From the NCBI GenBank assembly GCA_963743885.1, contig CAVURJ010000001.1:279488-343487 (forward strand): DNA of 64,000 nucleotides, written 5' to 3'. Below the pieces are notes generated by a model. The model was given only the letters and a program-made list of their open reading frames with translations, ran no database searches and had not been told where the DNA came from. This DNA is from Candidatus Moraniibacteriota bacterium (lineage in GTDB: Bacteria > Patescibacteriota > Minisyncoccia > Moranbacterales > UBA1568). Shown one piece after another: positions 1 through 64,000 of the stretch. How positions within the stretch are numbered: position 1 is the stretch's first letter; the number at the start of each line of letters is the position of its first letter. The position numbers and the translations under genes were made by a program.

Positions 1-116
1 GGAGGCAGTGAAGTAGTTTTCTGCAAAAGGATTCCCAGCCCAAGGCTGGTCCGCCTCAGGCGGAAAAAGATAGGGCCGAGACCCGTCTGCTGTATAGCTG
101 GCGGGTCGCGGCTTTC

Positions 117-187
117 CGGAGCATAGTATAGTGGTAGTACGAGTGGTTTGGGACCATTTAGTCCCGGTTCGATTCCGGGTGCTCCGA
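117..187 (+). tRNA. tRNA-Pro (anticodon TGG)
   Basis: Manual cloverleaf: acceptor CGGAGCA/TGCTCCG, anticodon stem AGTGG/CCATT with loop TTTGGGA (TGG), T-arm CCCGG-TTCGATT-CCGGG. CCA is not encoded. Confidence 0.8.
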
Positions 188-295
188 CAGATGAGTTTGT
201 AAGGTTATAAAGTTGAAAGTTTATCAAGCGGAGACGCTTTACTAAGGCTTCATTAACTTTAGGAGCTTGAAAGACTTTATAAACTCGATTTTTTT

Positions 296-1318
296 GTGAA
301 AAAAATCGTTACCATAGGTGGAGGGACGGGCAGCTTCACGCTCCTGTCCGGACTCAAGAAATATCCGATCGAGTTGTCGGCTATCGTCTCTATGGCAGAT
401 GACGGCGGTTCGACCGGCGTTTTGCGTGATGAGCTCGGCGTCTTGCCACCGGGCGATGTGCGCCAGTGTCTGGTCGCGCTCTCAGATTCTTCTGAGAAGC
501 TCCGTGAGCTTATGAATTACCGTTTCGAGGAAGGCGGTCTCTCAGGACATAGCTTCGGCAATCTTTTTCTCTCGGCGCTCGAGAAGATCGAGGGGAGCTT
601 CGCTTCCGGCGTGTCTGAAGCGGCCAAGATTCTGAATGTGAAAGGAGCGGTCATTCCGGTTACAGCGACGGATACCAATCTCAAGGTGCATCTCAAGGAC
701 GGTAAGACGCTTTCTGGTGAGCATGAGATCAATACGAGCCTCAAGGTGGGGAAGATCGGTGTCAGACGCGTTCTGCTCGAGCCGAAGGCCAAGGCTAATA
801 AGGAGGCGGTGGAGAAGATCCTGGCGGCTGATCTTATCATCATCGGCCCGGGGAATCATTATTGCAGCATCATCCCGAATCTTTTGGTGGAGGGTATCCC
901 ACAGGCAATCCGGAAATCCAAGGCCAAAGTGGTCTATAACTGCAATCTAGTGAACAAGCGCGGCCATACCGATGGCCATACGCTGGATGAGTATGTTTCG
1001 GAGATTGATGGTTTTCTTGGTGGTCCGCGCGTCGACTTTGTGACGTTCAATACGAAGATGCCTGCCAAAAGCATTCTTGAGCGGTATAGCAAGGAGGATG
1101 GGGAGTTGGTGGTATTTGATCCGAAATGCTGTCCGGAACGCCGGTATCGGGTGATCAAGGCCGATCTCCTGAGTCGTCAAAGTGTTCGGTACGGCGCGAC
1201 TGACAAGATTGCCAGTACCCGTTCCTATATCCGCCATGATACGGAAAAGCTTGGTAAGGTGCTTATGATGCTCCTTGAGATTGGTGAGTACGAGAACATT
1301 CTCCGGGATATCGTCTGA
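296..1318 (+). CDS. YvcK/UPF0052 family (gluconeogenesis factor / CofD-like) protein
   Basis: N-terminal GGGTGS and DDGGSTG motifs typical of the UPF0052/YvcK family. GTG start, no close SD. Confidence 0.7.
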   Translation: MKKIVTIGGGTGSFTLLSGLKKYPIELSAIVSMADDGGSTGVLRDELGVLPPGDVRQCLVALSDSSEKLRELMNYRFEEGGLSGHSFGNLFLSALEKIEGSFASGVSEAAKILNVKGAVIPVTATDTNLKVHLKDGKTLSGEHEINTSLKVGKIGVRRVLLEPKAKANKEAVEKILAADLIIIGPGNHYCSIIPNLLVEGIPQAIRKSKAKVVYNCNLVNKRGHTDGHTLDEYVSEIDGFLGGPRVDFVTFNTKMPAKSILERYSKEDGELVVFDPKCCPERRYRVIKADLLSRQSVRYGATDKIASTRSYIRHDTEKLGKVLMMLLEIGEYENILRDIV

Positions 1319-1381
1319 TAGGCCGATATCTGTAAGAGTTTTGACACGGCGCCGACATATAGATATAATTACCATGGCTTA

Positions 1382-1540
1382 AATAACGGGTATTTACTCT
1401 CCAGGGCAAGCCCTGGACCAAAAAACGAACTAGTGTTCGTTTCTTTCCGCGGCAAGCCGCGAGGTATTTGACCCGATTTTACCTGCACTCGCTCAGAAAC
1501 GAAAGTGTACTTTCGTTTCACTCACTTCGTTTGGTAATAA
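1382..1540 (-). repeat. Copy X of a ~170 bp structured intergenic repeat family, inverted relative to copies at 48693-48870 and 58263-58423
   Basis: The reverse complement aligns base-for-base with the other two copies (ttaccaa..gtgagtgaaacga..hairpin..cgaacggagcg.aggtaaaatcgggt..cgcggCTTGccgcg..gggCTTGccc..gtgaatacccgttat). Confidence 0.75.
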
Positions 1541-1551
1541 AAGCTTTTTTT

Positions 1552-2295
1552 ATGGCAAACACATTCCCGATCACTCTGAAAGAGGTCCGCGAGGTCGCTG
1601 ATGGCACGCAGGTGTTTATCTTCGACAAGCCGGAGGGCTACGAGTTCCAGGCGGGGCAGTATGTCGCTCTTTTCGCGCCGAAGCTTGATGGTATCGAGCC
1701 GGATCAGCGCGGGTTGTCGCGTTCACTTTCGATTTCGTCGGCGCCGTGCGAGGATGAGCTTTGGTTTGCGATGCGGAAGAGCGATAGCTATTTCAAGCGG
1801 ACGATGTGGGAGCTCAAGCCGGGTGCAGTAGCGACGATCACCAAGCCAGTGGGACATTTCACGGTTCCAGAGAACGATGATCGGCCAATTGTATTTTTGA
1901 TCGGCGGCATTGGTATCACGCCAGCGAGGGCTATTCTCAAGCAGGCCGAGCATGATCGCGCGACTCGCCGGTTCACACTTTTTTATTCGAATCGTTTTGA
2001 TAAGGACGCGGCTTTCGAGGAAGAGATGCGGGCGTTCAGTCTTCCGGAGTATCGTTTCGTGCGCGTGCTCAGCAAGTCCGATGAACCATGCGCTCCGGAG
2101 AACGACGAACGTGGGTATATCTGTGAGGAAACCATCAAGAAGTACGTCCCGGCTACCGATCAGGTGCTGTATTATATCGTCGGATCGCCGCAGTTCGCGG
2201 GAGCGATGGAAACGATGCTTGATGAGATGGGTATCCCGAAAGAAAGCCGTCACATGGACCCATTCTCGGGCATGGTCGCACAGTCGGTGAGGTAG
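1552..2295 (+). CDS. FAD/NAD(P)-binding oxidoreductase, ferredoxin-NADP reductase-like
   Basis: RSLSISS (RxYS-like FAD motif) and GGIGITP (NAD(P)-binding) in an FNR-like layout. Start chosen at ATG 1552; the upstream extension lies inside the repeat element. Confidence 0.65.
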   Translation: MANTFPITLKEVREVADGTQVFIFDKPEGYEFQAGQYVALFAPKLDGIEPDQRGLSRSLSISSAPCEDELWFAMRKSDSYFKRTMWELKPGAVATITKPVGHFTVPENDDRPIVFLIGGIGITPARAILKQAEHDRATRRFTLFYSNRFDKDAAFEEEMRAFSLPEYRFVRVLSKSDEPCAPENDERGYICEETIKKYVPATDQVLYYIVGSPQFAGAMETMLDEMGIPKESRHMDPFSGMVAQSVR

Positions 2296-2339
2296 ATTTG
2301 AAATCGCGAAGCTGCCACAGAGAGGGGCTTCGCGCAGAA

Positions 2340-2420
2340 GCGGGCGTCGTATAGTGGCTATTATCAGCCCCGCCGGAGGCGGGTAAACTTCCAAGCTGAA
2401 GATGAGGGCTTTCCTTGTAG
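2340..2420 (+). pseudogene. Degenerate tRNA-Gly-like fragment (5' acceptor/D-arm/anticodon-loop-like, no T-arm)
   Basis: GCGGGCG-TCGTATAGTGG...CTTCCAAGCTGAAGATG parallels the tRNA-Gly at 2490 (GCGGGTA-TCGTATAATGG...CTTCCAAGCTGAAGATG). It carries an 18 nt insert (ccgccggaggcgggtaaa) and lacks the GTTCGATTCC T-loop. Confidence 0.4.
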
Positions 2421-2489
2421 GCGGCCGGTCGCTATCAGAGTAGAGTAGACATGTTTCGCCAAGACAGGTAGACTTCCAAAAAGAATAAC

Positions 2490-2561
2490 GCGGGTATCGT
2501 ATAATGGTTCTTATGTCAGCCTTCCAAGCTGAAGATGGGGGTTCGATTCCCCCTACCCGCT
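2490..2561 (+). tRNA. tRNA-Gly (anticodon TCC)
   Basis: Acceptor GCGGGTA/TACCCGC, anticodon stem TCAGC/GCTGA with loop CTTCCAA, T-arm GGGGG-TTCGATT-CCCCC. The D-stem is imperfect. Confidence 0.7.
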
Positions 2562-2566
2562 CTAGT

Positions 2567-2609
2567 AAAGTAAAAAGAATGGTCTCGTGCCATTCTTTTT
2601 ACTTTTTAG
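2567..2609 (+). terminator. Hairpin downstream of tRNA-Gly (terminator-like)
   Basis: aaagtaaaaagaatgg-tctcgtg-ccattctttttacttt is a perfect 16 bp stem followed by T residues. The same structure with compensatory changes follows the second tRNA-Gly (11378-11420). Confidence 0.55.
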
Positions 2610-2729
2610 CGGTAGGGGGGGGAATCGAAGGGCGCGAGGAGGATTTTGGTTGCCCGCCCAATCGATATAACAGTCCATAAGCGGCTGTTTTTTGTTCGCC
2701 CGGCAGTCGGGTATAATGATGGTGCGACT

Positions 2730-3980
2730 ATGTTGTATCTATACTCTCATCGCCGATCAACCAAGCACCGCCGATTCCTGCTCGCGGCCGCTTTGACGGC
2801 GGTTATTTCTGTTGGCTCGTACGTATTCTTCCGCAATCTGCCGCCTGCATCGCAGGATGAGGGGAAAAGAGCCGAAGAGGCGATATCCGAAGAGCAGGTG
2901 CCGCTCATCGAGTGGGTCGACCCAGATCCGGATTTTGGCAAGGATATGCCACAGTATGAGGTGGATGAGTGGCCGACGATTCCGATCCCGCCGGCGCCGG
3001 ATATGGCCCGCATGAAGCGGCAGGGGTGCGTGGCGGACGGTTTCCTTTCGGGCTATGGCGGCGATATCGACAGCTCCATCGCGCTCATCAATCGGTCGAA
3101 GTGTTACTATCTTCACCGGGCGCTCGAGACATGGCTTAAGCCGCCGGATTTCAAGTTGGCGAGGAAGATCCAGTCCAAGGTCACGAAGCCGAATACACTC
3201 TACGGCATGTTCATTGCGGAAGCTATTAGTACGAATGCTGATTACCAGTATCCGGCCGAGGACCGCGATTTCGATTTTAGCGAGATGTGTCGGCCGGGGA
3301 GTAAGAATTATTGGGGCGAACATACCTGCAAGCCGTCGCTTGATCGCAAGGAGTACCGTAAGTACCTGCACTATATCACCGAGCAGGCGATGGACATGGG
3401 TGTTCAGAGTTTCCTCTTCGGCCAGGTATTCTATCAGGATACGACGGAGTTCGAGCGATCAATCATGCCGGAAGTCATCCGAGAGATGCGTGAGTATGCC
3501 GATTTTCGCGGCATGAAGATCGTGATTGGCGCGCAGACGAACGATATCGTGGACGAACGGTATCTCAGGCTTTTCGATTTTATCGAAGGCGGCATCGGCC
3601 TCGGGTCGGATGGAAGCGTGGAAAGCGGGGCGTGCTTCTCGCGCTGGTGGAGCAAGCCCGGCGATTGGTGTTGGGCGCTCCTCTGGCATGACCGGTATGC
3701 CAAGAAGGCGAACAATGTTTTCCTTCACCTCGATTGGAGCGGCAAGATCGGCGATGATATGGACGTCTTCACCAAGATGGACAAGGATGAACGCGCCGCT
3801 GCGCTCAAGAAACTGTATACCTCCTTCACTTCGCGTGATTTCGGTTTCCTCATGCCGATGCTCGCGACACTCCACAAGGATGATGTCGGCTGCCGCGGTC
3901 CCAAGAAGCGCTTCTATTCTGCCAGCCGCAAGTATACGTGCCAGGATGAAGATGCTATCAATGTTATTTTGGGGAAATAG
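2730..3980 (+). CDS. Hypothetical membrane-anchored protein (N-terminal TM helix, large C-terminal domain)
   Basis: Long ORF. TM segment FLLAAALTAVISVGSYVFF just after the start; TATAAT at 2713-2718 precedes ATG 2730. No recognisable family. Confidence 0.55.
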   Translation: MLYLYSHRRSTKHRRFLLAAALTAVISVGSYVFFRNLPPASQDEGKRAEEAISEEQVPLIEWVDPDPDFGKDMPQYEVDEWPTIPIPPAPDMARMKRQGCVADGFLSGYGGDIDSSIALINRSKCYYLHRALETWLKPPDFKLARKIQSKVTKPNTLYGMFIAEAISTNADYQYPAEDRDFDFSEMCRPGSKNYWGEHTCKPSLDRKEYRKYLHYITEQAMDMGVQSFLFGQVFYQDTTEFERSIMPEVIREMREYADFRGMKIVIGAQTNDIVDERYLRLFDFIEGGIGLGSDGSVESGACFSRWWSKPGDWCWALLWHDRYAKKANNVFLHLDWSGKIGDDMDVFTKMDKDERAAALKKLYTSFTSRDFGFLMPMLATLHKDDVGCRGPKKRFYSASRKYTCQDEDAINVILGK

Positions 3981-4036
3981 CGTTAGAAATTAAACGTTTC
4001 GTTTGCTATACTAAGATTATATTTGACTTTAGCATC

Positions 4037-4342
4037 GTGAAGATATTCCAGAGAAAGATTGAAGATTTCGAGTGCGGGAAGTGCGGGTTCGCCGTAAAGG
4101 GGAACGGATATACCAATCATTGTCCGAAGTGCCTCTTTAGTCAGCATGTCGATGTACACCCGGGCGATCGGGCAGCGGAATGCGGCGGGCTCATGGAGCC
4201 GGTTTTCTTGGAACGGGCGGATGGCGAGCAGAAGTTGACGCATCGCTGCGTCGTCTGCGGCCATGAGAAGAAAAATAAGGTGGGTGCTGATGATGGCTTT
4301 GAGGCTTTATTGGAACTAGCCAGGAAAATTTCCAATTTTTGA
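4037..4342 (+). CDS. RNHCP-domain zinc-ribbon protein
   Basis: Contains YTNHCPKC plus additional CxxC pairs. GTG start. Confidence 0.55.
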   Translation: MKIFQRKIEDFECGKCGFAVKGNGYTNHCPKCLFSQHVDVHPGDRAAECGGLMEPVFLERADGEQKLTHRCVVCGHEKKNKVGADDGFEALLELARKISNF

Positions 4343-4560
4343 TAGAAATAAAATCCGAAATCCGAAATTCTAAACACGAAACAAATCCTAATCTTGAAAT
4401 CCAAAACGAAAAACAAGGGTTTGAAATTTCAGTTTTTTGATTTTGAATTTGTTTAGAAATTAGGAATTAGATATTAGAAATTTCAAAAGCGATTGTTTTC
4501 GATAGGATTGTTTGATATCGATAGTGCAGAAGAAAAGAAAAACGGATATAAAAAGCCAAA
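4343..4560. repeat. AT-rich low-complexity intergenic repeat tract (aaatccgaaat / gattttgaattt k-mers)
   Basis: Shares k-mers with tracts at 15186-15326, 43545-43684, 48595-48692 and 48880-48920. Confidence 0.5.
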
Positions 4561-4563
4561 GAT

Positions 4564-7107
4564 ATGTTGTGGAAGAGATTCGCATCGTATGATGCGGAAA
4601 GCTCGCTTGCTGAGCTCCAATCGTCGGTCGATGGGCTGTCGGAGGAATCCGTCCGGAGTCGGTTTTTGACGTTTGGAAAGAATGAGCTGGGCGGTAAGAA
4701 GTCATTCATCTACGAGGCCTTGCGTCGCCGCTTCAAGTCGTCGTTCCTCTACCTCTTGCTCGCTGCTGCCGTACTGGCGCTCTTTCTTGGGGATCGCCTT
4801 GATGCTCTCTTGATCGCCTTGTTCGTGGCAATCAATATTGGTCTCGAGACGTATCAGGAATATCGCTCTGAGCGATCGGCAGAGCTGCTCAAGAAATATC
4901 TCATCGTACGGGTGCGTGTCAGGCGTGATGGCCGTATGGTGATGACGGAAGGGAAGAACATCGTCCCGGGCGATATTGTGCTCGTGGAACCAGGTGACCG
5001 TCTGCCAGCTGATATCCGTTTTATCAAATCTGACGGCATCGAGGTGGATGAGAGCGTTATGACCGGTGAGTCCGTCGCTGTCGCGAAGACCGCCGATTCG
5101 CCGGACGTGCCACCGACAGAGATGTATGAGGCGGTGAATATCGGCTTTGCGGGGACCATCGTGACAGCGGGGCGTGGCGAGGGAGTGGTTTTTGCGACGG
5201 GCAAGGAGATGGCGCTTGGCGATATTGTTACGCTGACCGAGGGGACCGACCGTGAGACGGTTTTTGAGAAGGGTATGGCCCGGTTTAGCCGCTTTCTGGT
5301 GCGTCTGGTACTCCTGACGCTCACGATTATCTTTCTTGCGAATATCTTCATCAAGGGTGATGGGGCCGATCATATCGAACTCCTCGTCTTCTCGATCGCG
5401 CTTGCGGTCTCGGTGGTACCGGAGGCACTGCCGCTCGTCATGACGGTCTCCTTGTCACGCGGAGCTGTTCGTCTGGCGCAGAAGAAGGTCGTCGTGAAAC
5501 GACTCTCGGCTATTGAGGATCTCGGGAGTATCGAAGTGCTCTGTACCGACAAGACAGGGACGCTGACAGAAAACATGCTTTCCGTCGTTGATGTGCTCGC
5601 GCCCGATCGCGCAGCTTGTCTCACGGCAGCGTTTCAGGCTTCTCTTGAGGTGCCTGAGACGCGTGCTCATCTGCATGACGCTTTTGATTTGGCGCTCTTT
5701 CAGTCCTTGTCGGCCGATGAGCGGATGGTGGCGCTCGAGAAAGAGCGGATTGGGAGTATCCCGTTTGATCCGGAGCGTCGGCGCAACAGTGTGTTTGTCC
5801 AAGGCGGAAATGAACGCGCCATTATCGTGCGCGGAGCACCGGAAGAGATATTCCGTCTCTCGCATGGCATGGACCGGTATACCAGGATGCAGGCGACAGA
5901 ATTCGTAGCTGCTGCTGGGCGAAAGGGGCAGCGTGTCATCGCAGTTGCTTCAAGGCAGCTGCATACCGATGAGAAATGTACGGCGTATAGTGAGCAGAAT
6001 CTTGCGTTTCTCGGATTGATTGCTTTTTCTGATACGCTCAAGAAGACGGCCAAGCGGACCATTGCTGAGGCGCGCTCGCTCAACGTCGCGGTCAAGATTT
6101 TGACCGGTGATAGCCGCGAGGTGGCTGGCTCTGTCGGCTACGCCATCGGGCTGATTGATGACCCGGAGAAGGTGTTCACGGGTAAGGAGCTCGATGAGAT
6201 GCCGTACGAGGAGCGTCGCGACGCGGTTTTTTCTGGCTCTGTCTTTGCTCGTGTCTCGCCGCAGCAGAAGCACGATATCATCAAGCTGCTCCAGGAGCGC
6301 TACGGAGTCGGATTTCTTGGGGAGGGGATCAACGATGCGCCGGCGCTCAAGCTGGCGGATGTCGCTATCGTAGTGGATAGTGCTTCCGATATCGCTCGTG
6401 AGACGGCGGATGTCGTGCTGCTCCAAAAGAGCCTTGAGGCGCTCATCGATGGGATCCGGGAGGGGCGTTCTATCTTTGCCAATATTCTCAAGTATCTCAA
6501 GATCACGCTGACATCCAATTTTGGCAATTTCTATTCCGTCGCGCTCGCATCGCTCCTTCTGCCATTCGTGCCGCTTTTGCCGGTGCAGATTCTTCTCCTC
6601 AATCTTCTTTCGGATTTTCCGATGATTGCTATCGCGACCGACACCGTGGACAAGGCCGAGCTTGACCGACCGAAGAGCTACCAGATGCACACAGTGATCT
6701 ACCTGACGACGCTTTTTGGTGTCGTGAGCTCAGTCTTCGACTTTATGCTCTTTGGATATTTCTACCGCATTTCTCCGGAGGCACTCCAGACGGCTTGGTT
6801 TATGCTTTCTGTTATCACCGAGGTTGTGCTCATCTTTTCGCTTCGCACCAGCTTCGCCTTCTTCAAGGCCCGTCGTCCGTCCTTTGCGCTTATGTTCTTT
6901 TCATTCACGGCGCTCCTCATCGCGGTGGTGCTGCCGTTTACGTCGTTGGGCCAGGTGCTCCACTTTGCGCGCCTCGAGACGAGCTCACTCATCTTTATCG
7001 GCTGTTTGGCTGCCGGCTATTTCATGGTGACTGAGCTGGTCAAGCACATGTACGAGCGGCACCTGCGCCAGTCGCGCCGGGACGTTGCCGATCCGGTTGC
7101 CGCGTGA
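4564..7107 (+). CDS. Cation-transporting P-type ATPase (P2/P3-type, Mg2+/Ca2+-like)
   Basis: DKTGTLT phosphorylation motif, TGDS, GEGINDAPALKLADV hinge motif, multiple TM segments. Confidence 0.85.
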   Translation: MLWKRFASYDAESSLAELQSSVDGLSEESVRSRFLTFGKNELGGKKSFIYEALRRRFKSSFLYLLLAAAVLALFLGDRLDALLIALFVAINIGLETYQEYRSERSAELLKKYLIVRVRVRRDGRMVMTEGKNIVPGDIVLVEPGDRLPADIRFIKSDGIEVDESVMTGESVAVAKTADSPDVPPTEMYEAVNIGFAGTIVTAGRGEGVVFATGKEMALGDIVTLTEGTDRETVFEKGMARFSRFLVRLVLLTLTIIFLANIFIKGDGADHIELLVFSIALAVSVVPEALPLVMTVSLSRGAVRLAQKKVVVKRLSAIEDLGSIEVLCTDKTGTLTENMLSVVDVLAPDRAACLTAAFQASLEVPETRAHLHDAFDLALFQSLSADERMVALEKERIGSIPFDPERRRNSVFVQGGNERAIIVRGAPEEIFRLSHGMDRYTRMQATEFVAAAGRKGQRVIAVASRQLHTDEKCTAYSEQNLAFLGLIAFSDTLKKTAKRTIAEARSLNVAVKILTGDSREVAGSVGYAIGLIDDPEKVFTGKELDEMPYEERRDAVFSGSVFARVSPQQKHDIIKLLQERYGVGFLGEGINDAPALKLADVAIVVDSASDIARETADVVLLQKSLEALIDGIREGRSIFANILKYLKITLTSNFGNFYSVALASLLLPFVPLLPVQILLLNLLSDFPMIAIATDTVDKAELDRPKSYQMHTVIYLTTLFGVVSSVFDFMLFGYFYRISPEALQTAWFMLSVITEVVLIFSLRTSFAFFKARRPSFALMFFSFTALLIAVVLPFTSLGQVLHFARLETSSLIFIGCLAAGYFMVTELVKHMYERHLRQSRRDVADPVAA

Positions 7108-7142
7108 TGCCTTGTTCCGGTGGGGCGGAAGTCACTATCAAA

Positions 7143-7176
7143 AAAAGAAAAACCCGGGTCCGGAGACTCGGGTTTT
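7143..7176. terminator. Bidirectional intrinsic terminator between convergent genes
   Basis: aaaaacccgggtccggagactcgggttttt is a GC hairpin flanked by A- and T-runs. Confidence 0.6.
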
Positions 7177-7202
7177 TGGCGCTCATGTTTGAGCTGGCTG
7201 GA

Positions 7203-7682
7203 TCAGCCGAAGGAGTTGAGGCATTGGCCGCAGGCGATGGGCACGTGCCCGCGCGGGATCTTGGGGCGTTCGCTTGAAGACTTTCCATTGCGCGCCTTGA
7301 TGGCGCCGGCGAGCATGCAGGTGCCGGTACGACAGTCGCAGATCTGTCCGCAGGTATTCATTGGCGCAGCTTCATCTGTGTTGCCGATTCCTTCATCTTC
7401 ATCGGGAAGGGCGTTGCCGGGATCTTCCTGGGCTTCCGTGTACATTTCCGCGGCAATACCGAGCGCCCAGAGCGGGTAGGCAGGGCCGCGCGGTGCGCCA
7501 TCGGCAAAGGCTTCGTGTCCATCGCGTTCGAGTGCTTCCTGAAGAGAGGGGTCTTCGGCTTGCTCAATACGCCCCGGGAAGTCTCCGAAGTAGCGGGCGC
7601 CGCCGTTTTGTTCAGGGAAAATGAGGTCTTTTGCTGTCGGAGTGATACAGAGTTCGCCTTTCACATATCTCAATTTCGGCAT
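7203..7682 (-). CDS. Hypothetical cysteine-rich protein
   Basis: ATG at 7682 with AGGAGC SD 7 nt upstream. C-terminal CGQICDCRTGTC...ACGQC cysteine cluster. No family recognised. Confidence 0.5.
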   Translation of the reverse strand: MPKLRYVKGELCITPTAKDLIFPEQNGGARYFGDFPGRIEQAEDPSLQEALERDGHEAFADGAPRGPAYPLWALGIAAEMYTEAQEDPGNALPDEDEGIGNTDEAAPMNTCGQICDCRTGTCMLAGAIKARNGKSSSERPKIPRGHVPIACGQCLNSFG

Positions 7683-7826
7683 TTTTCTTGCTCCTCTTGC
7701 TGTGTTGGAAAGGACTGCTTTGGTTGCGGGGACAGTGTCCAGGCAATGCACATACCATACTACATATGGAGGAAAAAGCAAGTGATGGAAACAAAAAAGA
7801 GGCCGAAGCCTCTTTTTTCGTATGCG

Positions 7827-9566
7827 CTATGCCTTTGAGGCAATCTCTTCTGAGAGGCGCTTGGTGATATCTTCGATCGATAGGGCGCCGACCTTGCCAG
7901 TCCGGCTTTCGAGGGTCGCGGTCCGGTCGGTGACTTCCTGGTCGCCGATGACGAGGGTGTAGGGGGTTTTCGAGACTTTGGCGTTCCGGATACGCTTGCC
8001 GAGGGACTCGTTGTCAGCATCGAGCGTGGCGCGGATGCCGGCAGCCTGGAGTGCTGCGAGGATCTCTTTCGCGAAAGCATGATGTCCTTCGCCGATTGGG
8101 AGGATGGTCGCCTGGACCGGAGAGAGCCAGAGCGGGAAAGCGCCGGCGTAGTGCTCGATGAGGATACCCATGAAGCGCTCGAGCGATCCGGAGATGGCAC
8201 GATGGATGACGACAGGTCGCTCCTTCTCGCCCTTCTCGTTGATGTAAGAGAGCTCGAAGCGTTCTGGTAGGTTGAAATCGCACTGGATGGTGGCGAGCTG
8301 CCATTCCCGTCCGATAGCGTCTTTGAACATGAAGTCGAGTTTCGGACCATAGAAAGCGGCTTCGCCTTCCACTCGGCGGTAATTCAGGCTGTTTTCCTTG
8401 GCAGCCTTCTCGAGAGCGCCTTCAGCAGCATCCCAGGCCTCATCGGTACCGAGGTATTTGCTCTTGTCTTCGCCGCGCACCGAGAGCGAGACCCAGTAGC
8501 CGTCCATCATGCCGAAGATTGTGTAGAACTCCTTGATGATAGAGACGATAGTCGAGACTTCTGATTCGATCTGGGAAACGCGGCAGAAGAGGTGGCCATC
8601 GTCCTGGGTGATGGAACGGACGCGAGTGAGGCCGCCCAATTGTCCGGACTTCTCATCACGGTAGACGGTGGCTGGCTCGAAGTAGCGGACCGGCATGTCG
8701 CGGTAGGAGAACTGGTTGTCCGCGAAGATCTGCATGTGGTGCGGGCAGTTCATCGGCTTCATGATGAACTTCTCTTCTTTACCGGAGACGCGGAAGAGCT
8801 CGTCACCGAACTTGGCAGCGTGGCCGGAGGCGATGTAGAGGTCTTCCTTGGCGATATGAGGTGTCCAGACGCGATCGTAGCCTTTGTCTTGATGCAGGTT
8901 CCAGAGGAGATCCTCAATCTGCTTTCGGATGATCATGCCTTTCGGCTGCATGAGGGGGAGTCCGGCTCCGACCAGGGGTGAAATCGTGAAGAGTCCGAGC
9001 TCGCGACCGAGCTTCTTATGGTCGCGCTTCTTCGCTTCTTCCTGCTGGAGAAGGTAGGCGGCGAGCTCGGCCTTGGTCGCGAAGGCGAGGCCATAGACAC
9101 GGGTGAGCATCGGCTGGTTCTCGTCGCCGCGGAAGTACGCGCCGGCGAGGTGGGTGAGCGTGAAGGCCTGCGGATCGATCTCAGAAGTATTCTCGACGTG
9201 GCGGCCTTCGCAGAGGTCGGCAAATTCGCCGGTCTCATAGAGGCTGACTGCCTCACCAGCCTTTTCGATATCGTCGATGATGGCGAGCTTGTAAGGATTG
9301 CCAGTGTAGCGCTCGCGAGCTTCGCTTATGGAAATCTCTTTCCTGACGAAATCGAGCTTCCGGTGGACGAGGGAACGCATAGCTTTCTCGAACTTCGGCA
9401 GATCCTCTGGTTTCGGAGCCATTCCTTCGGAGAAATCGATGTCGTAGTAGAAGCCATTTTCGGTGACTGGGCCGACGGAAAGCCGGGCCTTTGGATCGTG
9501 CTCGAGGGCGGCAATAGCGAGGAGGTGAGCTAGCGAATGGCGGACATGGTAGAGTTGTTCGTCCAT
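7827..9566 (-). CDS. thrS: Threonyl-tRNA synthetase
   Basis: HSLAHLL editing-domain motif, class II catalytic core and C-terminal anticodon-binding domain. Length 579 aa. Confidence 0.9.
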   Translation of the reverse strand: MDEQLYHVRHSLAHLLAIAALEHDPKARLSVGPVTENGFYYDIDFSEGMAPKPEDLPKFEKAMRSLVHRKLDFVRKEISISEARERYTGNPYKLAIIDDIEKAGEAVSLYETGEFADLCEGRHVENTSEIDPQAFTLTHLAGAYFRGDENQPMLTRVYGLAFATKAELAAYLLQQEEAKKRDHKKLGRELGLFTISPLVGAGLPLMQPKGMIIRKQIEDLLWNLHQDKGYDRVWTPHIAKEDLYIASGHAAKFGDELFRVSGKEEKFIMKPMNCPHHMQIFADNQFSYRDMPVRYFEPATVYRDEKSGQLGGLTRVRSITQDDGHLFCRVSQIESEVSTIVSIIKEFYTIFGMMDGYWVSLSVRGEDKSKYLGTDEAWDAAEGALEKAAKENSLNYRRVEGEAAFYGPKLDFMFKDAIGREWQLATIQCDFNLPERFELSYINEKGEKERPVVIHRAISGSLERFMGILIEHYAGAFPLWLSPVQATILPIGEGHHAFAKEILAALQAAGIRATLDADNESLGKRIRNAKVSKTPYTLVIGDQEVTDRTATLESRTGKVGALSIEDITKRLSEEIASKA

Positions 9567-9780
9567 AGCAGTACTGTCTTTAGGGAATGATTGTCTCCAT
9601 AGTAGCGCAAAAAAGAGGCCTAGGAAAGCCCCGCCCTATTTCCGAATCAGGCCTGTGGCGAGGGAAAATATTTTCCACGGAAACGCCTGCAGCTTTGCAT
9701 GTGGCAGGGGGGTATGAGCAAAGAAAAAGGGCGGGACAAGCCCTCCCTCTATCTTATCGGATCCGATGAGACTTTCAGTC

Positions 9781-11205
9781 TCATTTCTTCTCTTCTACCT
9801 CCTGGATGGAGAGATTGAGGTCTTTCTTGAGTTCGTAGGATTGAGTGTATTCCTTGTCTTTGGTTTTGATGGTCACAGTGACCGGGATGGACCCGACGCC
9901 AGACTGTTTCTGGATGAGGAGGCGGTAATTGTCGGCAGTGATGGTATCCGGGAGGGTATATTCGATGCCGGTCTCGAGCTCGCGGTTCATGAGGGCGTCG
10001 ACCTTGTAGCCGAAGACGGTCTTCTTGAGGTCGGTCGAATCTTGTCCGGTGACGCCGCCCGTGTGCCGGCGGGACTGGTCGATGTACTTCGATCCGAGCG
10101 GAGCCAGGATGCGGGTATAGGTATGGTAGTCGCTTGTCCGCCAGTCTCCATACGTCGCCGTGTGGTTGTAGGTGTAGGAGACGTTCGCTTTCGGATGTTC
10201 GCCAGTGAAGTCGACCGTGTACGCGAGCGAGCGCTTCACGTAGTAGTCGCTCTTGAGCGCGCCCAAGTTGGCATCAACGACCATGAGGTAGTCATTGGTC
10301 CAGTCGTCCGCGACGCCGCCGTCCCAGTGGACGCTCTCAACCTGCGCCTGGAGACTCTCATCATGGAAGTAGAGCATGATGTCCTTGGTGCGAAGCTCAT
10401 TTTGTGCGAATTCAGCAACTTTCGGGATATTTTCGACATGGTTGAGCCGGGTGATCATCTCGGCGGCGATCCGCTTCATGATGTTTTTGCGGTTCTCCTT
10501 GAGTTCGGCCGGTACGTCGTCGCCGAGGTAGTTCTTCTCGACCGCCTCTTCGAGCTTGAGTGCGCCATCCTGGCTCGTGAAGGTGCCGAAGCCAGGCATG
10601 GTGATATCGCCGGTCAGTGTGAGCGCGTGGTTGAAGACGTCGGAGTTGACCGCGATGACGCCATCAAACTTCTCGCGTCCGCCGCCTAAGCGGTAGAAGT
10701 ATTCCGCCTTCCCGGCGTTGTAGGGGAAGTCCGGGGAGAAGTTGGAATCACGGAGCATCCAGCGCTTGATCTGGGCATAGCGGGTGAGCGGCCAGGGCGG
10801 AGTGATCTTGATGTTGGCGTTCTTGATGCGCTGGTCGAGGAGGTTGGCATCTTCGACGACGGTCGAGACGATGGAGCCGTTCTTCACCTTCACGACGGCG
10901 TATTGGCCGAGGAAGCCGCCGCCGGGACGAAGCTCATAGTTGTTCTGGAGGAGCACCATGTAGACCCGCGTCTTGTCGTCCTGCTTGGCGAGTTCTTGGA
11001 CGAGAGCATTCGCGACTTCGATCTCCTTTTTGGTGTCGGCTTCGATCGGGAGGAGCCGGGAGACTTTCTGGAAGACGTTGAGCGACGAGGCGGCAAATTC
11101 CGTCTTGTGATCCTTGGCGTAGAAGAACGTGTAGACACCGCCGCCGATGATGGCGGTCAGTATGACGAAGAGAGCGATGCGGCCTTTGGTGAAGAAGGAA
11201 GACAT
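9781..11205 (-). CDS. DUF4012 domain membrane-anchored protein
   Basis: N-terminal TM helix; ELRPGGGFLGQYAVV is characteristic of DUF4012. Confidence 0.65.
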   Translation of the reverse strand: MSSFFTKGRIALFVILTAIIGGGVYTFFYAKDHKTEFAASSLNVFQKVSRLLPIEADTKKEIEVANALVQELAKQDDKTRVYMVLLQNNYELRPGGGFLGQYAVVKVKNGSIVSTVVEDANLLDQRIKNANIKITPPWPLTRYAQIKRWMLRDSNFSPDFPYNAGKAEYFYRLGGGREKFDGVIAVNSDVFNHALTLTGDITMPGFGTFTSQDGALKLEEAVEKNYLGDDVPAELKENRKNIMKRIAAEMITRLNHVENIPKVAEFAQNELRTKDIMLYFHDESLQAQVESVHWDGGVADDWTNDYLMVVDANLGALKSDYYVKRSLAYTVDFTGEHPKANVSYTYNHTATYGDWRTSDYHTYTRILAPLGSKYIDQSRRHTGGVTGQDSTDLKKTVFGYKVDALMNRELETGIEYTLPDTITADNYRLLIQKQSGVGSIPVTVTIKTKDKEYTQSYELKKDLNLSIQEVEEKK

Positions 11206-11302
11206 GATAGAAAAGATGAATGGTAAGACATTTCCTAGTCTATCATTGAGAGCCTTTACAGGGAAGCCTTCTGGGCGCTACAATGGGTTCCGTCGGATGA
11301 AA

Positions 11303-11373
11303 GCGGGTATAGTATAGTGGTAATACGTGACCTTCCCAAGGTTAAGCGACGGGTTCGATTCCCGTTACCCGCT
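11303..11373 (+). tRNA. tRNA-Gly (anticodon CCC)
   Basis: Acceptor GCGGGTA/TACCCGC, D-stem GTAT/ATAC, anticodon stem TGACC/GGTTA with loop TTCCCAA, T-arm ACGGG-TTCGATT-CCCGT. Confidence 0.85.
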
Positions 11374-11636
11374 CTAGTGAAGCAAAGAGAAGTGGTCTTC
11401 TGCCACTTCCCTTTGCTTTTTAGGGGTAATGGGAATCGAAGGGCGCGAGTCGGATGCGAGTGAACGAGCATCCTGTGTGTAGCGCCCAGGCTCCGAGTCG
11501 GAGCGAGGAGGATTCCCGTATCTCGCTCAAGACTAGTATATCAATGAGGCGGGTTGGATTTTTACCCGCCTCTGGCGGGCCCGTTACCCGCTCATAAGAA
11601 TAAAAGACCCTGGCTTATTCCGGGTCTTTTGTTTTT

Positions 11637-13610
11637 TCATATCCCATTCAACCAGGCGTTGATCTGCGCGTTGATCCGCATGAAGAGATCGCTCGTGGGA
11701 CTTTTTTCGGTTTTGGATGATTCGGTGATGGCTGGCGTGACAGGAACGGAGTCGTGTGGCGTATAGGCGATTGCTCTCGGCATCTTGAGACTGAGACCGT
11801 AGCTCAAGAGATCTGAGAGCTGTGGCCGGTCAGGATCGTCGGTCATCAGATCGTTCCTGATGACAGCGGGATGTGGAACCGACTCTTCTTCTGGGAGCGG
11901 CGCTTCTGGTCCGGTAGGGGAAGCTGTTTCTTCGGTTGGCATCTCTGTCATGGCGCCGGCCACTGCCGCCTCTTGTTCATCATTCTCATTCTCTTGTCTC
12001 CCACTTGTTGTCCCATGTTTCCTGCTCGTTGTTCCTTGTTCACTGATAGTAAGTTTCCACTTCTCGCCTTTCTTCTTGATGTAGACAGCGTCTTCGGGCG
12101 CTGATTTTTCGAGCTTGTACTTGATTTCTTGCAGGACCTCGCCGTCCGGTGCGCGGAGTTCGATCTTGCCTTTCTCATTTGGTAGCGTGAAGAGTGAATA
12201 CTCTCGAGTAAGCCGAGCAGAGGATTTCGGCGGGATGATGAAGCTTTCGCGGACAGGGTGGTTGGCGAGTTTCTTCCAACCGGTCGCGATACCGAAGCCC
12301 TTGAGGTCGGCAGGCTTTTTCTTTTCGCGGTTCTCGATCAAGATCCATTCGCTGTCAGTGTCTTTGCCATCGGGGTTGGGGATGAAGGAGACGATGCGGA
12401 CATCCGGAGCCTCATAGGAGACGATCTTGATCGTGAATGTCTCGAGAGTATCATCACTGCCGTCGGAGACCGTGAGCGTGACGGTGTATTCGCCGTTCTT
12501 CTCGTAGGTATGCGAAGTCTCTGCCTTGTAGCTCTTGTGGCCGTCGCCGAAGTCCCATGTGTATTTGAGCTTGTCCTTGTCGGCATCCTTGCCTTTGGCA
12601 GCCATGGCGACTGGCATACCTTTGTAGCCTTTCTTCGGTACTTTTTCTTTCGTCGTTGGCAGATTGTTCAGGATATTGGCTGCTCCGGGCGTCGGCGTGC
12701 CGCCGCGCCAGCCGGAGGAAGTGTAGTTGAGTGAGACGTTCTCTTTCGTTTTGCTATAGCAGATTTCATGCACGATGACTTTGCTTTTGTCTATGAGAGT
12801 GATTCGATTGCCGCCGTCATCATTGAGTGATATTTCGTCTTTTAAGGCGAAATATCCGTGGCTAGCTATATTCCCGTCAGTTTCGAGAAAGACGTATGTG
12901 TCATTTTTGTCCTTAAGAGTAAATCCCCGTAGAGGGACCGCGTCTTTTCCGGGGTTGTAGAGTTCTACGAATTCCTCGAAGTCTTTTTTGGGGTGGGGCA
13001 GAAATTCGCTGATGCGAATAGTATCTGATTGCGGATTTGTCACGCAGTATGGTCGAGGGGTGTAGAGGATACCTTTGCTGTTGGTTGGAGTTGGAATATC
13101 AGTGATGGACCAGAGTAATGTTGTTATGTCGCGGATTAGGCTTTGGCCATCTCTCGGACTATTTGGAAAATTAAAATAAGAGGTATCGAACGGGGATGTG
13201 CTTTCCCATGATACAGAATCGATGATGGTATCACCCGATTTTTTCGGCGGAAGAAGAGCGAGACTGTATTTTTCAGAGAGGCCGTTTCCGGTCTTCGCAT
13301 CTGACATATCAGCGTAGACGCTATCGCTTCTAGCCCAGAGAAAGTATCCTTTTTCCGGTATGGTTGATCCTGATGTGAATTGGACGAGAGAATCTTCTTT
13401 CCCGGCGCTATTTTTTACGCGCAGGCGATAGCCAGTGATATCTTTTTTAGAATCATCTGGATTGTAAAGCTCAACGAAGTCATCGCTCGAGCTGTCTTCG
13501 CTGCCGATCTGGATCTCACTGATGATGATATCTGGTCCGGAAGCTCTGGCACCGGATGCGGTGAAGGCGATGAGGACCGCGAATGCGAGCAGATTTCTTT
13601 TTGTCTGCAT
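11637..13610 (-). CDS. Secreted surface protein with lamin-tail (LTD) domains and a PKD domain
   Basis: Signal peptide. Two IISEI..VELYNP LTD-like segments; YTWDFGDGHKSYKAETSHTYEKNGEYTVTLTVSD PKD motif. Terminator aagaccctggcttattccgggtctttt downstream. Confidence 0.65.
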   Translation of the reverse strand: MQTKRNLLAFAVLIAFTASGARASGPDIIISEIQIGSEDSSSDDFVELYNPDDSKKDITGYRLRVKNSAGKEDSLVQFTSGSTIPEKGYFLWARSDSVYADMSDAKTGNGLSEKYSLALLPPKKSGDTIIDSVSWESTSPFDTSYFNFPNSPRDGQSLIRDITTLLWSITDIPTPTNSKGILYTPRPYCVTNPQSDTIRISEFLPHPKKDFEEFVELYNPGKDAVPLRGFTLKDKNDTYVFLETDGNIASHGYFALKDEISLNDDGGNRITLIDKSKVIVHEICYSKTKENVSLNYTSSGWRGGTPTPGAANILNNLPTTKEKVPKKGYKGMPVAMAAKGKDADKDKLKYTWDFGDGHKSYKAETSHTYEKNGEYTVTLTVSDGSDDTLETFTIKIVSYEAPDVRIVSFIPNPDGKDTDSEWILIENREKKKPADLKGFGIATGWKKLANHPVRESFIIPPKSSARLTREYSLFTLPNEKGKIELRAPDGEVLQEIKYKLEKSAPEDAVYIKKKGEKWKLTISEQGTTSRKHGTTSGRQENENDEQEAAVAGAMTEMPTEETASPTGPEAPLPEEESVPHPAVIRNDLMTDDPDRPQLSDLLSYGLSLKMPRAIAYTPHDSVPVTPAITESSKTEKSPTSDLFMRINAQINAWLNGI

Positions 13611-13702
13611 ATCCGTTTTTTCTTATCTTACGACAGACTTGAAAAATGTTCTAGAGTGTGCTATACTGTCTATGAAAGGTTGCGAAAACAAAGCAAAAAA
13701 CC

Positions 13703-14026
13703 ATGACTGAAGAGAAAAAGACCGTCCGGGCAAAGAAAGAAAGCGGCCATACCGGACTCTTCCTAGAAATCATCTTTCAGAGCATCCGATCGTTCATTGA
13801 TGGGACGATTGAGAGCATGCATCAGGCCGCACATCGGTTCGCGCGCAATCTGATGCGTCGGACAGCGGCGTTCTTCTTCTGTCTCGTCGGACTCGCGTTC
13901 ATCTTCGCTGGCTTCGCTAAGCTCCTCAATGCTGTGTATCCGCTCCCGGGCGTTGGCGAGGCGACGGTCGGTGTATTCATGCTGCTTCTGGCTTCAGTGC
14001 TCTATGCATTCAGCCGGGAGGAGTAA
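13703..14026 (+). CDS. YqjE-like small inner-membrane protein (DUF1469 / holin-X family)
   Basis: 107 aa, two C-terminal TM helices, basic N-terminus. Adjacent to a DUF883 gene, as in E. coli yqjD-yqjE. Confidence 0.45.
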   Translation: MTEEKKTVRAKKESGHTGLFLEIIFQSIRSFIDGTIESMHQAAHRFARNLMRRTAAFFFCLVGLAFIFAGFAKLLNAVYPLPGVGEATVGVFMLLLASVLYAFSREE

Positions 14027-14048
14027 TAAATAATCTGTCTAGCAGCAT

Positions 14049-14288
14049 ATGCAGAAGAAAAAGACGACGGTGGAGGAAGTGAAGGGGAAGGTGATGGCTG
14101 AGCTTGAGAAGAGCCGCCAGATGGCTGAGAAGGAGATGGCCAAGGTGAAGAAGCATGTTGATTCCTCGATCAAGCAGGTCAACGACTATGTGAAGAAGAA
14201 TCCGAAGGAGGCCGCGGCAATCGCTGCTGGTATCGGTGCTGCGCTCGGCGCCGCCATCGCGCTCCTCGTGAGCAAGAAGAAGAAATAG
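14049..14288 (+). CDS. YqjD/ElaB-like (DUF883) membrane-anchored protein
   Basis: 79 aa, charged coiled-coil N-terminus, C-terminal AAIAAGIGAALGAAIALLV TM anchor. Confidence 0.55.
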   Translation: MQKKKTTVEEVKGKVMAELEKSRQMAEKEMAKVKKHVDSSIKQVNDYVKKNPKEAAAIAAGIGAALGAAIALLVSKKKK

Positions 14289-14375
14289 CCTGAAGCTATA
14301 TCAAGTCCCGCCCGAGAGCGGGACTTTTTCTTTTAGGCTATAATAAGAAGGTGTAAACTACATATCTTTTCCGTT

Positions 14376-15185
14376 ATGGGTCTTGTCGGATTGCTCGCAA
14401 CAGTCGCTCTCATGGCAGTCGCGTCCTGGTATATGCTTGCTGGGCCGTCTTCGCCGAGCGTCGTGGTGGATACTACGGATACGGTACCCGCGGTCGTAGA
14501 GGGTTCGGCTGTTCCGGCGGATACGAATAGTGTCGCGGGAGCGCAGGCGCTCATCGGCCAGGCGACTGGGCTCAAGGCAGCACTTGAAAAGAAGACCGCT
14601 GATGAAGTGGCTATGACTGAAGACAGTCAACAAACAACAAATAACAGTCAACAGGGAGCAACTAACAGTCAGCAGTTAACAGCCAACAGTCAACAGGGAG
14701 TAAAAGATTCAAAGGCTAACGAAGCTCTCTCAATCATCGACAAGAAGGTTTCGTTTGGTTTTTCGGTATCGTCCGGACGGAAGATTGATACAGTCGTGTT
14801 GCATTCGTCCTATGACGCGCTCGGGTCTGAGCCGTATTCTGTATCGGGCACCATCAAGGAGTACGGGGAATACGGCGTCGCGCCGCATTATCTGATTGAT
14901 CGGAAGGGGAATATCTATCGTCTCGTGGATGACAAGAATATCGCCTATCATGCCGGCGAGAGCCAGATGAAGGATGGCCGGACAGGAGTGAATGGCTTTT
15001 CAATCGGTATCGAGCTTTTGAATAAGGAAGATGATCAGTATACGGATGCCCAATATGCGGCTGTGAATAGTCTGATCGCGTACCTCAAGGACTTGTATCC
15101 GATCAAGTCTGTCGTTGGCCATGACGATATCGCTCCTGGCCGTAAGACTGACCCTTGGAACTTCGAGTGGAAGAGAGTGAAATGA
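14376..15185 (+). CDS. N-acetylmuramoyl-L-alanine amidase (Amidase_2/PGRP family)
   Basis: AYHAG..FSIGIEL..GHDDIAPGRKTDP motifs. N-terminal TM/signal and a Q/N/T-rich repetitive linker. Confidence 0.75.
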   Translation: MGLVGLLATVALMAVASWYMLAGPSSPSVVVDTTDTVPAVVEGSAVPADTNSVAGAQALIGQATGLKAALEKKTADEVAMTEDSQQTTNNSQQGATNSQQLTANSQQGVKDSKANEALSIIDKKVSFGFSVSSGRKIDTVVLHSSYDALGSEPYSVSGTIKEYGEYGVAPHYLIDRKGNIYRLVDDKNIAYHAGESQMKDGRTGVNGFSIGIELLNKEDDQYTDAQYAAVNSLIAYLKDLYPIKSVVGHDDIAPGRKTDPWNFEWKRVK

Positions 15186-15326
15186 ATTGAAGAAATTCAA
15201 AATTTAAAATCACAAGCTCCAAATAAATTCAAAAACTATAATTTTAAAAATAAGATGCCCTTAAGATACTCTGAGTTTTGATATTGCAATTTATTTGATA
15301 TTTGTAATTTTGAATTTGGTGCTTTT
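15186..15326. repeat. AT-rich intergenic repeat (shares ~130 bp of motifs with 43545-43684)
   Basis: cacaagctccaaataaattcaaaa ... ttttgaatttggtgctttt versus tacaagctccaaataaacttcaaa ... ttttgaatttggtgctttc. Confidence 0.55.
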
Positions 15327-15626
15327 ATGACGTATGTATTCAGACTGAAAATAGAGAAAGACAAATCATCGCTTGCATTGGTTAAGGATGGAGCAGTGCG
15401 GGCGGCACGTGAGTGGTCTGAGACCCGCGATATGGGACAGCGGCTGTTCCAGGCGATCGATGAGCTACTCTCTGAACAGGGGATCAAGCCGGAAGATGTG
15501 GCTGATTTTGAGATTGATTCGGATATGCCGGACGGGTATATGTCGATGCGTATTGCAGAAACAGTCAAAAAGACGTATACTTTCGGTGTAGCTTCTCTCC
15601 GCTCCGATGGAGCGGTTGGCGGCTGA
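15327..15626 (+). CDS. TsaB/YeaZ-like N-terminal domain protein (truncated, 99 aa)
   Basis: LALVKDGAVRAAREWSETRDMGQRLFQAIDELLSEQGIKPEDV matches the TsaB N-terminal half (ALL.DG.VLAER.W..R.HSERLLPMIDELL..AGI...DLDA). The C-terminal half is absent. Confidence 0.4.
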   Translation: MTYVFRLKIEKDKSSLALVKDGAVRAAREWSETRDMGQRLFQAIDELLSEQGIKPEDVADFEIDSDMPDGYMSMRIAETVKKTYTFGVASLRSDGAVGG

Positions 15627-15959
15627 GTACCGGGATGAAGAACCAAAAGCAATAGATTTTTTTCATACGAAAGGCTCCAAAAGGCCATTTTTTGGTTTCT
15701 ATTTGACAGGGAAAACAAAGCTTGTTATAGTGAACGGTATTGTTTCGGAAAAGTAGTCGACTTTCGTCTCGAATCGCCTCTTGGGTGCAAGGTCTGTGGC
15801 GAGACCGAGTTGGAATCGTTGCTTGGAGCAGCTAACATTTCCAACAGAATGGAGCGCGCAACCGCCCCGTCCATAATCAAATAGTTTATCCGATAAACTC
15901 ATTTGCCCTACTTGTTTCGTCCCTATCACGAGACAAGGAGTGCGCGTGAGCGTCTTTTT

Positions 15960-19370
<3,411 letters not shown>

Positions 19371-19385
19371 CTCCTCACTCACATA

Positions 19386-23003
<3,618 letters not shown>

Positions 23004-23126
23004 GAGCCCGCACCTCTCTTTTCTTCGCAAAACGCCCCTTCTGGGGCGTTTTCGCTTTTTGAGCGGAAGGGCGGTTCCGTGATATACTGCGGAAACAAGG
23101 TGATAACCTATGTCTTTTTCGTATAT

Positions 23127-25490
23127 ATGGGACGGAAAAAAAAGGTAGAAGAACCAGCGGAAGAAGAGTCTATCATCGAGGAGATCCTTCATAGCGATGC
23201 GAAGCGAAGCATCGCGGCGGTGTTTCTGTTCGCGTTCGCGCTCCTGTTTCTGCTCGCGTATTTCGATGCAGCCGGCATGTTCGGCGGCTGGCTCGATACC
23301 GGCCTCGGTATGGCGCTCGGCTATGGCAAGTGGCTGTTTCCGATTCTTCTCTTCGCGGCTGGCATCATGTTTCTCCGCCACCGGGAGACGACGCTGGCGG
23401 ACAAGATCCGCTTCGCTGGGCTGGTCCTCGGCTTCTTCTCGATCCTCGGGCTGCTCCATCTCTATAGCGGTGATGGGACGGATGAGCTCATGAAGGTGGC
23501 ACGCGCTGGCCACGGTGGGGGATTCATCGGCTTCGGCTTTGCGTATGTCCTCGGTACGTTCACTGGTACAGTCGCGGGGACTATCATCCTTTTGGCACTC
23601 TTCGCTTCAGGCATCATCGCTGCGTTCAATGTCTCGCTTGTGAGGGCCGCAGAGCGTCTGCGTGAGAAATTCCGGCGTGCACCTGCACCGGAGGAAGCAG
23701 CTATTCCGGAAGGAGAGGCAGCAGAGGAAGCGCCGGCAGAGACACCTACTATCGAAGAGGTCTTCCAGGATGTGCCGATCGTATCAGCCAATGCGCTCGA
23801 GGCGAACAATATCCGCAATTTGCAGTTCAATGATGACACCGCTCCGAAGGAGATCGAGGAGACCGGTGATGATGATGCATCCGAAGATGATGAACCGGAA
23901 GAGCAGCCAGTGAAGCGCCGCAGGCGCCGGAGCGGCTACCGCTGGGAGCTGCCGTCGATCGATCTGCTTGAATCGACGACTGGCCAGGCGGTTGGCGGCG
24001 ATACGGAGCGCAACAAACATATTATCCAGAGCACGCTCAAGTATTTCGGTATCGAGGTGGATCCAGGAGAGGTGCGCGTTGGTCCGACCGTGACGCAGTA
24101 TACGTTCCGGCCGGCTTTCGGCGTGAAGCTTTCCCGCATCACAGCGCTTTCCGATGACTTGGCGCTCGCACTTGCAGCCCAGTCTATCCGTATCGAGGCG
24201 CCGATCCCGGGCCAGTCGCTCATCGGCATTGAGATACCGAACAAATCCGTCGCGACGGTGCGGCTCAAAGAGATTCTCGGAAGCCGGGAGTTTAAAGAAC
24301 GCAAGTCGCAGCTTCTGACGCTCGTGCTCGGCCAGGATGTGGCCGGCAAGCATGTCTTCGGCGATCTGCGCAAGATGCCGCACGTCCTCATCGCCGGCCG
24401 TACCGGCTCCGGCAAGAGCGTGTGCATCAATACACTTATCCTCTCGCTCCTGTATCAGTCGTCGCCTGAGGACCTCAAGCTCATTCTAGTCGACCCAAAG
24501 CGTGTCGAGCTTTCCGCTTACAAAGGTATCCCACACCTGAAGACCGACGTCATCGTCGATAACAAGAAGGTGGTGAATGTGCTCCGTTGGGCCGTGGGCG
24601 AGATGGAACGCCGGTACAAGTTGCTCGAAGCCGTGCATGCGCGCGATCTCCTGACGTATCGTGAAAAGTGCGCTCAGGGCGAGATGCGGACGCTCGTGGA
24701 CGCTGAGACTGGTAAGGTGACCGAAGAGAATCTCGAGCCGCTCCCGTACATCGTGATCATCATCGACGAGATGGCGGACCTCATGGTGGCGCATGGCAAG
24801 GAAGTGGAAGCGCTTATCATTCGTCTCGCGCAGATGTCCCGCGCTATCGGTGTCCACCTCGTCTTGGCGACGCAGCGTCCGAGCGTTGAGGTCATCACCG
24901 GTCTCATCAAGGCCAACATTCCGACCCGCGTAGCCTTCCAGGTGACGACGCAGATCGATTCGCGCACCATCCTCGATACGGGCGGCGCGGAGAAGCTCCT
25001 TGGGAACGGCGATATGCTGTATTCTTCCTCCGATGGCGGCGATATCAAACGTCTTCAGGGTGTGTTTGTCTCTGACGATGAGGTGAAGCGCGTGACAGCA
25101 TTCCTCCGCAAGCAGAAGGAAGAGGCCGGCGAGGACGAGATCGGCGAAGATTTCGGCGGTGAGGGCGAGCAGACGAGCATCACCGAAGCTATAGACTCGC
25201 TTGATGAGGGTGCAGGCAAGGACGATCTCTACGAGAAGGCGAAACTCCTGGTTGTCTCTACCGGGCGTGCTTCGACGACGTATCTCCAGACAGCCCTCGG
25301 CGTGGGCTATCCGCGCGGCGCGCGTCTCATGCATCTCCTTGAGGAGAACGGCGTGGTCGGCATGATTGATGGCAAGAAGCGCGTGCTTATGAGCGCGGCA
25401 GCAGTGCCAGCCGAAGATGATGAAGACGTGAAGAAATATGGCGATGACCATCTCGCTGAGCAGCAGGATCGGGATAAGTGGCAGATGTAA
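23127..25490 (+). CDS. ftsK: DNA translocase FtsK/SpoIIIE
   Basis: N-terminal TM helices, Walker A GRTGSGKS, LATQRPSV, C-terminal gamma winged-helix (TYLQTALGVGYPRGARLMHLLEENGVV). Confidence 0.9.
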   Translation: MGRKKKVEEPAEEESIIEEILHSDAKRSIAAVFLFAFALLFLLAYFDAAGMFGGWLDTGLGMALGYGKWLFPILLFAAGIMFLRHRETTLADKIRFAGLVLGFFSILGLLHLYSGDGTDELMKVARAGHGGGFIGFGFAYVLGTFTGTVAGTIILLALFASGIIAAFNVSLVRAAERLREKFRRAPAPEEAAIPEGEAAEEAPAETPTIEEVFQDVPIVSANALEANNIRNLQFNDDTAPKEIEETGDDDASEDDEPEEQPVKRRRRRSGYRWELPSIDLLESTTGQAVGGDTERNKHIIQSTLKYFGIEVDPGEVRVGPTVTQYTFRPAFGVKLSRITALSDDLALALAAQSIRIEAPIPGQSLIGIEIPNKSVATVRLKEILGSREFKERKSQLLTLVLGQDVAGKHVFGDLRKMPHVLIAGRTGSGKSVCINTLILSLLYQSSPEDLKLILVDPKRVELSAYKGIPHLKTDVIVDNKKVVNVLRWAVGEMERRYKLLEAVHARDLLTYREKCAQGEMRTLVDAETGKVTEENLEPLPYIVIIIDEMADLMVAHGKEVEALIIRLAQMSRAIGVHLVLATQRPSVEVITGLIKANIPTRVAFQVTTQIDSRTILDTGGAEKLLGNGDMLYSSSDGGDIKRLQGVFVSDDEVKRVTAFLRKQKEEAGEDEIGEDFGGEGEQTSITEAIDSLDEGAGKDDLYEKAKLLVVSTGRASTTYLQTALGVGYPRGARLMHLLEENGVVGMIDGKKRVLMSAAAVPAEDDEDVKKYGDDHLAEQQDRDKWQM

Positions 25491-25566
25491 GAGTGCGGTT
25501 GAATCCACCCGTATCCTACTGATCCTTTGTTCTGTTGTTTGAAATTATCCGGATGCTGACCTAAAG

Positions 25567-25596
25567 AAAAGAGCCTCCTGTTTCGGAGGCTTTTCT
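25567..25596 (+). terminator. Intrinsic terminator after ftsK
   Basis: aaaagagcctcc-tgtttc-ggaggcttttctg. Confidence 0.6.
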
Positions 25597-25629
25597 GTAT
25601 TCTCGGATTTTTTATGTGGATTATGCTGA

Positions 25630-25665
25630 CTCTGCACAATATACAGCGGTCGTGGTATATTATGC
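25630..25665. promoter_or_regulatory. Palindromic operator-like site overlapping the -10 of the PaaX-like gene
   Basis: TGCACAATATAC-agcggtcgtg-GTATATTATGCA has inverted 12-mers matching 11/12. A near-identical copy is at 26390-26430. Confidence 0.5.
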
Positions 25666-25690
25666 ATAGGTGAATAGTGATACAAAAAAT

Positions 25691-26296
25691 ATGAAAAGAA
25701 AGAAAATTACAGAGAGTAAAAAGGAGGATGCGGAGAAGAAGCGGGAGCGTCGTGCAGATATCCAGCGCGTACTTCTCGGGGTCGTGGGTGCAGCGGGACT
25801 GCTCAGCCTCGTATTACTGGCGCCCAATGCTGTCCAGGTGCTCAAGCTATTCAAGAGGAGGAATCCGCGGTATCGTTCTCCTCGCTATATCAACGGTGTG
25901 GCCGGAAAGCTGCAAAAGAAAGGTTGGCTTCGGGTTGAGAGGCGTGGTGGCAAATCGTTTTTGCGGCTGACGGAAAAGGGTGAATGGGAGCTTCTGAAAT
26001 ACAAGTTGCAGGAAAAGACGCTTCAGAAGAAAAAATGGGACGGAAAGTGGCGATTGGTTATCTTTGACATCAAAGAATCGAAACGGCTGCTTCGTGATCG
26101 GATCCGAACGGATATCGTCACGTTCGGATTCGTGCGTTTGCAGGATAGTGTATGGGTCTATCCGCATGATTGTGAAGATCTCATCGTGCTATTGAAGGCT
26201 CACTGTAAGATCGGCAAAGAAGTTTTGTATGTGATATCCGAGAAGATTGAGAATGACGGTTGGCTTAAGAAAAAGTTCAGTCTTGTTTCAGAATAA
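25691..26296 (+). CDS. PaaX-family-like transcriptional regulator (wHTH plus PaaX_C-like domain)
   Basis: WDGKWRLVIFDIKESKRLLRDRIRTDIVTFGFVRLQDSVWVYPHD matches PaaX_C (WDGRWHLV..R..LR..L.W.GFG.L.DGLWVSP). wHTH-like LQKKGWLRVERRGGKSFLRLTEKG precedes it. Confidence 0.5.
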   Translation: MKRKKITESKKEDAEKKRERRADIQRVLLGVVGAAGLLSLVLLAPNAVQVLKLFKRRNPRYRSPRYINGVAGKLQKKGWLRVERRGGKSFLRLTEKGEWELLKYKLQEKTLQKKKWDGKWRLVIFDIKESKRLLRDRIRTDIVTFGFVRLQDSVWVYPHDCEDLIVLLKAHCKIGKEVLYVISEKIENDGWLKKKFSLVSE

Positions 26297-26389
26297 TAGA
26301 ATGCTCAGCACTCAACGGTCGTTGTAGAGTATGCAGCTGTTATGGCGACCAGGATAGAAAGTTAGTGAAAAAGTATGGTGGTGTGGTTG

Positions 26390-26430
26390 CTCTGCATAAT
26401 ACTTAGCGGTCGTGGTATGTTATGCAGTGG
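26390..26430. promoter_or_regulatory. Second copy of the palindromic operator-like site (with a half-site at 26318-26340)
   Basis: ctctgcataatacttaGCGGTCGTGGTATgTTATGCAgtggtg is near-identical to ctctgcacaatatacaGCGGTCGTGGTATaTTATGCAtaggtg upstream of the regulator. Confidence 0.5.
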
Positions 26431-26502
26431 TGTGGAGAATGGGAGAGTGGAAAAGAAACGGGAGGGAGAGAGGAAAATGGGAATTGTAGAGGGGCACGGT
26501 TT

Positions 26503-26532
26503 TTGACAAAAGCATCGGGGGGGGGTGATAAT
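26503..26532 (+). promoter_or_regulatory. Sigma70-type promoter (TTGACA-18-GATAAT) for the gene at 26561
   Basis: TTGACA at 26503-26508, 18 nt spacer, tGATAAT at 26526-26532. Confidence 0.5.
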
Positions 26533-26560
26533 GGGGGTATAATCCGTAGATTATCGAGAT

Positions 26561-27508
26561 ATGCCAGGATTTGAAGTCAGACAGAAGAATGATCCGAAAG
26601 CGGAACAGCGAGTAGATACGAGCTTTATCGATCTAGTTGAGGGGAGATTGGATAAGTCATCGGAACAGCCGTCTGATATGAAGGAAGCGGCACGGCAGGC
26701 AGAAGCTGCGCGTGCGGAAGTCGCCGAGCAGGCGGCAGCCCAAGAGTCGGCGGATGCGGCCGCGGCACAGGAGATACTCGCACGAATTAAGAGTACGCCG
26801 GATATGCGGTTGGATGTGGTTCCAGAAGATGGTCGCGTAGCTGATGGTGAAAAGGCTCTTGCTGAAGCATCTTTGATTAACCAGTATGTAGATAGGAGAA
26901 GCGCTGATGGTAAGCCGCTTGATGCTGAGGCATTGAGGAATCTAGGCCAGATGCAATCGGAAGAAGTCGATAAGAGAATCGCAGGCTTGAACACGGAAGC
27001 GGGAAAGAAATATCTGTCTGGTGAGTTATCGCCGGCTGTCGAGGTAACAGAACAGGTGGTCGAAGTCAAGACTGAGTCATTGCAGGAGTTGCCACAGGAC
27101 CCTGAAAGTATACAGGCTGGCGAGGAAGCGCTTGAATATGTCTCTGTAATCCCGGAGTCATGGAAAGGGGAAAATACGCGCAATCTTTCCATATCTGATA
27201 GGCGCGGGTTTGAAGCCGCCCTGGAGACGAAGAAATTTTCAAACAAGAATGTCCGGAGAAAGATTGCTTTGGCATCGGCTTCCGGCGCTTTAGCGTCTTT
27301 CGGCGGTGGCGCAGCGACTATGATTTTTCAAGGATCGGGTGCAGCGGCAGTAGCTGGTAATCTTACGCTCGGTGGTGCAATGATGCTCGGTGGAGCTGGC
27401 GGATTCCTCATTTTGGGGGCTGCTGGGTATGGTGCCAAGAAGCTTTGGGATAGGTATAAGGAACGGAAGGCGCGGAAGAATTTCGAAAAAGCTTCTGGAC
27501 GCGCGTAG
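26561..27508 (+). CDS. Hypothetical acidic protein with C-terminal glycine-zipper hydrophobic segment
   Basis: Long ORF. E/A/Q-rich N-terminal part; ASFGGGAATMIFQGSGAAAVAGNLTLGGAMMLGGAGGFLILGAAGYG Gly-zipper; basic tail. Confidence 0.5.
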   Translation: MPGFEVRQKNDPKAEQRVDTSFIDLVEGRLDKSSEQPSDMKEAARQAEAARAEVAEQAAAQESADAAAAQEILARIKSTPDMRLDVVPEDGRVADGEKALAEASLINQYVDRRSADGKPLDAEALRNLGQMQSEEVDKRIAGLNTEAGKKYLSGELSPAVEVTEQVVEVKTESLQELPQDPESIQAGEEALEYVSVIPESWKGENTRNLSISDRRGFEAALETKKFSNKNVRRKIALASASGALASFGGGAATMIFQGSGAAAVAGNLTLGGAMMLGGAGGFLILGAAGYGAKKLWDRYKERKARKNFEKASGRA

Positions 27509-27733
27509 AATAAGCTGGAGCGTTCGCATAGAGAGAGCATTACGAAAGTGATGTTCTTTTGCTTTTCTAAAAGGCTTTTCTGGTAGCGGAATATATGGTA
27601 CAGTGAAGGCAAATGTAACAGCTGTTTAGCTTGTAGTTGCATTGGCTTCGTTAGCTTTTTTACTCAAGAAAGCGGTGCGAACGGCTGGCTAATGAAGCTG
27701 ACGAAGCTAGAGAAGCTAATGAAGCTGATAACT

Positions 27734-28720
27734 ATGGTTGATTCCGGTTTTACCAGGAAAAAAGTTGAGTCGCTGACACTCGGGGAGAAGCTTCGGAAGC
27801 TCCGGAATGATTCTCGGACGAGTCTTCAGGAAGTCTCCAAGGCGACGCGCATCCAGGCGAAATATCTCGAGTCTCTCGAGAACGGCGAGTACGGCAAATT
27901 GCCGGCGGATGTCTATGTGCGCGGATTCCTTAGGAGCTATGCCCGCTATCTCAATATTGATGAGCAGGTCTTCATCCGGCTCTATGAGCGTGAGCGCAAT
28001 ATCCAAGCCAATCTCGGCCGCGATACAGGATCCGTTCATGCGAAGCGGGAAGTTTCCATCTCCTCGATTGTCATTACGCCGCGCGCCGTTGCCATAGTAC
28101 TGATCGCCTGTATGGTTGGCGGAGCTTTTTTCTATCTGTACCGAGAGTTCCGGAGCTTCACTTCAGCGCCATACCTCATCATTACTGAACCTGCGCAGAG
28201 TAGCACGGTCGCTTCCGGCGAAGTGGTGGTGCGCGGCAAGACCGATCGTGGCGCGCGGCTCTCCATCAACGGACAGTCGGTTTTCGTAGGCGATGACGGT
28301 AGTTTTTCCGAGGCGCTCCTCTTACAGCCTGGGCTCAATATGGTCTCTGTGGTGTCGGTCAATCGTTTCGACAAGGAACGGACCGAGACGATCGCGATCG
28401 AAGCCGAGTATATTCCGGTTCCGGCGGACCAGTCATCTGAAGGGGCAGTTGTTTCTGGAGAGACATTTTTCATCGAGATTTCTGTCGAAGGGGAGGCGGC
28501 GAATGTGTCGGTCCTGGCTGATGGCGTGGCGGTTTTTTCCGGCCAGGTCCGGACGGGCGAGATGAAGCGCATCGAGGGGAAGGAGAGAATTGAAGTGACG
28601 TCCGATCATGGAGAGCGCACGTTTGTCACTGATGCTACTGGCAAGCGGCAGGTCTTGTCGGAAACTGCCGGATTGGCTAAGGATAAAGCTTTTTTCCCGA
28701 CAGAGAAAAAAGAAGAATAG
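27734..28720 (+). CDS. RodZ-like cytoskeleton protein (XRE-type HTH, TM, DUF4115-like C-terminus)
   Basis: LGEKLRKLRNDSRTSLQEVSKATRIQAKYLESLENGEY HTH, a single TM, and a beta-rich C-terminal domain. Start set at ATG 27734 because 27690-27733 is a GAAGCT tandem motif also found in 5' UTRs elsewhere. Confidence 0.6.
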   Translation: MVDSGFTRKKVESLTLGEKLRKLRNDSRTSLQEVSKATRIQAKYLESLENGEYGKLPADVYVRGFLRSYARYLNIDEQVFIRLYERERNIQANLGRDTGSVHAKREVSISSIVITPRAVAIVLIACMVGGAFFYLYREFRSFTSAPYLIITEPAQSSTVASGEVVVRGKTDRGARLSINGQSVFVGDDGSFSEALLLQPGLNMVSVVSVNRFDKERTETIAIEAEYIPVPADQSSEGAVVSGETFFIEISVEGEAANVSVLADGVAVFSGQVRTGEMKRIEGKERIEVTSDHGERTFVTDATGKRQVLSETAGLAKDKAFFPTEKKEE

Positions 28721-28888
28721 GCTTTTGTGCTTGAGGTATAGACAGGATTTCAGCATGTATGTTACTATGTAAGTGAAGTAAACAAGAGAGTTTATAAAGT
28801 TTTTCAAGTTCCTAAAGTTTATAAAGTCCTCACACTCTCTACAAACTTGATAGACTTTATAACTTTATAAACTTATAAATAAAATACT

Positions 28889-29926
28889 ATGGCCAAGGAA
28901 ACAAAGCCGGCGGCAGGGGAGAAGAACAAGATCGATAGCGTGCTCGATGCTATCCAAGAGAAGTACGGCGAGGGGATGATGATGAAGCTCGGCGATGTCC
29001 GCAAGGTGGACGTGGAGGTGATCCCGTCCGGCTCGATCTCGCTCGATATCGCGCTCGGGATCGGCGGCGTGCCACGTGGTCGCGTCATCGAAGTGTACGG
29101 TCCGGAGTCATCCGGCAAGACGACGCTTTCGCTCCATATCGTAGCCAATGCTCAGCGAGCAGGCGGCGTAGCGGCGTTTGTGGATGCCGAGCACGCGCTT
29201 GATCCGGAGTACGCCAAGCGTATTGGTGTGAATATCAATGATCTGCTCATCTCGCAGCCGGACAACGGCGAGCAGGCGCTCGATATCGTCGAGACGCTCG
29301 TACGTTCCAATATGGTGGATGTGATCGTCGTCGACTCGGTGGCGGCACTTGTACCGAAGGCGGAAATCGAGGGTGAGATGGGGGACCAGCATGTCGGCCG
29401 CCAGGCGCGGCTCATGTCGCAGGCGCTCAGGAAGCTCACGGCGATCATCGCCCGTTCCAACTCGACGGTCATCTTCATCAATCAGATCCGTATGAAGATC
29501 GGCGTCATGTTTGGCAACCCGGAGACGACGACCGGCGGCAACGCACTCAAGTTCTATTCGTCCGTTCGTCTCGAGGTGCGCCGCAGTGCGCAGATTAAGC
29601 GCGGCGAGGAAATTGTCGGCAACCGCACCAAAGTGAAGGTGGTCAAGAACAAGGTAGCAGCCCCGTTCCGCACCGCGGAATTTGATATCATGTATAACGA
29701 GGGTATCTCGCATGCGGGTGACACGCTCGATACAGGTGTCCAGTATGAAGTCGTCAAAAAATCAGGAAACTCGTTCGCATATGGCGAGGTGAAGCTCGGC
29801 GTGGGTCGCGAGAACGCCAAGAAGTTCCTCAAGGAGAACCCGAAGATCGAGAAGGAGATTGAGAAGGGGATCTTGAAGCAGGTGAAGGACGGCGTCGTGA
29901 AGGTGAAAGCCGAAGTCGCTGAATAA
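28889..29926 (+). CDS. recA: Recombinase RecA
   Basis: [10 protein letters not shown] Walker A and full-length RecA conservation. Confidence 0.95.
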
Positions 29927-30112
29927 TAGTTTTGAATTACGAAACCCCGTTCTTAGTTGTCATTCCCGCCCGCCTAGACGTCGAGGCTGGCGTAGGCGGG
30001 AATCCAGGTTCCCTCTGATAAGCTATACCTCTGGATCCCGGGTCAAGCCCGGGATGACAGAAAAAAGAGTTTCATAATTCAAAGTAATCAAGGGAATCAA
30101 GACGATTGTAAA

Positions 30113-30156
30113 AAAAGAGACGCCTCAGGCTTGCCGAGAGGCGTCTTTTTCGTGCC
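30113..30156. terminator. Bidirectional terminator between recA and the convergent gene
   Basis: aaaaaaagagacgcctc-aggcttgccg-agaggcgtctttttcg. Confidence 0.6.
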
Positions 30157-30168
30157 AGCTGATCGCTG

Positions 30169-30678
30169 TCAGCAAGCACAAACACTGCCGCGATGTTCTT
30201 CGCAGTGGTGCAGATGGTGGAGATCTGACGGGAGGAGGCCGAGTGCCTCATTGAGCGTCACGATGCGCCGTTCCGGGGTGAGGATGATGCGGGCATCGAG
30301 GTCGATTTCCTGTTTGGGAAACGTCGAACGCAGGTGCTTTGCAGCACCATCTAGCACCCGCTTGAGGGTTTTGATCTGGTAGGCAAGGTCATGTTCCGGA
30401 CTTTCGCCGATTCGCTGCCATTGCTTCAACTTGTTGAATTGGCAGTCGGTATGCGGAAAGACGTGGATATGCGTTGCCCGGGCGATCATGACGAGTCCGT
30501 CGAGCTGTTCATAGAAGAATGCCCGGCAGCTGCCCATGGTCATGGCGTGGACCCCGCCGATAGGGCGGTCAGACTCGAGGACGGTATGGCCCTCGTCGAG
30601 AATTTTTTGTTCGAAGGCTTGAAGTATCGGGGTTAGCCGACTATCGTAGCAAGTGATGATGACGTGCCGTTCTCCCAC
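30169..30678 (-). CDS. Beta-class carbonic anhydrase-like protein (CxDxR / HxxC zinc ligands)
   Basis: ITCYDSR and PHTDCQ resemble the beta-CA zinc-binding motifs. 169 aa is similar to the Cab-type. Weak assignment. Confidence 0.35.
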   Translation of the reverse strand: MGERHVIITCYDSRLTPILQAFEQKILDEGHTVLESDRPIGGVHAMTMGSCRAFFYEQLDGLVMIARATHIHVFPHTDCQFNKLKQWQRIGESPEHDLAYQIKTLKRVLDGAAKHLRSTFPKQEIDLDARIILTPERRIVTLNEALGLLPSDLHHLHHCEEHRGSVCAC

Positions 30679-30852
30679 GGTAAATCTCCTTGTTTGAGGA
30701 AGTTGTTAAATGACGCTATAGAAAACAAAAAAGTGATAATGCCACGGGATGTTCCCTACGGATGGGACCGAAAAGAAAATCAGGTAACACTACCAACCGA
30801 CTTATGATACTGAAGAGTGCTTTTTGTGTCAACCCCGCGCTATTCTAGCGTA

Positions 30853-30861
30853 TGCTATAAT
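30853..30861 (+). promoter_or_regulatory. Extended -10 (TGcTATAAT), 9 nt before the start codon (near-leaderless mRNA)
   Basis: TGCTATAAT at 30853-30861, ATG at 30871. Confidence 0.4.
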
Positions 30862-30870
30862 GTCTTTGCT

Positions 30871-32154
30871 ATGGGAAAACACATATCCAAAGTATCTTTT
30901 GTTGTCTGTTTCGGCGCCGCGATTGCGTTCGCTGGGTTTTTGTTCATGGGGAGTCGGCCGGCGTATGCCGTAGAGAGTGCGGATGAGATCGAAAACGATA
31001 TCAGCAAGATCGAGAAGAAGTATGAAAAGGAGATGGCCGAACTCAAGGCGCTCCAGAAGGATCTCGGTCAGATCAATTCTTCGCTGACATCGACGCAACA
31101 GCTGATCCAGCGTACTCAGACGCTCCTCAATCAGACGGCTCAGACGATCAGTCAGAAGGAAGCGGAGATCGTCAATCTGGAGAACCAACTCCGGCTCGAG
31201 AAGAGCGTGCTCAAGGGGCTGATCCAAGAGCTGTACTTCGCCGAGACTGTACCGCTTGCGGAAGTGATGCTTGATCATGCCGAGCTCATCAGTCTCCTCC
31301 AGGGGAAGGATAATCTGCTTTCCACCCAAGAGAGGATGCAGGAGGTTATCCGGAGCATCAATGAGATGAGAGGGAAGGTCCTGGGCGAGAAGGCGTCTCT
31401 TGAGGATGTGAAGCAGGATCATGAAGAGTTGATCATCCTCAAGAACAAGCAGAAGCAGTCTCTAGCAGCGCAGAAAGTCGATGTGCAGGCGGATGTCAAC
31501 GAGCAGGAAGCGACTGTTGCGGAACTCCAGGAGAAGCTCGCCGAATTGAAGAGTGATCTCTCTGTGCTCACCGGAAAGTCGTACAATGCGAAGGATATCA
31601 AGGAAGCGGTTGAATTTGCGAGCGGTAAGACCGGCGTTCCGAAAGGGGTTCTCTACGGATTTTTGAAGATGGAGACCAATCTCGGTGCCAATACTGGCCA
31701 GTGTACATACAAGGATGTCGAGAAGGTCGCCGTGGCGCGGTACAAGAAGTACGGGAGTAAATACAAGTCATCTATTGCGCTCCTCTACAAGCGTCAGGAC
31801 ATCTTCTATAGTCTTGTCGATGACCTCGGCTACAGCAAGGACAAGAAGGTCTCGTGTTCGCCGAGCGGCTATGTGGGTCAAGGCGGGGCAATGGGCGTAT
31901 CGCAGTTCATGTCTGATGTATGGAGCGGGTATGCGTCGCAGATCCGGTCGTATACCGGACACAAGACGCCTGATCCATGGAATCTGACCGATGGCGTGAT
32001 GGCGATGTCACTCAAGCTCAAGAAGGCGGGAGCGACATCTGATAGCGCGGCCGCTATCAAGAAGGCCTCGATCAATTATCTAGGGACCTACTACGCGAAT
32101 TATTACAATGGCATCGTCTACTGGTCCAAGAATTACAAGAAGCTGTTCGAATAA
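30871..32154 (+). CDS. Secreted coiled-coil protein with C-terminal lytic-transglycosylase (SLT)-like domain
   Basis: Signal/TM. Long coiled coil. GAMGVSQFMSDVW resembles the SLT/MltB motif GAMGQMQFMPSTW. Confidence 0.5.
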   Translation: MGKHISKVSFVVCFGAAIAFAGFLFMGSRPAYAVESADEIENDISKIEKKYEKEMAELKALQKDLGQINSSLTSTQQLIQRTQTLLNQTAQTISQKEAEIVNLENQLRLEKSVLKGLIQELYFAETVPLAEVMLDHAELISLLQGKDNLLSTQERMQEVIRSINEMRGKVLGEKASLEDVKQDHEELIILKNKQKQSLAAQKVDVQADVNEQEATVAELQEKLAELKSDLSVLTGKSYNAKDIKEAVEFASGKTGVPKGVLYGFLKMETNLGANTGQCTYKDVEKVAVARYKKYGSKYKSSIALLYKRQDIFYSLVDDLGYSKDKKVSCSPSGYVGQGGAMGVSQFMSDVWSGYASQIRSYTGHKTPDPWNLTDGVMAMSLKLKKAGATSDSAAAIKKASINYLGTYYANYYNGIVYWSKNYKKLFE

Positions 32155-32159
32155 GGAGG

Positions 32160-32610
32160 CAGCTAGAGTCGATTCTTGACCAGAAAGCGTGTTTTCCCTA
32201 TACTGGGCCTAATTGTTCTTTGAGCAGGAAACGGTACCGAAGGCAGCGATGAGAGCGGGAATATCCTTTTCTCTTCACTGTCCTCGGCATCTATGAGGCA
32301 GTAAGCCGGTTGGGCCATCGGTCGTCGTGTCGCCATCAAGATGGACACGAACCGAAAGCTCCGCCACTTTTCATCGGTCACTACGGAGGAATCCAGACCA
32401 TGAAGAAACATGCCATCCCCGCGCCCCGGGGTTCTCCTGCGATCGCCCCCGCCTCGTTCGTCGCCAACAGTCTGGCCGCCGACGGTTCCTAGTACGACAC
32501 GCAAGGAACCAAGTCCCCTCCGTAACGGCACGGAGGGCAACCAATCTGCTCCCGGAACATCGGGACCCCCTGCCCTGTGGACTTCACGTTCACAGGGCAC
32601 TTACTTTTTG
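32160..32610 (+). ncRNA. Unidentified non-coding unit, GC-rich, ended by an intrinsic terminator
   Basis: No ORF of protein-like composition on either strand across 32155-32807. Terminator gccctgtg-gacttcacgttc-acagggc + ttactttttg at 32572-32610. Contains RNase-P-like (GAAACGGTACCG, GTCAGGCTTATC, GAAAGTCCG) and SRP-like (AAGGCAGCGATGAG) k-mers, but not in canonical order. Confidence 0.3.
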
Positions 32611-32807
32611 CGGCGATATTTAGGGTCTTGCCAAAGTCAGGCTTATCTGGTAGACTCTTTAAACAACTGAGAAAGTCCGACATCCGTCCCGCTTGCGCCC
32701 TTGTGGCAGAGACCAGGAAGGATACGCTCCCGTAGCAGAGGATTTTCTTTGTTGACGGGGTTTTTGTACCATAATTCATAAATCGTAAATCATAATTCAT
32801 CATATCT

Positions 32808-33320
32808 ATGGTTGAATACGAGCTGTTTTATCTCGTCGGTGAGTCGAAGGACGCGGAGCTGCCGCGCATCCGGACCGCAGTCGAGGAGGTTGTTACATCG
32901 AACGGAGGCACGTTCCTTCCGCCGATGACTGAAGAGAAGCGCAAGATGGCGTACGAAGTGAAGAAGGAAGTGCGTGGCACATACATCGCCCGCCGCTTCA
33001 CGTTGCCGGATGTCGATGAACGCGAGGCTGCTGGTACGGAGCTCGACGGGGAGGGGATGTACCCGATCGCTGCGATGAACCGCACGCTTCAGTTGTCGAA
33101 GGATGTGCTTCGTTCCATCATCGTCCGCGCGGACGATATGCCGGAACTCAAGGCTATCGAGCGCGTTGAGCGCCCGAAGACGGAGAATCGGAGCGGACGC
33201 TATGAGCGCCGTGGCGCAGTGCGTCCGATGCCGCAGGCCCCGATCGCCCCGAAGGAAGAGGCCAAGCCGGTCAGCCAGGAGCAGATCGATGCCCAGCTCA
33301 AGGAGAAGTTGGATATCTAG
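32808..33320 (+). CDS. rpsF: 30S ribosomal protein S6 (bS6) with C-terminal extension
   Basis: YELFYLV...EKRKMAYEVKKEVRGTYI matches the bS6 pattern. First gene of the rpsF-ssb-rpsR arrangement. Confidence 0.65.
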   Translation: MVEYELFYLVGESKDAELPRIRTAVEEVVTSNGGTFLPPMTEEKRKMAYEVKKEVRGTYIARRFTLPDVDEREAAGTELDGEGMYPIAAMNRTLQLSKDVLRSIIVRADDMPELKAIERVERPKTENRSGRYERRGAVRPMPQAPIAPKEEAKPVSQEQIDAQLKEKLDI

Positions 33321-33359
33321 CCGGTCCTTTCAGAAGCTACACGCTAAAAGTTCAAATAT

Positions 33360-33860
33360 ATGAACGTCAACAAGGCAATCATCGTCGGCAGGCTGACTCG
33401 TGATCCGGAGATGCGTTCGACGCCTTCTGGTCAGTCGGTCACGACGCTTTCGCTCGCAACCAACAACTTCTGGACCGATAAGGGTGGTCAGAAGCAGGAG
33501 AAGACTGAGTTCCACAATATCGTCCTGTGGGGACGTCTCGCCGAAGTCGCATCGCAGTACCTGACCAAGGGCCAGGAGTGTTATGTAGAGGGCAGGCTCC
33601 AGACCCGCGAGTATACCGCGAAGGATGGTACGCAGAAGAAGACGACTGAGATTGTCGGTGAGGCGATGCAACTCGGCAGCCGTGCGCAAGGGGCGCAGAG
33701 CGGAAGCCAGGGTGGTAGCTATGCCCGTCCAGCCGCTGCCGCAGCCGCTCCGGCCGCTGCTACGAGGCCGCAGGCTCAGGCGCCGATCGAAGAGGAGATC
33801 CCAACCATCAATCTCGATGACGAGAAGGATGAGGTCAGGATCGAGGACGTCCCGTTTTAA
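33360..33860 (+). CDS. ssb: Single-stranded DNA-binding protein
   Basis: OB-fold N-terminus (NKAIIVGRLTRDPEMR...FHNIVLWGRLAE), G/Q/A-rich linker, acidic DDEKDEVRIEDVPF tail. Confidence 0.9.
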   Translation: MNVNKAIIVGRLTRDPEMRSTPSGQSVTTLSLATNNFWTDKGGQKQEKTEFHNIVLWGRLAEVASQYLTKGQECYVEGRLQTREYTAKDGTQKKTTEIVGEAMQLGSRAQGAQSGSQGGSYARPAAAAAAPAAATRPQAQAPIEEEIPTINLDDEKDEVRIEDVPF

Positions 33861-33897
33861 AGAACTAATGAAGCTAATAAGCTAAGAAGCTAGTACT

Positions 33898-34092
33898 ATG
33901 GATTCATCGATGAGCAAGAAGCTCGCCAAGCTCGACTATAAGGATGCGTATTTTCTTCGCAAGTTCCTGAACTCGCAGGGCAAGCTGTATCCGCCGAAGC
34001 GCTACGGTCTTTCGGCCAAGGAGCAGCGTGGATTGGCGAACGCCGTCAAGCGCGCCCGGTTCATGGCGCTTATCCCGTACGTAGTAAAGTAA
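33898..34092 (+). CDS. rpsR: 30S ribosomal protein S18 (bS18)
   Basis: DYKDAYFLRKFLNSQGKLYPPKRYGLSAKEQRGLANAVKRARFMALIPY. Confidence 0.9.
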   Translation: MDSSMSKKLAKLDYKDAYFLRKFLNSQGKLYPPKRYGLSAKEQRGLANAVKRARFMALIPYVVK

Positions 34093-34192
34093 GTCCATAA
34101 AGTCCATAAAGTTTTTAAAGTTATAAAGTTCGTGGTTTCGGTGGAGTAGCCGGCTTTGTGAACTTTACAAACTTTCAACTTTACAAACTTAT

Positions 34193-34750
34193 ATGTTGGG
34201 AATCACAGAAATCAAGACTGGCAAGAAGATCATCTTCAATAACGAGCCGTACATCGTGCTCGAGTATCAGCATTCGAAGATCGGCCGCGGTGGTGCGGTG
34301 ATGCGGACCAAGATGAAGAACCTCCTTTCTGGCGCTATCATCGACTACGCCTATCAGGGCGCCGACAAGATCGAGGAAGCGGAGATATCGAAGTCCAAGG
34401 CACAGTATCTCTACCACGATGGTGATGAGTATCTGTTCATGGATACCGAGAGCTATGATCAGTTCTCTCTTTCCAAGGGCGTCCTGGGCGATTTTGCCAA
34501 CTATCTCGTTGATGGGACGGAAGTCTCTGTGCTCAATTGGAATAGCCAGCCGATCAACGTCGAGATCCCGGTCAAAGTGACGCTCACAGTGATCGATGCG
34601 CCTCCGGGTATCCGCGGTGATTCGGTGTCGGCCGGCGACAAGGTTGTCACTATGGAAACCGGTCTTACCGTGACGACGCCGCTCTTCATAAAGACAGGAG
34701 ACAAGCTCATCATCAATACCGAGAAAGGCACGTATGTCTCTCGCGCGTAG
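34193..34750 (+). CDS. efp: Elongation factor P
   Basis: KIGRGGAVMRTKMKNL (KPGKG loop region) and three-domain EF-P length. Confidence 0.9.
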   Translation: MLGITEIKTGKKIIFNNEPYIVLEYQHSKIGRGGAVMRTKMKNLLSGAIIDYAYQGADKIEEAEISKSKAQYLYHDGDEYLFMDTESYDQFSLSKGVLGDFANYLVDGTEVSVLNWNSQPINVEIPVKVTLTVIDAPPGIRGDSVSAGDKVVTMETGLTVTTPLFIKTGDKLIINTEKGTYVSRA

Positions 34751-34911
34751 GCCAAGAAAACGGGCGGTTTATCCGCCTGTTTTTTTGTCTGAAAAATCCC
34801 TTGGAAAAGGCAGAATAGAGCCATCCGAGAGGGTTGCTCTTTTCCAGAAAAACAGCTAGAATAAGGAAGGAGAAATATATCGGCAGAAGGCTGTTTTTTT
34901 ACTTTCCGCGT

Positions 34912-35289
34912 ATGTCGTTTTCCGCCTATCTCTGGGGGATACGCCTCCTGACGCTTCTCGCGTCGGCTGCTTGGATCGGGATCATAGTATCCATTGATCC
35001 GGAGCGGGGAGGCTCGGTCGGTGCGGCGCTTTTCTTCGTCAGCTTCTTCGCGATGCTGCTCGGAGTCATGACGCTTTCCGTCATCTGGGCGTATCGTAAG
35101 GCGCTCGGCGATGCCGGGGCCGCCCAGTATTCCGGAGGAGCATTCCGTCAAGCGCTTTTGCTTGCGGTTTTCGTTTCCGGCGCGGCGTTTCTGCAGTATA
35201 TGCGGCTCCTCACGTGGTGGGATGCAGCACTCCTTTTTTCGGCAGTGCTCGCTCTGGAATTCACCGCGAGACGGATGTTTCGGGCATGA
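34912..35289 (+). CDS. Hypothetical integral membrane protein
   Basis: Four predicted TM helices. ATG 34912 lacks an SD; a strong AAGGAAGGAG at 34863-34872 sits before an in-frame ATC, so the start is ambiguous. Confidence 0.45.
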   Translation: MSFSAYLWGIRLLTLLASAAWIGIIVSIDPERGGSVGAALFFVSFFAMLLGVMTLSVIWAYRKALGDAGAAQYSGGAFRQALLLAVFVSGAAFLQYMRLLTWWDAALLFSAVLALEFTARRMFRA

Positions 35290-35373
35290 TGATAAGCACA
35301 AGAAAAATCGTATGGCTCCCCGCCTCGATTCCGAATCACGAAGAATCAGATAGTGGGGTATAAGACACGGAAA

Positions 35374-35412
35374 CCCTGCCCGAATCGCTACGCGAAACGT
35401 TGCGGGCGGGGC
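35374..35412 (-). repeat. Single copy of the GC-rich ~40 nt unit that is tandemly duplicated inside pth
   Basis: The reverse complement ggccccgcccgcaacgtttcgcgtagcgattcgggcagg matches 43084-43122 almost exactly. Confidence 0.7.
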
Positions 35413-35504
35413 CTTACGGCTCTGCACGAATCAATATCAGGTATAACCAAGAATCGAAGCGGGATGCTCATAATCGTAGCTACTCGCTTCACTCATAGAC
35501 GATT

Positions 35505-37556
35505 ATGGCAAACAAGAAAACCGATCAGGGAGGGTATAGTGCCAAATCCATCCAGGTGCTCGAAGGGCTCGACCCGGTGCGCAAGCGCCCGGGCATGTAT
35601 ATTGGCGGCACGTCGACGGAAGGGCTTCATCATCTTATCTGGGAAGTGGTCAACAACTCGATCGATGAGTCGATGGCTGGTCATTGTGATGAGATCATCA
35701 TCCGCATGCTGCCGGACAACTGGATTGAGGTCGTCGATAACGGCCGCGGCATCCCGGTAGAGATCCATCCACAGACCAAAAAGTCGACGCTTGAGACTGT
35801 ACTTACCATCCTTCATGCCGGCGGCAAGTTCGGTGGTGACGGCTACAAGATTTCCGGCGGTCTTCATGGCGTCGGTGTGTCTGTCGTAAACGCTTTGTCG
35901 GCCCATACGATCGCGACGGTAGGACGCGATGGCAAGATCTGGCGACAGGAGTTCAAGCAGGGCAAGTCCCAGGGAAACGTGAAGGCTATCGGCAAGTCCG
36001 ATAAGACCGGGACGACGATCGCATTCCAGGCTGATCCGGAAATCTTTCCGGAGATCGCTTATTCCTGGTCCAAGATCCTTGAATACGTCCGCTATCAGGC
36101 ATTCCTTACGAAGGGCGTGCGCATCCTCGTCGAGGATCGTCGCGAGGTGATGAGCGAAGAGGAAGCTTACAAGGCGAAGCGCCACGGCTTCTATTTCGAT
36201 TCGGGTATCATCTCCTTCGTGAAGCACTTGAACCGCAAGAAGGAAGTAAAGAACCAGACCCCGGTCTATATCGAGAAAACCATCGATGATATCTATGTCG
36301 AGGTGTCGTTCCAGTTCACGGATGGCTTCAAGGAGCATTTGTTCTCGTTTGCCAACAACATCCTCAATCCGGGCGGTGGTACGCATGTGACCGGCTTCAA
36401 GATGGCACTGACCCGCGTGCTGAATGATTATGCCAAGAAGAACAACCTCATCAAGGAGAAGGAAGGGTCCTTCACGTCCGATGACTTGCAGGAAGGTCTG
36501 ACAGCGGTCGTCTCGGTCAAGCTCGCCAATCCGCAGTTCGAAGGCCAGACCAAGGATAAGCTGAACAATGTCGAGGCACGCGGCGCCGTATCATCTGCGA
36601 CGACTGCCGGCTTGAACGAATTCCTTGAGACGCACCCGACCGATGCGCGTGCGATGATCGACAAGTGCCTTCTCACGGTGCGTGCCCGTATCGCGGCTCG
36701 TGCTGCCAAGGACGCTGTGCTCCGCAAAGGCGCGCTCGAGGGCATGACGCTTCCGGGCAAGCTCGCTGATTGCACGACTCGCGATGTCGAGCGCTCAGAG
36801 GTCTACATCGTCGAGGGCGATTCTGCAGGTGGCTCGGCCAAGCAGGGGCGCAACCGTGAGTTCCAGGCGATATTGCCGCTCCGTGGTAAGCTGGTGAACG
36901 TCGAAAAGACTTCGCTCGATAAGGTTGTGAAGTCCGATACCCTGAAGCCAATCATTATCGCACTCGGCGTAGGCATTGGCGAGACGTTCGATATCGCGAA
37001 GCTCCGCTATGGCAAGGTCATCATCATGGCCGACGCCGACGTCGACGGTTCGCACATCCGTACGCTGCTTCTCACGTTCTTCTACCGCTACTACGAGGCG
37101 CTCGTGCGTGGTGGTCATATCTATATCGCCCAGCCGCCGCTCTATCGTCTCCAGAGGGGCAAGGATGTCCGCTATGCCTATACCGATGATGAGAAGCTCC
37201 GTATTCTCGAAGAGATGAAGCAGCTCGTCGCTGAGAAGTCTGCTGCCAAGAAGGCAAAGAAAGCCAAGGAAGAACCAGCGGAAGAGCCGGTAGCCGAAGT
37301 CTCGGCCGAGGGAAATGATGGATCAGAAACGATCGCCGGTGTAGTCATCCAGCGTTACAAAGGTCTCGGTGAGATGAACCCGGAGCAGCTCTGGGAAACG
37401 ACCATGAACCCTGACAACCGCGTGATGCTCAAGGTGAATATCGAGGATGCCGAGGAGGCTGATGAGCTTTTCGATATCCTCATGGGTAACGAAGTCGAGC
37501 CGCGCCGCCGCTTCATCCAGACGCACGCCAAGATGGTGAAGAATCTGGATGTCTAG
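35505..37556 (+). CDS. gyrB: DNA gyrase subunit B
   Basis: GHKL ATPase motifs (EVVNNSIDE, GLHGVG), TOPRIM, C-terminal K/E-rich insert. Could be ParE, but the size and context fit gyrB. Confidence 0.8.
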   Translation: MANKKTDQGGYSAKSIQVLEGLDPVRKRPGMYIGGTSTEGLHHLIWEVVNNSIDESMAGHCDEIIIRMLPDNWIEVVDNGRGIPVEIHPQTKKSTLETVLTILHAGGKFGGDGYKISGGLHGVGVSVVNALSAHTIATVGRDGKIWRQEFKQGKSQGNVKAIGKSDKTGTTIAFQADPEIFPEIAYSWSKILEYVRYQAFLTKGVRILVEDRREVMSEEEAYKAKRHGFYFDSGIISFVKHLNRKKEVKNQTPVYIEKTIDDIYVEVSFQFTDGFKEHLFSFANNILNPGGGTHVTGFKMALTRVLNDYAKKNNLIKEKEGSFTSDDLQEGLTAVVSVKLANPQFEGQTKDKLNNVEARGAVSSATTAGLNEFLETHPTDARAMIDKCLLTVRARIAARAAKDAVLRKGALEGMTLPGKLADCTTRDVERSEVYIVEGDSAGGSAKQGRNREFQAILPLRGKLVNVEKTSLDKVVKSDTLKPIIIALGVGIGETFDIAKLRYGKVIIMADADVDGSHIRTLLLTFFYRYYEALVRGGHIYIAQPPLYRLQRGKDVRYAYTDDEKLRILEEMKQLVAEKSAAKKAKKAKEEPAEEPVAEVSAEGNDGSETIAGVVIQRYKGLGEMNPEQLWETTMNPDNRVMLKVNIEDAEEADELFDILMGNEVEPRRRFIQTHAKMVKNLDV

Positions 37557-37754
37557 TTTGCAGAAGACGTATGAGATATGAGGCAAGAGGTAAGAAGGTG
37601 AAGTGAGAAGGAATTTTTGTTTCACTCATGCCTCATGCCTCGTTCCTCTTATCTCATCAGTGAGCCGGCTTGACGAAGCCTATTTTCCGTGATAATCTGC
37701 CGAAACTGGTTTCTATATATCTATCATCGCATAATCAGCATCTCGTAAACGAAT

Positions 37755-38453
37755 ATGTCAGAAGAACTTTCACTCAAGGCGGTAGTCCGCGAGAAGATGA
37801 GCGGCAAGGCGCTCGCCAAGGCCCGTAAGGATGGTCGTATCCCGGCTATTCTCTATGGCCACGGTGTCGAGCCGAAGATGCTTTGGATCGATGCTATCGC
37901 ATTCTCGAAGATGTACGCCAAGGCCGGCGAGTCGAGCATTCTTTCGCTCGCGCTCGAGGGCGGCAAGCCGGTGAACGCGCTCATTCATGATGTCGAGACC
38001 GATGCACTCTCGCACCGCTTCGCGCATGCTGATTTCTTCCAGGTACGTATGGATGAGAAGCTCGAGACGCACGTGCCGTTCGAGTTCGTCGGCGAGGCGC
38101 CGGCTGTCCGTGAGAATGGTGGTATCCTCGTGAAGCCGCTCGAAGAGCTCCATATCAGCTGTCTCCCGAAGGATCTCCCGCACGCGATTTCCGTTGATAT
38201 TTCCGCTCTCGCGACGTTTGATAGCCAGATCCAGGTGAAGGACATCAAGATGCCGCAGGGTGTCGAAGTGCTCGCTGATCCGAATGCGATGGTCGCGTTC
38301 GTCGAGGCGCCGCGCACTGATGCTCAGATGGCTGCACTTGATGAGAAGCCGGAAGGCGATGTCACCAAGGTGGAGGGCGTCGTGAAGGAAGAGGCTCCGG
38401 CTGCCGCTGATGAAAAGGCAGGCAAGCCAGAGAAGAAGGAAGAGAAGAAGTGA
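37755..38453 (+). CDS. rplY: 50S ribosomal protein L25 / general stress protein Ctc
   Basis: GKALAKARKDGRIPAILYGHG and a two-domain Ctc-like length with acidic/K-rich tail. Confidence 0.8.
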   Translation: MSEELSLKAVVREKMSGKALAKARKDGRIPAILYGHGVEPKMLWIDAIAFSKMYAKAGESSILSLALEGGKPVNALIHDVETDALSHRFAHADFFQVRMDEKLETHVPFEFVGEAPAVRENGGILVKPLEELHISCLPKDLPHAISVDISALATFDSQIQVKDIKMPQGVEVLADPNAMVAFVEAPRTDAQMAALDEKPEGDVTKVEGVVKEEAPAAADEKAGKPEKKEEKK

Positions 38454-38521
38454 CCCGCAGGGTCATCCTGATCCGCCAGCTGGCGGACGAAGGATCTCAA
38501 CCAGAAGCACCTAGATTCCAA

Positions 38522-38552
38522 AAAGCCCTCTGCTCTCAGAGGGCTTTTTTGT
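38522..38552 (+). terminator. Intrinsic terminator after rplY
   Basis: aaaaagccctctg-ctct-cagagggctttttt. Confidence 0.7.
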
Positions 38553-38889
38553 ACATTCCCTTACCCGTTATTTGGCTTAAAAAAATCTCGCCCAGCCGTT
38601 CAGTCGCTGTTTTCGGATCATCCGGCAAACTCGAAGGCTTCTCTGAAAGCGAAAGAAATCCCTGCCTACCGGCAGGCAGGCATCTCTCTTTACGGCCCCA
38701 GTCTTTCTTTCGATCAGAGAAGCCTTCTCAAACAATGCCGGATGACCGAGAAACACGTCTGCGGGGGCGGGATTTTTTGCACATCCATTCTAGGTTATTC
38801 TTTACTTAGAGGTTAAGCCTCTAAGTAAGGGAGAAGATGTTAAAAGAGGCTTTGTAGGGCATTTTTTATCGTATTTACCACACCGATGA

Positions 38890-38918
38890 TGGACAGAATG
38901 GTGAAAAAGTGCTATAAT
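38890..38918 (+). promoter_or_regulatory. Sigma70 promoter TGGACA-17-(TG)TATAAT for the gene at 39005
   Basis: TGGACA at 38890-38895, 17 nt spacer ending in TG, TATAAT at 38913-38918. Confidence 0.5.
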
Positions 38919-39004
38919 TGATTGTTTTGAGCTGCCACTGTGGCATGACTTGAATCCGCCATCTTCCCGGGCGCAATGGGAATGTACCTTATCAGGAGAG
39001 AAAC

Positions 39005-39628
39005 ATGGCTGCTCAAAAAGTGGTCGTCGATGGGTCGACTGTCTCGGCTCGTCAGATGAAGGATTTCTGGCGTCAGGTCGACGACGGATCGATTACGGGC
39101 GAGATACTCCAAGCAGTTCTTGAACATCGTAACCCGTTCGAGAAAGTGATCAACAATGCGATGTTCACCGTCACCTCCGATGGTCGCACCGGCGAAGAGT
39201 TCATTCGTGATTTCAAGCGGAACGACTACCGCGTCGGTGACTATGCATCGGATGTGATGCGGAAGCCCGCCTTCGTCGCCACGAACGACAAGACGTACCG
39301 ACTTGGCCTCATCAAGGGAGAAGAATTCTCCGATGCCGAGCGGTCGACGAAGAATATCTGTGCTGAAGCAGCTCGTCGAGGTTGGCTCACGCCACCGGCG
39401 GAAGTCGCGCCGCTCCTTCGGGAGACGGTCTCCGATGAAGAGATCAAGCATCTCGGTCTGTGGTGGCTCGTCGTTATGCACGAACCGATTATCGATTCCG
39501 ATGGCGGTGCGCGCTTGCTCGGCCTCCACCGCCACGGTGGTGGCCAGTGGCTCGACACGCGCTACGGCAAGCCAGGCCGTCGGTGGGGTCGTGAGGATGG
39601 GTTCCTGTTCCTTCTCCCGCAAGATTAG
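39005..39628 (+). CDS. Hypothetical protein (C-terminal ~40 aa duplicated downstream)
   Basis: 207 aa ORF with AGGAGAG SD. No family recognised. Confidence 0.55.
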   Translation: MAAQKVVVDGSTVSARQMKDFWRQVDDGSITGEILQAVLEHRNPFEKVINNAMFTVTSDGRTGEEFIRDFKRNDYRVGDYASDVMRKPAFVATNDKTYRLGLIKGEEFSDAERSTKNICAEAARRGWLTPPAEVAPLLRETVSDEEIKHLGLWWLVVMHEPIIDSDGGARLLGLHRHGGGQWLDTRYGKPGRRWGREDGFLFLLPQD

Positions 39629-39921
39629 ATCTTGGCGCTTGTATTTTTACTCTAGCGCTTTGATCCTTTGCCCTTTGGGACTTTGTACATGTACGAAGTC
39701 CCTTTTCTTTTGCTATACTTCGGATGGTAGTAGGCGAATCTGTGAGCGGTTACGGCTGCTTGCGGCCGAATCCAGTATCCATACATCGAGTGTATCCGCG
39801 ATTATGGTTTCGGATAGGGTGATGTATGTAGACACTTCATAAAAAATGAAGATACTTGGTGCGGTTTTCTGGGTGATTTCAATCACAAATCAGATTCAGC
39901 CCTGAGAGTTCGCTCCCGCCA

Positions 39922-40098
39922 TTGGTGGGTGGCGAATCGAAGGGTGGTGGCAAAGATGGAAAGCCGTACGTTTCCGATGGCGATGCGAACTTGCTCAACC
40001 TCAACCGCAACGATGATGGCCAGTGGCTCGACACGAACTACGACAAGCCAGACAATCGGTGGAATCGTGAGAATGGGTTCCTGTTCCTTCTCCCGCAA
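39922..40098 (+). pseudogene. Partial duplicate of the 3' end of the gene at 39005
   Basis: DNA 40015-40098 is ~85% identical to 39540-39622 (…GQWLDT.Y.KP..RW.RE.GFLFLLPQ). It has only a TTG start and no N-terminal domain. Confidence 0.5.
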
Positions 40099-40104
40099 CT
40101 CTCT

Positions 40105-40305
40105 TCATTTCTCTCCCTTCCTTGCGCTGGGAGAGTTTTGTTTCGAGAGCTGCCCGTTCCAGCCGCCGAGCATCCGACCGATTTCGTCGATTTTCTCGGA
40201 GAGAGCGATGTATTTCTTGGTATCGACTGATTTCGTTTCCCACAGAACGAGGAGAAGGACCTTGAGTGTGTCGACTTTTCGTATCGCATGGCGGACATAG
40301 GGCAT
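40105..40305 (-). CDS. Four-helix-bundle (23S rRNA IVS-type) family protein, C-terminal half or diverged
   Basis: ATG 40305 with AGGAAAAG SD. ETKSVDTKKYIALSEKIDEIGRMLGGW resembles DLGYISEEEYEELNEKLEEILKMLNGL of TIGR02436 proteins. The upstream in-frame region has a diverged N-half (VLDRPGFPRLSQ); the start is uncertain and may extend to TTG 40458. Confidence 0.4.
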   Translation of the reverse strand: MPYVRHAIRKVDTLKVLLLVLWETKSVDTKKYIALSEKIDEIGRMLGGWNGQLSKQNSPSARKGEK

Positions 40306-40563
40306 CTTTTCCTGCGGCGAGAGGAAAGCGGTTATGCCAGGCCAGCCGGCCTGACTAAGCCGTGGGAAACCAGGTCGATCGAGTACCTCGCAAACGAGGA
40401 AAAGATCAGCGACATCCAGTACTGGGATTTCGTGGCTACTGCCGACGACGGGAAGCAACTGTTCTACTTCATTGAAATGGATACATCTACGGGCTGGTTC
40501 CAGACGTTCTCTGGGACCAGGATCAATCCCGAGCAGGTGGACTTCCTGACGATGAAGGGGTGA
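40288..40563 (+). CDS. Hypothetical protein; the upstream extension of the 4HB gene (40306-40458) would be antisense to it
   Basis: 91 aa ORF with normal amino-acid composition and no SD. It overlaps the minus-strand gene by 18 nt. Only one of the two extents is likely correct. Confidence 0.3.
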   Translation: MADIGHLFLRREESGYARPAGLTKPWETRSIEYLANEEKISDIQYWDFVATADDGKQLFYFIEMDTSTGWFQTFSGTRINPEQVDFLTMKG

Positions 40564-40762
40564 TGAACCATATCGCCCAACAAGCCGCAGCGCACTCTCG
40601 TGCTCTGCGGTTTTTTCTATCCTTTGTTCTATTGACAAAAAAACTGAAAAATGCTACAGTTTTTTGTTGCATTAAATGCAACAAGTTTGTTGTTAGGCTC
40701 AATCTTATGAGCCAGCCAGCCGTCGGCTTTGGCGGTAGAGTTACTTAAAAACGAGGGCAGTC

Positions 40763-40999
40763 ATGGTTAAGATTCTGCTGGTTGTCTTTGAACTGATCGC
40801 TATAGGGGTAGGTTTCATTTTTGCTTATTCCCAAGTGATCCTTCCGATTGTTCGGAAAATGCCGCTGTTTCCGATGTTCCGTCGCCGGCCTGCAATTGAG
40901 CGGGAGCTCGATGCGGTCAATGAGCAATTGGAAGATAAGGCGCTTCAACGCGAATTGGAGACGAAGCGGAGGCGGCTTGGCAAGACGAGCGGTAACTGA
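40763..40999 (+). CDS. NfeD-like small membrane protein (partner of the SPFH protein)
   Basis: 78 aa, N-terminal TM helices, GAGGG SD. Immediately upstream of an SPFH-domain gene. Confidence 0.5.
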   Translation: MVKILLVVFELIAIGVGFIFAYSQVILPIVRKMPLFPMFRRRPAIERELDAVNEQLEDKALQRELETKRRRLGKTSGN

Positions 41000-41025
41000 A
41001 GTTCACTTAAACAAGGAGAGGTTCC

Positions 41026-42396
41026 ATGAATAGCGATTTTCGTAGTGATAGCAGTGACCGTTTCTCTGGTCTCAAGGATTTGCTTCCTTCGGGGCGTAGA
41101 GTTGCACAGGTTTTCTTCGGGTTCATCTTTGTTGTCACGGTCTTGTTTTCCAAGGGGATGATCGAGACGAAGGAGGCAGACGATATTCTGGGTATCCAAT
41201 CGATTTGGGATGGCAAGATTACCTGGTATACCGGGACCGAAACGTGGGCCTGGCAGAGCTGGGGGAACACGGTGGTGTTCAAGAAGCGTGCCATTTTCAA
41301 CTTCGACACGCCTGACACATCGCCCGAGGGTATAAAAAAAGGCAGGTGTACTGATGGCATCGAAGTGCGCTTCAACGACGGTGGTCACGGCACTATCTGC
41401 GGCTCCGTTCAATTTGAAATGCCGCTGGATGATGAACACCTGACAGCCATCTTCACCAAGTACAAGAGTCAACCAGCCGTGCAGAGCGCACTGATCGAGA
41501 CAGTGACCGGCAAGTCGGTCTATCTAGCCGGCCCTATGATGTCATCCCGGGAATCGTATGCTGAAAAGCGTAACGACCTCCTTTTCTACATCGAGGATCA
41601 AATCCAGAACGGTGTCTACAAGACACGCCAGCGCGAAGAGCACGTGAAGGACTCGATTACTGGTGTGGAAAAGACGGCGACTATTGCCGAAATCGTCATG
41701 GGCAAGGATGGAAAACCGGAACGTCAGGAAGCGGTATCAGTGCTCGGTTCGTTCGGTATCAAGGTTTTTAACTTCGCTATCAAGCGGTTGCCCTACGATG
41801 ACAAGGTCGAGGAGCAGATTCGTGCGCAACAGGAAATTGCAATGGGCGTGCAAACGTCAATTGCGAATGCGAAGAAGGCCGAGCAGCGCGCAATCACTGT
41901 CGCTGAAGAAGGCAAGGCCAATGCCGCGGAAGCCAAGTGGAAGCAGGAAACCATCAAGGCGACCGAGGTCACCAAGGCTGAGCAGGAAAAAGCAGTGGCC
42001 ATTACAGCCGCCGAGAAAGATCGTGACGTCAACAAGCTTCAAAAGGATGCTGCTGAGTACTACAAACAGCAGCAGATACTGAGAGGCGAAGGTGACGCTG
42101 CCTATCGGCGCAAGGTGATGGAGGCTGACGGGGCACTTGAGAAGAAGCTTGCCACATACGAGACTGTCATGGGCAAGTTCGCTGAAGAGTTCGGCAAGCA
42201 AAAGTGGGTGCCCGAAGTTCAGATGGGCGGAGCCGGGGCTTCTGGTGCAAATTCCGCTCAGACAATGATCGACGTTCTGTCGACCAAGGCCCTTCGTGAT
42301 CTCGGGCTCGATATGAAGATGGAGGCTGGTCGTCGTACTGCTGCGGAGGAATCCGCACCAACGTCAACTCAGGCTAAGCCTGCAGCCAAGAAGTAA
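41026..42396 (+). CDS. SPFH/band-7 (flotillin-like) domain protein
   Basis: N-terminal TM, SPFH-like core, long A/E/K coiled-coil C-terminus similar to flotillin/YqiK. Confidence 0.55.
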   Translation: MNSDFRSDSSDRFSGLKDLLPSGRRVAQVFFGFIFVVTVLFSKGMIETKEADDILGIQSIWDGKITWYTGTETWAWQSWGNTVVFKKRAIFNFDTPDTSPEGIKKGRCTDGIEVRFNDGGHGTICGSVQFEMPLDDEHLTAIFTKYKSQPAVQSALIETVTGKSVYLAGPMMSSRESYAEKRNDLLFYIEDQIQNGVYKTRQREEHVKDSITGVEKTATIAEIVMGKDGKPERQEAVSVLGSFGIKVFNFAIKRLPYDDKVEEQIRAQQEIAMGVQTSIANAKKAEQRAITVAEEGKANAAEAKWKQETIKATEVTKAEQEKAVAITAAEKDRDVNKLQKDAAEYYKQQQILRGEGDAAYRRKVMEADGALEKKLATYETVMGKFAEEFGKQKWVPEVQMGGAGASGANSAQTMIDVLSTKALRDLGLDMKMEAGRRTAAEESAPTSTQAKPAAKK

Positions 42397-42572
42397 TTCG
42401 CTTTAGCGGCAACGCCGTGTGAAGCAAGGGGTTCTACCTACGGGTGGGACCTCTTTTTCTTTTTCTATTGATAAGGAGAGGTTTTTTGCTACCCCGTTAG
42501 AAATACGAATGAGTGCGGAGATGGTTGGTTCAAAAAAAGTGCTTAAAATAAGGTATTCTTCGGTATTTTCTG

Positions 42573-42601
42573 TTGACAAATTTCTAACGGGGTGCTATAC
42601 T
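42573..42601 (+). promoter_or_regulatory. Near-consensus sigma70 promoter TTGACA-17-(TG)TATACT
   Basis: TTGACA at 42573-42578, 17 nt spacer with TG at -15/-14, TATACT at 42596-42601. Confidence 0.6.
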
Positions 42602-42607
42602 GGGATT

Positions 42608-42848
42608 TCTCCGATGAAGGAGAAACGGTTTCGGGTTTCTACCGCCAGGGTAAAAGAGGGCACCCCTCCTAGCGCTTTTTTGCTGAAATGTACGAGAGGC
42701 CGGCTTGCTGGAATCTCGTCGGCTCGCGGTAGAAACCCGAGATCGTGAATCTCAAAAAATATACCAGGTCCGAAATGGAAATAGGACGGCGGTCTAATAA
42801 TCCGCAAAAAGCCCGGGTTCCACATGACTCTCCCGGGCCTTTTTTATT
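42608..42848 (+). ncRNA. Candidate small RNA or leaderless 44-aa basic peptide transcript
   Basis: Strong promoter, ATG 3-5 nt after the predicted TSS, long-range pairing gggtttctaccgc (42630) / gcggtagaaaccc (42733), terminator aaaaagcccggg..cccgggcctttttt at 42806-42848. Confidence 0.35.
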
Positions 42849-42908
42849 TTTTACATACTATACATCCTCAAGTGGTCGTGGAGAGATGTGTAATTTTTTT
42901 GTATATCT

Positions 42909-43532
42909 CTAGTGTTTCGTAGAGAGCCAGGTGAGAATCTCATCTTTCGCTTTCGGGAAGATTCCAGAAAGTTGCGCGAGCTCGTCGGAAGAGAGTTTGC
43001 CGAGGACGTAGTCGTGCGAAGGCCCGCCCACACCGCTTCGCGGAGTGCTTCGGGCAGGTTGGCAGGCGCCGAGGACCTCGGTCGGCCCGCCCGCAACGTT
43101 TCGCGTAGCGATTCGGGCAGGCCGGCCGATACCGAGACGGATGCGGAAGAAATCCTGGAGCCCGAGTTTGTCGATGATATCTTGCACGCCGTTGTGTCCG
43201 GCAGCGCGAGACGAGTCCGTCGTGCGGAGCGTGCCTGGGGCGATGTCGAGGTCATCATGGACGATAGTGATGTCGGACGGGGAGAGCTTATAGAAATGCA
43301 TGATCGATTGGACGGGTGTGCCGGATGTGTTCATGAAGGTTTCTGGTTTCATGATGATGACTTTTTCGGAGCCGATCATACCAGAGGAGAGCTCAGCCGA
43401 CAGCTTCTTGTCGGATCTGAACTCTTCGAAGCCGAGCTCCTTGCGGAGGAAGTCGACGAAGAGGAAGCCGGCGTTGTGCCGAGTCATGGAGTACTTTTCC
43501 CCTGGATTACCTAACCCTATAATTAATTTCAT
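42909..43532 (-). CDS. pth: Peptidyl-tRNA hydrolase with a ~33 aa in-frame insertion
   Basis: GLGNPG..Y..TRHNAGF, HDDLD, RLGIGRP...HDYVLGK. The inserted stretch between GIGRP and HDYVLGK is encoded by the tandem GC-rich repeats at 43021-43132. Confidence 0.85.
   Translation of the reverse strand: MKLIIGLGNPGEKYSMTRHNAGFLFVDFLRKELGFEEFRSDKKLSAELSSGMIGSEKVIIMKPETFMNTSGTPVQSIMHFYKLSPSDITIVHDDLDIAPGTLRTTDSSRAAGHNGVQDIIDKLGLQDFFRIRLGIGRPARIATRNVAGGPTEVLGACQPARSTPRSGVGGPSHDYVLGKLSSDELAQLSGIFPKAKDEILTWLSTKH
43021..43132. repeat. Tandem GC-rich repeat (two diverged ~50-60 nt units) lying in frame inside the pth coding sequence
   Basis: ggcccgcccacaccgcttcgcggagtgcttcgggcagg... followed by ggcccgcccgcaacgtttcgcgtagcgattcgggcagg... 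. The second unit is nearly identical to 35374-35412. Confidence 0.7.
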
Positions 43533-43544
43533 ATTTAAATTCAA

Positions 43545-43684
43545 AACTCAAAATTACAAGCTCCAAATAAACTTCAAATTTCAAATACAAAACCTAGAAC
43601 GTTTTGAATGTTTGGATTTTGATATTGTGATTTATTTGGAAATTGGGATTTTGAATTTGGTGCTTTCGGAGAGTATTTCATGTG
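43545..43684. repeat. AT-rich intergenic repeat, paralogous to 15186-15326
   Basis: Shared blocks tacaagctccaaataaacttcaaa and gattttgaatttggtgcttt. Confidence 0.55.
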
Positions 43685-45265
43685 TTATTTCTTCTTCCGG
43701 GGTTGTGGGGCGAGTGGTTCAGAGAAGGTCGTGTCTTCTGGTTCGGCGGCTTCGGTGGCGTTTTCATCGAAGTCGAGCCGGTCGGCTATATCGGCGCCGA
43801 TCACGATCACAAAATCGGCTCCTGCTGGTGAGGCGATGCCCGCCGGAAGGGAGGGAGAGAGTCCGAGTCCGAAGCGCTTCATGAGTTCGTCGAGCGAGTA
43901 CGGTTTCTGCCCGCCGCTCCTGTCGACTATGATACTCCGTCCAGAGCGGTTTTCCAATGCGCCGGATTTTGAGAGGGAAATGTCTTCGAAGGGGAGGTCG
44001 CTCTGGATGATACTTGAAAGCTTGCGTGCGGTCGTAGTGTCGTCTGCGGCGGAGAGGATGGTGAGCGACGGTTCCTCGCTTCCAATCTTGGCCTGGCGCT
44101 CCCGGATGGCGCCGAGGTCGAAGACGTGCTCCGAGACATCGTGGATCTCGCTCCAGTCGCCGACGCGCGGTACGAGGATGAAAGCGGCGACTGGGCCGAC
44201 CTGGACGTGTGAGACGCGGAGCAGACTATCCTTCTTCCAGGCATCGATGACGGCCGTGGAGATATTCTTTGTGTCGATGGTCCTAGAAAGCTCGATGAAG
44301 CTCTTCATCTCGTCGAGGCTCATATCAGTCCGGACGCTTTCGCCGAGCGCATCGAGGAGGCCGCTTATGGCGAAGGCATTGAGGAGTGTGCCGGTCGAAA
44401 AGGCTTTGTCGCGGACGGCCTGGATCACCTGCTGCTGGCGTTTGGCACGGCCGAAGTCGCCTTCCGGATCATTGTGCCGTTCGCGGACGTATTTGAGTGC
44501 CGTCGCGCCGTCGAGTGTCTGCCAGCCTTTCTTGATATCGAAGGTTTCGTAGCTGTAGTTCTTGCCTGGGTAGCGTTCGTCGTGGAAGTCGCGCACGACA
44601 TCGACTGATACGCCGCCGATCGCGTCGATCGCTTTCTCGAAGCCATCGAAGTCGAGTGTGGCAAAGTAATGTATTTTCTGCCCGGTCATCTCCTCGACGG
44701 AAGCCCTGACTACGGAGGCGCCATCTCCGCCGCTTAGTCCGTACTGGTAGAGTGAGTTGAGCTTGGTATAGAGGTCGGAGCCAGGGATCGGGGCGTAGAG
44801 GTCGCGTGGCAAGGAAAGGAGGGCGACGCGCTTCTTCTCGGTGTCGATGCTCATGAGCATGACGGTATCGGTGAGTTCGCGTCCCGGATAGCGTGCGCCG
44901 GCCCGGCCCAGGAGGAGGATATTGATGCGGCCGCTGTCTTCGCCGAGGAGCTCTGCTCGATCATCATGGATGACCGATCCAGCGATGCTTCTGATCTGCG
45001 AGAGGAATCCGGCGTGGTTCTCAATCTGGATGCCGCTGCCTGTCTGGAGCCCTTTGCCGACGATGAAGAGAAATGCCCCCGCGATGCCGAGGAGGATAAT
45101 ACCGGAAACGATGAGGAGTATTTTACTGATTCGTCGTTTCGGGTGGTTCGTGGTGCGTGGCGCTGCTCTCTCCGGCGCGGGCGTTTCCGGGGCAGCCTGA
45201 AGCGGCGCCGGTGGGTAGCTGGGGGTCGGGATCCCTGTTGGTGTTGGCTTGCGGAGTCCGTCCAT
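43685..45265 (-). CDS. LytR-CpsA-Psr (LCP) family cell-envelope glycopolymer transferase
   Basis: N-terminal TM. DTVMLMSIDTEKKRVALLSLPRDLY LCP core. C-terminal LytR_C-like domain. Confidence 0.75.
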   Translation of the reverse strand: MDGLRKPTPTGIPTPSYPPAPLQAAPETPAPERAAPRTTNHPKRRISKILLIVSGIILLGIAGAFLFIVGKGLQTGSGIQIENHAGFLSQIRSIAGSVIHDDRAELLGEDSGRINILLLGRAGARYPGRELTDTVMLMSIDTEKKRVALLSLPRDLYAPIPGSDLYTKLNSLYQYGLSGGDGASVVRASVEEMTGQKIHYFATLDFDGFEKAIDAIGGVSVDVVRDFHDERYPGKNYSYETFDIKKGWQTLDGATALKYVRERHNDPEGDFGRAKRQQQVIQAVRDKAFSTGTLLNAFAISGLLDALGESVRTDMSLDEMKSFIELSRTIDTKNISTAVIDAWKKDSLLRVSHVQVGPVAAFILVPRVGDWSEIHDVSEHVFDLGAIRERQAKIGSEEPSLTILSAADDTTTARKLSSIIQSDLPFEDISLSKSGALENRSGRSIIVDRSGGQKPYSLDELMKRFGLGLSPSLPAGIASPAGADFVIVIGADIADRLDFDENATEAAEPEDTTFSEPLAPQPRKKK

Positions 45266-45388
45266 GATTGGTGGTTCGTTTCTGGCTTTCTAGAGGGGAA
45301 ATATGACCCTTGCCAAAGCGCAGAAAACCTGTTAGAATACTGATGTTTTTACGCTTTTTTTCTGAGTATTTCTCCTAAATCTTACCGT

Positions 45389-46024
45389 ATGATGGAAGAC
45401 CCGAAAAAAGAGGCTGGCCAGCTGCCGCCGGAAGAGGAGTATCTGAGCATTGGCGGGCTGCTTTTGGAGATGGTCAAAGTGTTTCTCCTGGCCGTAGTTA
45501 TCATTATACCGGTCAGGGTCTTTTTGTTCCAGCCGTTCTTCGTCCAGGGCTCGAGCATGGAGCCGAACTTCGAAGACGGGCAGTATCTCGTCATCAGCGA
45601 GTTCGGCTACAAGCAGACGACCGTCGATGCTATCGAGAAGCTCGGCTTCACTGTTCGACCGTTCAAAGAGATTACGCGCCAGGACGTGGCGGTCTTCCGG
45701 TATCCGAAGCATCCGGAGCAGTACTTCATCAAGCGTGTCATCGGGCTTCCAGGCGAAGCCGTGGAGATCAAGAAGGGTAAGGTCATCATCTACAACGGCA
45801 TACATCCAGAGGGCTTTGCTCTCGATGAGAGCGCGTACCTGAGCCCGGCCGTCGTGACGCAGGATATGCCGCGCACCGAGGTTGGTGAGAATGAATACTT
45901 CATGATGGGTGATAACCGGACCCAGAGTTATGATTCCCGTTCTATCGGCCCGGTCAACAAGGACAAGATCATCGGACGCGTGCTCATGCGTGCCTGGCCG
46001 ATCGGATATTTCTCGGTTTACTAA
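45389..46024 (+). CDS. lepB: Signal peptidase I
   Basis: GSSMEP (catalytic Ser box), KRVIGLPGE, GDNRTQSYDSR. Confidence 0.85.
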   Translation: MMEDPKKEAGQLPPEEEYLSIGGLLLEMVKVFLLAVVIIIPVRVFLFQPFFVQGSSMEPNFEDGQYLVISEFGYKQTTVDAIEKLGFTVRPFKEITRQDVAVFRYPKHPEQYFIKRVIGLPGEAVEIKKGKVIIYNGIHPEGFALDESAYLSPAVVTQDMPRTEVGENEYFMMGDNRTQSYDSRSIGPVNKDKIIGRVLMRAWPIGYFSVY

Positions 46025-46061
46025 TCAATCGTTTCCTATTGTTATAACTAACGCTCGTGCT

Positions 46062-47540
46062 ATGGCTCAGAAGAAAACCGCCGCGAAGGCTGTGAAGAAG
46101 GCTCCAGCGAAGAAGAACAATCTGCCAGCTGGCGGAAAGAAGGATTCGACGAAGAAGACGGCCACCTCTGGTAAGCTGACAGCTCCGGCTGCCGCCCAGG
46201 AAGAGATGCTGCTCCAGGCGCTTCGCGGGATGCGCGATATCCTGCCGGATGAGCAGCCACATTGGGAGCGCGTGCGCCGGACGCTTACGCATGCCCAGCA
46301 GGAGTACGGCTTCCAGCGTATCGATCTGCCGACGGTGGAGTATGCGCACCTCTATCTGCGTACCATCGGCGAGGGTACTGATATTGTCGACAAGGAGATC
46401 TATCTCTTCAATACCCGTGGCGGCGACCGCGTGGCGCTCCGGCCTGAAATGACGGCTGGTCTCTGTCGCGCGTATATTGAGCACGGCATGAGCGTGCTTC
46501 CGAAGCCGATCAAGCTTTTCACGATGGGCCCGGTGTTCCGTTATGACCGTCCGCAGGAGGGGCGCTACCGTGAGCACTGGCAGGCCAATTTCGATATGTT
46601 CGGCGAGAGCGACCCGATCCTCGATGCGCAGGCGATCCAGCTTGCTTATCGCGTAGTGAGCCAGCTTGGCCTCAAGAATATCGAGTTCCAGGTCAATTCC
46701 ATTGGCACGCCGGAATCCCGCAAGGAGTATTCCAAGGCGCTGGTCCGCTATCTGGAATCCCAGAAGCACAAGCTCTGCCAGAACTGCCGTGAACGCCTGG
46801 TCACGAATCCGATGCGTGTGATCGACTGCAAGGAGGACAAGTGCATCCAGCTGACAGCTCAGGCACCGCAGTCTCTCGACTATCTCGACCAGGATTCCCG
46901 CAACCACTTTAAGCGCCTGCTTGAGTACCTCGATGAGCTCGAGCTGCCGTACACCATCAATACCCGGCTCGTGCGCGGCCTCGACTACTATACCAATACG
47001 GTCTTCGAGATTCGCTCGACTGACAAGGAGGGCCGCAACTACTCGCTCGGCGGCGGCGGACGCTATGATCGTCTCATAGAGCAGTTGGGCGGCGAGCCGA
47101 CCCCGGCTATCGGATTTGGTCTTGGTCTCGACCGCATCGTGCTCGAGATGAAGCGTACTCAGGTCAAGCCGTACGAGCAGCCGAAGGCCAAAGTCTTCCT
47201 CGCACAGCTTGGTGATATGGCCAAGAAGAAGAGTCTCCGATTGTTCGCTGATCTCGAGAAGAGCGGCATCATCATCGCTGAATCATTCGGCCGTGGCAGC
47301 CTCAAGTCGCAGCTCCGCGTGGCCAACCGGCTCGGCGTCGAAGTGACGATCATCATCGGCCAGAAGGAGGCGCTCGATGGTACAGCAATCATGAAGGACA
47401 TGGTCTCCGGTACGCAGGAAACGGTCATCCAAGAGAAGCTCGTTGATGCTGTGAAGAAGATCTTGAAGAGCAATCAGGCGCTCGGCCCGGTCGTACCGCT
47501 CCAGAAGCCGACCGATGAAGACGAAGCTGAAGGAGAGTAA
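46062..47540 (+). CDS. hisS: Histidyl-tRNA synthetase with a K/A/P-rich N-terminal extension
   Basis: ALRGMRDILP (HisRS motif 1 region), class II core, C-terminal anticodon-binding domain. ~40 aa basic extension AQKKTAAKAVKKAPAKK... precedes it. Confidence 0.85.
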   Translation: MAQKKTAAKAVKKAPAKKNNLPAGGKKDSTKKTATSGKLTAPAAAQEEMLLQALRGMRDILPDEQPHWERVRRTLTHAQQEYGFQRIDLPTVEYAHLYLRTIGEGTDIVDKEIYLFNTRGGDRVALRPEMTAGLCRAYIEHGMSVLPKPIKLFTMGPVFRYDRPQEGRYREHWQANFDMFGESDPILDAQAIQLAYRVVSQLGLKNIEFQVNSIGTPESRKEYSKALVRYLESQKHKLCQNCRERLVTNPMRVIDCKEDKCIQLTAQAPQSLDYLDQDSRNHFKRLLEYLDELELPYTINTRLVRGLDYYTNTVFEIRSTDKEGRNYSLGGGGRYDRLIEQLGGEPTPAIGFGLGLDRIVLEMKRTQVKPYEQPKAKVFLAQLGDMAKKKSLRLFADLEKSGIIIAESFGRGSLKSQLRVANRLGVEVTIIIGQKEALDGTAIMKDMVSGTQETVIQEKLVDAVKKILKSNQALGPVVPLQKPTDEDEAEGE

Positions 47541-47562
47541 TGGATATTCTGTAAGTTTTTCC

Positions 47563-47712
47563 GTTCCACGGTCTCCGTCGAACATCCCTGACTCGCTCTG
47601 CCGAACAGGGGGCTGTCCGCTCTGAGGCCCGAAACGGTCCCGAGCGTCACGCCCGACCGTTGCCGGCTCGCTCATCACGGATGTGGCCGCCGTCATCCGA
47701 AGGAAGGAAAAA
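47563..47712. repeat. Copy P of a ~150 bp intergenic repeat (second copy Q at 54307-54456)
   Basis: ttccacggtctccgtcgaacatccctgactcgctctgccgaacagggggctg... versus ttccacgatcttcgtcgaacatttctgactcgctctgtcgaacggggagctg... are ~80% identical over ~140 nt. Confidence 0.7.
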
Positions 47713-47755
47713 CATCACAGAAATCCATTATGAGGTAAGATGAAAGAAGGAGAGT

Positions 47756-48106
47756 ATGGCAGACACTGTTTTCGGAAAAATCATCAGGAAGGAGATTCCG
47801 GCAGATATCGTCTACGAGGATGACGAGATTCTGGCGTTCAAGGATATCCATCCGATCGCTCCAGTGCATATCCTCATCATTCCCAAGAAGCCGATCGAGA
47901 GCATCGCGCTTATGGAGGATGAGGATGCGCTGGTGGTAGGGAGGATGTTCCTGGTAGCCCGCAATATCGCCCAGGACTTGAACATTTCGGAAAAAGGGTA
48001 TAAGCTGCTCATCCGGGTCGGGAAGGGCGGCGGGCAGGAAGTGCCACATCTCCACCTGCATCTTCTGGGAGGAGCGAGGCTTACAGAGGACATTCACCCT
48101 GTGTAA
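47756..48106 (+). CDS. HIT family (histidine triad) protein
   Basis: HLHLHLL histidine triad. Hint-like length (116 aa). Confidence 0.9.
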   Translation: MADTVFGKIIRKEIPADIVYEDDEILAFKDIHPIAPVHILIIPKKPIESIALMEDEDALVVGRMFLVARNIAQDLNISEKGYKLLIRVGKGGGQEVPHLHLHLLGGARLTEDIHPV

Positions 48107-48271
48107 TTCCGCCATAGGCGGACCGGCGAAGCCGGATTACACAGGGTAAATCCAGTGTAATTGTATCTTTGCTGTCATTTTGAGCAGATTGAAGAATCCC
48201 GAGATCCTTCGCTTTGCTCAGGATGACAGAAACAATATCATTCTGAATATCTAGGAAAGGAGGTCGTTTTT

Positions 48272-48520
48272 ATGATCCAAGTGAAAAGAAAAGAGCGCGA
48301 GACAGCCGAAAGCCTGATCCGTCGTTTTTCCCGTCGTGTCCAGCAGAGCGGTGTGCTTCGTCGCGTCCGCAAACTGCGCTTCCGCCAGGAGGAGCAGAGC
48401 CGCGATGTACGACGTTCCGAAGCTCTCTACAAGGTCAAGATCCGCAAGGAGATCAATCGCCTGAAGAAGCTCGGCAAGTTCGATGAAGACGCGCTTCGCG
48501 ATATCAAGAAGAAGATGTAA
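48272..48520 (+). CDS. rpsU: 30S ribosomal protein S21 (bS21)
   Basis: Short basic protein. KRKERETAESLIRRFSRRVQQSGVLRRVRKLRFRQ matches the bS21 pattern. GGAAAGGAGG SD. Confidence 0.75.
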   Translation: MIQVKRKERETAESLIRRFSRRVQQSGVLRRVRKLRFRQEEQSRDVRRSEALYKVKIRKEINRLKKLGKFDEDALRDIKKKM

Positions 48521-48692
48521 TATCGGCTGTTTTTCAGTGCGATTGCCAGGCCATCGAGATGTCTTTTGTGGGACATGGCGGTGGCCTGGTTGTGTTTTTG
48601 AAATCCAAAAATCAAAATCACAAATCCCAAACAAGTTCCAATGACCGAAATTCAAAATCCGAAACGTTTTGAGTTTTGATGGTTGGGATTTA

Positions 48693-48870
48693 TTACCAAG
48701 TGTAGTGAGTGAAACGAGAGTTTACTCTCGTTTCCGAACGGAGCGCAGGTAAAATCGGGTTGAATACCTCGCGGCTTGCCCGCCTAGCCGGCGAGGCTGG
48801 CCGCAGAATAAAACGAACATCAGTTCGTTTTTAGGGTCCAGGGCTTGCCCTGGGGTGAATACCCGTTATA
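48693..48870 (+). repeat. Copy Y of the ~170 bp structured repeat family (with a 21 nt internal insert)
   Basis: Aligns with 58263-58423 and with the reverse complement of 1382-1540. Hairpins with CUUG loops and compensatory stem changes. Confidence 0.75.
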
Positions 48871-48920
48871 ATTTATTTGTGAATTGTGATTTTGAATTTT
48901 GTATTTTTAAGGAAAAAGAT

Positions 48921-49373
48921 ATGGCTTTATACGAAACCATTGGCAACCATCTCAAGGAGGCTATGAAGTCGGGCGATACGTTCCGTCGTGATACACTCCG
49001 CCTCGTTCAGAGCGCCGTGAAGAACGTCGCGATTGACAAGTTGAAGAGTCCGGTTGATTTGTCTGATAGTGAGATAGAGGAGGTGCTCCGCCGTTTGGTG
49101 AAGCAGCGCAAGGATAGCGTCGAGCAGTACCGCGCCGGCGGCCGCGAGGATCTGGCGTCGGGCGAGGAAGCTGAGCTTAATCTGCTCGCGACCTATCTGC
49201 CGCAGGCGATGCCGGAAGCTGAGCTTCGGACGCTTGTCGAGGAAGCGCTTAAGGAATCAGGAATCGCGGAGAAGTCCAAGATGGGCCAGGCGATGGGTGT
49301 CGTCATGAAGAAAGTCGCTGGTCGCGCTTCGGGCGATGATGTTCGCAAGATGGTGGAGTCGCTGCTCGCATAG
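48921..49373 (+). CDS. GatB/YqeY domain-containing protein
   Basis: YETIGNHLKEAMKSGDTFRRDTLRLVQSAVKN...LATYLPQ matches the YqeY family. Confidence 0.75.
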   Translation: MALYETIGNHLKEAMKSGDTFRRDTLRLVQSAVKNVAIDKLKSPVDLSDSEIEEVLRRLVKQRKDSVEQYRAGGREDLASGEEAELNLLATYLPQAMPEAELRTLVEEALKESGIAEKSKMGQAMGVVMKKVAGRASGDDVRKMVESLLA

Positions 49374-49379
49374 GCTGTT

Positions 49380-49832
49380 ATGGATGTAGCATTCGAATAT
49401 ACTGCAGAGGAAGATGCCGGGTTGCCGGAGGAGTTTTTTCGTACAGTGGCGATCCGAACCTTGGAGGCCGCCGCTTTCCCGTCGTTTTTGGAGAAGCGGA
49501 TTGAGTTGAATGCGGTTGCTGTTTCGGAGGAGAAGATCCGCGAGCTCAATCGGACCTATCGCAGCAAGGATAGCGTGACCGATATTCTTTCATTTGGTGA
49601 GTATCAGGACGCTTCGGCGATTCAGTCTGAGACGGCGTCCGAAATCTTCATCGGCGAATTGTTCTTCTGTCCTGGATTTATCCGTGGCGCTGCGGCGGAG
49701 GATGGTGTATCATTGGAGAAGGAGATGGCATATGTCTTCTCGCATGGCGTGCTACATCTTCTCGGATTCGACCACACTGATGAGATGTTCGCGATTCAGG
49801 ATGGTATTGCCGAGAAGTTTTCGGCAGCATAA
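49380..49832 (+). CDS. ybeY: Endoribonuclease YbeY (rRNA maturation)
   Basis: HGVLHLLGFDH zinc-binding motif. Confidence 0.85.
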   Translation: MDVAFEYTAEEDAGLPEEFFRTVAIRTLEAAAFPSFLEKRIELNAVAVSEEKIRELNRTYRSKDSVTDILSFGEYQDASAIQSETASEIFIGELFFCPGFIRGAAAEDGVSLEKEMAYVFSHGVLHLLGFDHTDEMFAIQDGIAEKFSAA

Positions 49833-49854
49833 CACCAATACACATTTGTTTGAT

Positions 49855-50199
49855 ATGAGACGTACCGTAAGGAGCATCTATCATGCGCTTCGGGGGATAT
49901 TGTTTGCGCTCCGGAAGGAGCCGAACTTTCTGATCGAAAGCGTCGCCGCCGGCACGGTGATGATGCTCATGATCATCCTGCCGCTTTCTGGTCTCGAGCG
50001 AGCGGTGCTCGCACTGACGATTGCCCTCGTGCTCAGTCTCGAGCTCGCCAATACGGCGGCCGAGCGAGTCATGGACATCCTGAAGCCGCGGGTGCATCCA
50101 TATGCCAGGGTCGTGAAAGATGCCATGGCGGGAGCGGTCCTCATCGCTTCGCTAGGCGCTGTTTTCATCGGTATTTGCATTCTGTTTCCATATTTTTAG
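49855..50199 (+). CDS. dgkA: Diacylglycerol/undecaprenol kinase (DgkA family)
   Basis: 114 aa, three TM, LELANTAAERVMDIL...KDAMAGAVLIA matches the prokaryotic DAGK family. Overlapping longer ORF 49594.. rejected. Confidence 0.75.
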   Translation: MRRTVRSIYHALRGILFALRKEPNFLIESVAAGTVMMLMIILPLSGLERAVLALTIALVLSLELANTAAERVMDILKPRVHPYARVVKDAMAGAVLIASLGAVFIGICILFPYF

Positions 50200-50338
50200 G
50201 GATTTCGGCCGGGTTCCGGCCGGTTTTTGACCGCTTGGGCGGTTTTTTCTTTTGTTGGGCTCTTTGCAGGGAAGGGCTTGGGAGGGTATAATGATAGCCA
50301 CAGTGTACCGTCACGCATCCAACGGATTTTTTTCTTTT

Positions 50339-50524
50339 GGTAACCCTCTCAAATCTCACCGCCTGTTATGACTCAAAAAGAGCTTGTCCGAAAAAACCAT
50401 CTCCGTTCCGGCTGCAAAATCCGAAAAGCTTGTCGGGTTATCACTGATAGCCCTTTGCGTTTTTCGACTTTTTCGCTCGAAACGGAGATGGTTTTTTCTG
50501 GACATGAGATTTGAGAGAGTTACC
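50339..50524 (+). repeat. 186 bp element with ~20 bp terminal inverted repeats, directly upstream of ftsA (copy 1)
   Basis: Termini ggtaaccctctcaaatctca ... tgagatttgagagagttacc. Internal inverted repeat aaaaccatctccgtt / aacggagatggtttt. 85-90% identical to 51790-51975. Confidence 0.8.
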
Positions 50525-50528
50525 ACCT

Positions 50529-51788
50529 ATGGCCAAAGGGCATTATCACATCGGTCTGGATATCGGATCAGCCAACACCCGTGCCGTCATCGCGCAAGAG
50601 ATTGCCGATGATGAGCTTTTGCGTGTCGTTGGTGTCGGTACCGCGCCTTCGTCCGGGATGCGTCGCGGCGCGGTCGTTGATGCTGAAGCAGTCGCTAAGG
50701 TCTGCAATGAAGTGCTCGAGCATGCGGAGCGCATGGCGGGACATCCGGCTGAGAGCGTGACCGTGAGCGTGACTGGGGCCGAGATCGCCTGTCAGGATGC
50801 GCTTGGTGTCGTCGCGGTTGGCCGCGCCGATGGCGAGGTGACCGAAGACGATATGTCGCGTGCCTTCGAGGAAGTGCAGGCGCGGCTCGTCCTGCCGCTC
50901 AATCAGGAGATCATCCATGTCGTGCCGAAGGATTATCGGCTCGATGACCAGAAGAATATCAAGGATCCGCTCGGCATGCGCGGTGTCCGGCTCGAGATGA
51001 ACGCGTTCGTCGTGACAGGGAGCGCTTCGCACCTCAAGAATCTTTCACGCAGTCTGGAACAGGCCGGCACGTCACCGGATAGCTTCGTTGTTGAGCCGCT
51101 CGCTTGCGCGGAATCAGTGCTCCATCGCAAGCAGAAGGAGCTTGGGACAGCGATCATCAATATCGGCGGTGCCACGACATCACTTGCGGTATATGAGGAT
51201 GGCGATTTGCTCCATCTGGCGGTTTTCCCGGTCGGTGGCGACCACATCACGAACGATATCGCCATCGGACTCCGCACGTCGATCGAGGTAGCGGAAGCGG
51301 TCAAGCTGCAGTATGGCAGTGCGATCTCTGATGATATCGCTAAGAAGGAAGAGATCGACCTCAACCTCTTTGATACGCACGAGGAAGGATCTGTTTCCCG
51401 TCGACACGTCGCGGAGATCATCGAGGCGCGCCTCGAGGAGATTTTCCTCTTCGTCAATGCGTCGCTCAAGGAAATCGGCCGCGAAGGTTTGCTTCCGGGC
51501 GGTGTCATCCTGACGGGTGGGGGTGCACTTCTGCCAGGTATCGTTGAGCTCGCGAAGGATACGCTCAGACTGCCGGCGCAGATCGGATATCCGAAGCCAC
51601 TGGGTGGCATCCTGGACCAGGTGGACAGCCCGTCATTCGCGACCGTGATTGGTCTTGTACTGCTCGCAAGAAATACCCATGTCTCTTCGAAAGGATTCTC
51701 GTCCCAGAAGGTCTGGAACAAGATGCCAGAGGGGATGCAGGGTGCGATCGAGAAGCTGAAGCACTGGTCAAAACGGTTCCTGCCGTGA
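50529..51788 (+). CDS. ftsA: Cell division protein FtsA
   Basis: Actin-like ATPase. HIGLDIGSANTRAVIA phosphate-1 motif and FtsA-specific domain architecture. Start set at ATG 50529, outside the repeat. Confidence 0.85.
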   Translation: MAKGHYHIGLDIGSANTRAVIAQEIADDELLRVVGVGTAPSSGMRRGAVVDAEAVAKVCNEVLEHAERMAGHPAESVTVSVTGAEIACQDALGVVAVGRADGEVTEDDMSRAFEEVQARLVLPLNQEIIHVVPKDYRLDDQKNIKDPLGMRGVRLEMNAFVVTGSASHLKNLSRSLEQAGTSPDSFVVEPLACAESVLHRKQKELGTAIINIGGATTSLAVYEDGDLLHLAVFPVGGDHITNDIAIGLRTSIEVAEAVKLQYGSAISDDIAKKEEIDLNLFDTHEEGSVSRRHVAEIIEARLEEIFLFVNASLKEIGREGLLPGGVILTGGGALLPGIVELAKDTLRLPAQIGYPKPLGGILDQVDSPSFATVIGLVLLARNTHVSSKGFSSQKVWNKMPEGMQGAIEKLKHWSKRFLP

Positions 51789-51789
51789 G

Positions 51790-51975
51790 TAACTCTCTCA
51801 AAATCTCACCGCCAGTTACAAGTCGAAGAATGCTTGTCTGTAAAAATCACTCCCGTTCCGGCTGCAAAATCCGAAAAGCTTGTCGGGTTATTGCTAATAG
51901 CCCTTCGCACTTTTCGACTTTTTCGCTCGAAACGTGAATGATTTTTTCTAGACATGAGATTTTGAGAGAGTTACC
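51790..51975 (+). repeat. 186 bp element with terminal inverted repeats (copy 2), between ftsA and ftsZ
   Basis: gtaactctctcaaaatctca ... tgagattttgagagagttacc. Same orientation and length as copy 1. Confidence 0.8.
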
Positions 51976-52184
51976 GAGCGGATTTTTCCAAACACAGAAA
52001 CAGACACTTTTCCCTTATCAGAGCCTCGTTTCTTGACGAGAGGACTTTTTCGCTGCCATTGACATCGTATCTCCGCGTATGATACAGTGGACAGTCAAGA
52101 AGGCCTGGAGCTTTGTCAGAGCTTCGCGGTGGATGTAGAATAGCTGTACGGCATTTTTTTGTAACCAACCTTAAGGGGACACAT

Positions 52185-53414
52185 ATGGCGGAGATCAAGC
52201 CTGATATCGAGACGTTTGCGAAGATCAAGGTGGTCGGTGTCGGCGGATCAGGCGGCAACGGCGTAGCGCGGATGGTGGATGCCAAGATCAAGGGCGTCGA
52301 GTTCGTCGCTATCAACACGGATGCGCAGGCACTCCACAATTCGAAGGCACAGGAGAAGATCCATATCGGTAAGAACCTGACGAAGGGTCTTGGTGCTGGT
52401 ATGAATCCGGAGATCGGACGTCAGGCAGCCGAAGAGAATCGCGATGAGATCCAGGAAGTACTGAAGGGTGCTGATATGGTATTCGTCACCTGCGGTCTCG
52501 GTGGTGGTACTGGATCTGGTGCGGCTCCGATCGTTGCAGAGACAGCCAAGGAGCTCGGCGCACTCACCGTTGGTGTCGTGACCAAGCCGTTCGCATTTGA
52601 AGGTTCGCAGCGTCGCGCGATCGCCGAAGAAGCGCTCGAGAATCTCAAGGACCGCGTCGACACGCTCATCACTATTCCGAACGACAAACTGCTTTCCATC
52701 ATCGATCGCAAGACAACCCTCGTGAATGCCTTCCGCATCGTCGATGATGTGCTCCGCCAGGGCGTGCAGGGCATCTCTGACCTCATCACTAAGCCGGGCA
52801 TCGTCAATGTCGACTTTGCTGACGTGCGTGCCATCATGGAAGATAGCGGCAGCGCTCTTATGGGCATCGGCATCGCAGCTGGTGAGAACCGTGCAGTCGA
52901 GGCGGCCAAGGCGGCCATCAACAGCCCGCTTCTTGAGCTTTCGATCGATGGTGCGAAGGGTGTCCTCTTCAATATCTCCGGTTCGAGCGACCTCACGATG
53001 CTTGAGATCAACGAAGCGGCCAATATCATCACTGAGAATATCGATCCAAATGCCAAGGTTATCTTCGGTGCTGTGACCGACGACCAGATCCGCAAGGGCG
53101 AGGTCCAGATCACAGTTGTCGCGACTGGTTTCGACCTGCCGCGCGCGAAGGAGCCGGTCGGGCTCATCAACCGCTCGACGACGGTCGCACACACGCGGAC
53201 AGTCTCGACCCCGATGGCTGATGAGATGATTCGCGATGAGGAGATCTTCGAGGAGACAATCGCTTTCCCGTCGAGGAAGATGGAACAGCCGGCGATGATC
53301 ATCGAGGAGAAGATCCAGCCGCGCACCGCCGCTTCGCGTGTCGAGACAAAGGAGCTCGCCGAAGAGGACGATCTCGAGATTCCGGCGTTCATCCGCCGCA
53401 AGATGAAGAAGTAA
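52185..53414 (+). CDS. ftsZ: Cell division protein FtsZ
   Basis: GGGTGSG tubulin signature, NTDAQAL, T7 loop. AAGGGGAC SD before ATG 52185. Confidence 0.95.
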
Positions 53415-53581
53415 TCTTCCTAAGATCACAAAGGCGCCCTTTTCGGGCGCTTTTCCTTTACCGGGCGTTCCGAGGGAGTATAATAGGGGGCAGGATGCAA
53501 GAGGTAAGAGACATGATATCGTTTCTTAGCCCGTATCTTCCTTTCTTATCTCTTGTTTCATATCTCTTATCTCATCTGCTT

Positions 53582-54028
53582 ATGCGCTGTCCGTTCTGCA
53601 ATTTTGAAGACACCAAAGTGATCGATTCGCGCGAGACCCAGGAGGGGCGCGCTATTCGCCGTCGCCGTGAGTGCGAGAAGTGCCAGGCACGTTTTAGCAC
53701 GTATGAGGAAGTGGAGATCTTCCGTCTGCAGATCGTGAAGAAGGATGGCAGCCGGGAGGAGTATGATCGGACTAAGATCGAAGACGGCCTGAAGCGAGCG
53801 TTTGTGAAGCGGCCGAATGCCGAAGAAAGGATTGAGAAGATCTTAGGCGAGATAGAGTACGCGCTCCACGAGAAGCATGTGAGTGAGATCCAGAGCCGCG
53901 AGATTGGTACGCTCGTTATGCGCAAGCTCAAGGAGGCTGATGAGGTCGCTTATATCCGCTTTGCGTCCGTCTACAAATCGTTCGGCAGTGCCAAGAGCTT
54001 CCTCAAGGCGCTGGAGACCTTGGAGTAG
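53582..54028 (+). CDS. nrdR: Transcriptional repressor NrdR
   Basis: MRCPFCN...CEKCQARF zinc ribbon plus ATP-cone. Confidence 0.9.
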   Translation: MRCPFCNFEDTKVIDSRETQEGRAIRRRRECEKCQARFSTYEEVEIFRLQIVKKDGSREEYDRTKIEDGLKRAFVKRPNAEERIEKILGEIEYALHEKHVSEIQSREIGTLVMRKLKEADEVAYIRFASVYKSFGSAKSFLKALETLE

Positions 54029-54032
54029 TCTT

Positions 54033-54251
54033 ATGAAAATCTCTGTCAGGGTCATTCCGAAAGCTTCGAAGACTTCAGTGGAAAGAATTTCTGAGACGGA
54101 GTATCGCGTGCGATTGACGAAGGCGCCGGCTGACGGCGAGGCCAATGAACAGCTCATAAAACTGCTCAGCAAGCATCTTGGTGTCGCGAAGAGTCTCGTC
54201 CGTATTGTTTCCGGCGCCACGAGCCGGAACAAGATTGTAGAGATTTTGTAG
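54033..54251 (+). CDS. DUF167 (YggU/UPF0235) family protein
   Basis: 72 aa. KISVRVIPKASKTSVERI...LIKLLSKHLGVAKSLVRIVSGATSRNKIVEI matches YggU. Confidence 0.65.
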   Translation: MKISVRVIPKASKTSVERISETEYRVRLTKAPADGEANEQLIKLLSKHLGVAKSLVRIVSGATSRNKIVEIL

Positions 54252-54306
54252 TTTTTAGCATTTACATTCGTTTGTTTTTTACACTCCTCCTCCTTTTCAT
54301 TTTTTC

Positions 54307-54456
54307 TTCCACGATCTTCGTCGAACATTTCTGACTCGCTCTGTCGAACGGGGAGCTGTTTGTTCTGAGGGCTGAAACAGCCCCGAACGCCACGCTCGAC
54401 CGTTACCGACTCGCTCATCAGAAATGTTACCGCCGAGAGACCGGAGGAAGAAAAAA
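54307..54456. repeat. Copy Q of the ~150 bp intergenic repeat
   Basis: See 47563-47712. Confidence 0.7.
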
Positions 54457-54544
54457 TGAAAAGGAGGAGATGTTTAGAACGAATAGACGAGCGTGAGTAT
54501 GGTATTCTGTGTAGGTCGGCGTTAAGTTTGCATGAGTCCGCATT

Positions 54545-56044
54545 ATGCGCGGCGATCAGATATTATTGTGGGGGATCATCAGTTTTATCGGGGGAGTCGG
54601 CCTTGGCTCCTTTTTTGCTGTCCGTTTGGAAATCGTTCTTGTAGTAGTGGCGCTCTGGATCGCGGCAGCGTCTGTGTTTCAGAAAAGGGATGTCCTCGTG
54701 TGTGGGGTGTTTCTTCTCTTATGTGCAGCTGGGGCACTGCAGGCGCATCATGCTGCCGATCGTTTCCGTCTCGAGTATATGCGCGGAGGGGAATATGTCG
54801 GCACGGTACGGATCGTCGCTGATCCGGAGGAGAGAGGCTTTTATCGCAGAGTCATCCTTCGGGCCAAGGATTGTTCAGGGTCCTTTTGTCCAGAGGAGGA
54901 TATCCTCTGGCAAGCGCCGCTCGCGTTTTCTGCTGAAGCCGGGACGCTCCTCGATCTCTCATGCGTGCTCGCTTTGCCGGAGAATTTTGATCCGGCATTC
55001 GATTATCGGATGTTCCTTGCGAAGGATGGCATCGGATATGTGTGTCAGAAAGCAGAGCGTGCGGAAGTGTTCGTGGGAAACGATATTGAAGGCTTTCTAC
55101 GCTCGTGGCTCTATCGTCCCAAACATGCGCTTGAGGACGCACTCAGCCGGAGCATTTCTGATCCGGAAGCGGCTCTCGGCAAGGGGCTTATCTTAGGCGG
55201 TGACCGGCATCTGCCGGAGCGGCTTCAGGATCTCTTCGCGCGCATCGGGCTCTCGCATATCGTCGCGGTGTCCGGCTATAATATCGCCATCATTGCCCAG
55301 GGCGTCCTCGTCCTTGGAATCGGGGCGGGACTGTGGCGTCGCCGGGCCGTGTGGGTATCGCTCATCGGCATCATCCTCTTCGTCCTCATGATCGGCGCTC
55401 CGTCGTCAGCTGTCCGGGCGGCGGTCATGGCGGGGATCGCATTTCTTGCAGCACAGTCGGGCCGGTTGTCGCGACCGGTCGTCACGCTCTTCTTCGCGGC
55501 GGCGATCATGCTTATGATCAACCCGCTGCTTCTCCGCTACGATATCGGCTTCCAGCTTTCGTTTCTCGCGACGCTTGCCATCATCATCGCTTCGTCATGG
55601 GAGGCGGAGTTTCTACCGCACGGATTCCCTGGGAAGTGGTTCGCCGAAACGATCTGGTTCAGCCTGATGGCGGAATTTTTCGTCCTGCCGGTCATCCTCT
55701 TCCAGTTCCATGCGTTCTCGCCGCTCATGCTCTTCTCGAATGTGCTCATCCTGCCGCTTGTGCCGTACGCGATGCTCTTCTCGTTCCTCTCTGCGCTTGC
55801 GTTCCTCATCGTGCCAGGAGCTCATCTCATCTTCGCGTGGATCGCCTATCCCATACTCACCGCTATCACGCGCATTCCGGAGATGCTCGCAACGTTCTCC
55901 TGGGCCAGTCTGCCGGTCCAGGATTTCGGCATTGCCGCATTCGCGCTTTGGTATCTCGTCCTTTTTTCTGGTATCGTAGGAATCGAACACTATGCCGGGA
56001 AAAAACGTCGTACCGAAGCGCTTTCTCTTCCTCGCCGTCGCTAG
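54545..56044 (+). CDS. comEC: ComEC/Rec2 DNA internalization channel protein, N-terminal (competence domain) part; frame ends at the A6 run
   Basis: Polytopic membrane protein. RIGLSHIVAVSGYNIAII competence-domain motif. The C-terminal 17 aa of this frame are Arg-rich, as expected for an out-of-frame read. Confidence 0.75.
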   Translation: MRGDQILLWGIISFIGGVGLGSFFAVRLEIVLVVVALWIAAASVFQKRDVLVCGVFLLLCAAGALQAHHAADRFRLEYMRGGEYVGTVRIVADPEERGFYRRVILRAKDCSGSFCPEEDILWQAPLAFSAEAGTLLDLSCVLALPENFDPAFDYRMFLAKDGIGYVCQKAERAEVFVGNDIEGFLRSWLYRPKHALEDALSRSISDPEAALGKGLILGGDRHLPERLQDLFARIGLSHIVAVSGYNIAIIAQGVLVLGIGAGLWRRRAVWVSLIGIILFVLMIGAPSSAVRAAVMAGIAFLAAQSGRLSRPVVTLFFAAAIMLMINPLLLRYDIGFQLSFLATLAIIIASSWEAEFLPHGFPGKWFAETIWFSLMAEFFVLPVILFQFHAFSPLMLFSNVLILPLVPYAMLFSFLSALAFLIVPGAHLIFAWIAYPILTAITRIPEMLATFSWASLPVQDFGIAAFALWYLVLFSGIVGIEHYAGKKRRTEALSLPRRR

Positions 56045-56855
56045 CCTGGCGATAGCGGTTCTTTTGCTGTGGTCGCTTTCGTCTCTCATCGCCGAGCAAA
56101 GCGACGTCACGGAGATAACCTTCCTTGATGTTGGCGAGGGCGATGCGATTCTCATCTCTCAGGGAGCGCATCAGATCTTGATCGACGGCGGCCGTGACGG
56201 CCGCGATCTGCTCTACCGTCTCGGTCGGCACGTGCCGTTCTGGGACCGCCGGATCGAAGTCGTCATCGCGACGCATCCGGATGCGGACCATATTGGAGGA
56301 TTGGTCACGCTCATGAGGACGTATCGGATCGGGCAGGTGCTCACGACGGGGGCTGAGAGTGATACCGATATATCGCGGCTGTTCCGCAAAGCGGCGGATC
56401 AATCAGCACCGGACCGGCAGGAGAAGATCTTCCGCGGAGCGATTATTCGTCTGCCTCGCGGCGGAGAGATCGTTGCTGAGTATCCACTGGCGCCTGTCGA
56501 GGGCATGCCGGAGAATACCAATGCGAGCAGTCTGGTGCTGCGGTTCACCTACGGAGAAACGAGCTTCCTTTTGACGGGCGATCTGCCGCAGGAAGAAGCG
56601 GCGCTGCCAGGCGAGCAGCCGGTGACGGTGCTCAAAGTCTCGCATCATGGATCGAAGTATTCGACGAGCGACGCTTTCCTTGATCTGGTTCAGCCGAAGG
56701 AAGCAGTCATCTCGGTCGGGGAGAACAAATACGGGCATCCGGGAGTCGAAGTGCTTGAGAGGCTCGCGCGCCGCGGTACCGCCATCTATCGTACTGATCT
56801 TGACGGGGATGTCACGTATACCTGTCGTGAGGAGCAGTGCCAGAAGGCAGAGTAG
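55992..56855 (+). CDS. comEC: ComEC C-terminal metallo-beta-lactamase domain (continuation of comEC after a +1 shift at A6 56000-56005)
   Basis: TM helix FLFLAVASLAIAVLLLW then ITFLDVGEGDAILISQG...HHGSKYSTS MBL-fold motifs. Removing one A from the 6-A run fuses it in frame to 54545... Confidence 0.7.
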   Translation: MPGKNVVPKRFLFLAVASLAIAVLLLWSLSSLIAEQSDVTEITFLDVGEGDAILISQGAHQILIDGGRDGRDLLYRLGRHVPFWDRRIEVVIATHPDADHIGGLVTLMRTYRIGQVLTTGAESDTDISRLFRKAADQSAPDRQEKIFRGAIIRLPRGGEIVAEYPLAPVEGMPENTNASSLVLRFTYGETSFLLTGDLPQEEAALPGEQPVTVLKVSHHGSKYSTSDAFLDLVQPKEAVISVGENKYGHPGVEVLERLARRGTAIYRTDLDGDVTYTCREEQCQKAE

Positions 56856-56935
56856 CGGCTGGGTATTGCCTTTTCCTTCATTTCGTGTTACCATTGCTAC
56901 GTAGTGATAATTTTTGCATAACAGAGCGTACATAT

Positions 56936-57541
56936 ATGGAGATGCATCCGAAGAAAGAGCGATCGCTCGTCATCATCAAGCCGGACGGAGTCCAGCGCGC
57001 CCTTATGGGGGAGATTATTTCTCGCTTTGAGCGTACCGGTCTCAAGTTCATCTCGATGAAGCTCATCGTTCCGAAGGCGGAACAGTGCTGGGCGCACTAC
57101 AACAAGGACGATGAATGGTTCATGAAGAAGGGGACGCGCGTCGTCGAAGACCGCAAGACCCATGGCTTGCCGATCGAGAAGGAAGCGATGGAGTACGGCA
57201 AGGACATCATCCAGTCGAACGTTGATTTCTTCACATCCGGTCCAGTGCTCGCGATGGTCATCGAGGGCAACCAGTCGGTCGCTATCGTGAAGAAGATCGT
57301 GGGCGGCACTGAGCCGACGACGTCGGATGTCGGTACGATCCGCGGCGATTTGACCGTCGATTCCTACGCACTCTCGAGCCTCGACAACCGTGCGGTCCGC
57401 AATCTCATCCATTGCTCGGATAGCCCGGAGGAAGCTGAGCGCGAACTCCAGATCTGGTTTACCAAGGAAGAGCTCATCGGCTACCGTTTGGTGCAGGAGC
57501 AGATTCTCTACGATGTGAACCTCGACGGTATCTTGGAATAG
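56936..57541 (+). CDS. ndk: Nucleoside diphosphate kinase with a ~30 aa internal insertion and a C-terminal extension
   Basis: LVIIKPDGVQRALMGEIISRFE, NHYKE-like AHYNKD, FFTSGPVLAMVIEG, HCSDS active-site His region. Confidence 0.8.
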   Translation: MEMHPKKERSLVIIKPDGVQRALMGEIISRFERTGLKFISMKLIVPKAEQCWAHYNKDDEWFMKKGTRVVEDRKTHGLPIEKEAMEYGKDIIQSNVDFFTSGPVLAMVIEGNQSVAIVKKIVGGTEPTTSDVGTIRGDLTVDSYALSSLDNRAVRNLIHCSDSPEEAERELQIWFTKEELIGYRLVQEQILYDVNLDGILE

Positions 57542-57654
57542 TTTTCCGAATATCACAGAAAGAGCCCGCTATCGGGCTCTTTCTTTTTTGCCTTGACTTT
57601 TTCATGGAAATCAGTATAATGGCTGAATCAAGGTTTTTTGATAAGGAGAATCAG

Positions 57655-57852
57655 ATGTCGGGGTCGGAGAAGAAGTCATTCAGAATGCAGCATATTGCCG
57701 AAGAGCAGCGTGGATGCGGAATTGATCGGAAATGCACTCACGTGTTCGATGGGGTCAACTGCATGCGTTCCTGTCGGCCGGGCGGAAAATGTTTCGAGGG
57801 AAATGGGGAACATCCTGACCATCCGTCCAAGAGGAAGAAAAAAACAAAGTGA
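57655..57852 (+). CDS. Small cysteine-rich hypothetical protein (65 aa)
   Basis: AAGGAGA SD 5 nt before ATG. Six Cys (CGIDRKC...CMRSC...C). Terminator 57885-57918 follows. Confidence 0.45.
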   Translation: MSGSEKKSFRMQHIAEEQRGCGIDRKCTHVFDGVNCMRSCRPGGKCFEGNGEHPDHPSKRKKKTK

Positions 57853-58003
57853 AAGAGTGATGCCGTAACAACGGCAAAGATACGAGGGGTCTTCCACGAG
57901 AAGGCCCCTTTCGCTTTTTTTGGAACGTGGTATACTATCGCGTATGCATGGCTGCATGCATGGTTTGTCTCATACACTGTCGCGAAGAAGAGGAGGAACA
58001 AAC

Positions 58004-58210
58004 ATGGGACAGAAAGAAGGTGATGGTCTGGGCGCTCTTGGCTCCGCAATGACCGGAGATGGCGCGGCTCGAGATCTGGATATCGCGGCTCGTCTCGCGA
58101 TCGTTCAGGGACGTCTTGATGACGGACAGACTGGTAATCCAAATCTTTCCGATACGCCTTACAACAAGGTGGCGCATGGGTTTTGGTTTGATGATCGGAT
58201 CAGGGCATAG
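58004..58210 (+). CDS. Small hypothetical protein (68 aa)
   Basis: GAGGAGG SD before ATG 58004. Extended -10 TGgTATACT at 57928-57936. Confidence 0.4.
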   Translation: MGQKEGDGLGALGSAMTGDGAARDLDIAARLAIVQGRLDDGQTGNPNLSDTPYNKVAHGFWFDDRIRA

Positions 58211-58262
58211 CCGCAACAGCGGCGACAAGAAAGGGGCTTTCCACAAGAGAGCTCCTTTTCAA

Positions 58263-58423
58263 TTACCAAGCGGAGTGAGTGAAACGAAAACTTGTTTTCG
58301 TTTCCGAACGGAGCGCTGGTAAAATCGGGTCAGATACCCCGCGTCTTGCCGCGGAACAGGACAATCCGACGAAAGGAGGATTGTACGGGGTGCGGGGCTT
58401 GCCCCGCGGTGAATACCCGTTAT
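58263..58423 (+). repeat. Copy Z of the ~170 bp structured repeat family, upstream of tRNA-Pro(GGG)
   Basis: ttaccaagcggagtgagtgaaacgaaaacttgttttcgtttccgaacggagcgctggtaaaatcgggtcagatacc...gggcttgccccgcggtgaatacccgttat. Confidence 0.75.
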
Positions 58424-58483
58424 TTTTTGAAAACCATGAGCATTGTCGAATGGCCGGAATTTTGCTACGGTTAGAGATGTTTT

Positions 58484-58554
58484 CGGGTTGTAGTATACTG
58501 GTAGTACGCGTCCATGGGGTGGATGTAGACCGGGTTCGATTCCCGGCAGCCCGA
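58484..58554 (+). tRNA. tRNA-Pro (anticodon GGG)
   Basis: Acceptor CGGGTTG/CAGCCCG, D-stem GTAT/GTAC, anticodon stem CGTCC/GGATG with loop ATGGGGT, T-arm CCGGG-TTCGATT-CCCGG. Confidence 0.75.
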
Positions 58555-58639
58555 CTTGGTATAAATGCCAAAAAGGAGTTCAAGGCTGGGGGGCGAAAAG
58601 TGAACTGCTTCACTTTTTGCGGGTATCCCCGCAAGACGT

Positions 58640-58695
58640 CCTTGTCTTGCGGAAAGAGGATACCCCGGAACTTGTAGTTCGGGTTCGATTCCCGA
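58640..58695 (+). other. tRNA 3'-half-like fragment (T-arm plus acceptor 3' strand), with no 5' half
   Basis: gtagttcgggttcgattcccgataccccgac parallels the tRNA-Pro 3' end gtagaccgggttcgattcccggcagcccgac. No matching 5' acceptor strand upstream. Confidence 0.45.
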
Positions 58696-58743
58696 TACCC
58701 CGACAAAAAGAAGAACAAGAAAACCGAAACAAAAGATGTTTTT

Positions 58744-60459
58744 ATGCAGAATATAACGATCCGGATAAACGGAGTGACGTTTCCGGTTGAACCAGGCAAA
58801 ACGGTCCTTGATGCGGCTCGTGAGAACGGCATCAAGATACCGGCGCTCTGCTTTCATCCGGATGTCGAGACGAGGAATCATTGCGGTATGTGCGTCGTGG
58901 AGGTCAGGGGCGAGGGAAATCTTCGACATGCCTGCGCGACAACCGTAGAGGAGGGGATGGAGATTACGACTGTTTCCGATCGGATTACTGAGGAACGGAA
59001 GAAGAATCTGGACCGCGTGCTCAAGAAGCATGTGATGGAATGCGACGACTGCGTATGGATGGGACGTTGCCAACTTCTGGAGCTCGTCAAAGAGATCAAG
59101 GCGAAGCCGATAGCGGCGAAACACGAGGAAGATAGGGTGCTCCAGGTGGGTACGATGGTCTTCGACCAGACCAAGTGCATTGGTTGCGAGCATTGCGTGA
59201 GCGTCTGTCCGACGGGATTTCTTGATATGAATGACCGTGGGCGAGTCTGCCCTTCGGCGGATGGCGAGAAGGACTGTGTGAACTGCGGCCAGTGCATCCT
59301 CCATTGCCCGGTCGGCGCCATCGAGGGTGTCGGGGAATTCGAGGAATTGGAGAAGATCTTTGCGGACAAGGAAAAGACGGTCGTAGTGCAGTTCGCACCG
59401 GCAATCCGCGCGAGCATCGGGGACGAGTTCGGCATGCCGGAGGGCACGGTCGCTACGGGCCAGCTGGTAGCCGGTCTCAAGAAGCTCGGGTTCAGTTTCG
59501 TCTTTGATATGGCGTCTGCGGCTGATTTTACGACGATGGAAGAGGCTGGCGAAGTCGTCGAGCGGGTGACGAGTGGAGAGCGCCTGCCAATCATGACGTC
59601 ATGCTGCCCGGCCTGGGTGAAATTCGTAGAGTTCAATTATCCGGAATTCATCCCGAACCTTGCGACGTCACGGTCGCCGCAAATCATGCTCGGTGGCATC
59701 GTCAAGAATTACTGGAGTCAGAAGAATGGTATCGATCCGAAGAATGTCTTCGTAGTGTCCATCATGCCGTGTGTGGCCAAGAAATTCGAAATCAGGCGGG
59801 AGGAGCTCATGATAGACGGCTATCGCCCGGTGGATATGGTGCTCACGACGCGCGAGCTGGCGCGGCTTTTCAAGAAGAAGGGGATCGATTTGAAGGAGGT
59901 CGGCGAAGCGGATGCGGATGGTCCACTCGGTAGTCCGTCGGGGGCGGGTGTGATCTATGGTGCGAGCGGCGGCGTCTTCGAATCGGCACTCCGCACGGTC
60001 TATTACAAGATGACCGGAGAGAATCTTCCAGAGGGAGCAGTTGAGGAGATCCGCGGTCAGGAAGGCATCAAGGGGAAGAAACTTACGATCAGCGGAAAGA
60101 CAGTGAAGGTCTGCGTGGTAAGCGGCATTCGAAATGCCAAGAAGGCGCTTGATATGCTCAAGGAACACCCGGGACTTTTTGATGCGCTCGAAGTGATGGC
60201 CTGTCCAGGTGGATGCATCGCCGGTGGTGGCCAGCCGGTGCCGATAAGTCGCTCTATCGTCAAGGAGCGGGCGCGGTCGCTTTACGCTATTGATAGCGGA
60301 AAGGAGATCCGGTATGCCCATGAGAATCCGGCGGTGAAGGAGGCCTATGAGGAGTTCTTCGTGAATGAGGAGATACGGAAGAAGATCCTGCATACGCGGT
60401 TCGCGCCGAGGGAAAAATCCGATATACAGACGCTAAAAAACTCAAAAGAAACGCTATGA
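58744..60459 (+). CDS. hydA: [FeFe]-hydrogenase catalytic subunit (2Fe-2S and 4Fe-4S N-terminal domains plus H-cluster domain)
   Basis: H-cluster motifs L1 TSCCPAW, L2 MPCVAKKFE, L3 EVMACPGGCIAGGGQP. N-terminal CFHPDVETRNHCGMC ferredoxin-like and CIGCEHCVSVCP / CVNCGQCILHCP 4Fe-4S motifs. Confidence 0.9.
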   Translation: MQNITIRINGVTFPVEPGKTVLDAARENGIKIPALCFHPDVETRNHCGMCVVEVRGEGNLRHACATTVEEGMEITTVSDRITEERKKNLDRVLKKHVMECDDCVWMGRCQLLELVKEIKAKPIAAKHEEDRVLQVGTMVFDQTKCIGCEHCVSVCPTGFLDMNDRGRVCPSADGEKDCVNCGQCILHCPVGAIEGVGEFEELEKIFADKEKTVVVQFAPAIRASIGDEFGMPEGTVATGQLVAGLKKLGFSFVFDMASAADFTTMEEAGEVVERVTSGERLPIMTSCCPAWVKFVEFNYPEFIPNLATSRSPQIMLGGIVKNYWSQKNGIDPKNVFVVSIMPCVAKKFEIRREELMIDGYRPVDMVLTTRELARLFKKKGIDLKEVGEADADGPLGSPSGAGVIYGASGGVFESALRTVYYKMTGENLPEGAVEEIRGQEGIKGKKLTISGKTVKVCVVSGIRNAKKALDMLKEHPGLFDALEVMACPGGCIAGGGQPVPISRSIVKERARSLYAIDSGKEIRYAHENPAVKEAYEEFFVNEEIRKKILHTRFAPREKSDIQTLKNSKETL

Positions 60460-60968
60460 GCAACGAGAACGTTTTTGCATTCGATCGGAGCAAAGCTCTT
60501 CTTCTGACGCAGTTCGCGGCGCTCGTCGGCATCGCGACGGTCGTGCCGCTCTTCCATCAGCAGATGATCACGGGACCAGTCGTCAATGCGACGCTTTTCG
60601 TGGCAGCTGTCCTCTTGGGAACGCAGATGGGAGTGTTCGTCGGGCTCATCCCGAGCATCATCGCGCTTTCGGTCGGCACGCTGCCGGCTCCGCTTGCTCC
60701 GATGGTGCCGTATATCATGCTCTCGAACGCGATCCTCATCCTCGCGTTCAACGCGTTCCGTGAGAGGAATTATTGGCTGGCGGTCGGCATTGCGAGCGCG
60801 CTCAAGTTCGCGTTTCTGTGGGCGACAAGCTCGGTCGTCATCGGGTTGCTCATGAAGAAGGAACTTGCTGAGAGTGTGGCGCTTATGATGAGCTGGCCGC
60901 AGCTCCTGACGGCGCTTCTCGGCGGCGCGTTGGCGAGTTTGTTTTTGCGCATGTATAAGGCGGAATAG
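60456..60968 (+). CDS. Hypothetical polytopic membrane protein (possibly a small-molecule transporter S-component-like)
   Basis: 170 aa, five predicted TM helices. Start overlaps the hydA stop by 4 nt. Confidence 0.4.
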   Translation: MSNENVFAFDRSKALLLTQFAALVGIATVVPLFHQQMITGPVVNATLFVAAVLLGTQMGVFVGLIPSIIALSVGTLPAPLAPMVPYIMLSNAILILAFNAFRERNYWLAVGIASALKFAFLWATSSVVIGLLMKKELAESVALMMSWPQLLTALLGGALASLFLRMYKAE

Positions 60969-61182
60969 GAGCGTGTTACGTTTCCGACAAGAAACTCTTT
61001 TTGAAGAAAAAGAAAAACTCACCGCTCTTGTTTCTATCGAAACATTTCCCTCCCTCTTCACGACCTGAGGAAATCTTTCGAGAAACAAGAGCGTCTCAGA
61101 CAGTTTCTTTTTCTCAAAAAGACATCTTGCCGGAAACAGTCTTGCCCACCGATTTGTGAGTATCCGATTTTTTACGAACTAA

Positions 61183-61217
61183 AAAACCACCCTTCGATAA
61201 GTTCGGGGTGGTTTTTT
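61183..61217. terminator. Bidirectional terminator between convergent genes
   Basis: aaaaaaccaccc-ttcgataagttc-ggggtggtttttt. Confidence 0.65.
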
Positions 61218-61220
61218 CTG

Positions 61221-61397
61221 CTACTTCGCGTCTTTAGCGAGAGTGCGGATGGCCTTGGTCGAAAGGCGGAGCTTGACGCCACCTACGCGCTTGGTCTGAA
61301 CATTGACCTTGAAAGTGCGGCGGCTGGCGATGTTGGAGTGGCTCCGGGAATTGCCGGTGGCGGTTCCGCGTCCGGTGAGCTGGCATGTACGGCTCAT
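61221..61397 (-). CDS. rpmB: 50S ribosomal protein L28 (bL28)
   Basis: MSRTCQLTGRGTATGNSRSHSNIASRRTFKVNVQTKRV matches bL28. Start at the internal Met, giving 58 aa. Confidence 0.85.
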   Translation of the reverse strand: MSRTCQLTGRGTATGNSRSHSNIASRRTFKVNVQTKRVGGVKLRLSTKAIRTLAKDAK

Positions 61398-61514
61398 AGA
61401 ATCCTGTTGAACAGTTACAAAAATGAGAGTATCATATCTTTGCTCCCTTGGCAAGGCTCCGCTCGGGAATCCGCCAAGAAGCTAAAAAGCTAATGAAGCT
61501 AAAAAGCTGTTTCT

Positions 61515-62237
61515 ATGGCCAATGAAATCGTCCTGGTCGGCTTCTATCTCCTGACGCTCGTCTACTCGGTCATCATCCATGAGGTCTCGCATGGCGTCGT
61601 GGCGCTGTGGCTTGGCGACCTGACGGCCAAATACGCCGATCGACTCAATCTCAATCCGTGGAAGCATATCGATCCGTTCGGATCGATCATCCTGCCGGCG
61701 CTCATGTTTGTGAGCACGGGGTTCGCGTTCGGCTGGGCCAAGCCGGTGCCGTACAACCCGTACAATCTGCGCGACCAGAAGTGGGGGCCGGTCCTCGTGG
61801 CGCTCGCTGGTCCGATCTCCAATCTACTCCTCGCGCTTGTGGCTGCTCTTACCGCTGCTGTGCTGCCGCTCTCATCGCTTGCCCGAATGGACATTATGGA
61901 CCGTTTCATTGGTGTCATCGCCGGCCGCGGGGATTTCATGGATCGTTTCGGATTGCTCGCCGAGGCGCTTTCCGGATCGTTTTCTGCTATCCTGTTTGGG
62001 CTTCTGCTCTTGGTCATCTTCTGGAATGTCGTCCTGGCTTGCTTCAATCTGCTACCTATCCCGCCGCTCGACGGTTCGAAGCTTCTCTATGCGCTCGTGC
62101 CGCTCCGTGAGCGGACCATGTTCCTGCTCGAGCAATATGGCCTTTTCTTCCTTATTTTCGCCATATTCTTCCTGGCTGGCCCGATCAGCTGGTTCATCAA
62201 TACAGTCCTCGGATTCTTCCTAGCGATTGCTGCATGA
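61515..62237 (+). CDS. Site-2 protease family (peptidase M50) membrane metalloprotease
   Basis: HEVSHG (HExxH) in the first TM, NLLPIPPLDGSK second zinc-ligand motif. Polytopic. Confidence 0.8.
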   Translation: MANEIVLVGFYLLTLVYSVIIHEVSHGVVALWLGDLTAKYADRLNLNPWKHIDPFGSIILPALMFVSTGFAFGWAKPVPYNPYNLRDQKWGPVLVALAGPISNLLLALVAALTAAVLPLSSLARMDIMDRFIGVIAGRGDFMDRFGLLAEALSGSFSAILFGLLLLVIFWNVVLACFNLLPIPPLDGSKLLYALVPLRERTMFLLEQYGLFFLIFAIFFLAGPISWFINTVLGFFLAIAA

Positions 62238-62291
62238 GCCGGTAGGAGAGGACGGCGAATGCCGTCATTTTTCCCGGTATTTGCAATAGGG

Positions 62292-62321
62292 TTGACAGGA
62301 ATCCTGGAAATAGGGTAGTAT
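62292..62321 (+). promoter_or_regulatory. Sigma70 promoter TTGACA-18-TAGTAT upstream of rpsL
   Basis: TTGACA at 62292-62297, TAGTAT at 62316-62321. Confidence 0.45.
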
Positions 62322-62406
62322 GGCCTACACGGAAAGCCTCGGCTTTTCTGTTTTTTCTGAAACTGTTTTCGTATCGTTTTTTCGGACAATCCTTAACGTC
62401 ACCGCT

Positions 62407-62823
62407 GTGGCCACTATCAACCAGCTCATCAAGCGTCCTCGCAAGTCCGGGGCCAGGAAGTCGAAGTCTCCAGCAATGGGGTATTCGACCAACACTGTGA
62501 AGAACCGCAATACCTATCACGACAGCCCGTTCAAGCGCGGCGTCTGCATCAAGGTGTCGACCACTACGCCGAAGAAGCCGAACTCCGCTCTCCGCAAGAT
62601 CGCTCGCGTGCGTTTGACGAACGGCATGGAAGTGACGGCCTATATCCCGGGTGAGGGACACAACCTTCAGGAGCACTCGATCGTCATGATCCGCGGTGGC
62701 CGCGTGAAGGACCTTCCGGGCGTGCGCTATCACATCGTCCGTGGCACGTTTGATGCCGCCGGCGTAGCGCGCAAGCAGAGCCGCTCGAAGTACGGTGCGA
62801 AGAAGGATAAGAAGAAGGACTAA
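62407..62823 (+). CDS. rpsL: 30S ribosomal protein S12 (uS12)
   Basis: GTG start giving (M)[13 protein letters not shown]. Full uS12 conservation including the [10 protein letters not shown] loop. The upstream in-frame extension lacks homology. Confidence 0.85.
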
Positions 62824-62931
62824 TCTGGACAGGGCGCAGGGTATAGGAAAAATGGTATAGAGGCTGAATATATCGTTTTCCTGAAATTTTCCCTAACTCC
62901 CTAAACCCTTACCCCCTAAAACCTGTTATCT

Positions 62932-63399
62932 ATGCCACGAAGAAAGCGTAATTATCAGCGCGAATGGAAGCCGGATGCGGTCTATGACAATCCGCTGGTA
63001 GGTCATTTCATCGGCATGATCATGTGGAACGGCAAGAAGAGCGTCGCCCAGAAGATCATCTACGATGCATTTGATATCATCCACGAGCGCACCAAGAAGG
63101 GCGGGCTCAATACTTTCGAGCAGGCGATCAAGAACGTTTCCCCACTCCTCCAGCTTAAGAGCCGCCGTGTCGGCGGAGCCAACTACCAGGTGCCGGTCCC
63201 GGTGTCGAGTGAACGCCGCCAGGTGCTCGCGATGCGCTGGATCCGCGAGGCATGCCGCAACAAGAAGGGCAAGCCGATGTCTGAGAAGCTGGCCGATGAG
63301 CTGCTTGATGCTTCGAACAAGATCGGTGTCGCCATGAAGAAGCGCGACGAGACCCACCGCATGGCCGAGGCGAACAAGGCGTTTGCGCACTTTGCCTAA
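62932..63399 (+). CDS. rpsG: 30S ribosomal protein S7 (uS7)
   Basis: MPRRKRNYQRE..., VPVPVSSERRQVLAMRWIREA. Confidence 0.95.
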   Translation: MPRRKRNYQREWKPDAVYDNPLVGHFIGMIMWNGKKSVAQKIIYDAFDIIHERTKKGGLNTFEQAIKNVSPLLQLKSRRVGGANYQVPVPVSSERRQVLAMRWIREACRNKKGKPMSEKLADELLDASNKIGVAMKKRDETHRMAEANKAFAHFA

Positions 63400-63529
63400 A
63401 AAAAGTTTAAAATCATGTTCACGAGTTAACGAGTTAACGGGTTGTTTTTTCAAAGAGCAACCTGTTTACTTTTCCGTTTTAAACGCGTTAACACGTGAAC
63501 CCGTTAACTGATAAATATTCAATAATCTT

Positions 63530-64000
63530 ATGTCCCGCAAGACTTCCATCGATCATTATCGCAATATCGGCATCATCGCCCATATCGACGCCGGCAAGAC
63601 GACGACGACTGAGCGCATCCTTTTCTATACCGGCATTACGCACAAGATCGGCGAGGTGCACGAAGGTGCAGCGACCATGGACTGGATGGAACAGGAACAG
63701 GAGCGCGGTATCACCATCACATCGGCTGCGACGACCTGTTACTGGAAGGGTCATCATATCAACATCATCGATACCCCTGGACACGTGGACTTCACCGTAG
63801 AAGTGGAGCGTTCTTTGCGCGTGCTTGATGGTGGTGTTGTCGTTTTTGATGGCAAGGAAGGCGTAGAACCGCAGTCTGAGACCGTGTGGCGCCAGGCGGA
63901 GAAGTATTCCGTTCCGCGCATGTGCTTTATCAACAAGATCGATAAGGAAGGCGCTGTCTTTGAAGATGCTATCGCTTCTATCTGGAACCGCCTGACTCCG
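63530..64000 (+). CDS. fusA: Elongation factor G (5' part; runs off the window end)
   Basis: [35 protein letters not shown] is the G1 motif. Third gene of the str operon after rpsL and rpsG. Confidence 0.9.

Follow-up and report, generated by a model that had tools for sequence, protein, structure and literature searches.

Genomic islands and prophages of the T-loop class use the 3' part of a tRNA gene as their target, and the stretch from the T-loop to the tRNA end is reportedly the identity block of T-loop-class integrases, as Williams is said to have described in 2002. An integrase lineage normally keeps one target. To our knowledge, Patescibacteria have tiny genomes with few recognised mobile elements or regulatory RNAs. 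The introns reported in Patescibacteria tRNA genes are group I introns, located at 35/36 in the anticodon loop (PMC13011429). The elements described here share with the T-loop islands and prophages the 3' tRNA target, the intact tRNA, the direct repeat from the T-loop to the 3' end, the arrays, and the presence or absence at a given site. However, these islands and prophages, including tycheposons and cis-mobilisable elements, are kilobases in size, while the element is 110-160 bp and has no integrase inside or nearby. In addition, the element has one core at ≥ 31 tRNA species, an extra inverted copy of the T-loop, and RNA-like covariation. We found no description of it in the literature on its sequence, Patescibacteria tRNA motifs, partial tRNAs or tycheposons; the family is apparently undescribed.

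The window, which is the whole 64,000-nt stretch of DNA that was analysed, contains two copies of this element, each behind a tRNA-Gly gene on the plus strand (Table 1). The original prediction had placed a hairpin and an inverted copy of the tRNA 3' end behind tRNA-Gly(TCC), and all of its sequence statements about this site were correct. The same architecture is present behind tRNA-Gly(CCC), as had been noted, with an inverted arm that pairs with its own tRNA. The resemblance is not a chance one, in that the shared 18-mer GGAATCGAAGGGCGCGAG occurs at these two places only, against 0.13 matches expected. Folding of the tRNA with its trailer gave z = −4.6 at locus 1 and −9.5 at locus 2 relative to shuffles. 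The unit is larger than first seen, containing a ~70-nt core and, at locus 2, direct copies of the tRNA 3' end.

Table 1 Features of the two element-bearing tRNA-Gly loci in the window.
Locus	Feature	Position	Strand	Evidence
1	tRNA-Gly(TCC), host gene	2490-2562	+	ARAGORN; Rfam tRNA, 63.9 bits
1	Perfect 16-bp A-rich/T-rich hairpin, 7-nt loop TCTCGTG	2567-2582 / 2590-2605	+	Inverted-repeat search, fold
1	Left arm GCGGTAGGGGGGGGAATCGAA, inverted tRNA copy (T54, T-stem 3' strand, acceptor 3' strand)	2609-2629	+	
1	Core remnant, GGGCGCGAG joined to GAGGATT	2630-2645	+	k-mer map, alignment with locus 2
1	Decayed right arm (tail), GATT-TTGGT-TGCCCGCC	2642-2658	+	Alignment, direct reading
1	Closing terminator-like hairpin and T-run	2669-2695	+	
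2	Promoter-like site of tRNA-Gly(CCC): TTTACA, 18 nt, TACAAT	11255-11284	+	
2	tRNA-Gly(CCC), host gene	11303-11374	+	ARAGORN; Rfam
2	Terminator-like hairpin, 16-17 bp, loop TCTTCTG	11380-11395 / 11403-11418	+	Paralogous to 2567-2605
2	Left arm GGGGTAATGGGAATCGAA, inverted copy of tRNA T54 to C70; 5' strand of closing helix P1	11423-11440	+	
2	Intact conserved core	11441-11510	+	Covariance-model match 11424-11524, 112.5 bits, E = 3e-31
2	Right arm (tail) GATTCCCGTATCTCGCT, direct copy of tRNA G57 to N73, slightly decayed	11511-11527	+	Direct-repeat search
2	Hairpin GAGGCGGGT...ACCCGCCTC, then perfect 13-nt direct copy of the tRNA 3' end	11546-11592	+	
2	Closing terminator-like hairpin and T-run	11596-11636	+	

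At locus 2 the element (11423-11527) is intact and ~100 nt long. Its core consists of P2 (GGGCGC/GCGCCC), an internal loop (GAG / GUGUGUA), the variable hairpin P3, and P4, which reads CUCC-GA-G[UCGGAG]C-GA-GGAG; the first 7-9 nt of the right arm form the 3' strand of P1. The inverted arm (11424-11440) is paired with 11354-11370 of the tRNA over 17 nt (94%), and the sole mismatch is a G.U on the tRNA strand. A second copy of the tRNA 3' end, CCCGTTACCCGCT, is located further downstream (11580-11592), and the hairpin-containing segment that it ends looks like either a core-less remnant of another cassette or the original tRNA end. The promoter-like site of the tRNA is the only one upstream of the element on the same strand, and GCTACAAT is kept in the orthologue of the relative L024. 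A 12-nt complementarity between 11271-11282 and 11478-11489, which half-overlaps the conserved −10 box, is probably fortuitous.

Locus 1 carries the same cassette (2609-2658) with 58 nt of the core missing. The missing part is equivalent to 11450-11507 and lies between two GCGAG repeats. The gggcgcgag and gaggatt of the original prediction are the two ends of the conserved core. The covariance model scores this locus at 6.8 bits (E = 7), compared with 112.5 bits for the intact locus 2, and did not retrieve it as a significant copy. The tail is homologous to that of locus 2 and has lost its match to the tRNA. The arms copy the tRNA-Gly(TCC) stretch from T54 to the 3' end (2542-2561): the last 12 nt of the left arm are complementary at 12/12 positions to the T-loop and T-stem 3' strand (2542-2553), and by direct reading the complementarity extends into and along the acceptor 3' strand if three inserted Gs and one missing G are allowed for. 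CTAGT directly follows the tRNA and TTAG separates the hairpin from the left arm. The hairpin (2567-2605) is the centre of a long palindrome (2542-2629); its homologues are the locus 2 hairpin and the one at the orthologous position in L031. The simple terminator scan, which flags the locus 2 hairpin at 11389-11409 (inner 8 bp and T-rich tail), did not flag this one, since its perfect stem is AT-rich with too few G-C pairs.

The module recurs behind other tRNA genes in related genomes, as the original prediction had proposed to check. An 18-mer scan of genomes found 35 tRNA-linked copies in MAGs, mostly titled Patescibacteria, all within ~230 nt of a tRNA and mostly within 85 nt. A relaxed metagenome scan found at least 130 non-identical copies, at least 111 of them with a tRNA called upstream, and the host tRNAs include at least 31 anticodon species among the metagenome matches listed. 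The core, GAAGGGCGCGAG...GTGTGTAGCGCCC...GAGTCGGAGCGAGGAG, is highly conserved in lineages titled Moran-, Uhr-, Kerfeld-, Veblen- and Saccharibacteria, and copies from both core scans are all short and linked to tRNAs; the invariance of P2 and the limits of the family are partly made by the searches because both required exact core words. Some of the MAG titles among the element carriers are other than Patescibacteria. At gathering score, Rfam 15 reported tRNA alone over the whole window and no family for the core. At E ≤ 10 over 11250-11660 it gave spurious miRNA and leader matches over the hairpin and nothing over the core.

The family has a common layout. The tRNA is usually followed, ~2 nt past its end, by a terminator-like hairpin and then by a ~12-nt spacer. 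The left arm comes next and is the reverse complement of the host T-loop and of the ~2-5 nt that begin the T-stem 3' strand. The ~70-nt core then leads into the right arm, which repeats the host tRNA sequence in direct orientation from G57 up to the 3' end and is followed by a second terminator. The element starts at a fairly constant distance behind the tRNA (median 54 nt), and the interval between the tRNA end repeats is ~110-160 bp in all of at least ~150 copies. Since the arms pair as P1, the element resembles a tRNA T-stem with its loop swapped for the core, followed by the acceptor 3' strand.

Both arms follow the host tRNA. The 6 nt preceding GAAGGGC are the reverse complement of the local T-loop, whichever its variant (GGATTC in at least 35 copies, GGAATC in at least 31, GGATTT in at least 11, and others). 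Identity to the own flank rather than a shuffled one is 0.79 versus 0.52 at position 10 and 0.62 versus 0.27 at position 11, and across 22 genome loci the paired positions numbered 194, against 158 ± 7.7 under permutation. The claim that the inverted segment tracks its own tRNA thus extends from the two window loci to the family. Its usual reach is shorter, however: the inverted segment as a rule covers only the T-loop and ~4 nt of the T-stem, with a perfect run from T54 of typically 9-12 nt among the matches listed, while the 17-21 nt of the window are exceptional. At the G.U positions of the T-stem, the left arm agrees with the complement of the 3' strand in 18 cases and with the 5' strand in 7; on this count we discarded the idea that the left arm directly duplicates the T-stem 5' strand, as in a minihelix made by deletion. 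We also rejected an origin of the inverted segment from a minus-strand tRNA or pseudogene: no T-stem can be built from the sequences flanking the inverted T-loop, neither ARAGORN nor Rfam reports anything at this place, and the plus strand is the one indicated by the G.U bias.

On the right side, the direct repeat from G57 spans 17-21 nt in most copies, among the matches listed, and reaches the tRNA end, stopping at N73 or at CCA. In about two thirds of the copies the tail still matches the tRNA exactly, although most copies have two unrelated terminators; this suggests that the tail is maintained rather than left as an insertion scar. The second terminator duplicates the first in 9/59 copies, which removes duplication as a general account of it. 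The CCA of the tail is no sign of copying from mature tRNA, the discordant cases being symmetric (9 versus 10).

The core folds on the tRNA-sense strand as a three-way junction, in which the loops are invariant and the helices covary, and the ~70 nt are conserved in > 150 copies. The helix cells are paired in 96.6% of cases, compared with 81.2 ± 0.5 in shuffles and 34-63% when the partners are slid, and two-sided changes occupy 300 cells against 74 ± 6.5 in shuffles. Covariation is seen in P1, P3 and P4, and P1 is 91% paired. G.U pairs outnumber A.C mismatches 22 to 7 in P3 and P4, a count that comes from non-independent sequences, whereas P1 has no G.U bias (14 to 18). With a terminator-like hairpin upstream in most copies and no promoter of its own seen, this bias is the one observation that points to transcription of the element. 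The bias is also consistent with a folded single DNA strand of tRNA sense. The core subtypes track lineage more than tRNA type.

The hairpin between the tRNA and the element needs a separate reading. The original prediction had called it co-varying, and its differences between the two loci are indeed largely compensatory: three of them affect both strands of the stem (T-A to C-G, A-T to G-C, and a G-C pair gained by insertion) and one affects a single strand. To conclude function from co-variation at two loci was too strong for this hairpin, because a terminator-like A-tract, stem and T-tract would stay paired anyway and the loci are paralogous copies of a cassette. In the family the hairpin starts at a median of 2 nt past the tRNA end and has a median of 18 pairs and −20 kcal/mol, and a crude count finds a T-run of ≥ 4 at its 3' foot in only 27/79 copies. 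We infer that it is a terminator-like structure separating tRNA and element. The hairpin loop is centred on the interval from T54 to the left-arm end, with a median offset of 0 and ≤ 3 nt in 61/79 copies. Over the family as a whole, pairing with the acceptor part does not rise above background, nor does complementarity past ~position 14 from either anchor, so a full palindrome was rejected as the general state. In the window, the exceptional length of the inverted copy probably arises because the tRNA end, the hairpin and the left arm form one long quasi-palindrome. Template switching at quasi-palindromes is an established mutational process, and the long inverted copy probably reflects homogenisation of the two palindrome arms. 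In this process the arms would be homogenised by intrastrand template switching with the tRNA arm fixed by selection.

Comparison of relatives reveals that the element is a dispensable insertion whose placement varies. In the syntenic relative L024, the orthologous tRNA-Gly(TCC) has an empty site. In L038 the order is tRNA-Lys, element, terminator-D, while in L030 it is tRNA-Lys, terminator-D, element, and within one tRNA cluster the element is behind tRNA-Trp in L050 and behind tRNA-Glu in L035 and L072. Tandem arrays are present in five of the sequences, and internally deleted copies are found at window locus 1 and at ~1760-1800 of L035. Copies on the same contig at different tRNAs have similarities of 0.87 and 0.83, against a median of 0.69. 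Of the roles offered in the original prediction, a recombination or attachment structure came nearer, in that the insertion is bounded by tRNA 3' end repeats. No integrase, transposase or other recombinase was found by Pfam among 146 ORFs within 3 kb of 36 copies, where the matches were only to housekeeping families, and the neighbours of the window tRNAs are likewise housekeeping families with no integrase. Our scans found no autonomous partner and no excised form.

From these observations, we favour with moderate confidence the view that both loci are copies in a large family of small non-autonomous insertion elements anchored to tRNA T-loops. The element may spread through a left arm that recognises the near-universal T-loop sequence, and the copy of the local tRNA 3' end could be supplied by the insertion event or by later gene conversion. 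Transcription would start at the tRNA promoter and read through into the element. That the core is so highly conserved between lineages with streamlined genomes is as compatible with an RNA useful to its host as with a selfish element.

A further reading, which we put forward tentatively and with considerable doubt, is a mobile RNA or single-stranded DNA that has no protein gene and homes to tRNA genes by base pairing, or a variant of it in which the tail serves as a cellular guide or tRNA mimic in Patescibacteria. In homing, the left arm would read the T-loop and the local tRNA 3' end would become the element's own 3' tail, gained possibly by a self-templating or fold-back reaction or by a host or unlinked enzyme, with the core as a catalytic or protein-binding scaffold.

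Instead of moving, the core might be transcribed with the tRNA as part of a resident family of small RNA genes beneficial to the host, an explanation that we consider unlikely. Since the arms mimic the T-stem and the acceptor 3' strand with discriminator and CCA, RNase P, RNase Z and the CCA-adding enzyme could mature or stabilise such an RNA. The extreme conservation of the core, the covarying helices, the G.U bias on the tRNA strand and subtypes that go by lineage more than by tRNA type all agree with it, as do tails that end at N73 or CCA and match the tRNA though the flanking terminators have diverged, and the presence in streamlined genomes beside housekeeping genes. A resident gene is nevertheless hard to reconcile with an element that is dispensable at an orthologous site, varies in position within one tRNA cluster, and exists in arrays and internally deleted copies; it gives no reason to re-make the arms for at least 31 tRNA species, and most copies lie just past a terminator-like hairpin with no visible promoter. 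In an alternative form of the resident-RNA explanation, the tail pairs with some partner.

The copies could also be attL/attR scars of T-loop-class integrase islands or prophages, the core being an att-flanking arm that stayed when the island was lost, or a cis-mobilisable remnant. As at such att sites, a direct repeat from G57 to the tRNA 3' end is present at both ends (in the window, at 11511-11527 and 11580-11592), partial tRNA ends form arrays, and the first tRNA end copy often has its own terminator, with CCA encoding discordant between this copy and the tail in 10 versus 9 cases. We nevertheless judge this origin quite improbable. The inserts have the same 110-160 bp interval in at least ~150 copies, rather than a kilobase-sized island, and no recurring recombinase; a scan of viral contigs with the 18-mer gave one chance match, inside a coding region. 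The inverted arm is left unexplained, and one core sits at at least 31 tRNA species. Furthermore, we know of no integrase arm sites with hairpin covariation or G.U bias.

The original prediction had also offered a cis-acting trailer that controls tRNA termination or pre-tRNA 3' processing. In such a model, the T-arm and acceptor strand of the read-through RNA would be sequestered by the inverted segment. The terminator-like hairpins suit this role, and in the window the inverted arm pairs with the tRNA itself (17/17, one G.U) better than with the decayed tails; the long hairpin dominates the predicted fold of the read-through RNA. Such a dedicated function is very unlikely, however, given that only some tRNAs have the module. 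The orthologous tRNA-Gly(TCC) in L024 and tRNA-Pro(TGG) in the window lack it, its position shifts among neighbouring tRNAs of relatives, and locus 1 is decayed, being a deletion derivative. Moreover, the arm in the family covers only the T-loop and ~4 nt, and the conserved core would have no role. Finally, neutral DNA, with palindromes grown around terminators by template switching and the rest chance similarity, is consistent with the midpoint position of the hairpin loop and with the long, tRNA-following inverted copy in the window, but it is refuted as a complete explanation by the conserved core with its covarying helices and invariant loops, the direct tail and the background-level acceptor complementarity, and survives only for the extra length of the inverted arm here.

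In summary, more than 100 distinct copies of a ~100-nt folded element were recovered from genomes and metagenomes behind at least 31 anticodon species. If it is mobile, it has a way to target the 9 nt of tRNA genes that are most conserved while leaving the genes intact, and could account for part of the 'partial tRNA' clutter in Patescibacteria genomes; if it is a working RNA, it is among the best conserved unannotated RNAs of the phylum. The covariance model from this analysis can be used for annotating the family.

Among the systems beyond the T-loop islands, guide RNAs such as the EBS/IBS of group II introns, the TnpB omega-RNA and the homing crRNA of type V-K CRISPR-associated transposons directed at tRNA genes share with the element a scaffold joined to a target-matching stretch. 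Here this stretch consists of a left arm whose 9-12 nt can pair with the T-loop and a 3' tail of 17-21 nt that has the same sequence as the tRNA end. The element differs in that it has no adjacent effector, its scaffold is much smaller and unrelated by Rfam, and its 'guide' is identical to an intact gene in the same genome. A group I intron fold takes 200 nt or more. A tRNA intron was rejected for the element, which has a complete tRNA upstream, a core of ~70 nt and no group I match. Hammerhead, twister, hatchet, HDV-like, K-turn and SRP RNAs, as we know them and as represented in Rfam, do not fit all junctions, and neither do the ends of IS200/IS605, IS91 (target GTTC) or casposon-type duplications as known to us.

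The tRNA-like ends of tmRNA, YrlA and viral RNAs, and the small RNAs from tRNA trailers (3' ETS), resemble the element in its P1 and tail, which are like a T-stem, acceptor 3' strand and discriminator, often with CCA. Being co-oriented with the tRNA and just behind it, the element could come from the tRNA transcript. Unlike these tRNA-like ends, however, the element has no T-loop because the core replaces it, and the sequence that does the mimicking varies from one host tRNA to another; the left arm stops short of the acceptor part in most copies, which also lack a partner for the acceptor 5' strand position. At the elements, ARAGORN found no tmRNA and no extra tRNA, and the Rfam tRNA, tmRNA and Y-RNA-like models had no match.

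MITEs (Correia, REP/BIME and the PATEs of IS200/IS605) are likewise ~100 nt, non-coding and multicopy, with inverted ends that pair, intergenic positions near terminators, and decayed copies. Their ends are constant, however, whereas those of the element are copies of the T-loop variant and T-stem of the host, so that the arms vary with the T-loop; the flanks just outside the arms do not repeat each other directly. MITEs also have a short target-site duplication at both ends, while the right end of the element is a 17-21-nt copy of the tRNA end. We know of no matching transposase. The attC sites of integrons provide an analogy only, with an imperfect palindrome that has conserved outer boxes (in the element TTCGATTCC / GGAATCGAA), is variable inside and alternates with cargo in arrays, the cargo here being the cores; in both, structure is conserved more than sequence. 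In contrast to an integron, which has an integrase, an attI and a promoter platform that are absent here, the cargo of the element is a conserved non-coding core and its palindrome is built from the tRNA gene.

The two-locus pattern behind the tRNA-Gly genes is real, and it is the visible edge of a larger element family. The original prediction described a hairpin and an inverted tRNA end behind tRNA-Gly(TCC) (locus 1); this description is exact, and coordinates and repeats confirm that the layout recurs behind tRNA-Gly(CCC) (locus 2). At locus 1, the last 12 nt of GCGGTAGGGGGGGGAATCGAA are a perfect complement of the T-loop and T-stem 3' strand of the tRNA (2542-2553), and at locus 2 the inverted arm (11424-11440) pairs with the tRNA (11354-11370) over 17 nt with one G.U. 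Three two-sided changes distinguish the hairpins of the two loci. The 18-mer GGAATCGAAGGGCGCGAG is common to both loci and occurs nowhere else in the window, where 0.13 matches are expected by chance. Folding of the trailers, proposed as a check, gave structures much stronger than shuffles at both loci (z = -4.6 and -9.5).

The real unit is larger than the hairpin and inverted segment. At locus 2, GGAATCGAAGGGCGCGAG starts a ~70-nt core that ends in GAGGAGGATT and lies between a left arm, which is the inverted tRNA end of the original prediction, and a right arm or tail, a direct copy of the tRNA 3' end. A covariance model built from relatives found a single full copy in the window (11424-11524, 112.5 bits) and did not recover locus 1 as a significant copy (6.8 bits, E = 7). 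Locus 1 corresponds to the locus 2 cassette minus 58 nt between two GCGAG repeats, the absent part matching 11450-11507; therefore, the segments 'gggcgcgag' and 'gaggatt' noted earlier are the two stumps of a deleted core. The homology between the loci extends past the tail, and locus 1, the copy in which the pattern was noticed, is a dead copy.

Coordinates of the features in the window and layout of the predicted fold
Feature	Position	Sequence or remark
tRNA-Pro(TGG)	117-188	one of four tRNA genes in the window
tRNA-Gly(TCC)	2490-2562	one of four tRNA genes in the window
tRNA-Gly(CCC)	11303-11374	one of four tRNA genes in the window
tRNA-Pro(GGG)	58484-58555	one of four tRNA genes in the window
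Locus 1, order 3' of tRNA-Gly(TCC)		CTAGT, hairpin, TTAG, GCGGTAGGGGGGGGAATCGAA, GGGCGCGAGGAGGATT
Locus 1 hairpin	2567-2582 / 2590-2605	perfect, 16 bp
Locus 1 inverted segment	2609-2629	GCGGTAGGGGGGGGAATCGAA
Locus 2 hairpin	11380-11395 / 11403-11418	layout as at locus 1
Locus 2 direct tRNA copy, G57 to N73	11511-11527	slightly decayed
Locus 2 second direct copy of tRNA end	11580-11592	13 nt, perfect
P1		left arm / tail, e.g. GGGAATC / GATTCCC
J1/2		GAA
P2		GGGCGC / GCGCCC
Internal loop		GAG opposite GUGUGUA
P3		variable hairpin; apex usually GAG-NNNN-CGA
P4		CUCC-GA-G[UCGGAG]C-GA-GGAG; two tandem G-A juxtapositions, invariant hexaloop

Two further observations concern locus 2. The tail is separated from the second tRNA-end copy (11528-11592) by 52 nt that contain a separate hairpin and an ACTAGT motif and look like the remains of a further cassette that lacks the core. 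The leader of tRNA-Gly(CCC) (11271-11282, overlapping the -10 box GCTACAAT) shows perfect 12-nt complementarity to the conserved core GUAGCGCCCAG (11478-11489), and the predicted fold of the whole transcript uses this pairing; it may be fortuitous because half of it is a conserved promoter.

The module was sought in related genomes, as had been suggested, by searching the GGAATCGAAGGGCGCGAG 18-mer in one genome per species. The scan returned 86 loci; ~50 are chance matches within G+C-rich genes, and the remaining 35 lie directly 3' of a tRNA gene in MAGs, titled mostly as Patescibacteria (Moranbacteria, Uhrbacteria, Kerfeldbacteria, Veblenbacteria, Saccharibacteria and Parcubacteria), with other titles in a few cases. 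Metagenomes, scanned with a core-only pattern (GAAGGGCGCGAG..AGCGCCC..GTCGGAGC), gave at least 120 loci, and pooling both scans yielded at least 130 non-identical copies. Among the matches listed, 111 of 130 non-identical copies have a same-strand upstream tRNA, and at least 31 anticodon species host them: Trp, Met, four Ser, Tyr, two Lys, two Glu, two Gln, Asn, Ile, three Ala, three Gly, three Leu, His, two Pro, Arg, Asp and Val.

The arms take their sequence from the host tRNA. Six variable bases stand immediately before GAAGGGC (GGATTC in 35 copies, GGAATC in 31, GGATTT in 11, then AGATTC, GGACTC, GGAATT and others), and in every case they reverse-complement the T-loop variant present in the tRNA that hosts the copy, so that the tracking of each tRNA by its inverted segment, first noted at the two loci, holds family-wide. 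Counted from T54, perfect inversion usually extends over 9-12 nt and never beyond 15 nt. Left-arm identity is higher to the own tRNA than to the tRNAs of other copies at positions 10 (0.79 vs 0.52), 11 (0.62 vs 0.27) and 13 (0.47 vs 0.27), and it falls to background past approximately position 14; in a permutation test on 22 genome copies, 194 positions were paired vs 158 ± 7.7. At G.U pairs of the T-stem, the left arm agrees in 18 cases with the complement of the 3' strand and in 7 cases with the 5' strand itself; therefore, we read it as an inverted copy or complement of the 3' strand and rejected a 5'-strand copy. The right arm is a 17-21-nt repeat of the tRNA that starts at G57 and ends at N73/C74 or CCA; it is longer where the entire trailer is duplicated. 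In 17 metagenome copies (e.g. L111, L119, L130 and L148), the left arm reads ...CGAGAA, which is not the exact T-loop complement, and the T-stem part still matches; these copies mostly follow tRNAs with a TTCGAGTCC-type T-loop and may form a sub-family in which P1 contains a G-A juxtaposition.

The core is conserved, and its folded strand is the tRNA-sense one. Two-sided changes occur at 10 of the 24 predicted pairs in 23 genome copies. Across 90 distinct metagenome copies, standard pairs fill 96.6% of cells (81.2 ± 0.5 in shuffles, 34-63% with slid partners), and both sides change in 300 cells vs 74 ± 6.5 in shuffles. Covariation is present in P1, P3 and P4; P2 is invariant, but it was required by the search pattern. 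G.U outnumbers A.C by 22 to 7 in P3 and P4, which points to the tRNA-sense strand as the folded one, although the relatedness of the sequences makes this bias suggestive and not a formal test; P1 shows no bias (14 to 18).

Other core types follow the same arm logic (inverted T-loop, then GGGC..., with the tRNA-end copy last), and thus the family is wider than the searched pattern. They were seen at L031 1750-2330 (-), L043 6880-7090, L044 7660-7810, L030 4180-4420 (-) and L038. The 'C' core is ~150 nt long (GGGCAGAAGCGAG...GCTGCCC...CGA-GACGCC-AACA-GGCGTC-GAG); 'B' and 'D' cores also exist, and these types are intermixed with the main type in arrays.

Comparison of sites shows that the element is an insertion, dispensable and variable in position, and no linked enzyme was found among the ORFs close to the copies. 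L024, a relative syntenic with the window (Pro-TGG, Gly-TCC, Gly-CCC in the same order; DUF4012 protein beside tRNA-Gly(CCC) 64% identical), has a filled Gly-CCC site, and its Gly-TCC runs directly into the next gene with neither hairpin nor element. In L031, titled Moraniibacteriota, the tRNA-Gly(TCC) site (neighbouring oxidoreductase 46% identical to the window's) carries an inverted arm, a homologue of the window hairpin and a three-element array with two different cores. L038 reads tRNA-Lys / element / terminator-D and its relative L030 tRNA-Lys / terminator-D / element. In the Thr-Tyr-Thr-Trp-Glu cluster, the element lies behind Trp in L050 and behind Glu in L035 and L072, its tail always from the tRNA directly upstream. 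Tandem arrays and internally deleted copies are common, and copies behind different tRNAs on one contig are more similar (0.87 and 0.83) than the family median (0.69). At L043 6650-7095, a tRNA-Glu 5' part (1-53) is followed by a terminator hairpin, two elements and, last, the matching 3' ends; the first T-loop-to-3'-end copy is precisely missing and ARAGORN calls no tRNA. Either the gene is disrupted or the assembly is in error here.

The hairpin between tRNA and element is ordinary. In 79 copies with a tRNA-element spacing of 35-100 nt, it has a median of 18 pairs and -20 kcal/mol, starts a median of 2 nt past the tRNA and stops a median of 12 nt ahead of P1. Its A-tract / stem / T-tract resembles a bidirectional terminator, and a second such hairpin lies 3' of the tail; 9 of 59 copies carry a clearly duplicated pair, in some cases diverged by compensatory changes, and in the rest the two hairpins are unrelated. 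Approximately 20 copies lack the hairpin, the element beginning 3-29 nt after the tRNA, and it is therefore not an obligatory part. The co-variation of the two window hairpins had been taken to imply function; this is too strong, since a terminator role together with shared ancestry would suffice to explain the paired state at both loci. Midway between T54 and the left-arm end sits the hairpin loop (median offset 0; ≤3 nt in 61 of 79 copies), as though the entire stretch had formerly been palindromic, although the acceptor part shows no complementarity in most copies. On one contig, the tRNA-Glu hairpins of L011 (~2240-2280) and L072 (~4745-4785) are identical with the loop inverted (ATGATGATTCC vs GGAATCATCAT); the entire palindrome is flipped.

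The inverted copy in the window, 17-21 nt, is the long end of the arm rule. At both loci the left arm is far closer to the tRNA itself than to the decayed tails, and both share the same mid-palindrome asymmetry (CTAGTR left, TAAAA right); therefore, a single cassette gave rise to both loci, and each arm later changed in its T-stem part to match its tRNA. Together, the tRNA end, the hairpin and the left arm make up a quasi-palindrome whose arms span 40 bp. Arms of this kind become alike through intrastrand template switching, an established mutational process. Here it would homogenise the arms and, with the tRNA arm under selection, the other arm would follow, which would account for the tracking in the window with no function for the extra pairing.

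Three other structures were noticed in the window. A degenerate tRNA-Gly(TCC) copy (2340-2430), 150 nt upstream of the real gene (5' part 80% and anticodon region 95% identical), has an 18-nt hairpin, CCGCCGGAGGCGGGTAAA, inserted ahead of the anticodon loop, lacks the T-loop and acceptor 3' strand, and is uncalled by ARAGORN and Rfam; the orthologous spacer in L024 is only ~30 nt. Behind tRNA-Pro(GGG) (58556-58705), a terminator-like hairpin (58593-58620) precedes a nested hairpin (GGGTATCC...GGATACCC), and 58673-58704 copies the last 32 nt of the tRNA (84% identical, full T-arm included); this is a partial-tRNA structure of a different kind, and it does not match the element core (only 7.5 bits from the covariance model). 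Two ~160-nt intergenic stretches (50360-50520 and 51810-51970), ~85% identical and each upstream of an ORF (50511-51788 and 52113-53414, similar in size), gave weak minus-strand matches to the covariance model (14.3 and 11.6 bits) and are unrelated to the element.

We consider it rather probable that this is a non-autonomous element whose left arm would recognise the nearly universal T-loop, whose right arm would be a gained or retained copy of the local tRNA 3' end, and whose transcription would start at the strong tRNA promoter and read through. Promoter-like sites are predicted upstream of both tRNA-Gly genes and none before the element. The rival that fares best is a resident useful small RNA borrowing tRNA-like ends for its maturation: the tail is identical to the tRNA in approximately two thirds of the copies despite diverged neighbouring terminators, favouring some role for the tail, whereas the empty and shifted sites count against this rival. 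Classical integrase scars are less likely: we found no recurrent recombinase or transposase family among 146 ORFs within 3 kb of 36 copies, and the window neighbours are housekeeping genes. We found no scheme yielding one inverted and one direct target copy; schemes based on template switching, hairpin-capped ends, guide RNA or att sites each account for part of the junctions and not for others. Processing or termination control, as originally proposed, is unlikely, as the orthologous tRNA-Gly(TCC) of L024 lacks the module and the conserved core would have no role in it. Neutral palindromes alone are the least likely reading and would not account for the conserved, folded core.

In summary, the element family is of considerably greater interest than could be expected from the pattern at two loci. 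Rfam 15 holds no matching family even at E ≤ 10 and the sequence was not found in the literature searched, so that, as far as these searches reach, no published description was found. The tRNA introns described in Patescibacteria are group I introns in the anticodon loop (PMC13011429).

Follow-up and report, generated by a model that had tools for sequence, protein, structure and literature searches.

PaaX of E. coli and Pseudomonas (PDB 8A39; COG3327/TIGR02277) is a repressor that responds to phenylacetyl-CoA; it combines a winged helix with a Cas2-like middle domain. We know of no structure of a PaaX-DNA complex. In the Cas1-Cas2 integrase, the Cas2 dimer forms the central duplex-binding platform. 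Auxiliary operators serve looping repressors such as lambda CI, whose OL and OR flank cI, LacI with O1, O2 and O3, and GalR with OE and OI. In IS200 and REP/RAYT elements, hairpins at both ends enclose a gene. The operator of E. coli PaaX is TGATTC-N27-GAATCA (39 bp) and its promoter Px is autorepressed by steric hindrance (PMC9493321). PaaX was not reported in Patescibacteria by a survey of the PAA pathway from 2026 (PMC13186573); the family that we describe here as mini-PaaX occurs in this group. In the literature that we searched, we found nothing linking PaaX with Cas2, Patescibacteria or CPR, and no description of the mini-PaaX family.

We analysed a 64-kb stretch of DNA, hereafter the window, from a Candidatus Moraniibacteriota bacterium. 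The mini-PaaX regulator gene (25691..26296, + strand), defined by its ORF, Pfam, an AF2 model and Foldseek, encodes 201 aa organised as a winged helix (residues ~1-95, with the recognition helix at ~64-76), a linker helix (95-111) and a Cas2-like domain (114-195). This central Cas2-like domain matches Pfam PaaX_M (PF20803) with 76.6 bits for a cut-off of 24 (1.6e-21, residues 114-186), in agreement with the PaaX-like assignment made in an earlier note on this DNA. The winged-helix profile PF07848 reaches 17 bits for a cut-off of 24.8, over residues 74-97 only, and the PaaX equivalog TIGR02277 57.4 bits for a cut-off of 264.55. The family profile matches 8A39 at 1.4e-6, residues 59-153 aligning with residues 56-148 of 8A39. 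In the AF2 model (monomer, pLDDT 83.8), the N-terminal part has an alpha-beta-alpha-alpha-beta-beta topology and resembles winged-helix proteins in Foldseek (AspA, TM 0.75-0.81). With this model, the best Foldseek match is E. coli PaaX 8A39 (E = 9e-6), followed by 3L09 and then by Cas2 and winged-helix structures. The C-terminal domain had been described as PaaX_C-like with a Cas2/VapD-type fold: the likeness to PaaX and the Cas2-type fold are supported by PaaX_M and Foldseek, but PaaX_C has no Pfam match and the protein ends at residue 201, directly after the Cas2-like domain. Residues 24-46 are strongly hydrophobic. Membrane anchoring through this segment was considered and rejected, since AF2 places it inside a complete winged helix. 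Asp117, Asp126 and Glu129 of the Cas2-like domain are invariant in the family. In alignments, Asp126 falls on the beta1 Asp that Cas2 conserves, a residue that E. coli PaaX has not kept. These residues hint at a metal site or a catalytic role, for which the repressor model set out below does not account. The family comprises 618 clusters (50% identity, E <= 1e-30), and species-representative genomes contain at least 592 loci.

A ~42-bp dyad-symmetric site is found in three copies around the gene, U, D1 and D2, with no fourth copy across the 64-kb window. Site U (25629..25670, no strand) has a PWM score of 57.2, the best shuffle remaining below -5, and is made of a core GCGGTCGT (25646-25653) and two outer boxes, CTGCACAA (25632-25639) and TTATGCAT (25660-25667). 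Site D1 (26298..26339, no strand; PWM 41.5; 63% identity to U), the predicted canonical downstream operator, begins 2 nt 3' of the regulator stop codon and has the core ACGGTCGT (26315-26322) and a degenerate left outer box. Site D2 (26389..26430, no strand) is an additional U-like copy, 84% identical to U with the core GCGGTCGT at 26406-26413, that is present in this genome only and missing from the orthologs. U lies 669 bp from D1 and 760 bp from D2. The exact 34-bp pattern occurs twice in the window (25633-25666 and 26393-26426) and in 0/100 dinucleotide shuffles, which bears out the two 34-bp palindromes that the earlier note saw bracketing the regulator gene. What it took for a half-site at 26318-26340 is part of a full, degenerate site, D1 (26298-26339), which is the canonical downstream site of the orthologs. 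A repeat search returned a 43-nt direct repeat, its three copies lying at 25630-25672, at 26299-26341 (63% identity) and at 26390-26432 (84%). In the 25630-25672 copy the arms are 87% complementary, and in a PWM scan of the 64 kb nothing beyond U, D1 and D2 exceeded the shuffle level. D2 was also considered as a partial duplication of U together with the 5' end of the gene; this was set aside, the similarity not clearly continuing past the site.

Upstream of the unit, ftsK ends in an intrinsic terminator (25569..25594, + strand; 10-pair stem with 5 GC pairs, then a T-rich tail) that is predicted to isolate the regulator unit from upstream transcription. An Rfam search gave no family reaching threshold, with sub-threshold matches only, over this terminator. 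By pattern search, a predicted sigma-70 promoter of the regulator lies within site U (25633..25661, + strand), with a -35 TGCACA (25633-25638), a 17-nt spacer, an extended TG (25653-25654) and a -10 TATATT (25656-25661). The -10 box falls inside U, as had been proposed for the upstream palindrome. A TGGTATAYT element is present in all U sites of the orthologs and is degenerate in the D sites. On the other side, a search for + strand terminators gave none from the regulator stop to 26560, and transcription could therefore run on into the downstream gene (26561..27508, + strand). This 315-aa ORF has no Pfam match and is a neighbour rather than a conserved partner. Its product has a pI of 4.6 over residues 1-232 and a hydrophobic stretch rich in Gly and Ala over the last 83 residues, as expected from the previous description of an acidic protein with a glycine-rich hydrophobic end. 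Its own promoter, TTGACA-18-GATAAT (26503..26532, + strand), already recognised as strong, matches at 11/12 positions, carries a G9 run (26517-26525) within the spacer and overlaps none of the sites.

The orthologs (67-82% identity) with both flanks sequenced all keep one U, on the promoter, and one D, after the stop codon: U is kept upstream in L001, L002, L004, L118 and L119, and D lies 2-8 nt past the stop codon, as D1 does, in L001, L002, L004 and L118. The palindromes are conserved beside orthologs, and also family-wide, which leaves this part of the earlier proposal standing; the pairing of the regulator with its downstream gene is not conserved, this gene being a different one in the close orthologs L001 and L004. 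In the window, the neighbours of the regulator are rpoC, ftsK, a RodZ-like gene and recA, with no paa genes, and neither cas1 nor a repeat array was found at the locus. Orthologs remain in the rpoC-rodZ neighbourhood, with a gene order around the unit that varies at 67-82% identity. Across the family, the gene has unrelated housekeeping genes as neighbours, oriented either way (aminoacyl-tRNA synthetases, topA, rnhA, recJ and similar) and ~40% of the downstream ones are convergent. An all-against-all BLAST of the neighbours yielded no conserved partner gene; it gave 113 singletons and small recurring groups that correspond to housekeeping genes. Several family paralogs are found per genome, those of a same genome being ~45-50% identical with different arms for each. 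What relatives conserve is a site-gene-site unit rather than a regulator with its target.

Family-wide, candidate sites were picked by palindromicity and U/D similarity alone. Among distant relatives (40-52% identity), 61/78 loci carry both U and D with the same core, and nearly all hold-out loci have at least one site. Predicted sites seem to reside almost exclusively at the gene's own flanks, since 107/111 family-type sites in 474 kb adjoin the gene (~370-fold enrichment). Occasional extra or solitary sites were seen at L025 and L033. A scan of metagenomes with the site pattern gave 31 matches, nearly all by chance in unrelated GC-rich contigs, and was uninformative on a regulon; only L115 adjoined a family gene. 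The site centre is conserved family-wide, as CG-GT/GA-CG or GC-TATA-GC, and the 8-bp outer boxes are locus-specific. Centre type (TATA or CGNNCG) was discarded as a marker of clades: the proteins have a mean identity of 0.43 both within and between classes. While the core (offsets 1-4) is conserved between loci, symmetry is only 54-71% at offsets 5-10, still above chance, and 84-92% at offsets 11-18, where U and D of the same locus agree at 79-90% and different loci at 28-55%. Judged from these alignments, the operator architecture looks like a protein footprint rather than a continuous stem. A -10 hexamer lies at offset 6-7 in 21/61 U sites versus 2/61 D sites: U is a predicted promoter, and D appears promoterless. 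In 21/61 loci the start codon is found at offset 18-20, which implies a leaderless mRNA. The median U-D distance is 660 bp, with the D centre at a median of ~42 bp from the regulator stop. No helical phasing of this distance was detected (Rayleigh p > 0.06, periods 9.5-12), and none is expected at ~660 bp; D sites are not significantly better palindromes than U sites.

Protein and operator vary together. Of the region pairs, the recognition helix and the outer box have the highest mean z (1.51 vs 0.59-0.97), and Glu at position 65 pairs with GT at offsets 16-17 in 11/11 loci. In the Cas2-like alpha1, residue 132 covaries with core offset 4, Lys being paired with C in 75/80 half-sites and Arg with T in 108/164 (Fisher test, p = 1.6e-7 for the discovery set and p = 9e-7 for the hold-out loci), a switch that is also seen between relatives 66-84% identical. 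At the level of sequence, the outer box changes with the recognition helix and the core with residue 132, with statistics that are only partly corrected for phylogeny, close loci inheriting helix and box jointly.

The sites, their conservation, their overlap with a predicted promoter, the fold of the protein and its covariation with the DNA are shown here. We consider that the 201-aa protein probably represses its own gene with the help of an auxiliary operator downstream. It would be a truncated PaaX-type repressor that retains the winged helix and a Cas2-like dimerisation domain and dispenses with the ligand-binding C-terminal domain. As a dimer, it would bind a three-part operator of ~38-42 bp, the two winged helices reading the locus-specific 8-bp outer boxes, 11-18 bp off the dyad, and the central Cas2-like pair reading the family-conserved core, here G/ACG-GT-CGT. 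Since U spans the -35 and -10 of the regulator promoter, binding there would silence its own transcription, by occlusion as for PaaX at Px. D1, which is promoterless, and the extra D2 would most likely be auxiliary operators: they could loop over ~670-760 bp to raise the occupancy of U, or block read-through at the unit boundary. As there is neither U-D phasing nor better palindromes at D, looping takes its positive support from geometry. That the protein binds these sites and represses, and what the D sites do, we infer from these sequence features. Some observations fit the repressor model less well. If sites are restricted to the flanks, the regulator has no obvious output, which is unexpected when a ~0.65-Mb genome encodes several paralogs. 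Moreover, at L019 and L066 the copies differ and yet both are palindromic, which also fits hairpin selection or quasipalindrome correction.

The earlier note went further and read the locus as a self-contained module of autoregulated repressor and target. Sites that bracket the gene and overlap its promoter agree with the autoregulatory part; the glycine-zipper target is not supported by the comparison with L001 and L004, in which this gene differs. It seems unlikely that D1 and D2 control the glycine-rich gene at 26561, by blocking read-through or by acting at a distance on its promoter. Such control would benefit from the stretch devoid of + strand terminator and from the extra site D2, which faces this gene, and flanking sites do open neighbouring genes elsewhere (D of L083 a 158-aa ORF, U of L019 a divergent 976-aa ORF). 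At the L002 ortholog, the promoter and 5' end even point to retention of this downstream gene. However, this gene changes in the close orthologs and across the family, where two fifths of the downstream neighbours are convergent, and its strong promoter is free of sites, the D2 centre lying ~94 bp upstream of the -35. Moreover, the sole homolog of the glycine-rich protein (L117) has neither a regulator gene nor a site in the 430 bp upstream, and D follows the stop codon of the regulator, not the start of the neighbour. A genuine CRISPR-associated Cas2, as many relatives are annotated, is almost certainly not what this gene encodes. Cas2 structures do appear among the fold matches and Cas2 profiles do give weak matches (TIGR01573, 23.6 bits; PADLOC Cas2, 8.9e-6; Pfam Cas2 PF09827, 19 bits, 0.0016), but every score with a curated cut-off falls short of it (24.5 for TIGR01573, 23.8 for Pfam). 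In addition, the domain is fused to a winged helix, PaaX is the best match, and the neighbours are rpoC, ftsK, rodZ and recA instead of cas1 and a repeat array.

Two other explanations dispense with repression. The unit could be a selfish or mobile cassette, its palindromes being recombination or cleavage sites that end a ~700-bp element and its Cas2-like domain a nuclease acting at the core. The strict site-gene-site arrangement irrespective of neighbours, the several paralogs in each genome, the variable gene order around the orthologous units, the extra or solitary sites found now and then and the invariant D117, D126 and E129, of which D126 matches the beta1 Asp of Cas2, would all suit such a cassette. 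Against it, orthologs keep their rpoC-rodZ neighbourhood, no dispersed copies exist within 64 kb, and same-genome paralogs are only ~45-50% identical, each with its own arms, which indicates no recent copying. No HUH, transposase or integrase domain was matched in Pfam or NCBIfam, and the HUH motif is missing among the invariant residues. U is furthermore built into the promoter and start codon and D is not, an asymmetry that fits regulation rather than transposon ends, and we regard the cassette as very unlikely. Hairpins acting as nucleic acids independently of the protein, as a 3' UTR terminator or stabiliser, an attenuator or a cruciform, are highly improbable. Indeed, the -10 box inside U leaves most of this site untranscribed, symmetry drops at offsets 5-10 beside the would-be loop, contrary to what a stem would show, and G:T mismatches are no commoner than A:C (p = 0.68 for U, 0.20 for D). 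While the predicted folds of U (-12.6 kcal/mol, z = -2.8) and D2 (-12.7 kcal/mol, z = -2.2), the 15-19 bp arms that exceed a typical repressor half-site and the compensatory changes between the arms of the L019 and L066 copies speak for hairpins, the RNA predicted for D1 folds no more stably than shuffles (z = 0.17). Ordinary terminators are also found downstream of D in several loci, no Rfam family was above threshold, and the arms covary with the recognition helix.

An autorepressor of this type would give uncultivated ultra-small bacteria a regulator-operator pair that can be tested and whose recognition code is partly read. Operators on both flanks of a gene, kept across very divergent paralogs, would be an unusual design that may serve looping, insulation or another purpose, and the three-part operator with its covariation between residue 132 and the core predicts how PaaX-type repressors are seated on their unusually long operators. 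Furthermore, hundreds of 'orphan Cas2' calls in Patescibacteria can be corrected to a winged-helix plus Cas2-like family. More speculatively, the Cas2-fold domain itself might read DNA, residue 132 and the invariant acidic and basic residues being set on the CG-NN-CG core, and the site-gene-site units might form an unrecognised class of self-contained elements of Patescibacteria; we find this unlikely. If true, the units would be more than autoregulated repressors, with a possible core-specific nicking or recombination, or a function as transcriptional insulators amid housekeeping genes, and either role would tie the duplex-platform function of Cas2 to transcription-factor evolution.

Among known systems, PaaX is the best match of the regulator in both sequence and fold. 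At the sequence level, both have a long operator with widely spaced inverted half-sites (39 bp for PaaX, 34-42 bp here). PaaX occludes its own promoter, and the 34-42-bp site of the regulator spans its own predicted -35 and -10. The regulator differs by its 201 aa, compared with 316 for E. coli PaaX, and by the missing C-terminal helical domain, the reported ligand-binding part. It also differs by its family-invariant Asp126 and Glu129, which are not conserved in E. coli PaaX, by a conserved central operator core that covaries with the Cas2-like domain, and by one predicted operator per gene flank with no paa genes nearby. The short PaaX-like proteins of Jannaschia (3L09) and M. tuberculosis (Rv0674, 3KFW) share the two-domain fold of the regulator (ranks 2-6 in Foldseek, with E from 2e-3 to 6e-3); they are longer (234-253 residues resolved) and 13-17% identical to the regulator. 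With Cas2, residues 114-195 share the ferredoxin-like fold and the Asp at the end of beta1, and the proposed contact of the Cas2-like pair with the operator core parallels the duplex platform. However, Cas2 is a stand-alone protein of ~90 aa encoded beside cas1 and a CRISPR array, whereas the regulator is a winged-helix fusion whose proposed DNA contact would be base-specific (residue 132 with core offset 4), unlike that of Cas2. REP/RAYT and IS200/IS605 elements are likewise ~700 bp long and have palindromic ends around one small gene that encodes an RRM/ferredoxin-like domain. The regulator differs from them in lacking HUH/Tyr motifs and dispersed identical copies (within 64 kb), its paralog in the same genome being 51% identical, and the mini-PaaX palindrome is conserved at its centre, not its flank, the upstream one doubling as a promoter. 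Finally, the looping repressors provide a functional analogy: they also use at least two operator copies hundreds of bp apart, one on the promoter and the other promoterless. Their folds are unrelated, and a second predicted operator placed directly after the stop codon of the repressor gene is a feature of the mini-PaaX family.

The regulator is a 201-aa protein (25691-26296) encoded in the vicinity of rpoC, ftsK, a RodZ-like gene and recA. Pfam assigns residues 114-186 to PaaX_M (1.6e-21), the Cas2-like domain found in the middle of PaaX; for the PaaX winged helix and for Cas2, it returns only weak scores, below threshold. In NCBIfam, the PaaX equivalog model requires 264.55 bits and the protein reaches 57; its Cas2 score is 23.6 for a cut-off of 24.5, which accounts for the ‘Cas2’ label borne by many relatives in public records. 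Furthermore, a profile of 34 family members matches E. coli PaaX (8A39) at 1.4e-6, over a span that starts at the recognition helix and takes in the initial strands of the Cas2-like domain. In the AlphaFold2 model (pLDDT 83.8), residues 1-95 form a complete winged helix, followed by a linker helix and a beta-alpha-beta-beta-alpha-beta domain; Foldseek ranks 8A39 first (E = 9e-6), followed by the PaaX-like 3L09 and Rv0674, then by Cas2 structures and winged-helix proteins. From these profile scores, model and fold matches, we conclude that the regulator comprises the first two PaaX domains without the third and is neither a PaaX equivalog nor a CRISPR Cas2. The earlier note had described a PaaX_C-like domain with a Cas2-type fold: the fold is borne out by the PaaX_M and Cas2 structure matches, and the family name has to be revised, as Pfam gives no PaaX_C match. 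After a very basic N-terminus, residues 24-46 form a strongly hydrophobic stretch (19-residue Kyte-Doolittle mean reaching 2.38). Their resemblance to a signal anchor was dismissed, since the model builds them into the winged helix as its helix 1, strand 1 and helix 2, at a lower confidence (pLDDT 63-74).

Both copies of the 34-bp palindromic pattern previously noticed around the gene were recovered, at 25633-25666 and 26393-26426; these are its only two occurrences, for a chance expectation of none. A repeat search extended them to a 43-nt direct repeat in three copies, at 25630-25672, 26299-26341 (63%) and 26390-26432 (84%). A position weight matrix derived from nine sites of the window and three orthologs detected in the 64 kb only the upstream site U (25629-25670) and the downstream sites D1 (26298-26339), which begins 2 nt past the regulator stop codon, and D2 (26389-26430), the next-best score being at shuffle level. 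All three cores read (G/A)CGGTCGT in identical orientation. With the generic site architecture, no site other than U and D2 was found in the window. Site U comes after the ftsK terminator (25569-25594) and contains a predicted promoter, made of TGCACA, 17 nt, and TATATT (the -10 element already noticed) with an extended TG. No terminator was found on the + strand between the regulator and the next gene. On the - strand at 25564-25717, Rfam gives two sub-threshold matches, one to a Phe leader (33 bits for a threshold of 55) and one to a ctRNA; both overlap the ftsK terminator hairpin and most likely match it by chance.

The palindromes are kept beside orthologs. In five independent loci at 67-82% identity (L001, L002, L004, L118 and L119), both a promoter site and a post-stop site are present (5/5). 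The promoter-side site retains an intact extended -10, TGGTATAYT, in all five, and the downstream site, whose -10 positions are degenerate, lies 2-8 nt after the stop in four loci and 19 nt after it in L119. The parts common to upstream and downstream sites are TGCAYA, ACGGTCGT and TRTGCA. As orthologs carry a single site shortly past the stop, D1 is the canonical downstream site and D2 an addition particular to the genome of the window. Gene order is shuffled between these loci: rpoC-ftsK-REG-GZ-rodZ-recA in the window (19386-29926; REG, regulator; GZ, glycine-rich protein gene), rpoC-REG-GZ in L002, rpoC-GZ-like-67aa-REG-200aa-ftsK-rodZ in L004 and REG-ftsK in L119; the site-gene-site unit is intact in all four.

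The family comprises more than 1,600 proteins in a word-indexed search and 618 representative clusters at E <= 1e-30 in an exhaustive one, with at least 592 loci among species-representative genomes, all apparently from Patescibacteria. Several genomes have two copies, and a paralog 51% identical to the regulator lies outside the window on the same 652,564-bp contig. We fetched 80 distant loci at 40-52% identity (78 non-redundant) and selected the best palindrome on either side of the gene, using no criterion but symmetry and mutual similarity. Both picks share the same centre type, CG-GT/GA/GG-CG or GC-TATA-GC, in 61 of the 78, and most of the others have at least one site with such a centre. 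Over 474 kb, 107/111 sites of the family architecture fall within the short flanks of a regulator gene, an enrichment of about 370-fold. Locus L033 (2339-2847) has, besides the usual downstream site, four same-arm sites spaced 134-185 bp apart within 500 bp of non-coding DNA preceding the regulator gene, each followed by a purine-rich tract; D2 and its GGGAG-rich tail (26431-26490) resemble a smaller version of this array. Contacts between a family-type site and an adjacent gene are rare: L025 has a third site (about 4455-4496), 873 bp past the stop and on the far side of an RNase H gene; in L083, a 158-aa ORF starts from the ATG at the D-site edge; and in L019, the left edge of the U site starts a divergent 976-aa ORF. 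Two metagenome pattern matches (L109 3952-3993 and L111 2406-2447; arms pairing at 14 and 13 of 21 positions) are on fetched contigs from which the family gene is absent, and could be solitary sites or chance matches.

Counting outward from the dyad centre, offsets 1-4 are conserved in all loci, the G at offset 3 being partly set by the selection filter. At offsets 5-10, symmetry drops to 54-71%, and agreement between the two copies of a locus to 67-76%. Symmetry is 84-92% at offsets 11-18, the outer box, where agreement reaches 79-90% between copies of one locus but only 28-55% between unrelated loci; past offset 19, everything is at background level. A -10 hexamer occupies offset 6-7 in 21/61 U sites versus 2/61 D sites, and yet the dip at offsets 5-10 is equal in both, which excludes the -10 box as its cause. 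Since a start codon is found at U offset 18-20 in 21/61 loci, 6-7 nt past the -10 box (e.g. L079 2923-2964, L051, L064, L065), the mRNA of these regulators is predicted to be leaderless, starting at the operator edge with its ATG within the outer box.

On sequence grounds, the site has the footprint that a dimeric protein contacting DNA in three zones should leave. Its reading as a hairpin was rejected: arm mismatches show no excess of G:T over A:C, D1 of the window folds no better than shuffled sequence, and symmetry dips at offsets 5-10. Likewise, a genuine Cas2 was discarded in view of the score below the cut-off, the fused winged helix and the best match to PaaX. The most interesting alternative is a mobile or nuclease cassette. 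In its favour, Asp117, Asp126 and Glu129 are invariant, with Asp126 at the Cas2 beta1 position, the unit is strictly site-gene-site, and local rearrangements separate orthologs; against it, the paralogs are old (45-50% identity), no dispersed copies were found in the 64 kb and no transposase-type domain in the protein, and the upstream site, unlike the downstream one, is built into the promoter. The regulator is best described as a putative PaaX-type repressor, truncated, unrelated to aromatic catabolism and with its own predicted operators on both flanks.

Alignment columns were compared with half-site bases using permutation z-scores, in which shared ancestry is only partly corrected. Among region pairs, the recognition-helix region (59-77) and the outer box have the top mean z (1.51 versus 0.59-0.97). 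Near-identical boxes accompany near-identical helices, and Glu at the position of Arg65 goes with GT at offsets 16-17 in 11/11 loci. The strongest single pair links residue 132, located where alpha1 of the Cas2-like domain makes its first turn, to core offset 4: Lys132 goes with C in 75/80 half-sites and Arg132 with T in 108/164 (Fisher p = 1.6e-7 at locus level, ancestry only partly corrected). In 20 loci outside the discovery of this rule, Arg-T holds in 26/34 and Lys-C in 13/16 half-sites (p = 9e-7). The Lys/Arg switch recurs between relatives 66-84% identical, such as L014/L023 and L020/L025, and these repeated switches argue for a direct contact of the Cas2-like domain with the operator core. 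The covariation with the operator points to base reading of a three-part operator by a Cas2-fold domain.

The gene following the regulator (26561-27508, 315 aa) has a TTGACA-18-GATAAT promoter at 26503-26532 that no site overlaps. As already noticed, its product is acidic in its N-terminal part (pI 4.6) and ends in a hydrophobic tail rich in Gly and Ala. No Pfam family matches it, and a single homolog, at 43% identity (L117 431-1369), was found among 5.8 billion proteins, with neither a regulator gene nor a site in the 430 bp upstream. The next gene is the same in L002, different in L001 and L004, and ftsK in L119, and family-wide neighbours are housekeeping genes, e.g. aminoacyl-tRNA synthetases, topA, rnhA and recJ. 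The earlier proposal of a repressor and target module is therefore unsupported as a conserved arrangement; read-through control of the downstream gene is possible in the genome of the window. Downstream or nearby genes of L001, L002 and L004 have no more in common with the 315-aa protein than an MP(G/E/N)F or MSDF start. A G9 run (26517-26525) occupies the spacer between TTGACA and GATAAT; G9 also lies between TTGACA and TATCAT in L002 (4899-4907), and G11 between TTGCCA and TATTAT in L004 (3044-3054), before a gene whose 169-aa product starts similarly (MPNF) and ends in a Gly-rich membrane tail. A length-varying homopolymer between -35 and -10 is the classic layout of phase-variable promoters.

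As the most likely mechanism, we propose that a conserved Cas2-like pair would sit on the conserved core, with variable winged helices at variable boxes 11-18 bp out. Occupancy of U would mask the -35 and -10 hexamers alike. Since D lacks a promoter and comes after the stop codon regardless of which gene is next or how it is oriented, its role would lie with the regulator unit itself. Two simple options are that D acts as an auxiliary operator boosting U occupancy via a loop of about 660 bp, or as a roadblock insulating the unit from neighbour transcription; no phasing signal or site-strength difference separating them was found. Searchable papers yielded no link of PaaX with Cas2, Patescibacteria or CPR, and a 2026 survey of the PAA pathway describes the PaaX architecture as rare outside paa gene clusters (PMC13186573). 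For PaaX itself, TGATTC-N27-GAATCA (39 bp) is the one operator described so far, and PaaX represses its own promoter by steric hindrance (PMC9493321). The three-zone binding proposed here would fit both this long operator and the repression by PaaX of its own promoter.

Follow-up and report, generated by a model that had tools for sequence, protein, structure and literature searches.

The window, a 64,000-nucleotide stretch of DNA from a Candidatus Moraniibacteriota bacterium, carries in order recA, a minus-strand gene for a 169-residue hypothetical protein, a gene for an SLT_2-type transglycosylase that ends at 32154, the stretch considered here, and then rpsF (32808-33320), ssb, rpsR, efp and gyrB. 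The intergenic part is 473 nt long (32155-32627) and runs from the transglycosylase stop codon to the rpsF promoter. The S6 and transglycosylase proteins of the window have their best relatives in Moranbacteria MAGs, and an independent Logan assembly of the same organism is arranged in the same way and has a called gene of 30 aa. In the database, the transglycosylase is 427 aa long, which implies a start at ATG 30871 and not at GTG 30817 of the ORF list. A first-pass annotation had described the intergenic stretch as a GC-rich, terminator-bounded region with no credible ORF and with fragments resembling RNase P RNA. The stretch, its raised G+C, its terminator and an embedded 30-codon ORF are borne out below, but the absence of a credible ORF and the placement of the RNase P-like fragments are not.

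The unit begins with a sigma-70-type promoter on the plus strand (TTGACC-17 nt-TATACT, 32176-32204), which the first-pass annotation had missed. It matches the consensus at 10 of 12 positions, and its hexamers and 17-nt spacing are identical in all three copies of the unit that we found, those of the window and of two sister lineages, L018 and L027; the 5' half of the spacer has diverged between copies. Judged from promoter spacing only, transcription is predicted to start at ~32211. At the other end, on the same strand, lies an intrinsic-terminator-like hairpin with a U-rich tail (32571-32610), reported earlier as 32572-32610. It has a 12-pair stem (32571-32599), a 5-nt loop and the tail CTTACTTTTT; the U-tract is interrupted in the window and lies 5 nt away from the stem in L018. 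The plus strand of 32211-32612 folds better than shuffled sequences (z = -5.2). As had been noticed, G+C is raised: the window averages about 0.54 and 32300-32600 reaches 0.61-0.64. The excess is specifically one of C (C 40%, T 15%) and confined to 32400-32570. The same odd composition is common to the ORF regions of the three copies (C 40-42%, T 13-15.5%, C/G about 1.5-1.6), which were compared over 32400-32570 in the window, 3202-3395 in L018 and 1095-1330 in L027 and are poorly alignable. Such a C-rich, T-poor composition would also suit a Rho-utilisation site.

Between the predicted start site and the ORF lies a conserved, structured 5' leader (32211-32399, plus strand). Taken through to the end of P5 (32211-32404), its counterparts are 3004-3212 in L018 and 890-1099 in L027. 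Over its first 120 alignment columns, identity is 87-89% in each of the three pairwise comparisons among the window, L018 and L027; the neighbouring essential genes of the same lineages are 84-90% identical overall and 56-73% identical at third codon positions. In each of the three genomes, the leader (the 5' ~190 nt) folds significantly better than shuffled versions of itself (z = -3.8, -5.5 and -4.2), and the helices agree when each leader is folded independently by minimum free energy (MFE). Fifty-five pairs are common to the three MFE predictions as placed on a hand-made alignment, a definition that favours agreement: 45 are invariant, 8 show one-sided compatible changes and 2 are compensatory, and no variable paired column among them breaks a pair in any of the three copies. 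Comparison of the syntenic region in relatives for covariation, which the first-pass annotation had proposed, thus yields shared helices and two compensatory pairs, a thin signal drawn from three sequences only, whose lineages are about 85% identical in conserved genes, with the unit absent in most relatives. The suggestion that the region encodes an unrecognised structured RNA is upheld by the fold scores, the shared helices with some compensatory changes, and the lack of a match in Rfam.

The predicted fold is a series of hairpins, all on the plus strand. P3 (32234-32290) is long and irregular, has 22 shared pairs and appears in all three MFE folds, with changes from C-G to U-G and from G-U to A-U. 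P3a (32297-32307) is small, with 3 shared pairs. P4 (32308-32365) has three segments, a variable apical loop and 18 shared pairs, and it contains both compensatory changes (G-U/U-A/U-A and U-A/C-G/U-G). The junction CAUCUAUGAGGCAGUAAGCCGG (32288-32309) is identical in the three genomes; it shares three bases with the end of the P3 3' strand, contains P3a and extends two bases into P4. The last helix, P5 (32370-32404, 12 shared pairs), encloses the Shine-Dalgarno sequence GGAGG (32385-32389) and pairs the ATG at 32400-32402. Inside P5, a 22-nt stretch that holds both of these elements, GGAGGAATCCAGACCATGAAGA (GGAGGAAUCCAGACCAUGAAGA), is invariant in the three genomes. The motif CAUCGGUC occurs twice, in P5 (32372) and in P4 (32316). 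An outer helix P1, formed by GGGCC at 32205-32209 with 32313-32317, had seemed to be backed by two sequences; it was discarded, as it lies upstream of the predicted start and is unpaired in L027.

Behind the leader, the plus strand carries the 30-codon ORF (MKKHAIPAPRGSPAIAPASFVANSLAADGS, 32400-32492), with GGAGG 10 nt upstream of its ATG, as the first-pass annotation had recorded. It is a homologue, cut short in the window, of ORFs in two sister genomes that run from the same invariant ATG for 54 codons in L018 and 58 codons in L027. The DNA of the ORF regions is homologous between the window and L027 (z = 4.5, p<0.001) and between L018 and L027 (z = 8.5). In the peptide alignment L027 bridges the others, MKTNHRRPGFRGSTAIAVAS... 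aligning with MKTSHRRHGFRGSTVEAS... and MKKHAIPAPRGSPAIAPAS..., and the L018 and L027 peptides have the N-terminus MKT.HRR.GFRGST in common. The window and L018 peptides taken alone, first tried C-terminus to C-terminus, are not significantly similar (p about 0.08). In the window, a TAG stands in place of an Arg codon, and the homologous frame beyond it is still recognisable, though interrupted: the 3' untranslated remainder (32493-32570, plus strand) resembles the continuation of the L027 ORF and contains stop codons. In-frame 3-nt periodicity is strong for the L018 ORF (p = 0.0002) and borderline for that of the window (p = 0.05), and the same test finds none 3' of the stop codons or in the leader. 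In the window and L018, the two copies scored, host codon usage scores higher in the ORF frame than in either of the other two. The dN/dS ratio is about 0.7 between L018 and L027 and about 1.8 between the window and L027, which points to almost neutral evolution. The ORF part of the predicted transcript (32411-32570) is no more structured than shuffles (z = -0.4). A 145-codon ORF on the minus strand (32163-32600) was rejected; it mirrors the C-rich ORF of the plus strand, and indels shift its frame between genomes.

The peptides are hydrophilic, of low complexity, rich in Ala, Ser, Thr, Gly and Pro, and without a hydrophobic helix. Neither the three peptides nor any ORF of the region matches Pfam or NCBIfam. 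A search of 5.8 billion clusters and 1.84 billion representatives returned only the two query peptides and one repetitive 3828-aa protein, and the peptides are singletons in a collection of 15 billion proteins. These observations bear on a reading of the unit as an ordinary small-protein gene, in which the peptide is the product and the long 5' UTR an element of translational control or stability, such as a riboswitch, a thermosensor or a protein-binding leader. The invariant, well-spaced GGAGG and ATG, occluded by P5, are what such a gene would have, and the periodicity of the L018 ORF and the N-terminus common to L018 and L027 agree with it. However, the peptide is near-neutral, truncated in the window and without relatives or family in these collections, while the leader is conserved, and a regulator better conserved than its cargo is hard to explain. 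We consider the small-protein reading rather unlikely.

The opposite reading, a purely non-coding trans-acting small RNA in which the ORF is incidental, seems to us slightly less likely still. It would account for a leader far more conserved than the ORF, for the truncation in the window and for the lack of significance when the window and L018 peptides are compared by themselves, and open frames of 30-58 codons are expected by chance at 62% G+C. Yet the periodicity ends at the stop codon, codon usage favours the ORF frame in both copies scored, and a textbook Shine-Dalgarno sequence with ATG-AAG is invariant. Nor did the 64-kb window offer candidate targets: complements of the invariant single-stranded stretches of the leader occur there at chance frequency, and a 14-nt complementarity to 61866-61879 was set aside as being at chance level.

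The distribution of the unit is narrow. Sixteen Moranbacteria loci were gathered through S6, and more through homologues of S6 and the transglycosylase and through exact look-up of the S18 of the window. Five lineages, the window, L017, L018, L024 and L027, form a clade: they have the same S18, and their conserved genes are about 85% identical at the DNA level. The unit is present only in the window, L018 (2969-3440) and L027 (855-1400); it is absent at the locus from L017, L024 and L025 and from the 13 of L001-L016 whose loci include the upstream region. In loci without the unit, the transglycosylase stop codon lies 25-100 nt from the rpsF promoter. In L024, positions 5320-5345, which align with 32176-32187 and with 32625 onward in the window, keep TTGACCAGAAAG, the -35 box of the unit plus six bases, abutting the rpsF promoter, a remnant that resembles the scar of a deletion. 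With a covariance model built on the first 120 nt of the leader, no further copy turned up in 198 kb of sequence, blastn against phages and plasmids gave no match, and pattern scans of viral contigs gave none. The JGI metagenomes contained no match to the invariant 20-mer, in a collection evidently without the L018 and L027 contigs; three matches there to the P5/Shine-Dalgarno pattern (L021-L023) were rejected as unrelated, high-GC chance matches. The transglycosylase gene next to the unit (30817-32154) has evolved much faster than its neighbours, with 60-85% protein identity between lineages that have the same S18 and 95-100% identity in EF-P.

Loss from two of the five sister lineages indicates that the unit is dispensable, and it raises the possibility that the whole has no present function and is a neutral remnant of a decayed gene or of inserted DNA. 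The absence from L017 and L024, with only TTGACCAGAAAG left in L024 and fused to the rpsF promoter, and the truncated ORF of the window are consistent with this. The notion of a decayed gene, put forward in the first-pass annotation, does describe the small ORF of the window, but it does not extend to the leader, which is as conserved there as in the genomes with a full ORF. In every pairwise comparison the leader is much more similar than neutral evolution would leave it, and to the same degree; the promoter hexamers have stayed fixed where the spacer has diverged, and the helices survive substitutions. A neutral remnant is accordingly quite improbable.

The unit is a real, previously unclassified and very narrowly distributed structured leader with a micro-ORF, an element of a familiar kind. 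Since the leader is kept equally well in the window, where the ORF is truncated, and in the genomes with a full ORF, a function of the 5' domain at the RNA level is favoured, and a nearly neutral, truncated ORF behind a conserved leader leads us to conclude that selection acts mainly on the RNA domain. Our preferred reading, which we hold with about even confidence, is that the unit is a clade-specific riboregulatory leader or dual-function small RNA whose RNA domain is maintained by selection. We envision that the consensus-like promoter would drive an RNA of ~400 nt that ends at the intrinsic terminator just before the rpsF promoter, and that its first ~190 nt would fold into the hairpin series P3, P3a, P4 and P5. 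P5 would bury the invariant Shine-Dalgarno sequence and start codon, such that the ORF could be translated only once P5 opens, and the folded domain would act at the RNA level by binding a putative partner. More tentatively, the ~190-nt leader may represent a new class of structured regulatory RNA limited to one Moranbacteria clade (a riboswitch, a protein-binding RNA or a trans-acting RNA), whose function is independent of the peptide; the fold would then be intact where the ORF is cut short because the RNA does not depend on the peptide for its function.

Several known systems combine a structured RNA with a small ORF. SgrS/SgrT, RNAIII/delta-haemolysin and SR1/SR1P are dual-function small RNAs, in which the RNA part is conserved and the small ORF is poorly conserved and has been lost or truncated in some lineages. 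The unit resembles them in being a predicted independent transcript of a few hundred nucleotides with its own promoter and terminator and an RNA part that outlasts the ORF. It differs in having no sequence or structure homology to them, in that the conserved domain lies 5' of the ORF and masks the ribosome-binding site, and in being known from three copies. A second parallel is offered by translational riboswitches and by other leaders in which the Shine-Dalgarno sequence is sequestered: the leader of the unit has multiple helices and an invariant junction, and its last helix pairs the Shine-Dalgarno sequence and the start codon. Unlike translational riboswitches, it has no riboswitch match in Rfam, and what follows is an orphan ORF of 30-58 codons that is weakly constrained or unconstrained and therefore gives no hint of a ligand; our folding of the leader did not identify an alternative "on" structure. 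In type I toxin mRNAs (hok, tisB, ldr), a small ORF lies behind a long structured 5' UTR that blocks translation initiation, and the unit likewise has a small ORF after a long, highly structured 5' UTR. The peptides of such systems are small, hydrophobic and membrane-directed, whereas those encoded here are hydrophilic, and no antisense promoter or RNA was identified at the unit.

The genomes of CPR/Patescibacteria are tiny and poorly understood, and to our knowledge few regulatory RNAs have been described in these bacteria. A conserved structured RNA beside the rpsF operon of a reduced genome would give a handle on regulation in uncultured episymbionts, although its general importance is limited, as it occurs in three lineages and has been lost repeatedly.

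The housekeeping RNAs are a different matter. The unit is like RNase P RNA, SRP RNA and tmRNA in its ~400 nt, its strong structure and a few short resemblances in sequence, and the first-pass annotation had raised a permuted or divergent RNase P/SRP-type RNA on the strength of such resemblances, seen by eye. The comparison with Rfam that it had recommended revealed no known family: cmscan of 32100-32850 gave 0 matches at E<=10, neither to the bacterial RNase P RNA models (RNaseP_bact_a/b) nor to the SRP models with their domain IV loops (4.5S / Bacteria_large_SRP), tmRNA or 6S RNA, and the copies in L018 and L027 are likewise unmatched. Across the whole window, Rfam at gathering thresholds detects only 4 tRNAs, and ARAGORN reports the same number and no tmRNA. 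The predicted fold, separate hairpins in series, is also not the long closed hairpin with a central bubble of 6S RNA. At this locus the element is missing from the closest relatives, which would not be expected of an essential housekeeping RNA such as RNase P or SRP RNA. Of the three RNase P-like fragments, moreover, two are found past the terminator of the unit: GTCAGGCTTATC (32637) sits in the spacer of the rpsF promoter and GAAAGTCCG (32672) in the rpsF leader, within its invariant core. A permuted or divergent form of RNase P, SRP, tmRNA or 6S RNA can be dismissed for practical purposes.

What accounts for the P4-like fragments is thus the autoregulatory-type leader of the neighbouring operon, a different element. 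The rpsF promoter (TTGCCA-17-TAGACT) and a leader of ~130 nt (together 32628-32807) are conserved in all Moranbacteria loci examined. Within this leader, GAAAGUCCGA is invariant in 20 sequences, and a 5' segment, CAACUGAGAAAGU, can pair with a 3' segment, GCUUUCUUUGUUG, enclosing a middle part whose length varies; a hairpin and a U-run come next. The Rfam scan of 32100-32850 at E<=10 did not match this leader either. Fu et al. 2014 (PMC3895269) describe an rpsF 5' leader that binds the S6:S18 complex, a stem-loop whose inner helix is variable and whose bulge carries two conserved cytosines. The leader of the window (about 32660-32790) precedes rpsF-ssb-rpsR and shows an outer helix, an inner helix whose length varies, and an invariant ...GUCCGA... 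that includes two cytosines; judged by the text of PMC3895269 alone, it fits that description. The parallel concerns this neighbouring leader and not the unit. In another of the Moranbacteria loci, L015, a leader of the rpsF type occurs twice (1558-1679 and 2699-2817), in near-identical copies about 1.1 kb apart.

One further explanation is that the unit is an attenuator of the rpsF-ssb-rpsR-efp operon: how often transcription continues past the terminator at 32571-32610 would depend on translation of the leader ORF. The unit does lie directly upstream of the operon and in the same direction, and the U-tract of its terminator is imperfect. However, every relative, whether or not it carries the unit, retains a separate promoter and leader for rpsF. 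Nor did the unit reveal a terminator/antiterminator alternative, and a further segment of ~400 nt separates it from rpsF in L018 and L027. We regard attenuation as very improbable. The window lacks this intervening segment, which is found at 1391-1850 in L027 and about 3454-3762 in L018, between the unit and the promoter of rpsF. The segment is flanked by inverted repeats, of 28 nt with 86% complementarity in L027 and of 11 nt in L018, and has opposite orientations in the two genomes; it might be an invertible segment or a MITE-like insertion.

Follow-up and report, generated by a model that had tools for sequence, protein, structure and literature searches.

Short tandem arrays built on the core AAGCT stand immediately before the start codons of three genes in a 64-kb stretch of DNA from Candidatus Moraniibacteriota bacterium, a member of the CPR/Patescibacteria. 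This whole stretch is referred to below as the window. On comparative grounds, the arrays are shown to be a selected, core-specific, start-proximal tandem module in the mRNA sense, and not an operator tied to particular genes. We propose, tentatively and with somewhat less than even confidence, that a multivalent partner involved in initiating translation, or in controlling that step, recognizes them as RNA, and that a complementary 5' arm, where present, masks them.

The arrays bear on how start codons are found in the CPR/Patescibacteria, which have reduced ribosomes and many 16S genes without a detectable anti-Shine-Dalgarno (anti-SD) motif. They are a tangible candidate element, conserved and easy to mutate, that occupies the Shine-Dalgarno (SD) position of housekeeping genes, beside a strong U(-1) start context.

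Three arrays before start codons

The window was scanned for clusters of at least three AAGCT cores spaced by no more than 16 nt. Exactly three clusters were found, all on the plus strand and each directly 5' of an ATG (Table 1). The same loci had been singled out in an earlier note on this DNA as carrying a tandem motif immediately before start codons, and they proved to be the only such clusters in the 64 kb. By Pfam, the genes 3' of the arrays encode a RodZ-like protein (HTH_25), ribosomal protein S18 (Ribosomal_S18) and an M50 protease (Peptidase_M50). An 11-mer, CTAATGAAGCT, is common to the three arrays. The earlier description of the repeat as a 9-mer was right as to its tandem nature, but the unit is better given as an invariant core, AAGCT(A), joined to 2-4 variable nucleotides. 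Three or four copies with a period of 8-9 were also described correctly, whereas the last core is separated from the ATG by 6-7 nt at all three arrays and not by 6-9 nt.

Table 1. Repeat arrays and associated features in the window (positions counted from its first letter)
Feature	Position	Strand	Details
5' arm of rodZ-like leader	27620..27661	+	AGCTG/TAGCTT/GGCTTC/TTAGCTT units, complementary to the 3' array
rodZ-like 3' arm array	27688..27733	+	Four GAAGCT cores (27695, 27704, 27713, 27722), then GATAACT; ends 7 nt before ATG 27734
recA leader hairpin	28788..28879	+	AGTTTATAA x4 (5' arm), AAACTTTAT x4 (3' arm)
CATAAAT x4 array before rpsF	32770..32800	+	ATG 32808; AAGCT-type arrays at orthologous positions in L010, L001, L002, L003
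Decayed AAGCT-type array before ssb	33331..33359	+	AGAAGCTAC ACGCTAA AAGTTCA; homologous to an intact four-core array in L010
rpsR array	33861..33897	+	CTAATG, then three cores (33871, 33879, 33887), AGTACT, ATG 33898; fills nearly the whole ssb-rpsR intercistronic spacer
rpsR-efp spacer, one hairpin	34093..34192	+	ATAAAGTTT and AACTTTACA arrays
pth hairpin	43545..43660	-	Low-complexity repeat arms; z -4.7
Promoter-like site upstream of M50 array	61407..61435	+	TTGAAC-17-TATCAT (sigma70-like); conserved in L019, L020
M50 protease 5' UTR solo array	61477..61514	+	Cores 61479, 61487, 61496, 61504, then GTTTCT, ATG 61515
CCCTAA(A/C) array before rpsG	62890..62924	+	ATG 62932; AAGCT hairpin at the same position in L020

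The spacing of the cores is far from random. AAGCTN4AAGCT occurs six times in the 64-kb window against 0.20 expected, and none of 100 dinucleotide shuffles reaches six. Two of the six matches are in-frame Lys-Leu codons within the rodZ and rpsR coding regions, near their 5' ends (27788-27801 and 33919-33932, respectively). Both genes also have an array upstream, which may be coincidence. A restriction-modification signature was considered as the source of the motif and rejected, AGCT not being avoided genome-wide (observed/expected 1.01).

The arrays appear, from their surroundings, to be transcribed as leader or intercistronic RNA. That of rpsR is internal to the rpsF-ssb-rpsR operon, and the sigma70-like site upstream of the M50 gene puts that array within a 5' UTR of about 70 nt. 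No promoter-like site was found within the tabulated coordinates of the three arrays and no terminator-like site overlapping them; upstream of the rodZ hairpin there is a separate terminator-like site (27531-27560).

Neither the rpsR nor the M50 array has a 5' arm; both are solo elements and essentially unstructured (MFE -3.0 kcal/mol for rpsR). The rodZ-like array pairs with its 5' arm in a hairpin (27626-27741) with an MFE of -49.3 and z = -4.05, and none of 200 shuffles folds as well. For the whole rodZ spacer, the sense strand gives -79.9 (z -7.6) and the antisense strand -40.9 (z -1.6). RNAalifold detected no covariation in the rodZ hairpins from four species; the repeats cannot be aligned.

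Relatives of the RodZ-like protein assign the window to Candidatus Moraniibacteriota. The in-frame MKLTKLEKLMKLIT N-terminal extension that had been read into the rodZ array is an artefact. RodZ orthologues begin M-V/R/K-D-(S)-G-F-T-R-K-K (MVDSGF/MRDGF-type N-terminus), downstream of the array; their arrays differ in frame and sequence, and the ATGs inside the rodZ array are in AATG context, compared with 83% TATG among real ATG starts. A reading of the arrays as upstream ORFs or leader peptides (MKLIS* and others) was also discarded, as frame, length and presence are inconsistent among arrays. For annotation, the consequence is that such arrays yield false in-frame ATGs and N-terminal extensions and occupy operon spacers that are misread by gene finders and operon predictors. 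Further upstream, between ftsK and rodZ, two genes (25670-27508) encode a PaaX_M protein with a Cas2-like domain and a 315-aa protein without a Pfam match; both are absent from relatives L001-L006 and L010, and an insertion is likely.

Start context and the Shine-Dalgarno position

In the window, 8 of 47 genes have an SD-like motif at the proper distance; for the window and relatives together, the figure is 10-18 of 166 (about 6-11%). None was seen at the listed array-bearing genes. The SD motifs that do exist are clean (AAGGAGG-9-ATG and similar), and the anti-SD of the host is probably canonical, because AGGAG/GGAGG stands at the correct spacing before several window genes. An Rfam scan found no 16S rRNA in the window or in 14 relative loci.

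Start codons in this lineage have a pronounced context of their own. U is found at -1 of 104 of 126 ATG starts (83%) in the window and L001-L021, compared with 24.5% of internal in-frame ATGs, and ACT or TAT is frequent at -3 to -1. Between -22 and -4, the enriched words are TAAAA, TAATT, ATAAT, GCTAA and AGCTA; the last two occur in 12 genes each, where about one is expected. Start positions of AAGCT peak at -11/-12, followed by -18/-19 and -26/-28, and the last core spans about -12 to -8, which is the slot of an SD.

Both parts of the earlier statement on this point, that the motif takes the place of an SD and that it has no anti-SD complementarity, are upheld: the last core mostly starts at -11/-12, and duplexes with the tail GAUCACCUCCUUA, which was assumed and not read from this organism, have dG values of -1.4, -3.2 and -1.2 kcal/mol compared with -8.5 to -13.1 at the window SD genes. 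With the same assumed tail, the arrays pair even more weakly than their own shuffles (means -4.4 to -7.5). The arrays were thus rejected as SDs proper, having the position (5-9 nt upstream) and lacking the complementarity. We also rejected the idea that they keep the start region open, since at six loci the dG for opening -15 to +13 was not below that of array-shuffled or random-composition replacements.

A less orthodox form of rRNA pairing, in which AAGCUA(A) would pair with a non-canonical 16S stretch (for instance a changed or lengthened 3' tail) and tandem repetition would raise the local concentration of pairing sites, has in its favor the SD position of the last core, the lack of SDs at the genes involved and a survey that found the anti-SD motif CCTCCT in no more than 48% of 16S genes from Parcubacteria (PMC9297842). 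We consider it decidedly improbable. Clean AGGAG/GGAGG motifs in the same window imply a canonical anti-SD, and sister families with unrelated units (see below) fill the same slot. In addition, the unit sequence differs between congeners while rRNA evolves slowly, and the gap to the ATG varies from 3 to 9 nt.

One start in the window touches a promoter. A perfect TTGACA-18-TAGTAT promoter is present at 62292-62321, and the ATG that opens the longest rpsL ORF (62320) falls inside its -10 element; translation of S12 must therefore begin further downstream, and the 167-aa ORF is over-extended.

Turnover and selection among relatives

We extended the census to 306 kb, comprising the window and relatives (the L-numbered loci). 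All non-coding arrays of at least three AAGCT-type cores in this set are either sense and start-proximal or are the antisense 5' arm of a hairpin formed with such an array. The sense arrays, 10 of them distinct, end 3-9 nt before the ATG of a long ORF, eight with a gap of 6-8 nt. The census also listed two coding-region matches.

Arrays recur across at least seven genomes. They precede rodZ in L001, L005 and L010, each time accompanied by a TAGCTT-type 5' arm. Before rpsF they occur in L010, L001, L002 and L003, and L010 also has them before ssb and rpsR; L020 has one before rpsG, and L018 before rpsS and rpsC. At the M50 orthologue loci L018-L021 (78-94% amino-acid identity), the array is absent.

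S18 is 100% identical in eight contigs that nevertheless differ in the ssb-rpsR spacer; these are congeners (75-92% nucleotide identity) and not strains. L010 and L014 have the window-type AAGCT array with one extra 8-nt unit, the L011 group has an 84-nt ACTAAC/GTCGTAA hairpin, and L012 and L017 have a 147-nt ATCCTAA/TTAGGAT hairpin. Alleles of the rpsR-efp spacer assort independently of those of the ssb-rpsR spacer. Within the S10 operon, the L2-S19 and L22-S3 spacers are AAGCT hairpins of 114-125 nt in L018 and measure 22-26 nt in L021, which indicates that the AAGCT elements there are lineage-specific additions. Because M50 orthologues do without the array and identical-S18 congeners use unrelated hairpins, the array is dispensable for any given gene. 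The set of genes that carry it is fluid between congeners and not fixed.

How the arrays change can be read from close comparisons. The window and L010 differ by an indel of one 8-nt unit, and L005 has three perfect 16-nt (two-core) copies. As judged from such whole-unit indels and perfect recent copies, the arrays are shown to be born and resized by slippage; the spacer comparisons likewise show them to be replaceable wholesale between congeners and exchangeable between genes and species. Each genome also has its own unit dialect: GAAGCTAAT in the window, GAAGCTAAC in L018, AAGCTATAAGCTGTAAGC in L010 and GAAGCTAAATAGCTAA in L005. On this evidence the arrays are shown to be homogenized within a genome, and such genome-specific dialects point to concerted evolution or to co-evolution with a reader.

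While present, the arrays are strongly conserved. With four-fold site identity taken from the genes flanking each spacer, the window and L010 ssb-rpsR spacers are identical at 37/37 positions apart from the 8-nt unit indel, at a four-fold identity of about 0.60 (186/307). The L012 and L017 spacers at this locus match at 146/147 positions (four-fold 0.61). For rpsR-efp, the values are 95/100 between the window and L012 (four-fold 0.66-0.71) and 83/87 between L010 and L017 (0.42). The S7-fusA spacers of the window and L018 match at 118/128 positions (92%) against a saturated four-fold value of 0.44.

Conservation within the unit is confined to the core. In 28 solo-array units and 34 hairpin 3'-arm units, A-2, A-1, U+2 and A+3 around the central GC are 82-100% conserved, and the 2-3 nucleotides between cores are nearly free (about 0-0.9 bits). 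AAGCUA is kept in solo arrays too, which have no pairing partner. Conservation of this kind shows that the arrays are under strong purifying selection on the core while they last.

These data bear directly on the possibility that the arrays are neutral, arising when replication slips in AT-rich spacers and serving no function. Indels of whole units do occur, as do perfect copies of recent origin, the low-GC relatives L003 and L004 do without arrays, and the array before ssb is decaying in the window. Neutrality is nevertheless very improbable in view of conservation far above four-fold sites, the pattern of conserved core and variable spacer, the bias in orientation and position, and the 18-fold enrichment of periodic arrays over shuffles described below.

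Sister families, possible function and known systems

The AAGCT arrays are one family of lineage-wide tandem-repeat leaders and spacers with units of 7-9 nt. Tandem Repeats Finder identified many other intergenic arrays with a period of 7-9 nt, 3-4 copies and different units (AACTTTATA, CATAAAT, CCCTAAA, GTTAACG, ATTTTGA and more), and at least 10 further unit families with the same architecture are present in the window and relatives. A gene was counted as having a periodic array if the 45 nt before it matched themselves at 0.8 or better with a period of 6-10. By this measure, 9.0% of genes had one, compared with 0.5% of shuffles (the 18-fold enrichment) and 0% of coding controls. Since many unit families share this architecture, one sequence-specific factor cannot read all the arrays.

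Many arrays are paired with an inverted complementary one, and the two fold into a long hairpin whose 3' arm directly adjoins the start codon, as at rodZ, recA, efp, pth and an ORF at 15327. The recA hairpin has a promoter-like site upstream (28739-28768), and that of efp begins at the stop codon of rpsR and ends 2 nt short of the efp ATG. Structure is a general property of co-directional spacers of 60-170 nt (mean z -2.5; 18/47 below -3). For most hairpins, sense and antisense energies are about equal; the sense strand is clearly favored only in rodZ (window), rodZ (L002) and rpsR (L012). Being mostly strand-symmetric, the energies do not tell an RNA-level from a DNA-level role. Hairpins that join the upstream stop and the downstream start are common, but a specific tendency to do so was rejected, with no excess in real spacers (17/47) over shuffled ones (131/470).

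Searches for known RNA families found none at the arrays. At gathering score, Rfam covariance models matched only tRNAs in the window and 14 loci, and an E-value search of 27500-27780 returned only chance miRNA-hairpin matches, far below threshold.

Several other non-coding segments of the window were recorded. The S7-fusA spacer (63400-63529; 130 nt) has GTTAACG repeats and a terminator-like hairpin and is a strongly constrained leader. A repeated element of about 160 nt, whose ends are inverted (TTTTTTCTTCC...GGAAGAAAAAA), is present twice in the window (54272-54472 and 47556-47712) and twice in a congener (L011 1450-1616 and 7957-8157), at 82-88% identity; it has no Rfam match and could be a MITE or a structured RNA. 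A stretch of about 150 nt at 42593-42744, downstream of a gene ending at 42396, is 91% identical to L011 9317-9468, matches no Rfam family above noise and is a candidate lineage-specific ncRNA. A reverse-strand intergenic segment (38584-38776) is conserved in L010 (7606-7767) and L011 (1664-1836), at different genomic positions in the congeners. Finally, 39629-41025 and 57542-58743 are regions of more than 1 kb without a confidently coding ORF under the codon model used.

What, then, do the arrays do? Because they are non-random, occupy the SD slot, are selected and are transcribed, an RNA-level role in translation or its control is the best reading. The original idea of a translational operator or ribosome-recruitment element survives to this extent, but not as the operator of a fixed gene set. 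In the mechanism we envisage, each array would present 3-8 AAGCUA cores, separated by variable A-rich spacers and with the last core in the SD slot of an SD-less U(-1) start, as a multivalent platform for a trans-acting component, which might be the 30S subunit, S1 or an oligomeric RNA-binding protein. The complementary 5' arm (in rodZ, and in rpsS, rpsC and rpsG of relatives) would mask this platform in a long hairpin, and a masked start could be used only once the hairpin is unwound, as might happen when ribosomes complete translation of the preceding cistron. Counting against such a platform are the fluid gene set, the lack of any gain in start-site accessibility, the mostly strand-symmetric hairpins, the further unit families, which a single reader would not serve, the gap of 3-9 nt from last core to ATG between genomes, and the fact that no candidate protein was identified as a reader.

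The main rival account sees structural or selfish elements of the REPIN type: low-complexity palindromes born by slippage would colonize spacers, pass from one to another and be tolerated or act as generic mRNA hairpins (in stability, processing or termination), AAGCT would have no reader, and solo arrays would be half-elements. It accommodates several families per genome, the coexistence of hairpins and solos of one family, the lineage-specific insertions in the S10 operon, the wholesale replacement and mosaic assortment of spacer alleles, the dialects suggestive of concerted evolution and the strong structure of co-directional spacers. It also fits the rpsS and rpsC elements of L018, in which, by visual comparison, the 3' arms are about 95% and the 5' arms about 75% identical and the loops unrelated. 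On the other hand, the unstructured solo array of rpsR is perfectly conserved despite about 40% four-fold divergence, the core is kept in solo arrays that pair with nothing, all 6-8 independent solo arrays are sense-oriented and start-proximal, and the arms are internally tandem 8-9-mers, unlike REP sequences. A scan of 40 window proteins detected no domain of the transposase, RAYT-like, RHH or MetJ kind. We regard this account as possible, if on the unlikely side. An origin by slippage and spread and a function as a recognized platform are not mutually exclusive.

The arrays might also be DNA-level operators at which a small oligomerizing RHH-type protein, as in the MetJ/omega model, binds AGCT-centered boxes of 8-9 bp and represses or roadblocks transcription. 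Sets of 3-8 contiguous boxes with a palindromic center, direct and inverted, before several genes would suit such a protein; the mostly symmetric hairpin energies agree with it, and the M50 array covers roughly -45 to -75 relative to the divergent rpmB promoter. We think it improbable, since several arrays are in promoter-less intercistronic spacers (rpsF-ssb-rpsR; L2-S19-L22-S3), the regulated gene set is not conserved and a genome of about 1 Mb would have to encode many regulators to serve so many unrelated unit families. The protein scan gave it no candidate, and a palindrome-centered box needs no strict sense orientation, yet the solo arrays show it.

Returning to the multivalent RNA platform, a broader generalization is that Moraniibacteriota, and perhaps other SD-poor CPR, use rapidly exchangeable tandem-repeat leaders as a substitute for the SD interaction, with multivalent AAGCUA-type cores tethering the small subunit or a protein that controls initiation and anti-repeat arms giving masked, coupling-dependent starts. 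We hold this to be rather unlikely; if true, it would be a previously undescribed way to specify and tune bacterial start sites. Natural variants in copy number, dialect and masking make these ideas directly testable.

Compared with known systems, the arrays resemble the SD in being a short purine-rich mRNA element 5-9 nt upstream of the start, but they are multi-copy and tandem, do not pair with the anti-SD and are replaced by unrelated repeats in congeners. TRAP binds 9-11 (G/U)AG triplets with spacers of 2-3 nt, and HutP binds three UAG triplets with 4-nt spacers. Like these leader sites, the arrays combine a conserved short core with variable spacers in the 5' leader, may overlap the initiation region and compete with an alternative hairpin. 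Unlike them, they have a 6-nt core, a period of 8-9 nt, a fluid target set and many other unit families, and no TRAP or HutP homologue was identified for them.

Operators of MetJ consist of tandem 8-bp metboxes and those of omega of 7-bp heptads, direct or inverted, in arrays of 2-10. The arrays share with them contiguous short boxes, direct or inverted, before several genes; in contrast, many are in promoter-less intercistronic spacers, and no RHH protein is linked to them. Mycobacterial MIRUs are intercistronic tandem repeats with units of 46-101 bp that carry small ORFs; the arrays are likewise tandem repeats between operon cistrons, but with units of 8-9 nt. In Gtx, multimerized 9-nt modules complementary to rRNA are found in eukaryotic mRNAs, and linked modules synergize in recruiting the small subunit. 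This system is eukaryotic and defined by rRNA complementarity.

SD-independent initiation is also served by S1-dependent A/U-rich enhancers and standby sites. In Bacteroidia, SD-independent starts have a Kozak-like A-3 and A/U-rich unstructured leaders (Baez et al. 2019, PMC6847099). The host studied here is similar in using few SDs, A/U-rich leaders and a strong start-codon context. It differs from both in having U at -1 (83%) and arrays with a G-C-containing core, AUG triplets and no gain in accessibility.

REP/REPIN sequences are extragenic, occur as several families per genome, form inverted doublets as well as singlets and are species-specific (Bertels & Rainey 2011, PMC3116915). The arrays also form extragenic inverted doublets (hairpins with variable loops) and singlets in sequence families. 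Unlike REP/REPIN, their arms are tandem 8-9-mers that abut starts in a fixed orientation, and their orthologous copies are conserved well beyond synonymous sites. REP/REPIN go with a RAYT (Y1 transposase) gene and number tens to hundreds of copies per genome; the density of AAGCT loci in the window is three per 64 kb.

Full-text literature searches, some of them aimed at intergenic or tandem repeats and SD use in CPR/Parcubacteria, turned up nothing matching these arrays; PMC6851277 deals with a coding repeat. The broad kinds to which they belong, non-SD leader elements and intergenic repeat hairpins, are already known. The combination of a conserved 6-nt core in tandem arrays of 8-9 nt at the SD slot, optional anti-repeat arms and fast, cassette-like turnover under strong selection, in a lineage of the CPR, appears to be undescribed.

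Follow-up and report, generated by a model that had tools for sequence, protein, structure and literature searches.

Gene neighborhood and anatomy of the locus

The window, the whole 64,000-nucleotide stretch of DNA analyzed from a Candidatus Moraniibacteriota contig, carries an SPFH-domain gene at positions 41026-42396 (+), which has its own terminator at 42426-42455, and a pth gene at 42909-43544 (-). The interval between these two genes, flagged in an earlier note on this DNA, holds a promoter, a predicted structured RNA that is convergent with pth, and an intrinsic terminator (Table 1).

The promoter reads TTGACA-17-TATACT with a TG preceding the -10 box, just as had been described, scores 11/12 against the sigma-70 consensus, and is the sole such site between positions 41000 and 44000. 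Its further description as the best fit to the sigma-70 consensus in the whole window did not hold, since a 12/12 site (TTGACA-17-TATAAT) is present at 1341-1369 (+) and five other sites also score 11/12. The 12/12 promoter lies upstream of an ORF starting near 1467. The terminator (hairpin at 42806-42844 followed by a T-run) is indeed strong and bidirectional, with predicted energies of -15.7 kcal/mol on the + strand and -19.3 kcal/mol on the - strand.

The predicted transcript folds with a z score of -6.1, and none of 200 shuffled sequences was as stable. The same was true of its 122-nt core taken separately (-65.2 kcal/mol, z = -6.2, 0/200 shuffles as stable). The long-range complementarity noticed previously in this transcript is real and longer than stated, forming the ∼22-bp P1 helix that closes the three-way junction. 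The local hairpin that was recognized together with it also folds (42606-42612 with 42619-42625; -8.9 kcal/mol, z = -4.4). The family motif of J3/1 starts at the last P3 base, and C42723 and U42724 of this motif pair with G42648 and A42647. The linker that follows the core is missing in all relatives, where the terminator is found ∼10 to 25 nt after the core and the homologous RNAs measure ∼165 to 190 nt. This genome-specific stretch of ∼60 nt had been overlooked, as had the location of the -35 box on a 103-bp insertion.

Table 1. Features of the RNA gene and of its promoter region, in window coordinates
Feature	Position	Strand	Basis or remark
Remnant -35 box of the ancestral promoter, TTGATA	42468-42473	+	the spacer typical of the family, AGGAGAGGTTTTTTGC (42474-42489), comes next
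Target-site duplication GCT, 3 bp	left 42488-42490, right 42594-42596	.	read from the sequence
MITE-like insert, 103 bp	42491-42593	.	perfect 14-bp terminal inverted repeats
-35 box TTGACA in present use	42573-42578	+	carried on the 103-bp insert
-10 box TATACT, ancestral; extended -10 TG at 42593-42594	42596-42601	+	collinear with TAnnnT of all relatives
Predicted sRNA transcript, ∼240 nt	42606-42848	+	start inferred from the -10 box, end from the terminator
5' hairpin UUUCUCC-GAUGAA-GGAGAAA	42606-42625	+	outside the invariant core
Conserved 122-nt core, three-way junction closed by P1	42625-42746	+	fold and covariation
P1 5' strand, pairs with 42723-42746	42625-42648	+	∼22-bp helix
P2 hairpin, 10-nt apical loop ACCCCUCCUA at 42662-42671	42649-42684	+	covariation
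J2/3, junction strand between P2 and P3, with invariant UGAAAUG	42684-42691	+	invariant alignment columns
P3 hairpin, 5 + 4 bp, internal loop, CUUG tetraloop in this genome	42692-42719	+	covariation
J3/1, junction strand between P3 and P1	42720-42725	+	family motif UCG(G/C)CU, 42719-42724
Linker specific to this genome	42747-42805	+	no significant structure, z = -0.4
Bidirectional intrinsic terminator, common to the RNA and pth	42806-42848	.	fold

Relatives of the RNA and evidence for a non-coding gene

Public gene calls place hypothetical proteins antisense to the RNA, one of 76 aa in the window (P0121; 42595-42825, -) and one of 81 aa in a relative (P0122; contig L022, 8001-8246, +). Probing with the 76-aa ORF retrieved the latter contig, our first relative, in which LytR-pth is followed by the RNA sequence on the strand opposite pth. 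Homologues of pth (58 to 69% protein identity) gave loci L023 to L025 and L029 to L038, and one metagenome pattern scan gave L026 to L028, the first two of which originate from Hainich well H43. In all the loci obtained by these three routes, the RNA lies directly downstream of pth and is convergent with it. The antisense ORFs were not kept in the other homologous loci, and P0121 and P0122 are almost certainly spurious. Ten distinct core sequences, which come from independent samples, were available. We left L028 out of the alignment on account of a run of NN and an apparently inverted P1 5' strand, which are probably a scaffolding or assembly artefact. On this metagenome contig (JRYK01178838.1), positions 363-551 contain the 3' two-thirds of the RNA, after the end of an L25-like gene.

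The ancestral gene order consists of LytR-pth, the RNA on the opposite strand, and rplY (L25/Ctc) on the strand of the RNA, with the RNA just downstream of rplY. In the window, rplY is found at 37755-38453, at a distance of ∼4.1 kb from the RNA, and the SPFH operon lies in between. This segment holds a conserved 78-aa gene (40763-40999) besides the SPFH gene. Elsewhere, the corresponding slot holds a DGR reverse transcriptase and bAvd in L023, a TPM phosphatase in L024, and a CHAP-domain gene in L025. Because different genes fill it in these three loci, the slot is a rearrangement hotspot. The best named relatives of the SPFH protein belong to Candidatus Lloydbacteria. We did not find the RNA downstream of the SPFH gene in 18 genome loci or in the closest SPFH relative (82% identical), and the SPFH-RNA linkage is therefore specific to this genome. 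The RNA was also absent, by cmsearch with filters off, from L039, a locus with the same LytR-pth/L25 order and a pth that is 51% identical; there, a 160-nt gap (4546-4707) contains a plain bidirectional terminator. Thus, the RNA family is limited to a subclade of Lloydbacteria-like Parcubacteria (CPR), and L039 marks its phylogenetic boundary.

We then compared the conservation of the core with that of its surroundings. The core is 92% identical in L022 to L024, versus 78% for pth DNA, and 68 to 78% identical in more distant loci, versus 63 to 72% for pth DNA; flanking intergenic DNA cannot be aligned among relatives. RNAalifold predicted the three-way junction from the alignment. In alignment A5, 95% of the cells are paired, compared to 84% in shuffles and 36 to 50% in slid controls. 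Compensatory changes affect 23 of the 42 pairs (60 cells), a value that 0/500 shuffles reached, and all four helices covary. In P1 (helix 1), 8 of the 22 pairs show compensatory changes and 10 never vary, while the figures for P2 (helix 2) and P3 (helices 3 and 4) are 8 compensatory pairs out of 11 and 7 out of 9, respectively, with a P3 sequence that is variable among relatives and a pairing that is kept. The 5' hairpin is common but not universal: its pairing survives through compensatory changes in L022 and L023, L024 has the identical sequence, and L025 lacks the hairpin.

About 45 of the ∼122 core positions are invariant, including a P1 segment and both junction strands, whereas the other helices covary freely. 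In P1, which includes a conserved G-U pair, none of the 10 sequences departs from GGUUUC/GAAAC, and 7 of them contain the longer inner segment GGGUUUCU/AGAAACCC. The P2 loop, A(C/U)CCCUCCUA, is likewise invariant in 10/10 and resembles an anti-Shine-Dalgarno sequence. It is unpaired in both the minimum-free-energy and the consensus folds and is closed by covarying P2 pairs. A covariance model (R1) scored 110 to 145 bits on the + strand of all homologues and 20 to 38 bits on the reverse strand, and the conserved G-U pairs fit the + strand only. According to this model, the RNA is single-copy in each locus, and the window contains no second copy.

The RNA also has the predicted makeup of an independent transcription unit. 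All 10 distinct sequences carry TTGAC(A/G/T)-17-TAnnnT upstream, with a 17-nt spacer that mostly ends in TTTTTTGC, and an A-run/stem/T-run terminator common with pth is present in all homologous loci, pth being the next gene and convergent. Every locus has a terminator after the core and the following gene on the opposite strand, an arrangement that does not fit a riboswitch or cis-acting leader. Together, these comparisons make it close to certain, as judged from sequence, that the region is a functional non-coding RNA gene. They strongly support the view that this small structured RNA represents a genuinely new family, of a familiar kind, whose predicted promoter, core, and terminator are kept as a unit. 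The sRNA was one of several options that the earlier note had offered, and the recurrence of this unit in 10 distinct sequences with compensatory base changes bears it out.

To situate the RNA among known families, we scanned Rfam 15 (4,227 families), as had been proposed. At the gathering threshold, the whole window gave only 4 tRNAs, none of them at the RNA. A search of a 541-nt region with E values of up to 10 returned chance-level matches only, the best one scoring 22.8 bits against a gathering threshold of 35.7 (E = 5.3) and the rest staying well short of their thresholds (e.g., 18 bits where 233 are required). The weak matches to sR035, ctRNA_pGA1, and S16-Flavobacteria were rejected because they align only to the promoter, the terminator, or short hairpins. 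Six homologous loci, searched at E values of up to 1, showed no match at the RNA either. ARAGORN detected no tRNA or tmRNA at the RNA, searches of phage, viral, and plasmid sequences with the region and the family pattern gave no match, and we found no description of the RNA in the literature on CPR structured RNAs. We rejected 6S, SRP, tmRNA, and hammerhead identities, for which Rfam gave no match, and a retron or DGR RNA, as the DGR reverse transcriptase and bAvd adjoin the RNA only in L023.

The other options of the earlier note were a small basic protein and a dual-function RNA. The 44-aa frame exists as stated, from an ATG at 42615 to a TGA at 42747-42749, and L024 has an equivalent ORF. 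The mRNA was said to be leaderless, but the ATG lies 14 nt past the end of the -10 box and a start ∼4 to 8 nt after this box would leave a leader of several nucleotides. The start codon is missing in 8 of 9 relatives, and the frame is interrupted by internal stops in 4 (L029, L030, L031, and L035). In L022 and L023, GATGAA is replaced by GGTCAA and GATTAA, respectively, so that the ATG is lost and the 5' hairpin is kept by the same compensatory changes. More generally, substitutions track base-pairing rather than codon position, and gene callers annotate the antisense 76-aa ORF, whose search matched one relative only, and not the 44-aa frame. We therefore rejected a conserved peptide function on the grounds of start codon loss and internal stops, and a peptide translated from a leaderless or short-leader mRNA, or a dual-function RNA, is very improbable. 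Conservation in relatives had been named as a check on both the region and the peptide: the region is kept and the peptide is not. We give just as little credit to the idea that the core is a divergent housekeeping RNA (5S rRNA, 6S, or SRP RNA), a mobile repeat, or a palindrome acting at the DNA level. The core does form a ∼120-nt three-way junction closed by pairing of its 5' and 3' ends, like 5S rRNA (RF00001), its ancestral site is just downstream of the gene for L25, a 5S rRNA-binding protein, and its long inverted repeat would suit a repeat or palindrome. However, 5S rRNA was rejected because RF00001 gave no match and the RNA is missing in L039 despite an identical L25-pth order, hence not universal. 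In addition, the RNA differs from 5S rRNA in its arm proportions, lacks the loop C and loop E motifs, and has its own promoter and terminator, with a leader and a tail outside the closing stem. The Rfam and ARAGORN results stand against the other housekeeping RNAs as well. As for a mobile repeat, the RNA is single-copy and syntenic, and the G-U pairs and strand asymmetry fit an RNA, not a DNA palindrome.

A MITE-like insert in the promoter

The promoter of the window differs from those of its relatives by a 103-bp insert without any ORF. Its terminal inverted repeats, ACCCCGTTAGAAAT (42491-42504) and ATTTCTAACGGGGT (42580-42593), match at 14 of 14 positions, and this 14-mer occurs in the window in just these two copies (0.19 expected). 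The upstream flank of the insert reads ATTGATAAGGAGAGGTTTTTTGCT. Aligned promoters read ATTGATAAGGA-GAGGTTTTTTGCTATACT in the window and ATTGACAAAGATGCGGTTTTTTGCTATATT in L024, and removal of the 103 bp together with one GCT yields ATTGATAAGGAGAGGTTTTTTGCTATACT, which is collinear with the promoters of 7 relatives, including that of L024. The insert thus resembles a MITE by its terminal inverted repeats, its GCT duplication, and the empty site in relatives. A second copy or a related autonomous element, also typical of MITEs, was not found in the window, 39 loci, viral contigs, or plasmids.

Read from the alignment, a MITE-like element is inserted between the ancestral spacer and the -10 box. 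The resulting promoter is a predicted hybrid, because the TTGACA now in use comes from the insert and the -10 box is ancestral. The last T of the insert re-creates the TG of the extended -10 box. Insertion elements with an outward-facing -35 box can create hybrid promoters. As in those made by IS elements, TTGACA has come to lie 17 bp before a resident -10 box by way of a short element that has terminal inverted repeats and is flanked by a target duplication. Unlike them, the present element measures just 103 bp, has no transposase, and has no second copy where searched, and an already good promoter was replaced rather than a silent gene switched on. The case documents how a small mobile element may rebuild a promoter by giving it a -35 box.

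Candidate modes of action

The RNA resembles several known small RNAs in its general design. Like the orphan motifs of the Weinberg/Breaker type (Rfam "Gene; sRNA"), it is defined by covariation from metagenomes, has a narrow range, and displays conserved junction nucleotides; unlike them, it is not among the 4,227 Rfam 15 families. RsaE/RoxS of Firmicutes and 6C/B11 of Actinobacteria occur where Hfq is dispensable or absent. The RNA shares with them a free-standing gene equipped with a promoter and an intrinsic terminator, a length of ∼100 to 250 nt, and an exposed, conserved C-rich loop, here the P2 loop, which is single-stranded in the predicted folds. There is no sequence or structure homology with these RNAs, as shown by the absence of an Rfam match. 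They consist of two or three simple hairpins, whereas here a single loop is carried by a three-way junction with a 22-bp closing stem, invariance reaches the junction and the closing stem, and the loop sequence CCCUCCUA closely mimics CCUCC, the motif at the 3' end of 16S rRNA. In both families, the C-rich loop or motif pairs with mRNA in or close to the ribosome binding site. B11 employs a cytosine-rich loop against guanine tracks (PMC12395582), and the UCCC motif of RsaE blocks the active ribosomal complex (PMC9266662).

By analogy, the mechanism that we tentatively consider most likely is pairing between the C-rich loop and G-rich sites of mRNAs. The sigma-70-type promoter would drive a ∼240-nt transcript, which would end at the terminator common with pth, and a rigid three-way-junction scaffold would display the C-rich P2 loop. 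The RNA would act in trans, its loop pairing with G-rich Shine-Dalgarno-like stretches (GGAGGG) near the starts of a few mRNAs and blocking their translation without Hfq, as in RsaE and 6C/B11. The best overall explanation, namely an independent gene for a conserved structured sRNA of a family absent from Rfam 15 that would base-pair in trans via its loop, has in our view about an even chance of being right.

We looked for sites complementary to the loop. They are not enriched in the 64-kb window, where 15 sites with at most 2 mismatches were found and 25 were expected, and no conserved G-rich ribosome binding site was found as a target in the retrieved loci. Anecdotal complementary sites of the window are the ribosome binding site of the SPFH gene (41012-41022) and two G-tracts (about 2611-2640 and 26509-26535). 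The SPFH gene carries the Shine-Dalgarno sequence AAGGAGAGG at 41013-41021. The G-tracts (G8 to G9; within 2605-2640 and 26509-26535, +) apparently belong to 5' regions and precede the ORFs at 2645 and 26560. Outside coding sequence and apart from the RNA itself, no predicted partner of the loop is stronger, and the second tract overlaps a promoter-like site. Of 24 gene starts checked for pth, LytR, and L25 (e.g., 43532 and 45265 in the window), about one has a Shine-Dalgarno sequence, which suggests that the lineage uses few such sequences. Targets of this sort for the loop may therefore be few or none.

Simple seed-type sRNAs do not usually show invariance well beyond the loop, as seen here in inner P1, J2/3, and J3/1, and this feature suggests a specific tertiary fold or a protein partner. 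The RNA may accordingly work through a specific tertiary fold: it could belong to a ribonucleoprotein, titrate a protein as a sponge, bind a ligand, or act as a catalyst, and the invariant P2 loop together with the junction strands and the inner part of P1 would then be contact surfaces. The invariance pattern of the core resembles that of riboswitch aptamers, ribozymes, and ribonucleoprotein RNAs more than that of seed-type sRNAs. Because neither a loop target nor an enrichment was found in the window and loci, the conserved neighboring genes are without Shine-Dalgarno sequences in a lineage that seems to use few, and invariance reaches the junction and P1, we consider a protein- or ligand-binding structured RNA nearly as likely as a base-pairing sRNA, and hold it equally tentatively. 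Against it, no conserved neighboring protein gene is specific to the carriers of the RNA, since L039 has the same neighbors without the RNA; Rfam gave no match to a known ribozyme or aptamer family; and no pseudoknot or tertiary covariation was detected, the candidate positions never varying. A more speculative and rather unlikely idea is that, in a lineage which would have mostly abandoned Shine-Dalgarno-led initiation, the RNA is abundant and serves as a global decoy or competitor of the 16S 3' end via its exposed CCCUCCUA loop, selectively silencing the few Shine-Dalgarno mRNAs or sequestering a factor that recognizes the 16S tail, or that the invariant junction is the mark of a new CPR-specific class of ligand-binding or catalytic RNA. 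Position could also matter more than product, if convergent transcription, or transcripts that run past the terminator into the antisense strand of the pth 3' end, tuned pth/LytR and the RNA were secondary. The convergent layout and the terminator common with pth recur in 10/10 sequences, while the upstream neighbor varies (SPFH, L25, DGR reverse transcriptase, TPM phosphatase, or CHAP). Nevertheless, we judge this improbable: the RNA fold and its single-stranded motifs are clearly under selection, which transcriptional interference would not need, strong terminators separate the RNA from pth, and the RNA does not overlap the pth coding sequence.

For public annotation, the RNA gene corrects a spurious hypothetical protein called on the opposite strand. 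Whatever the mode of action of the RNA, an anti-Shine-Dalgarno-like loop is striking in organisms that seemingly use few Shine-Dalgarno sequences. The CPR/Patescibacteria account for much of bacterial diversity and are almost entirely uncultivated, and, to our knowledge, very few regulatory RNAs have been described in them. An RNA family of this group with strong covariation offers a concrete entry point to post-transcriptional regulation, or to a ribonucleoprotein, in these reduced genomes.
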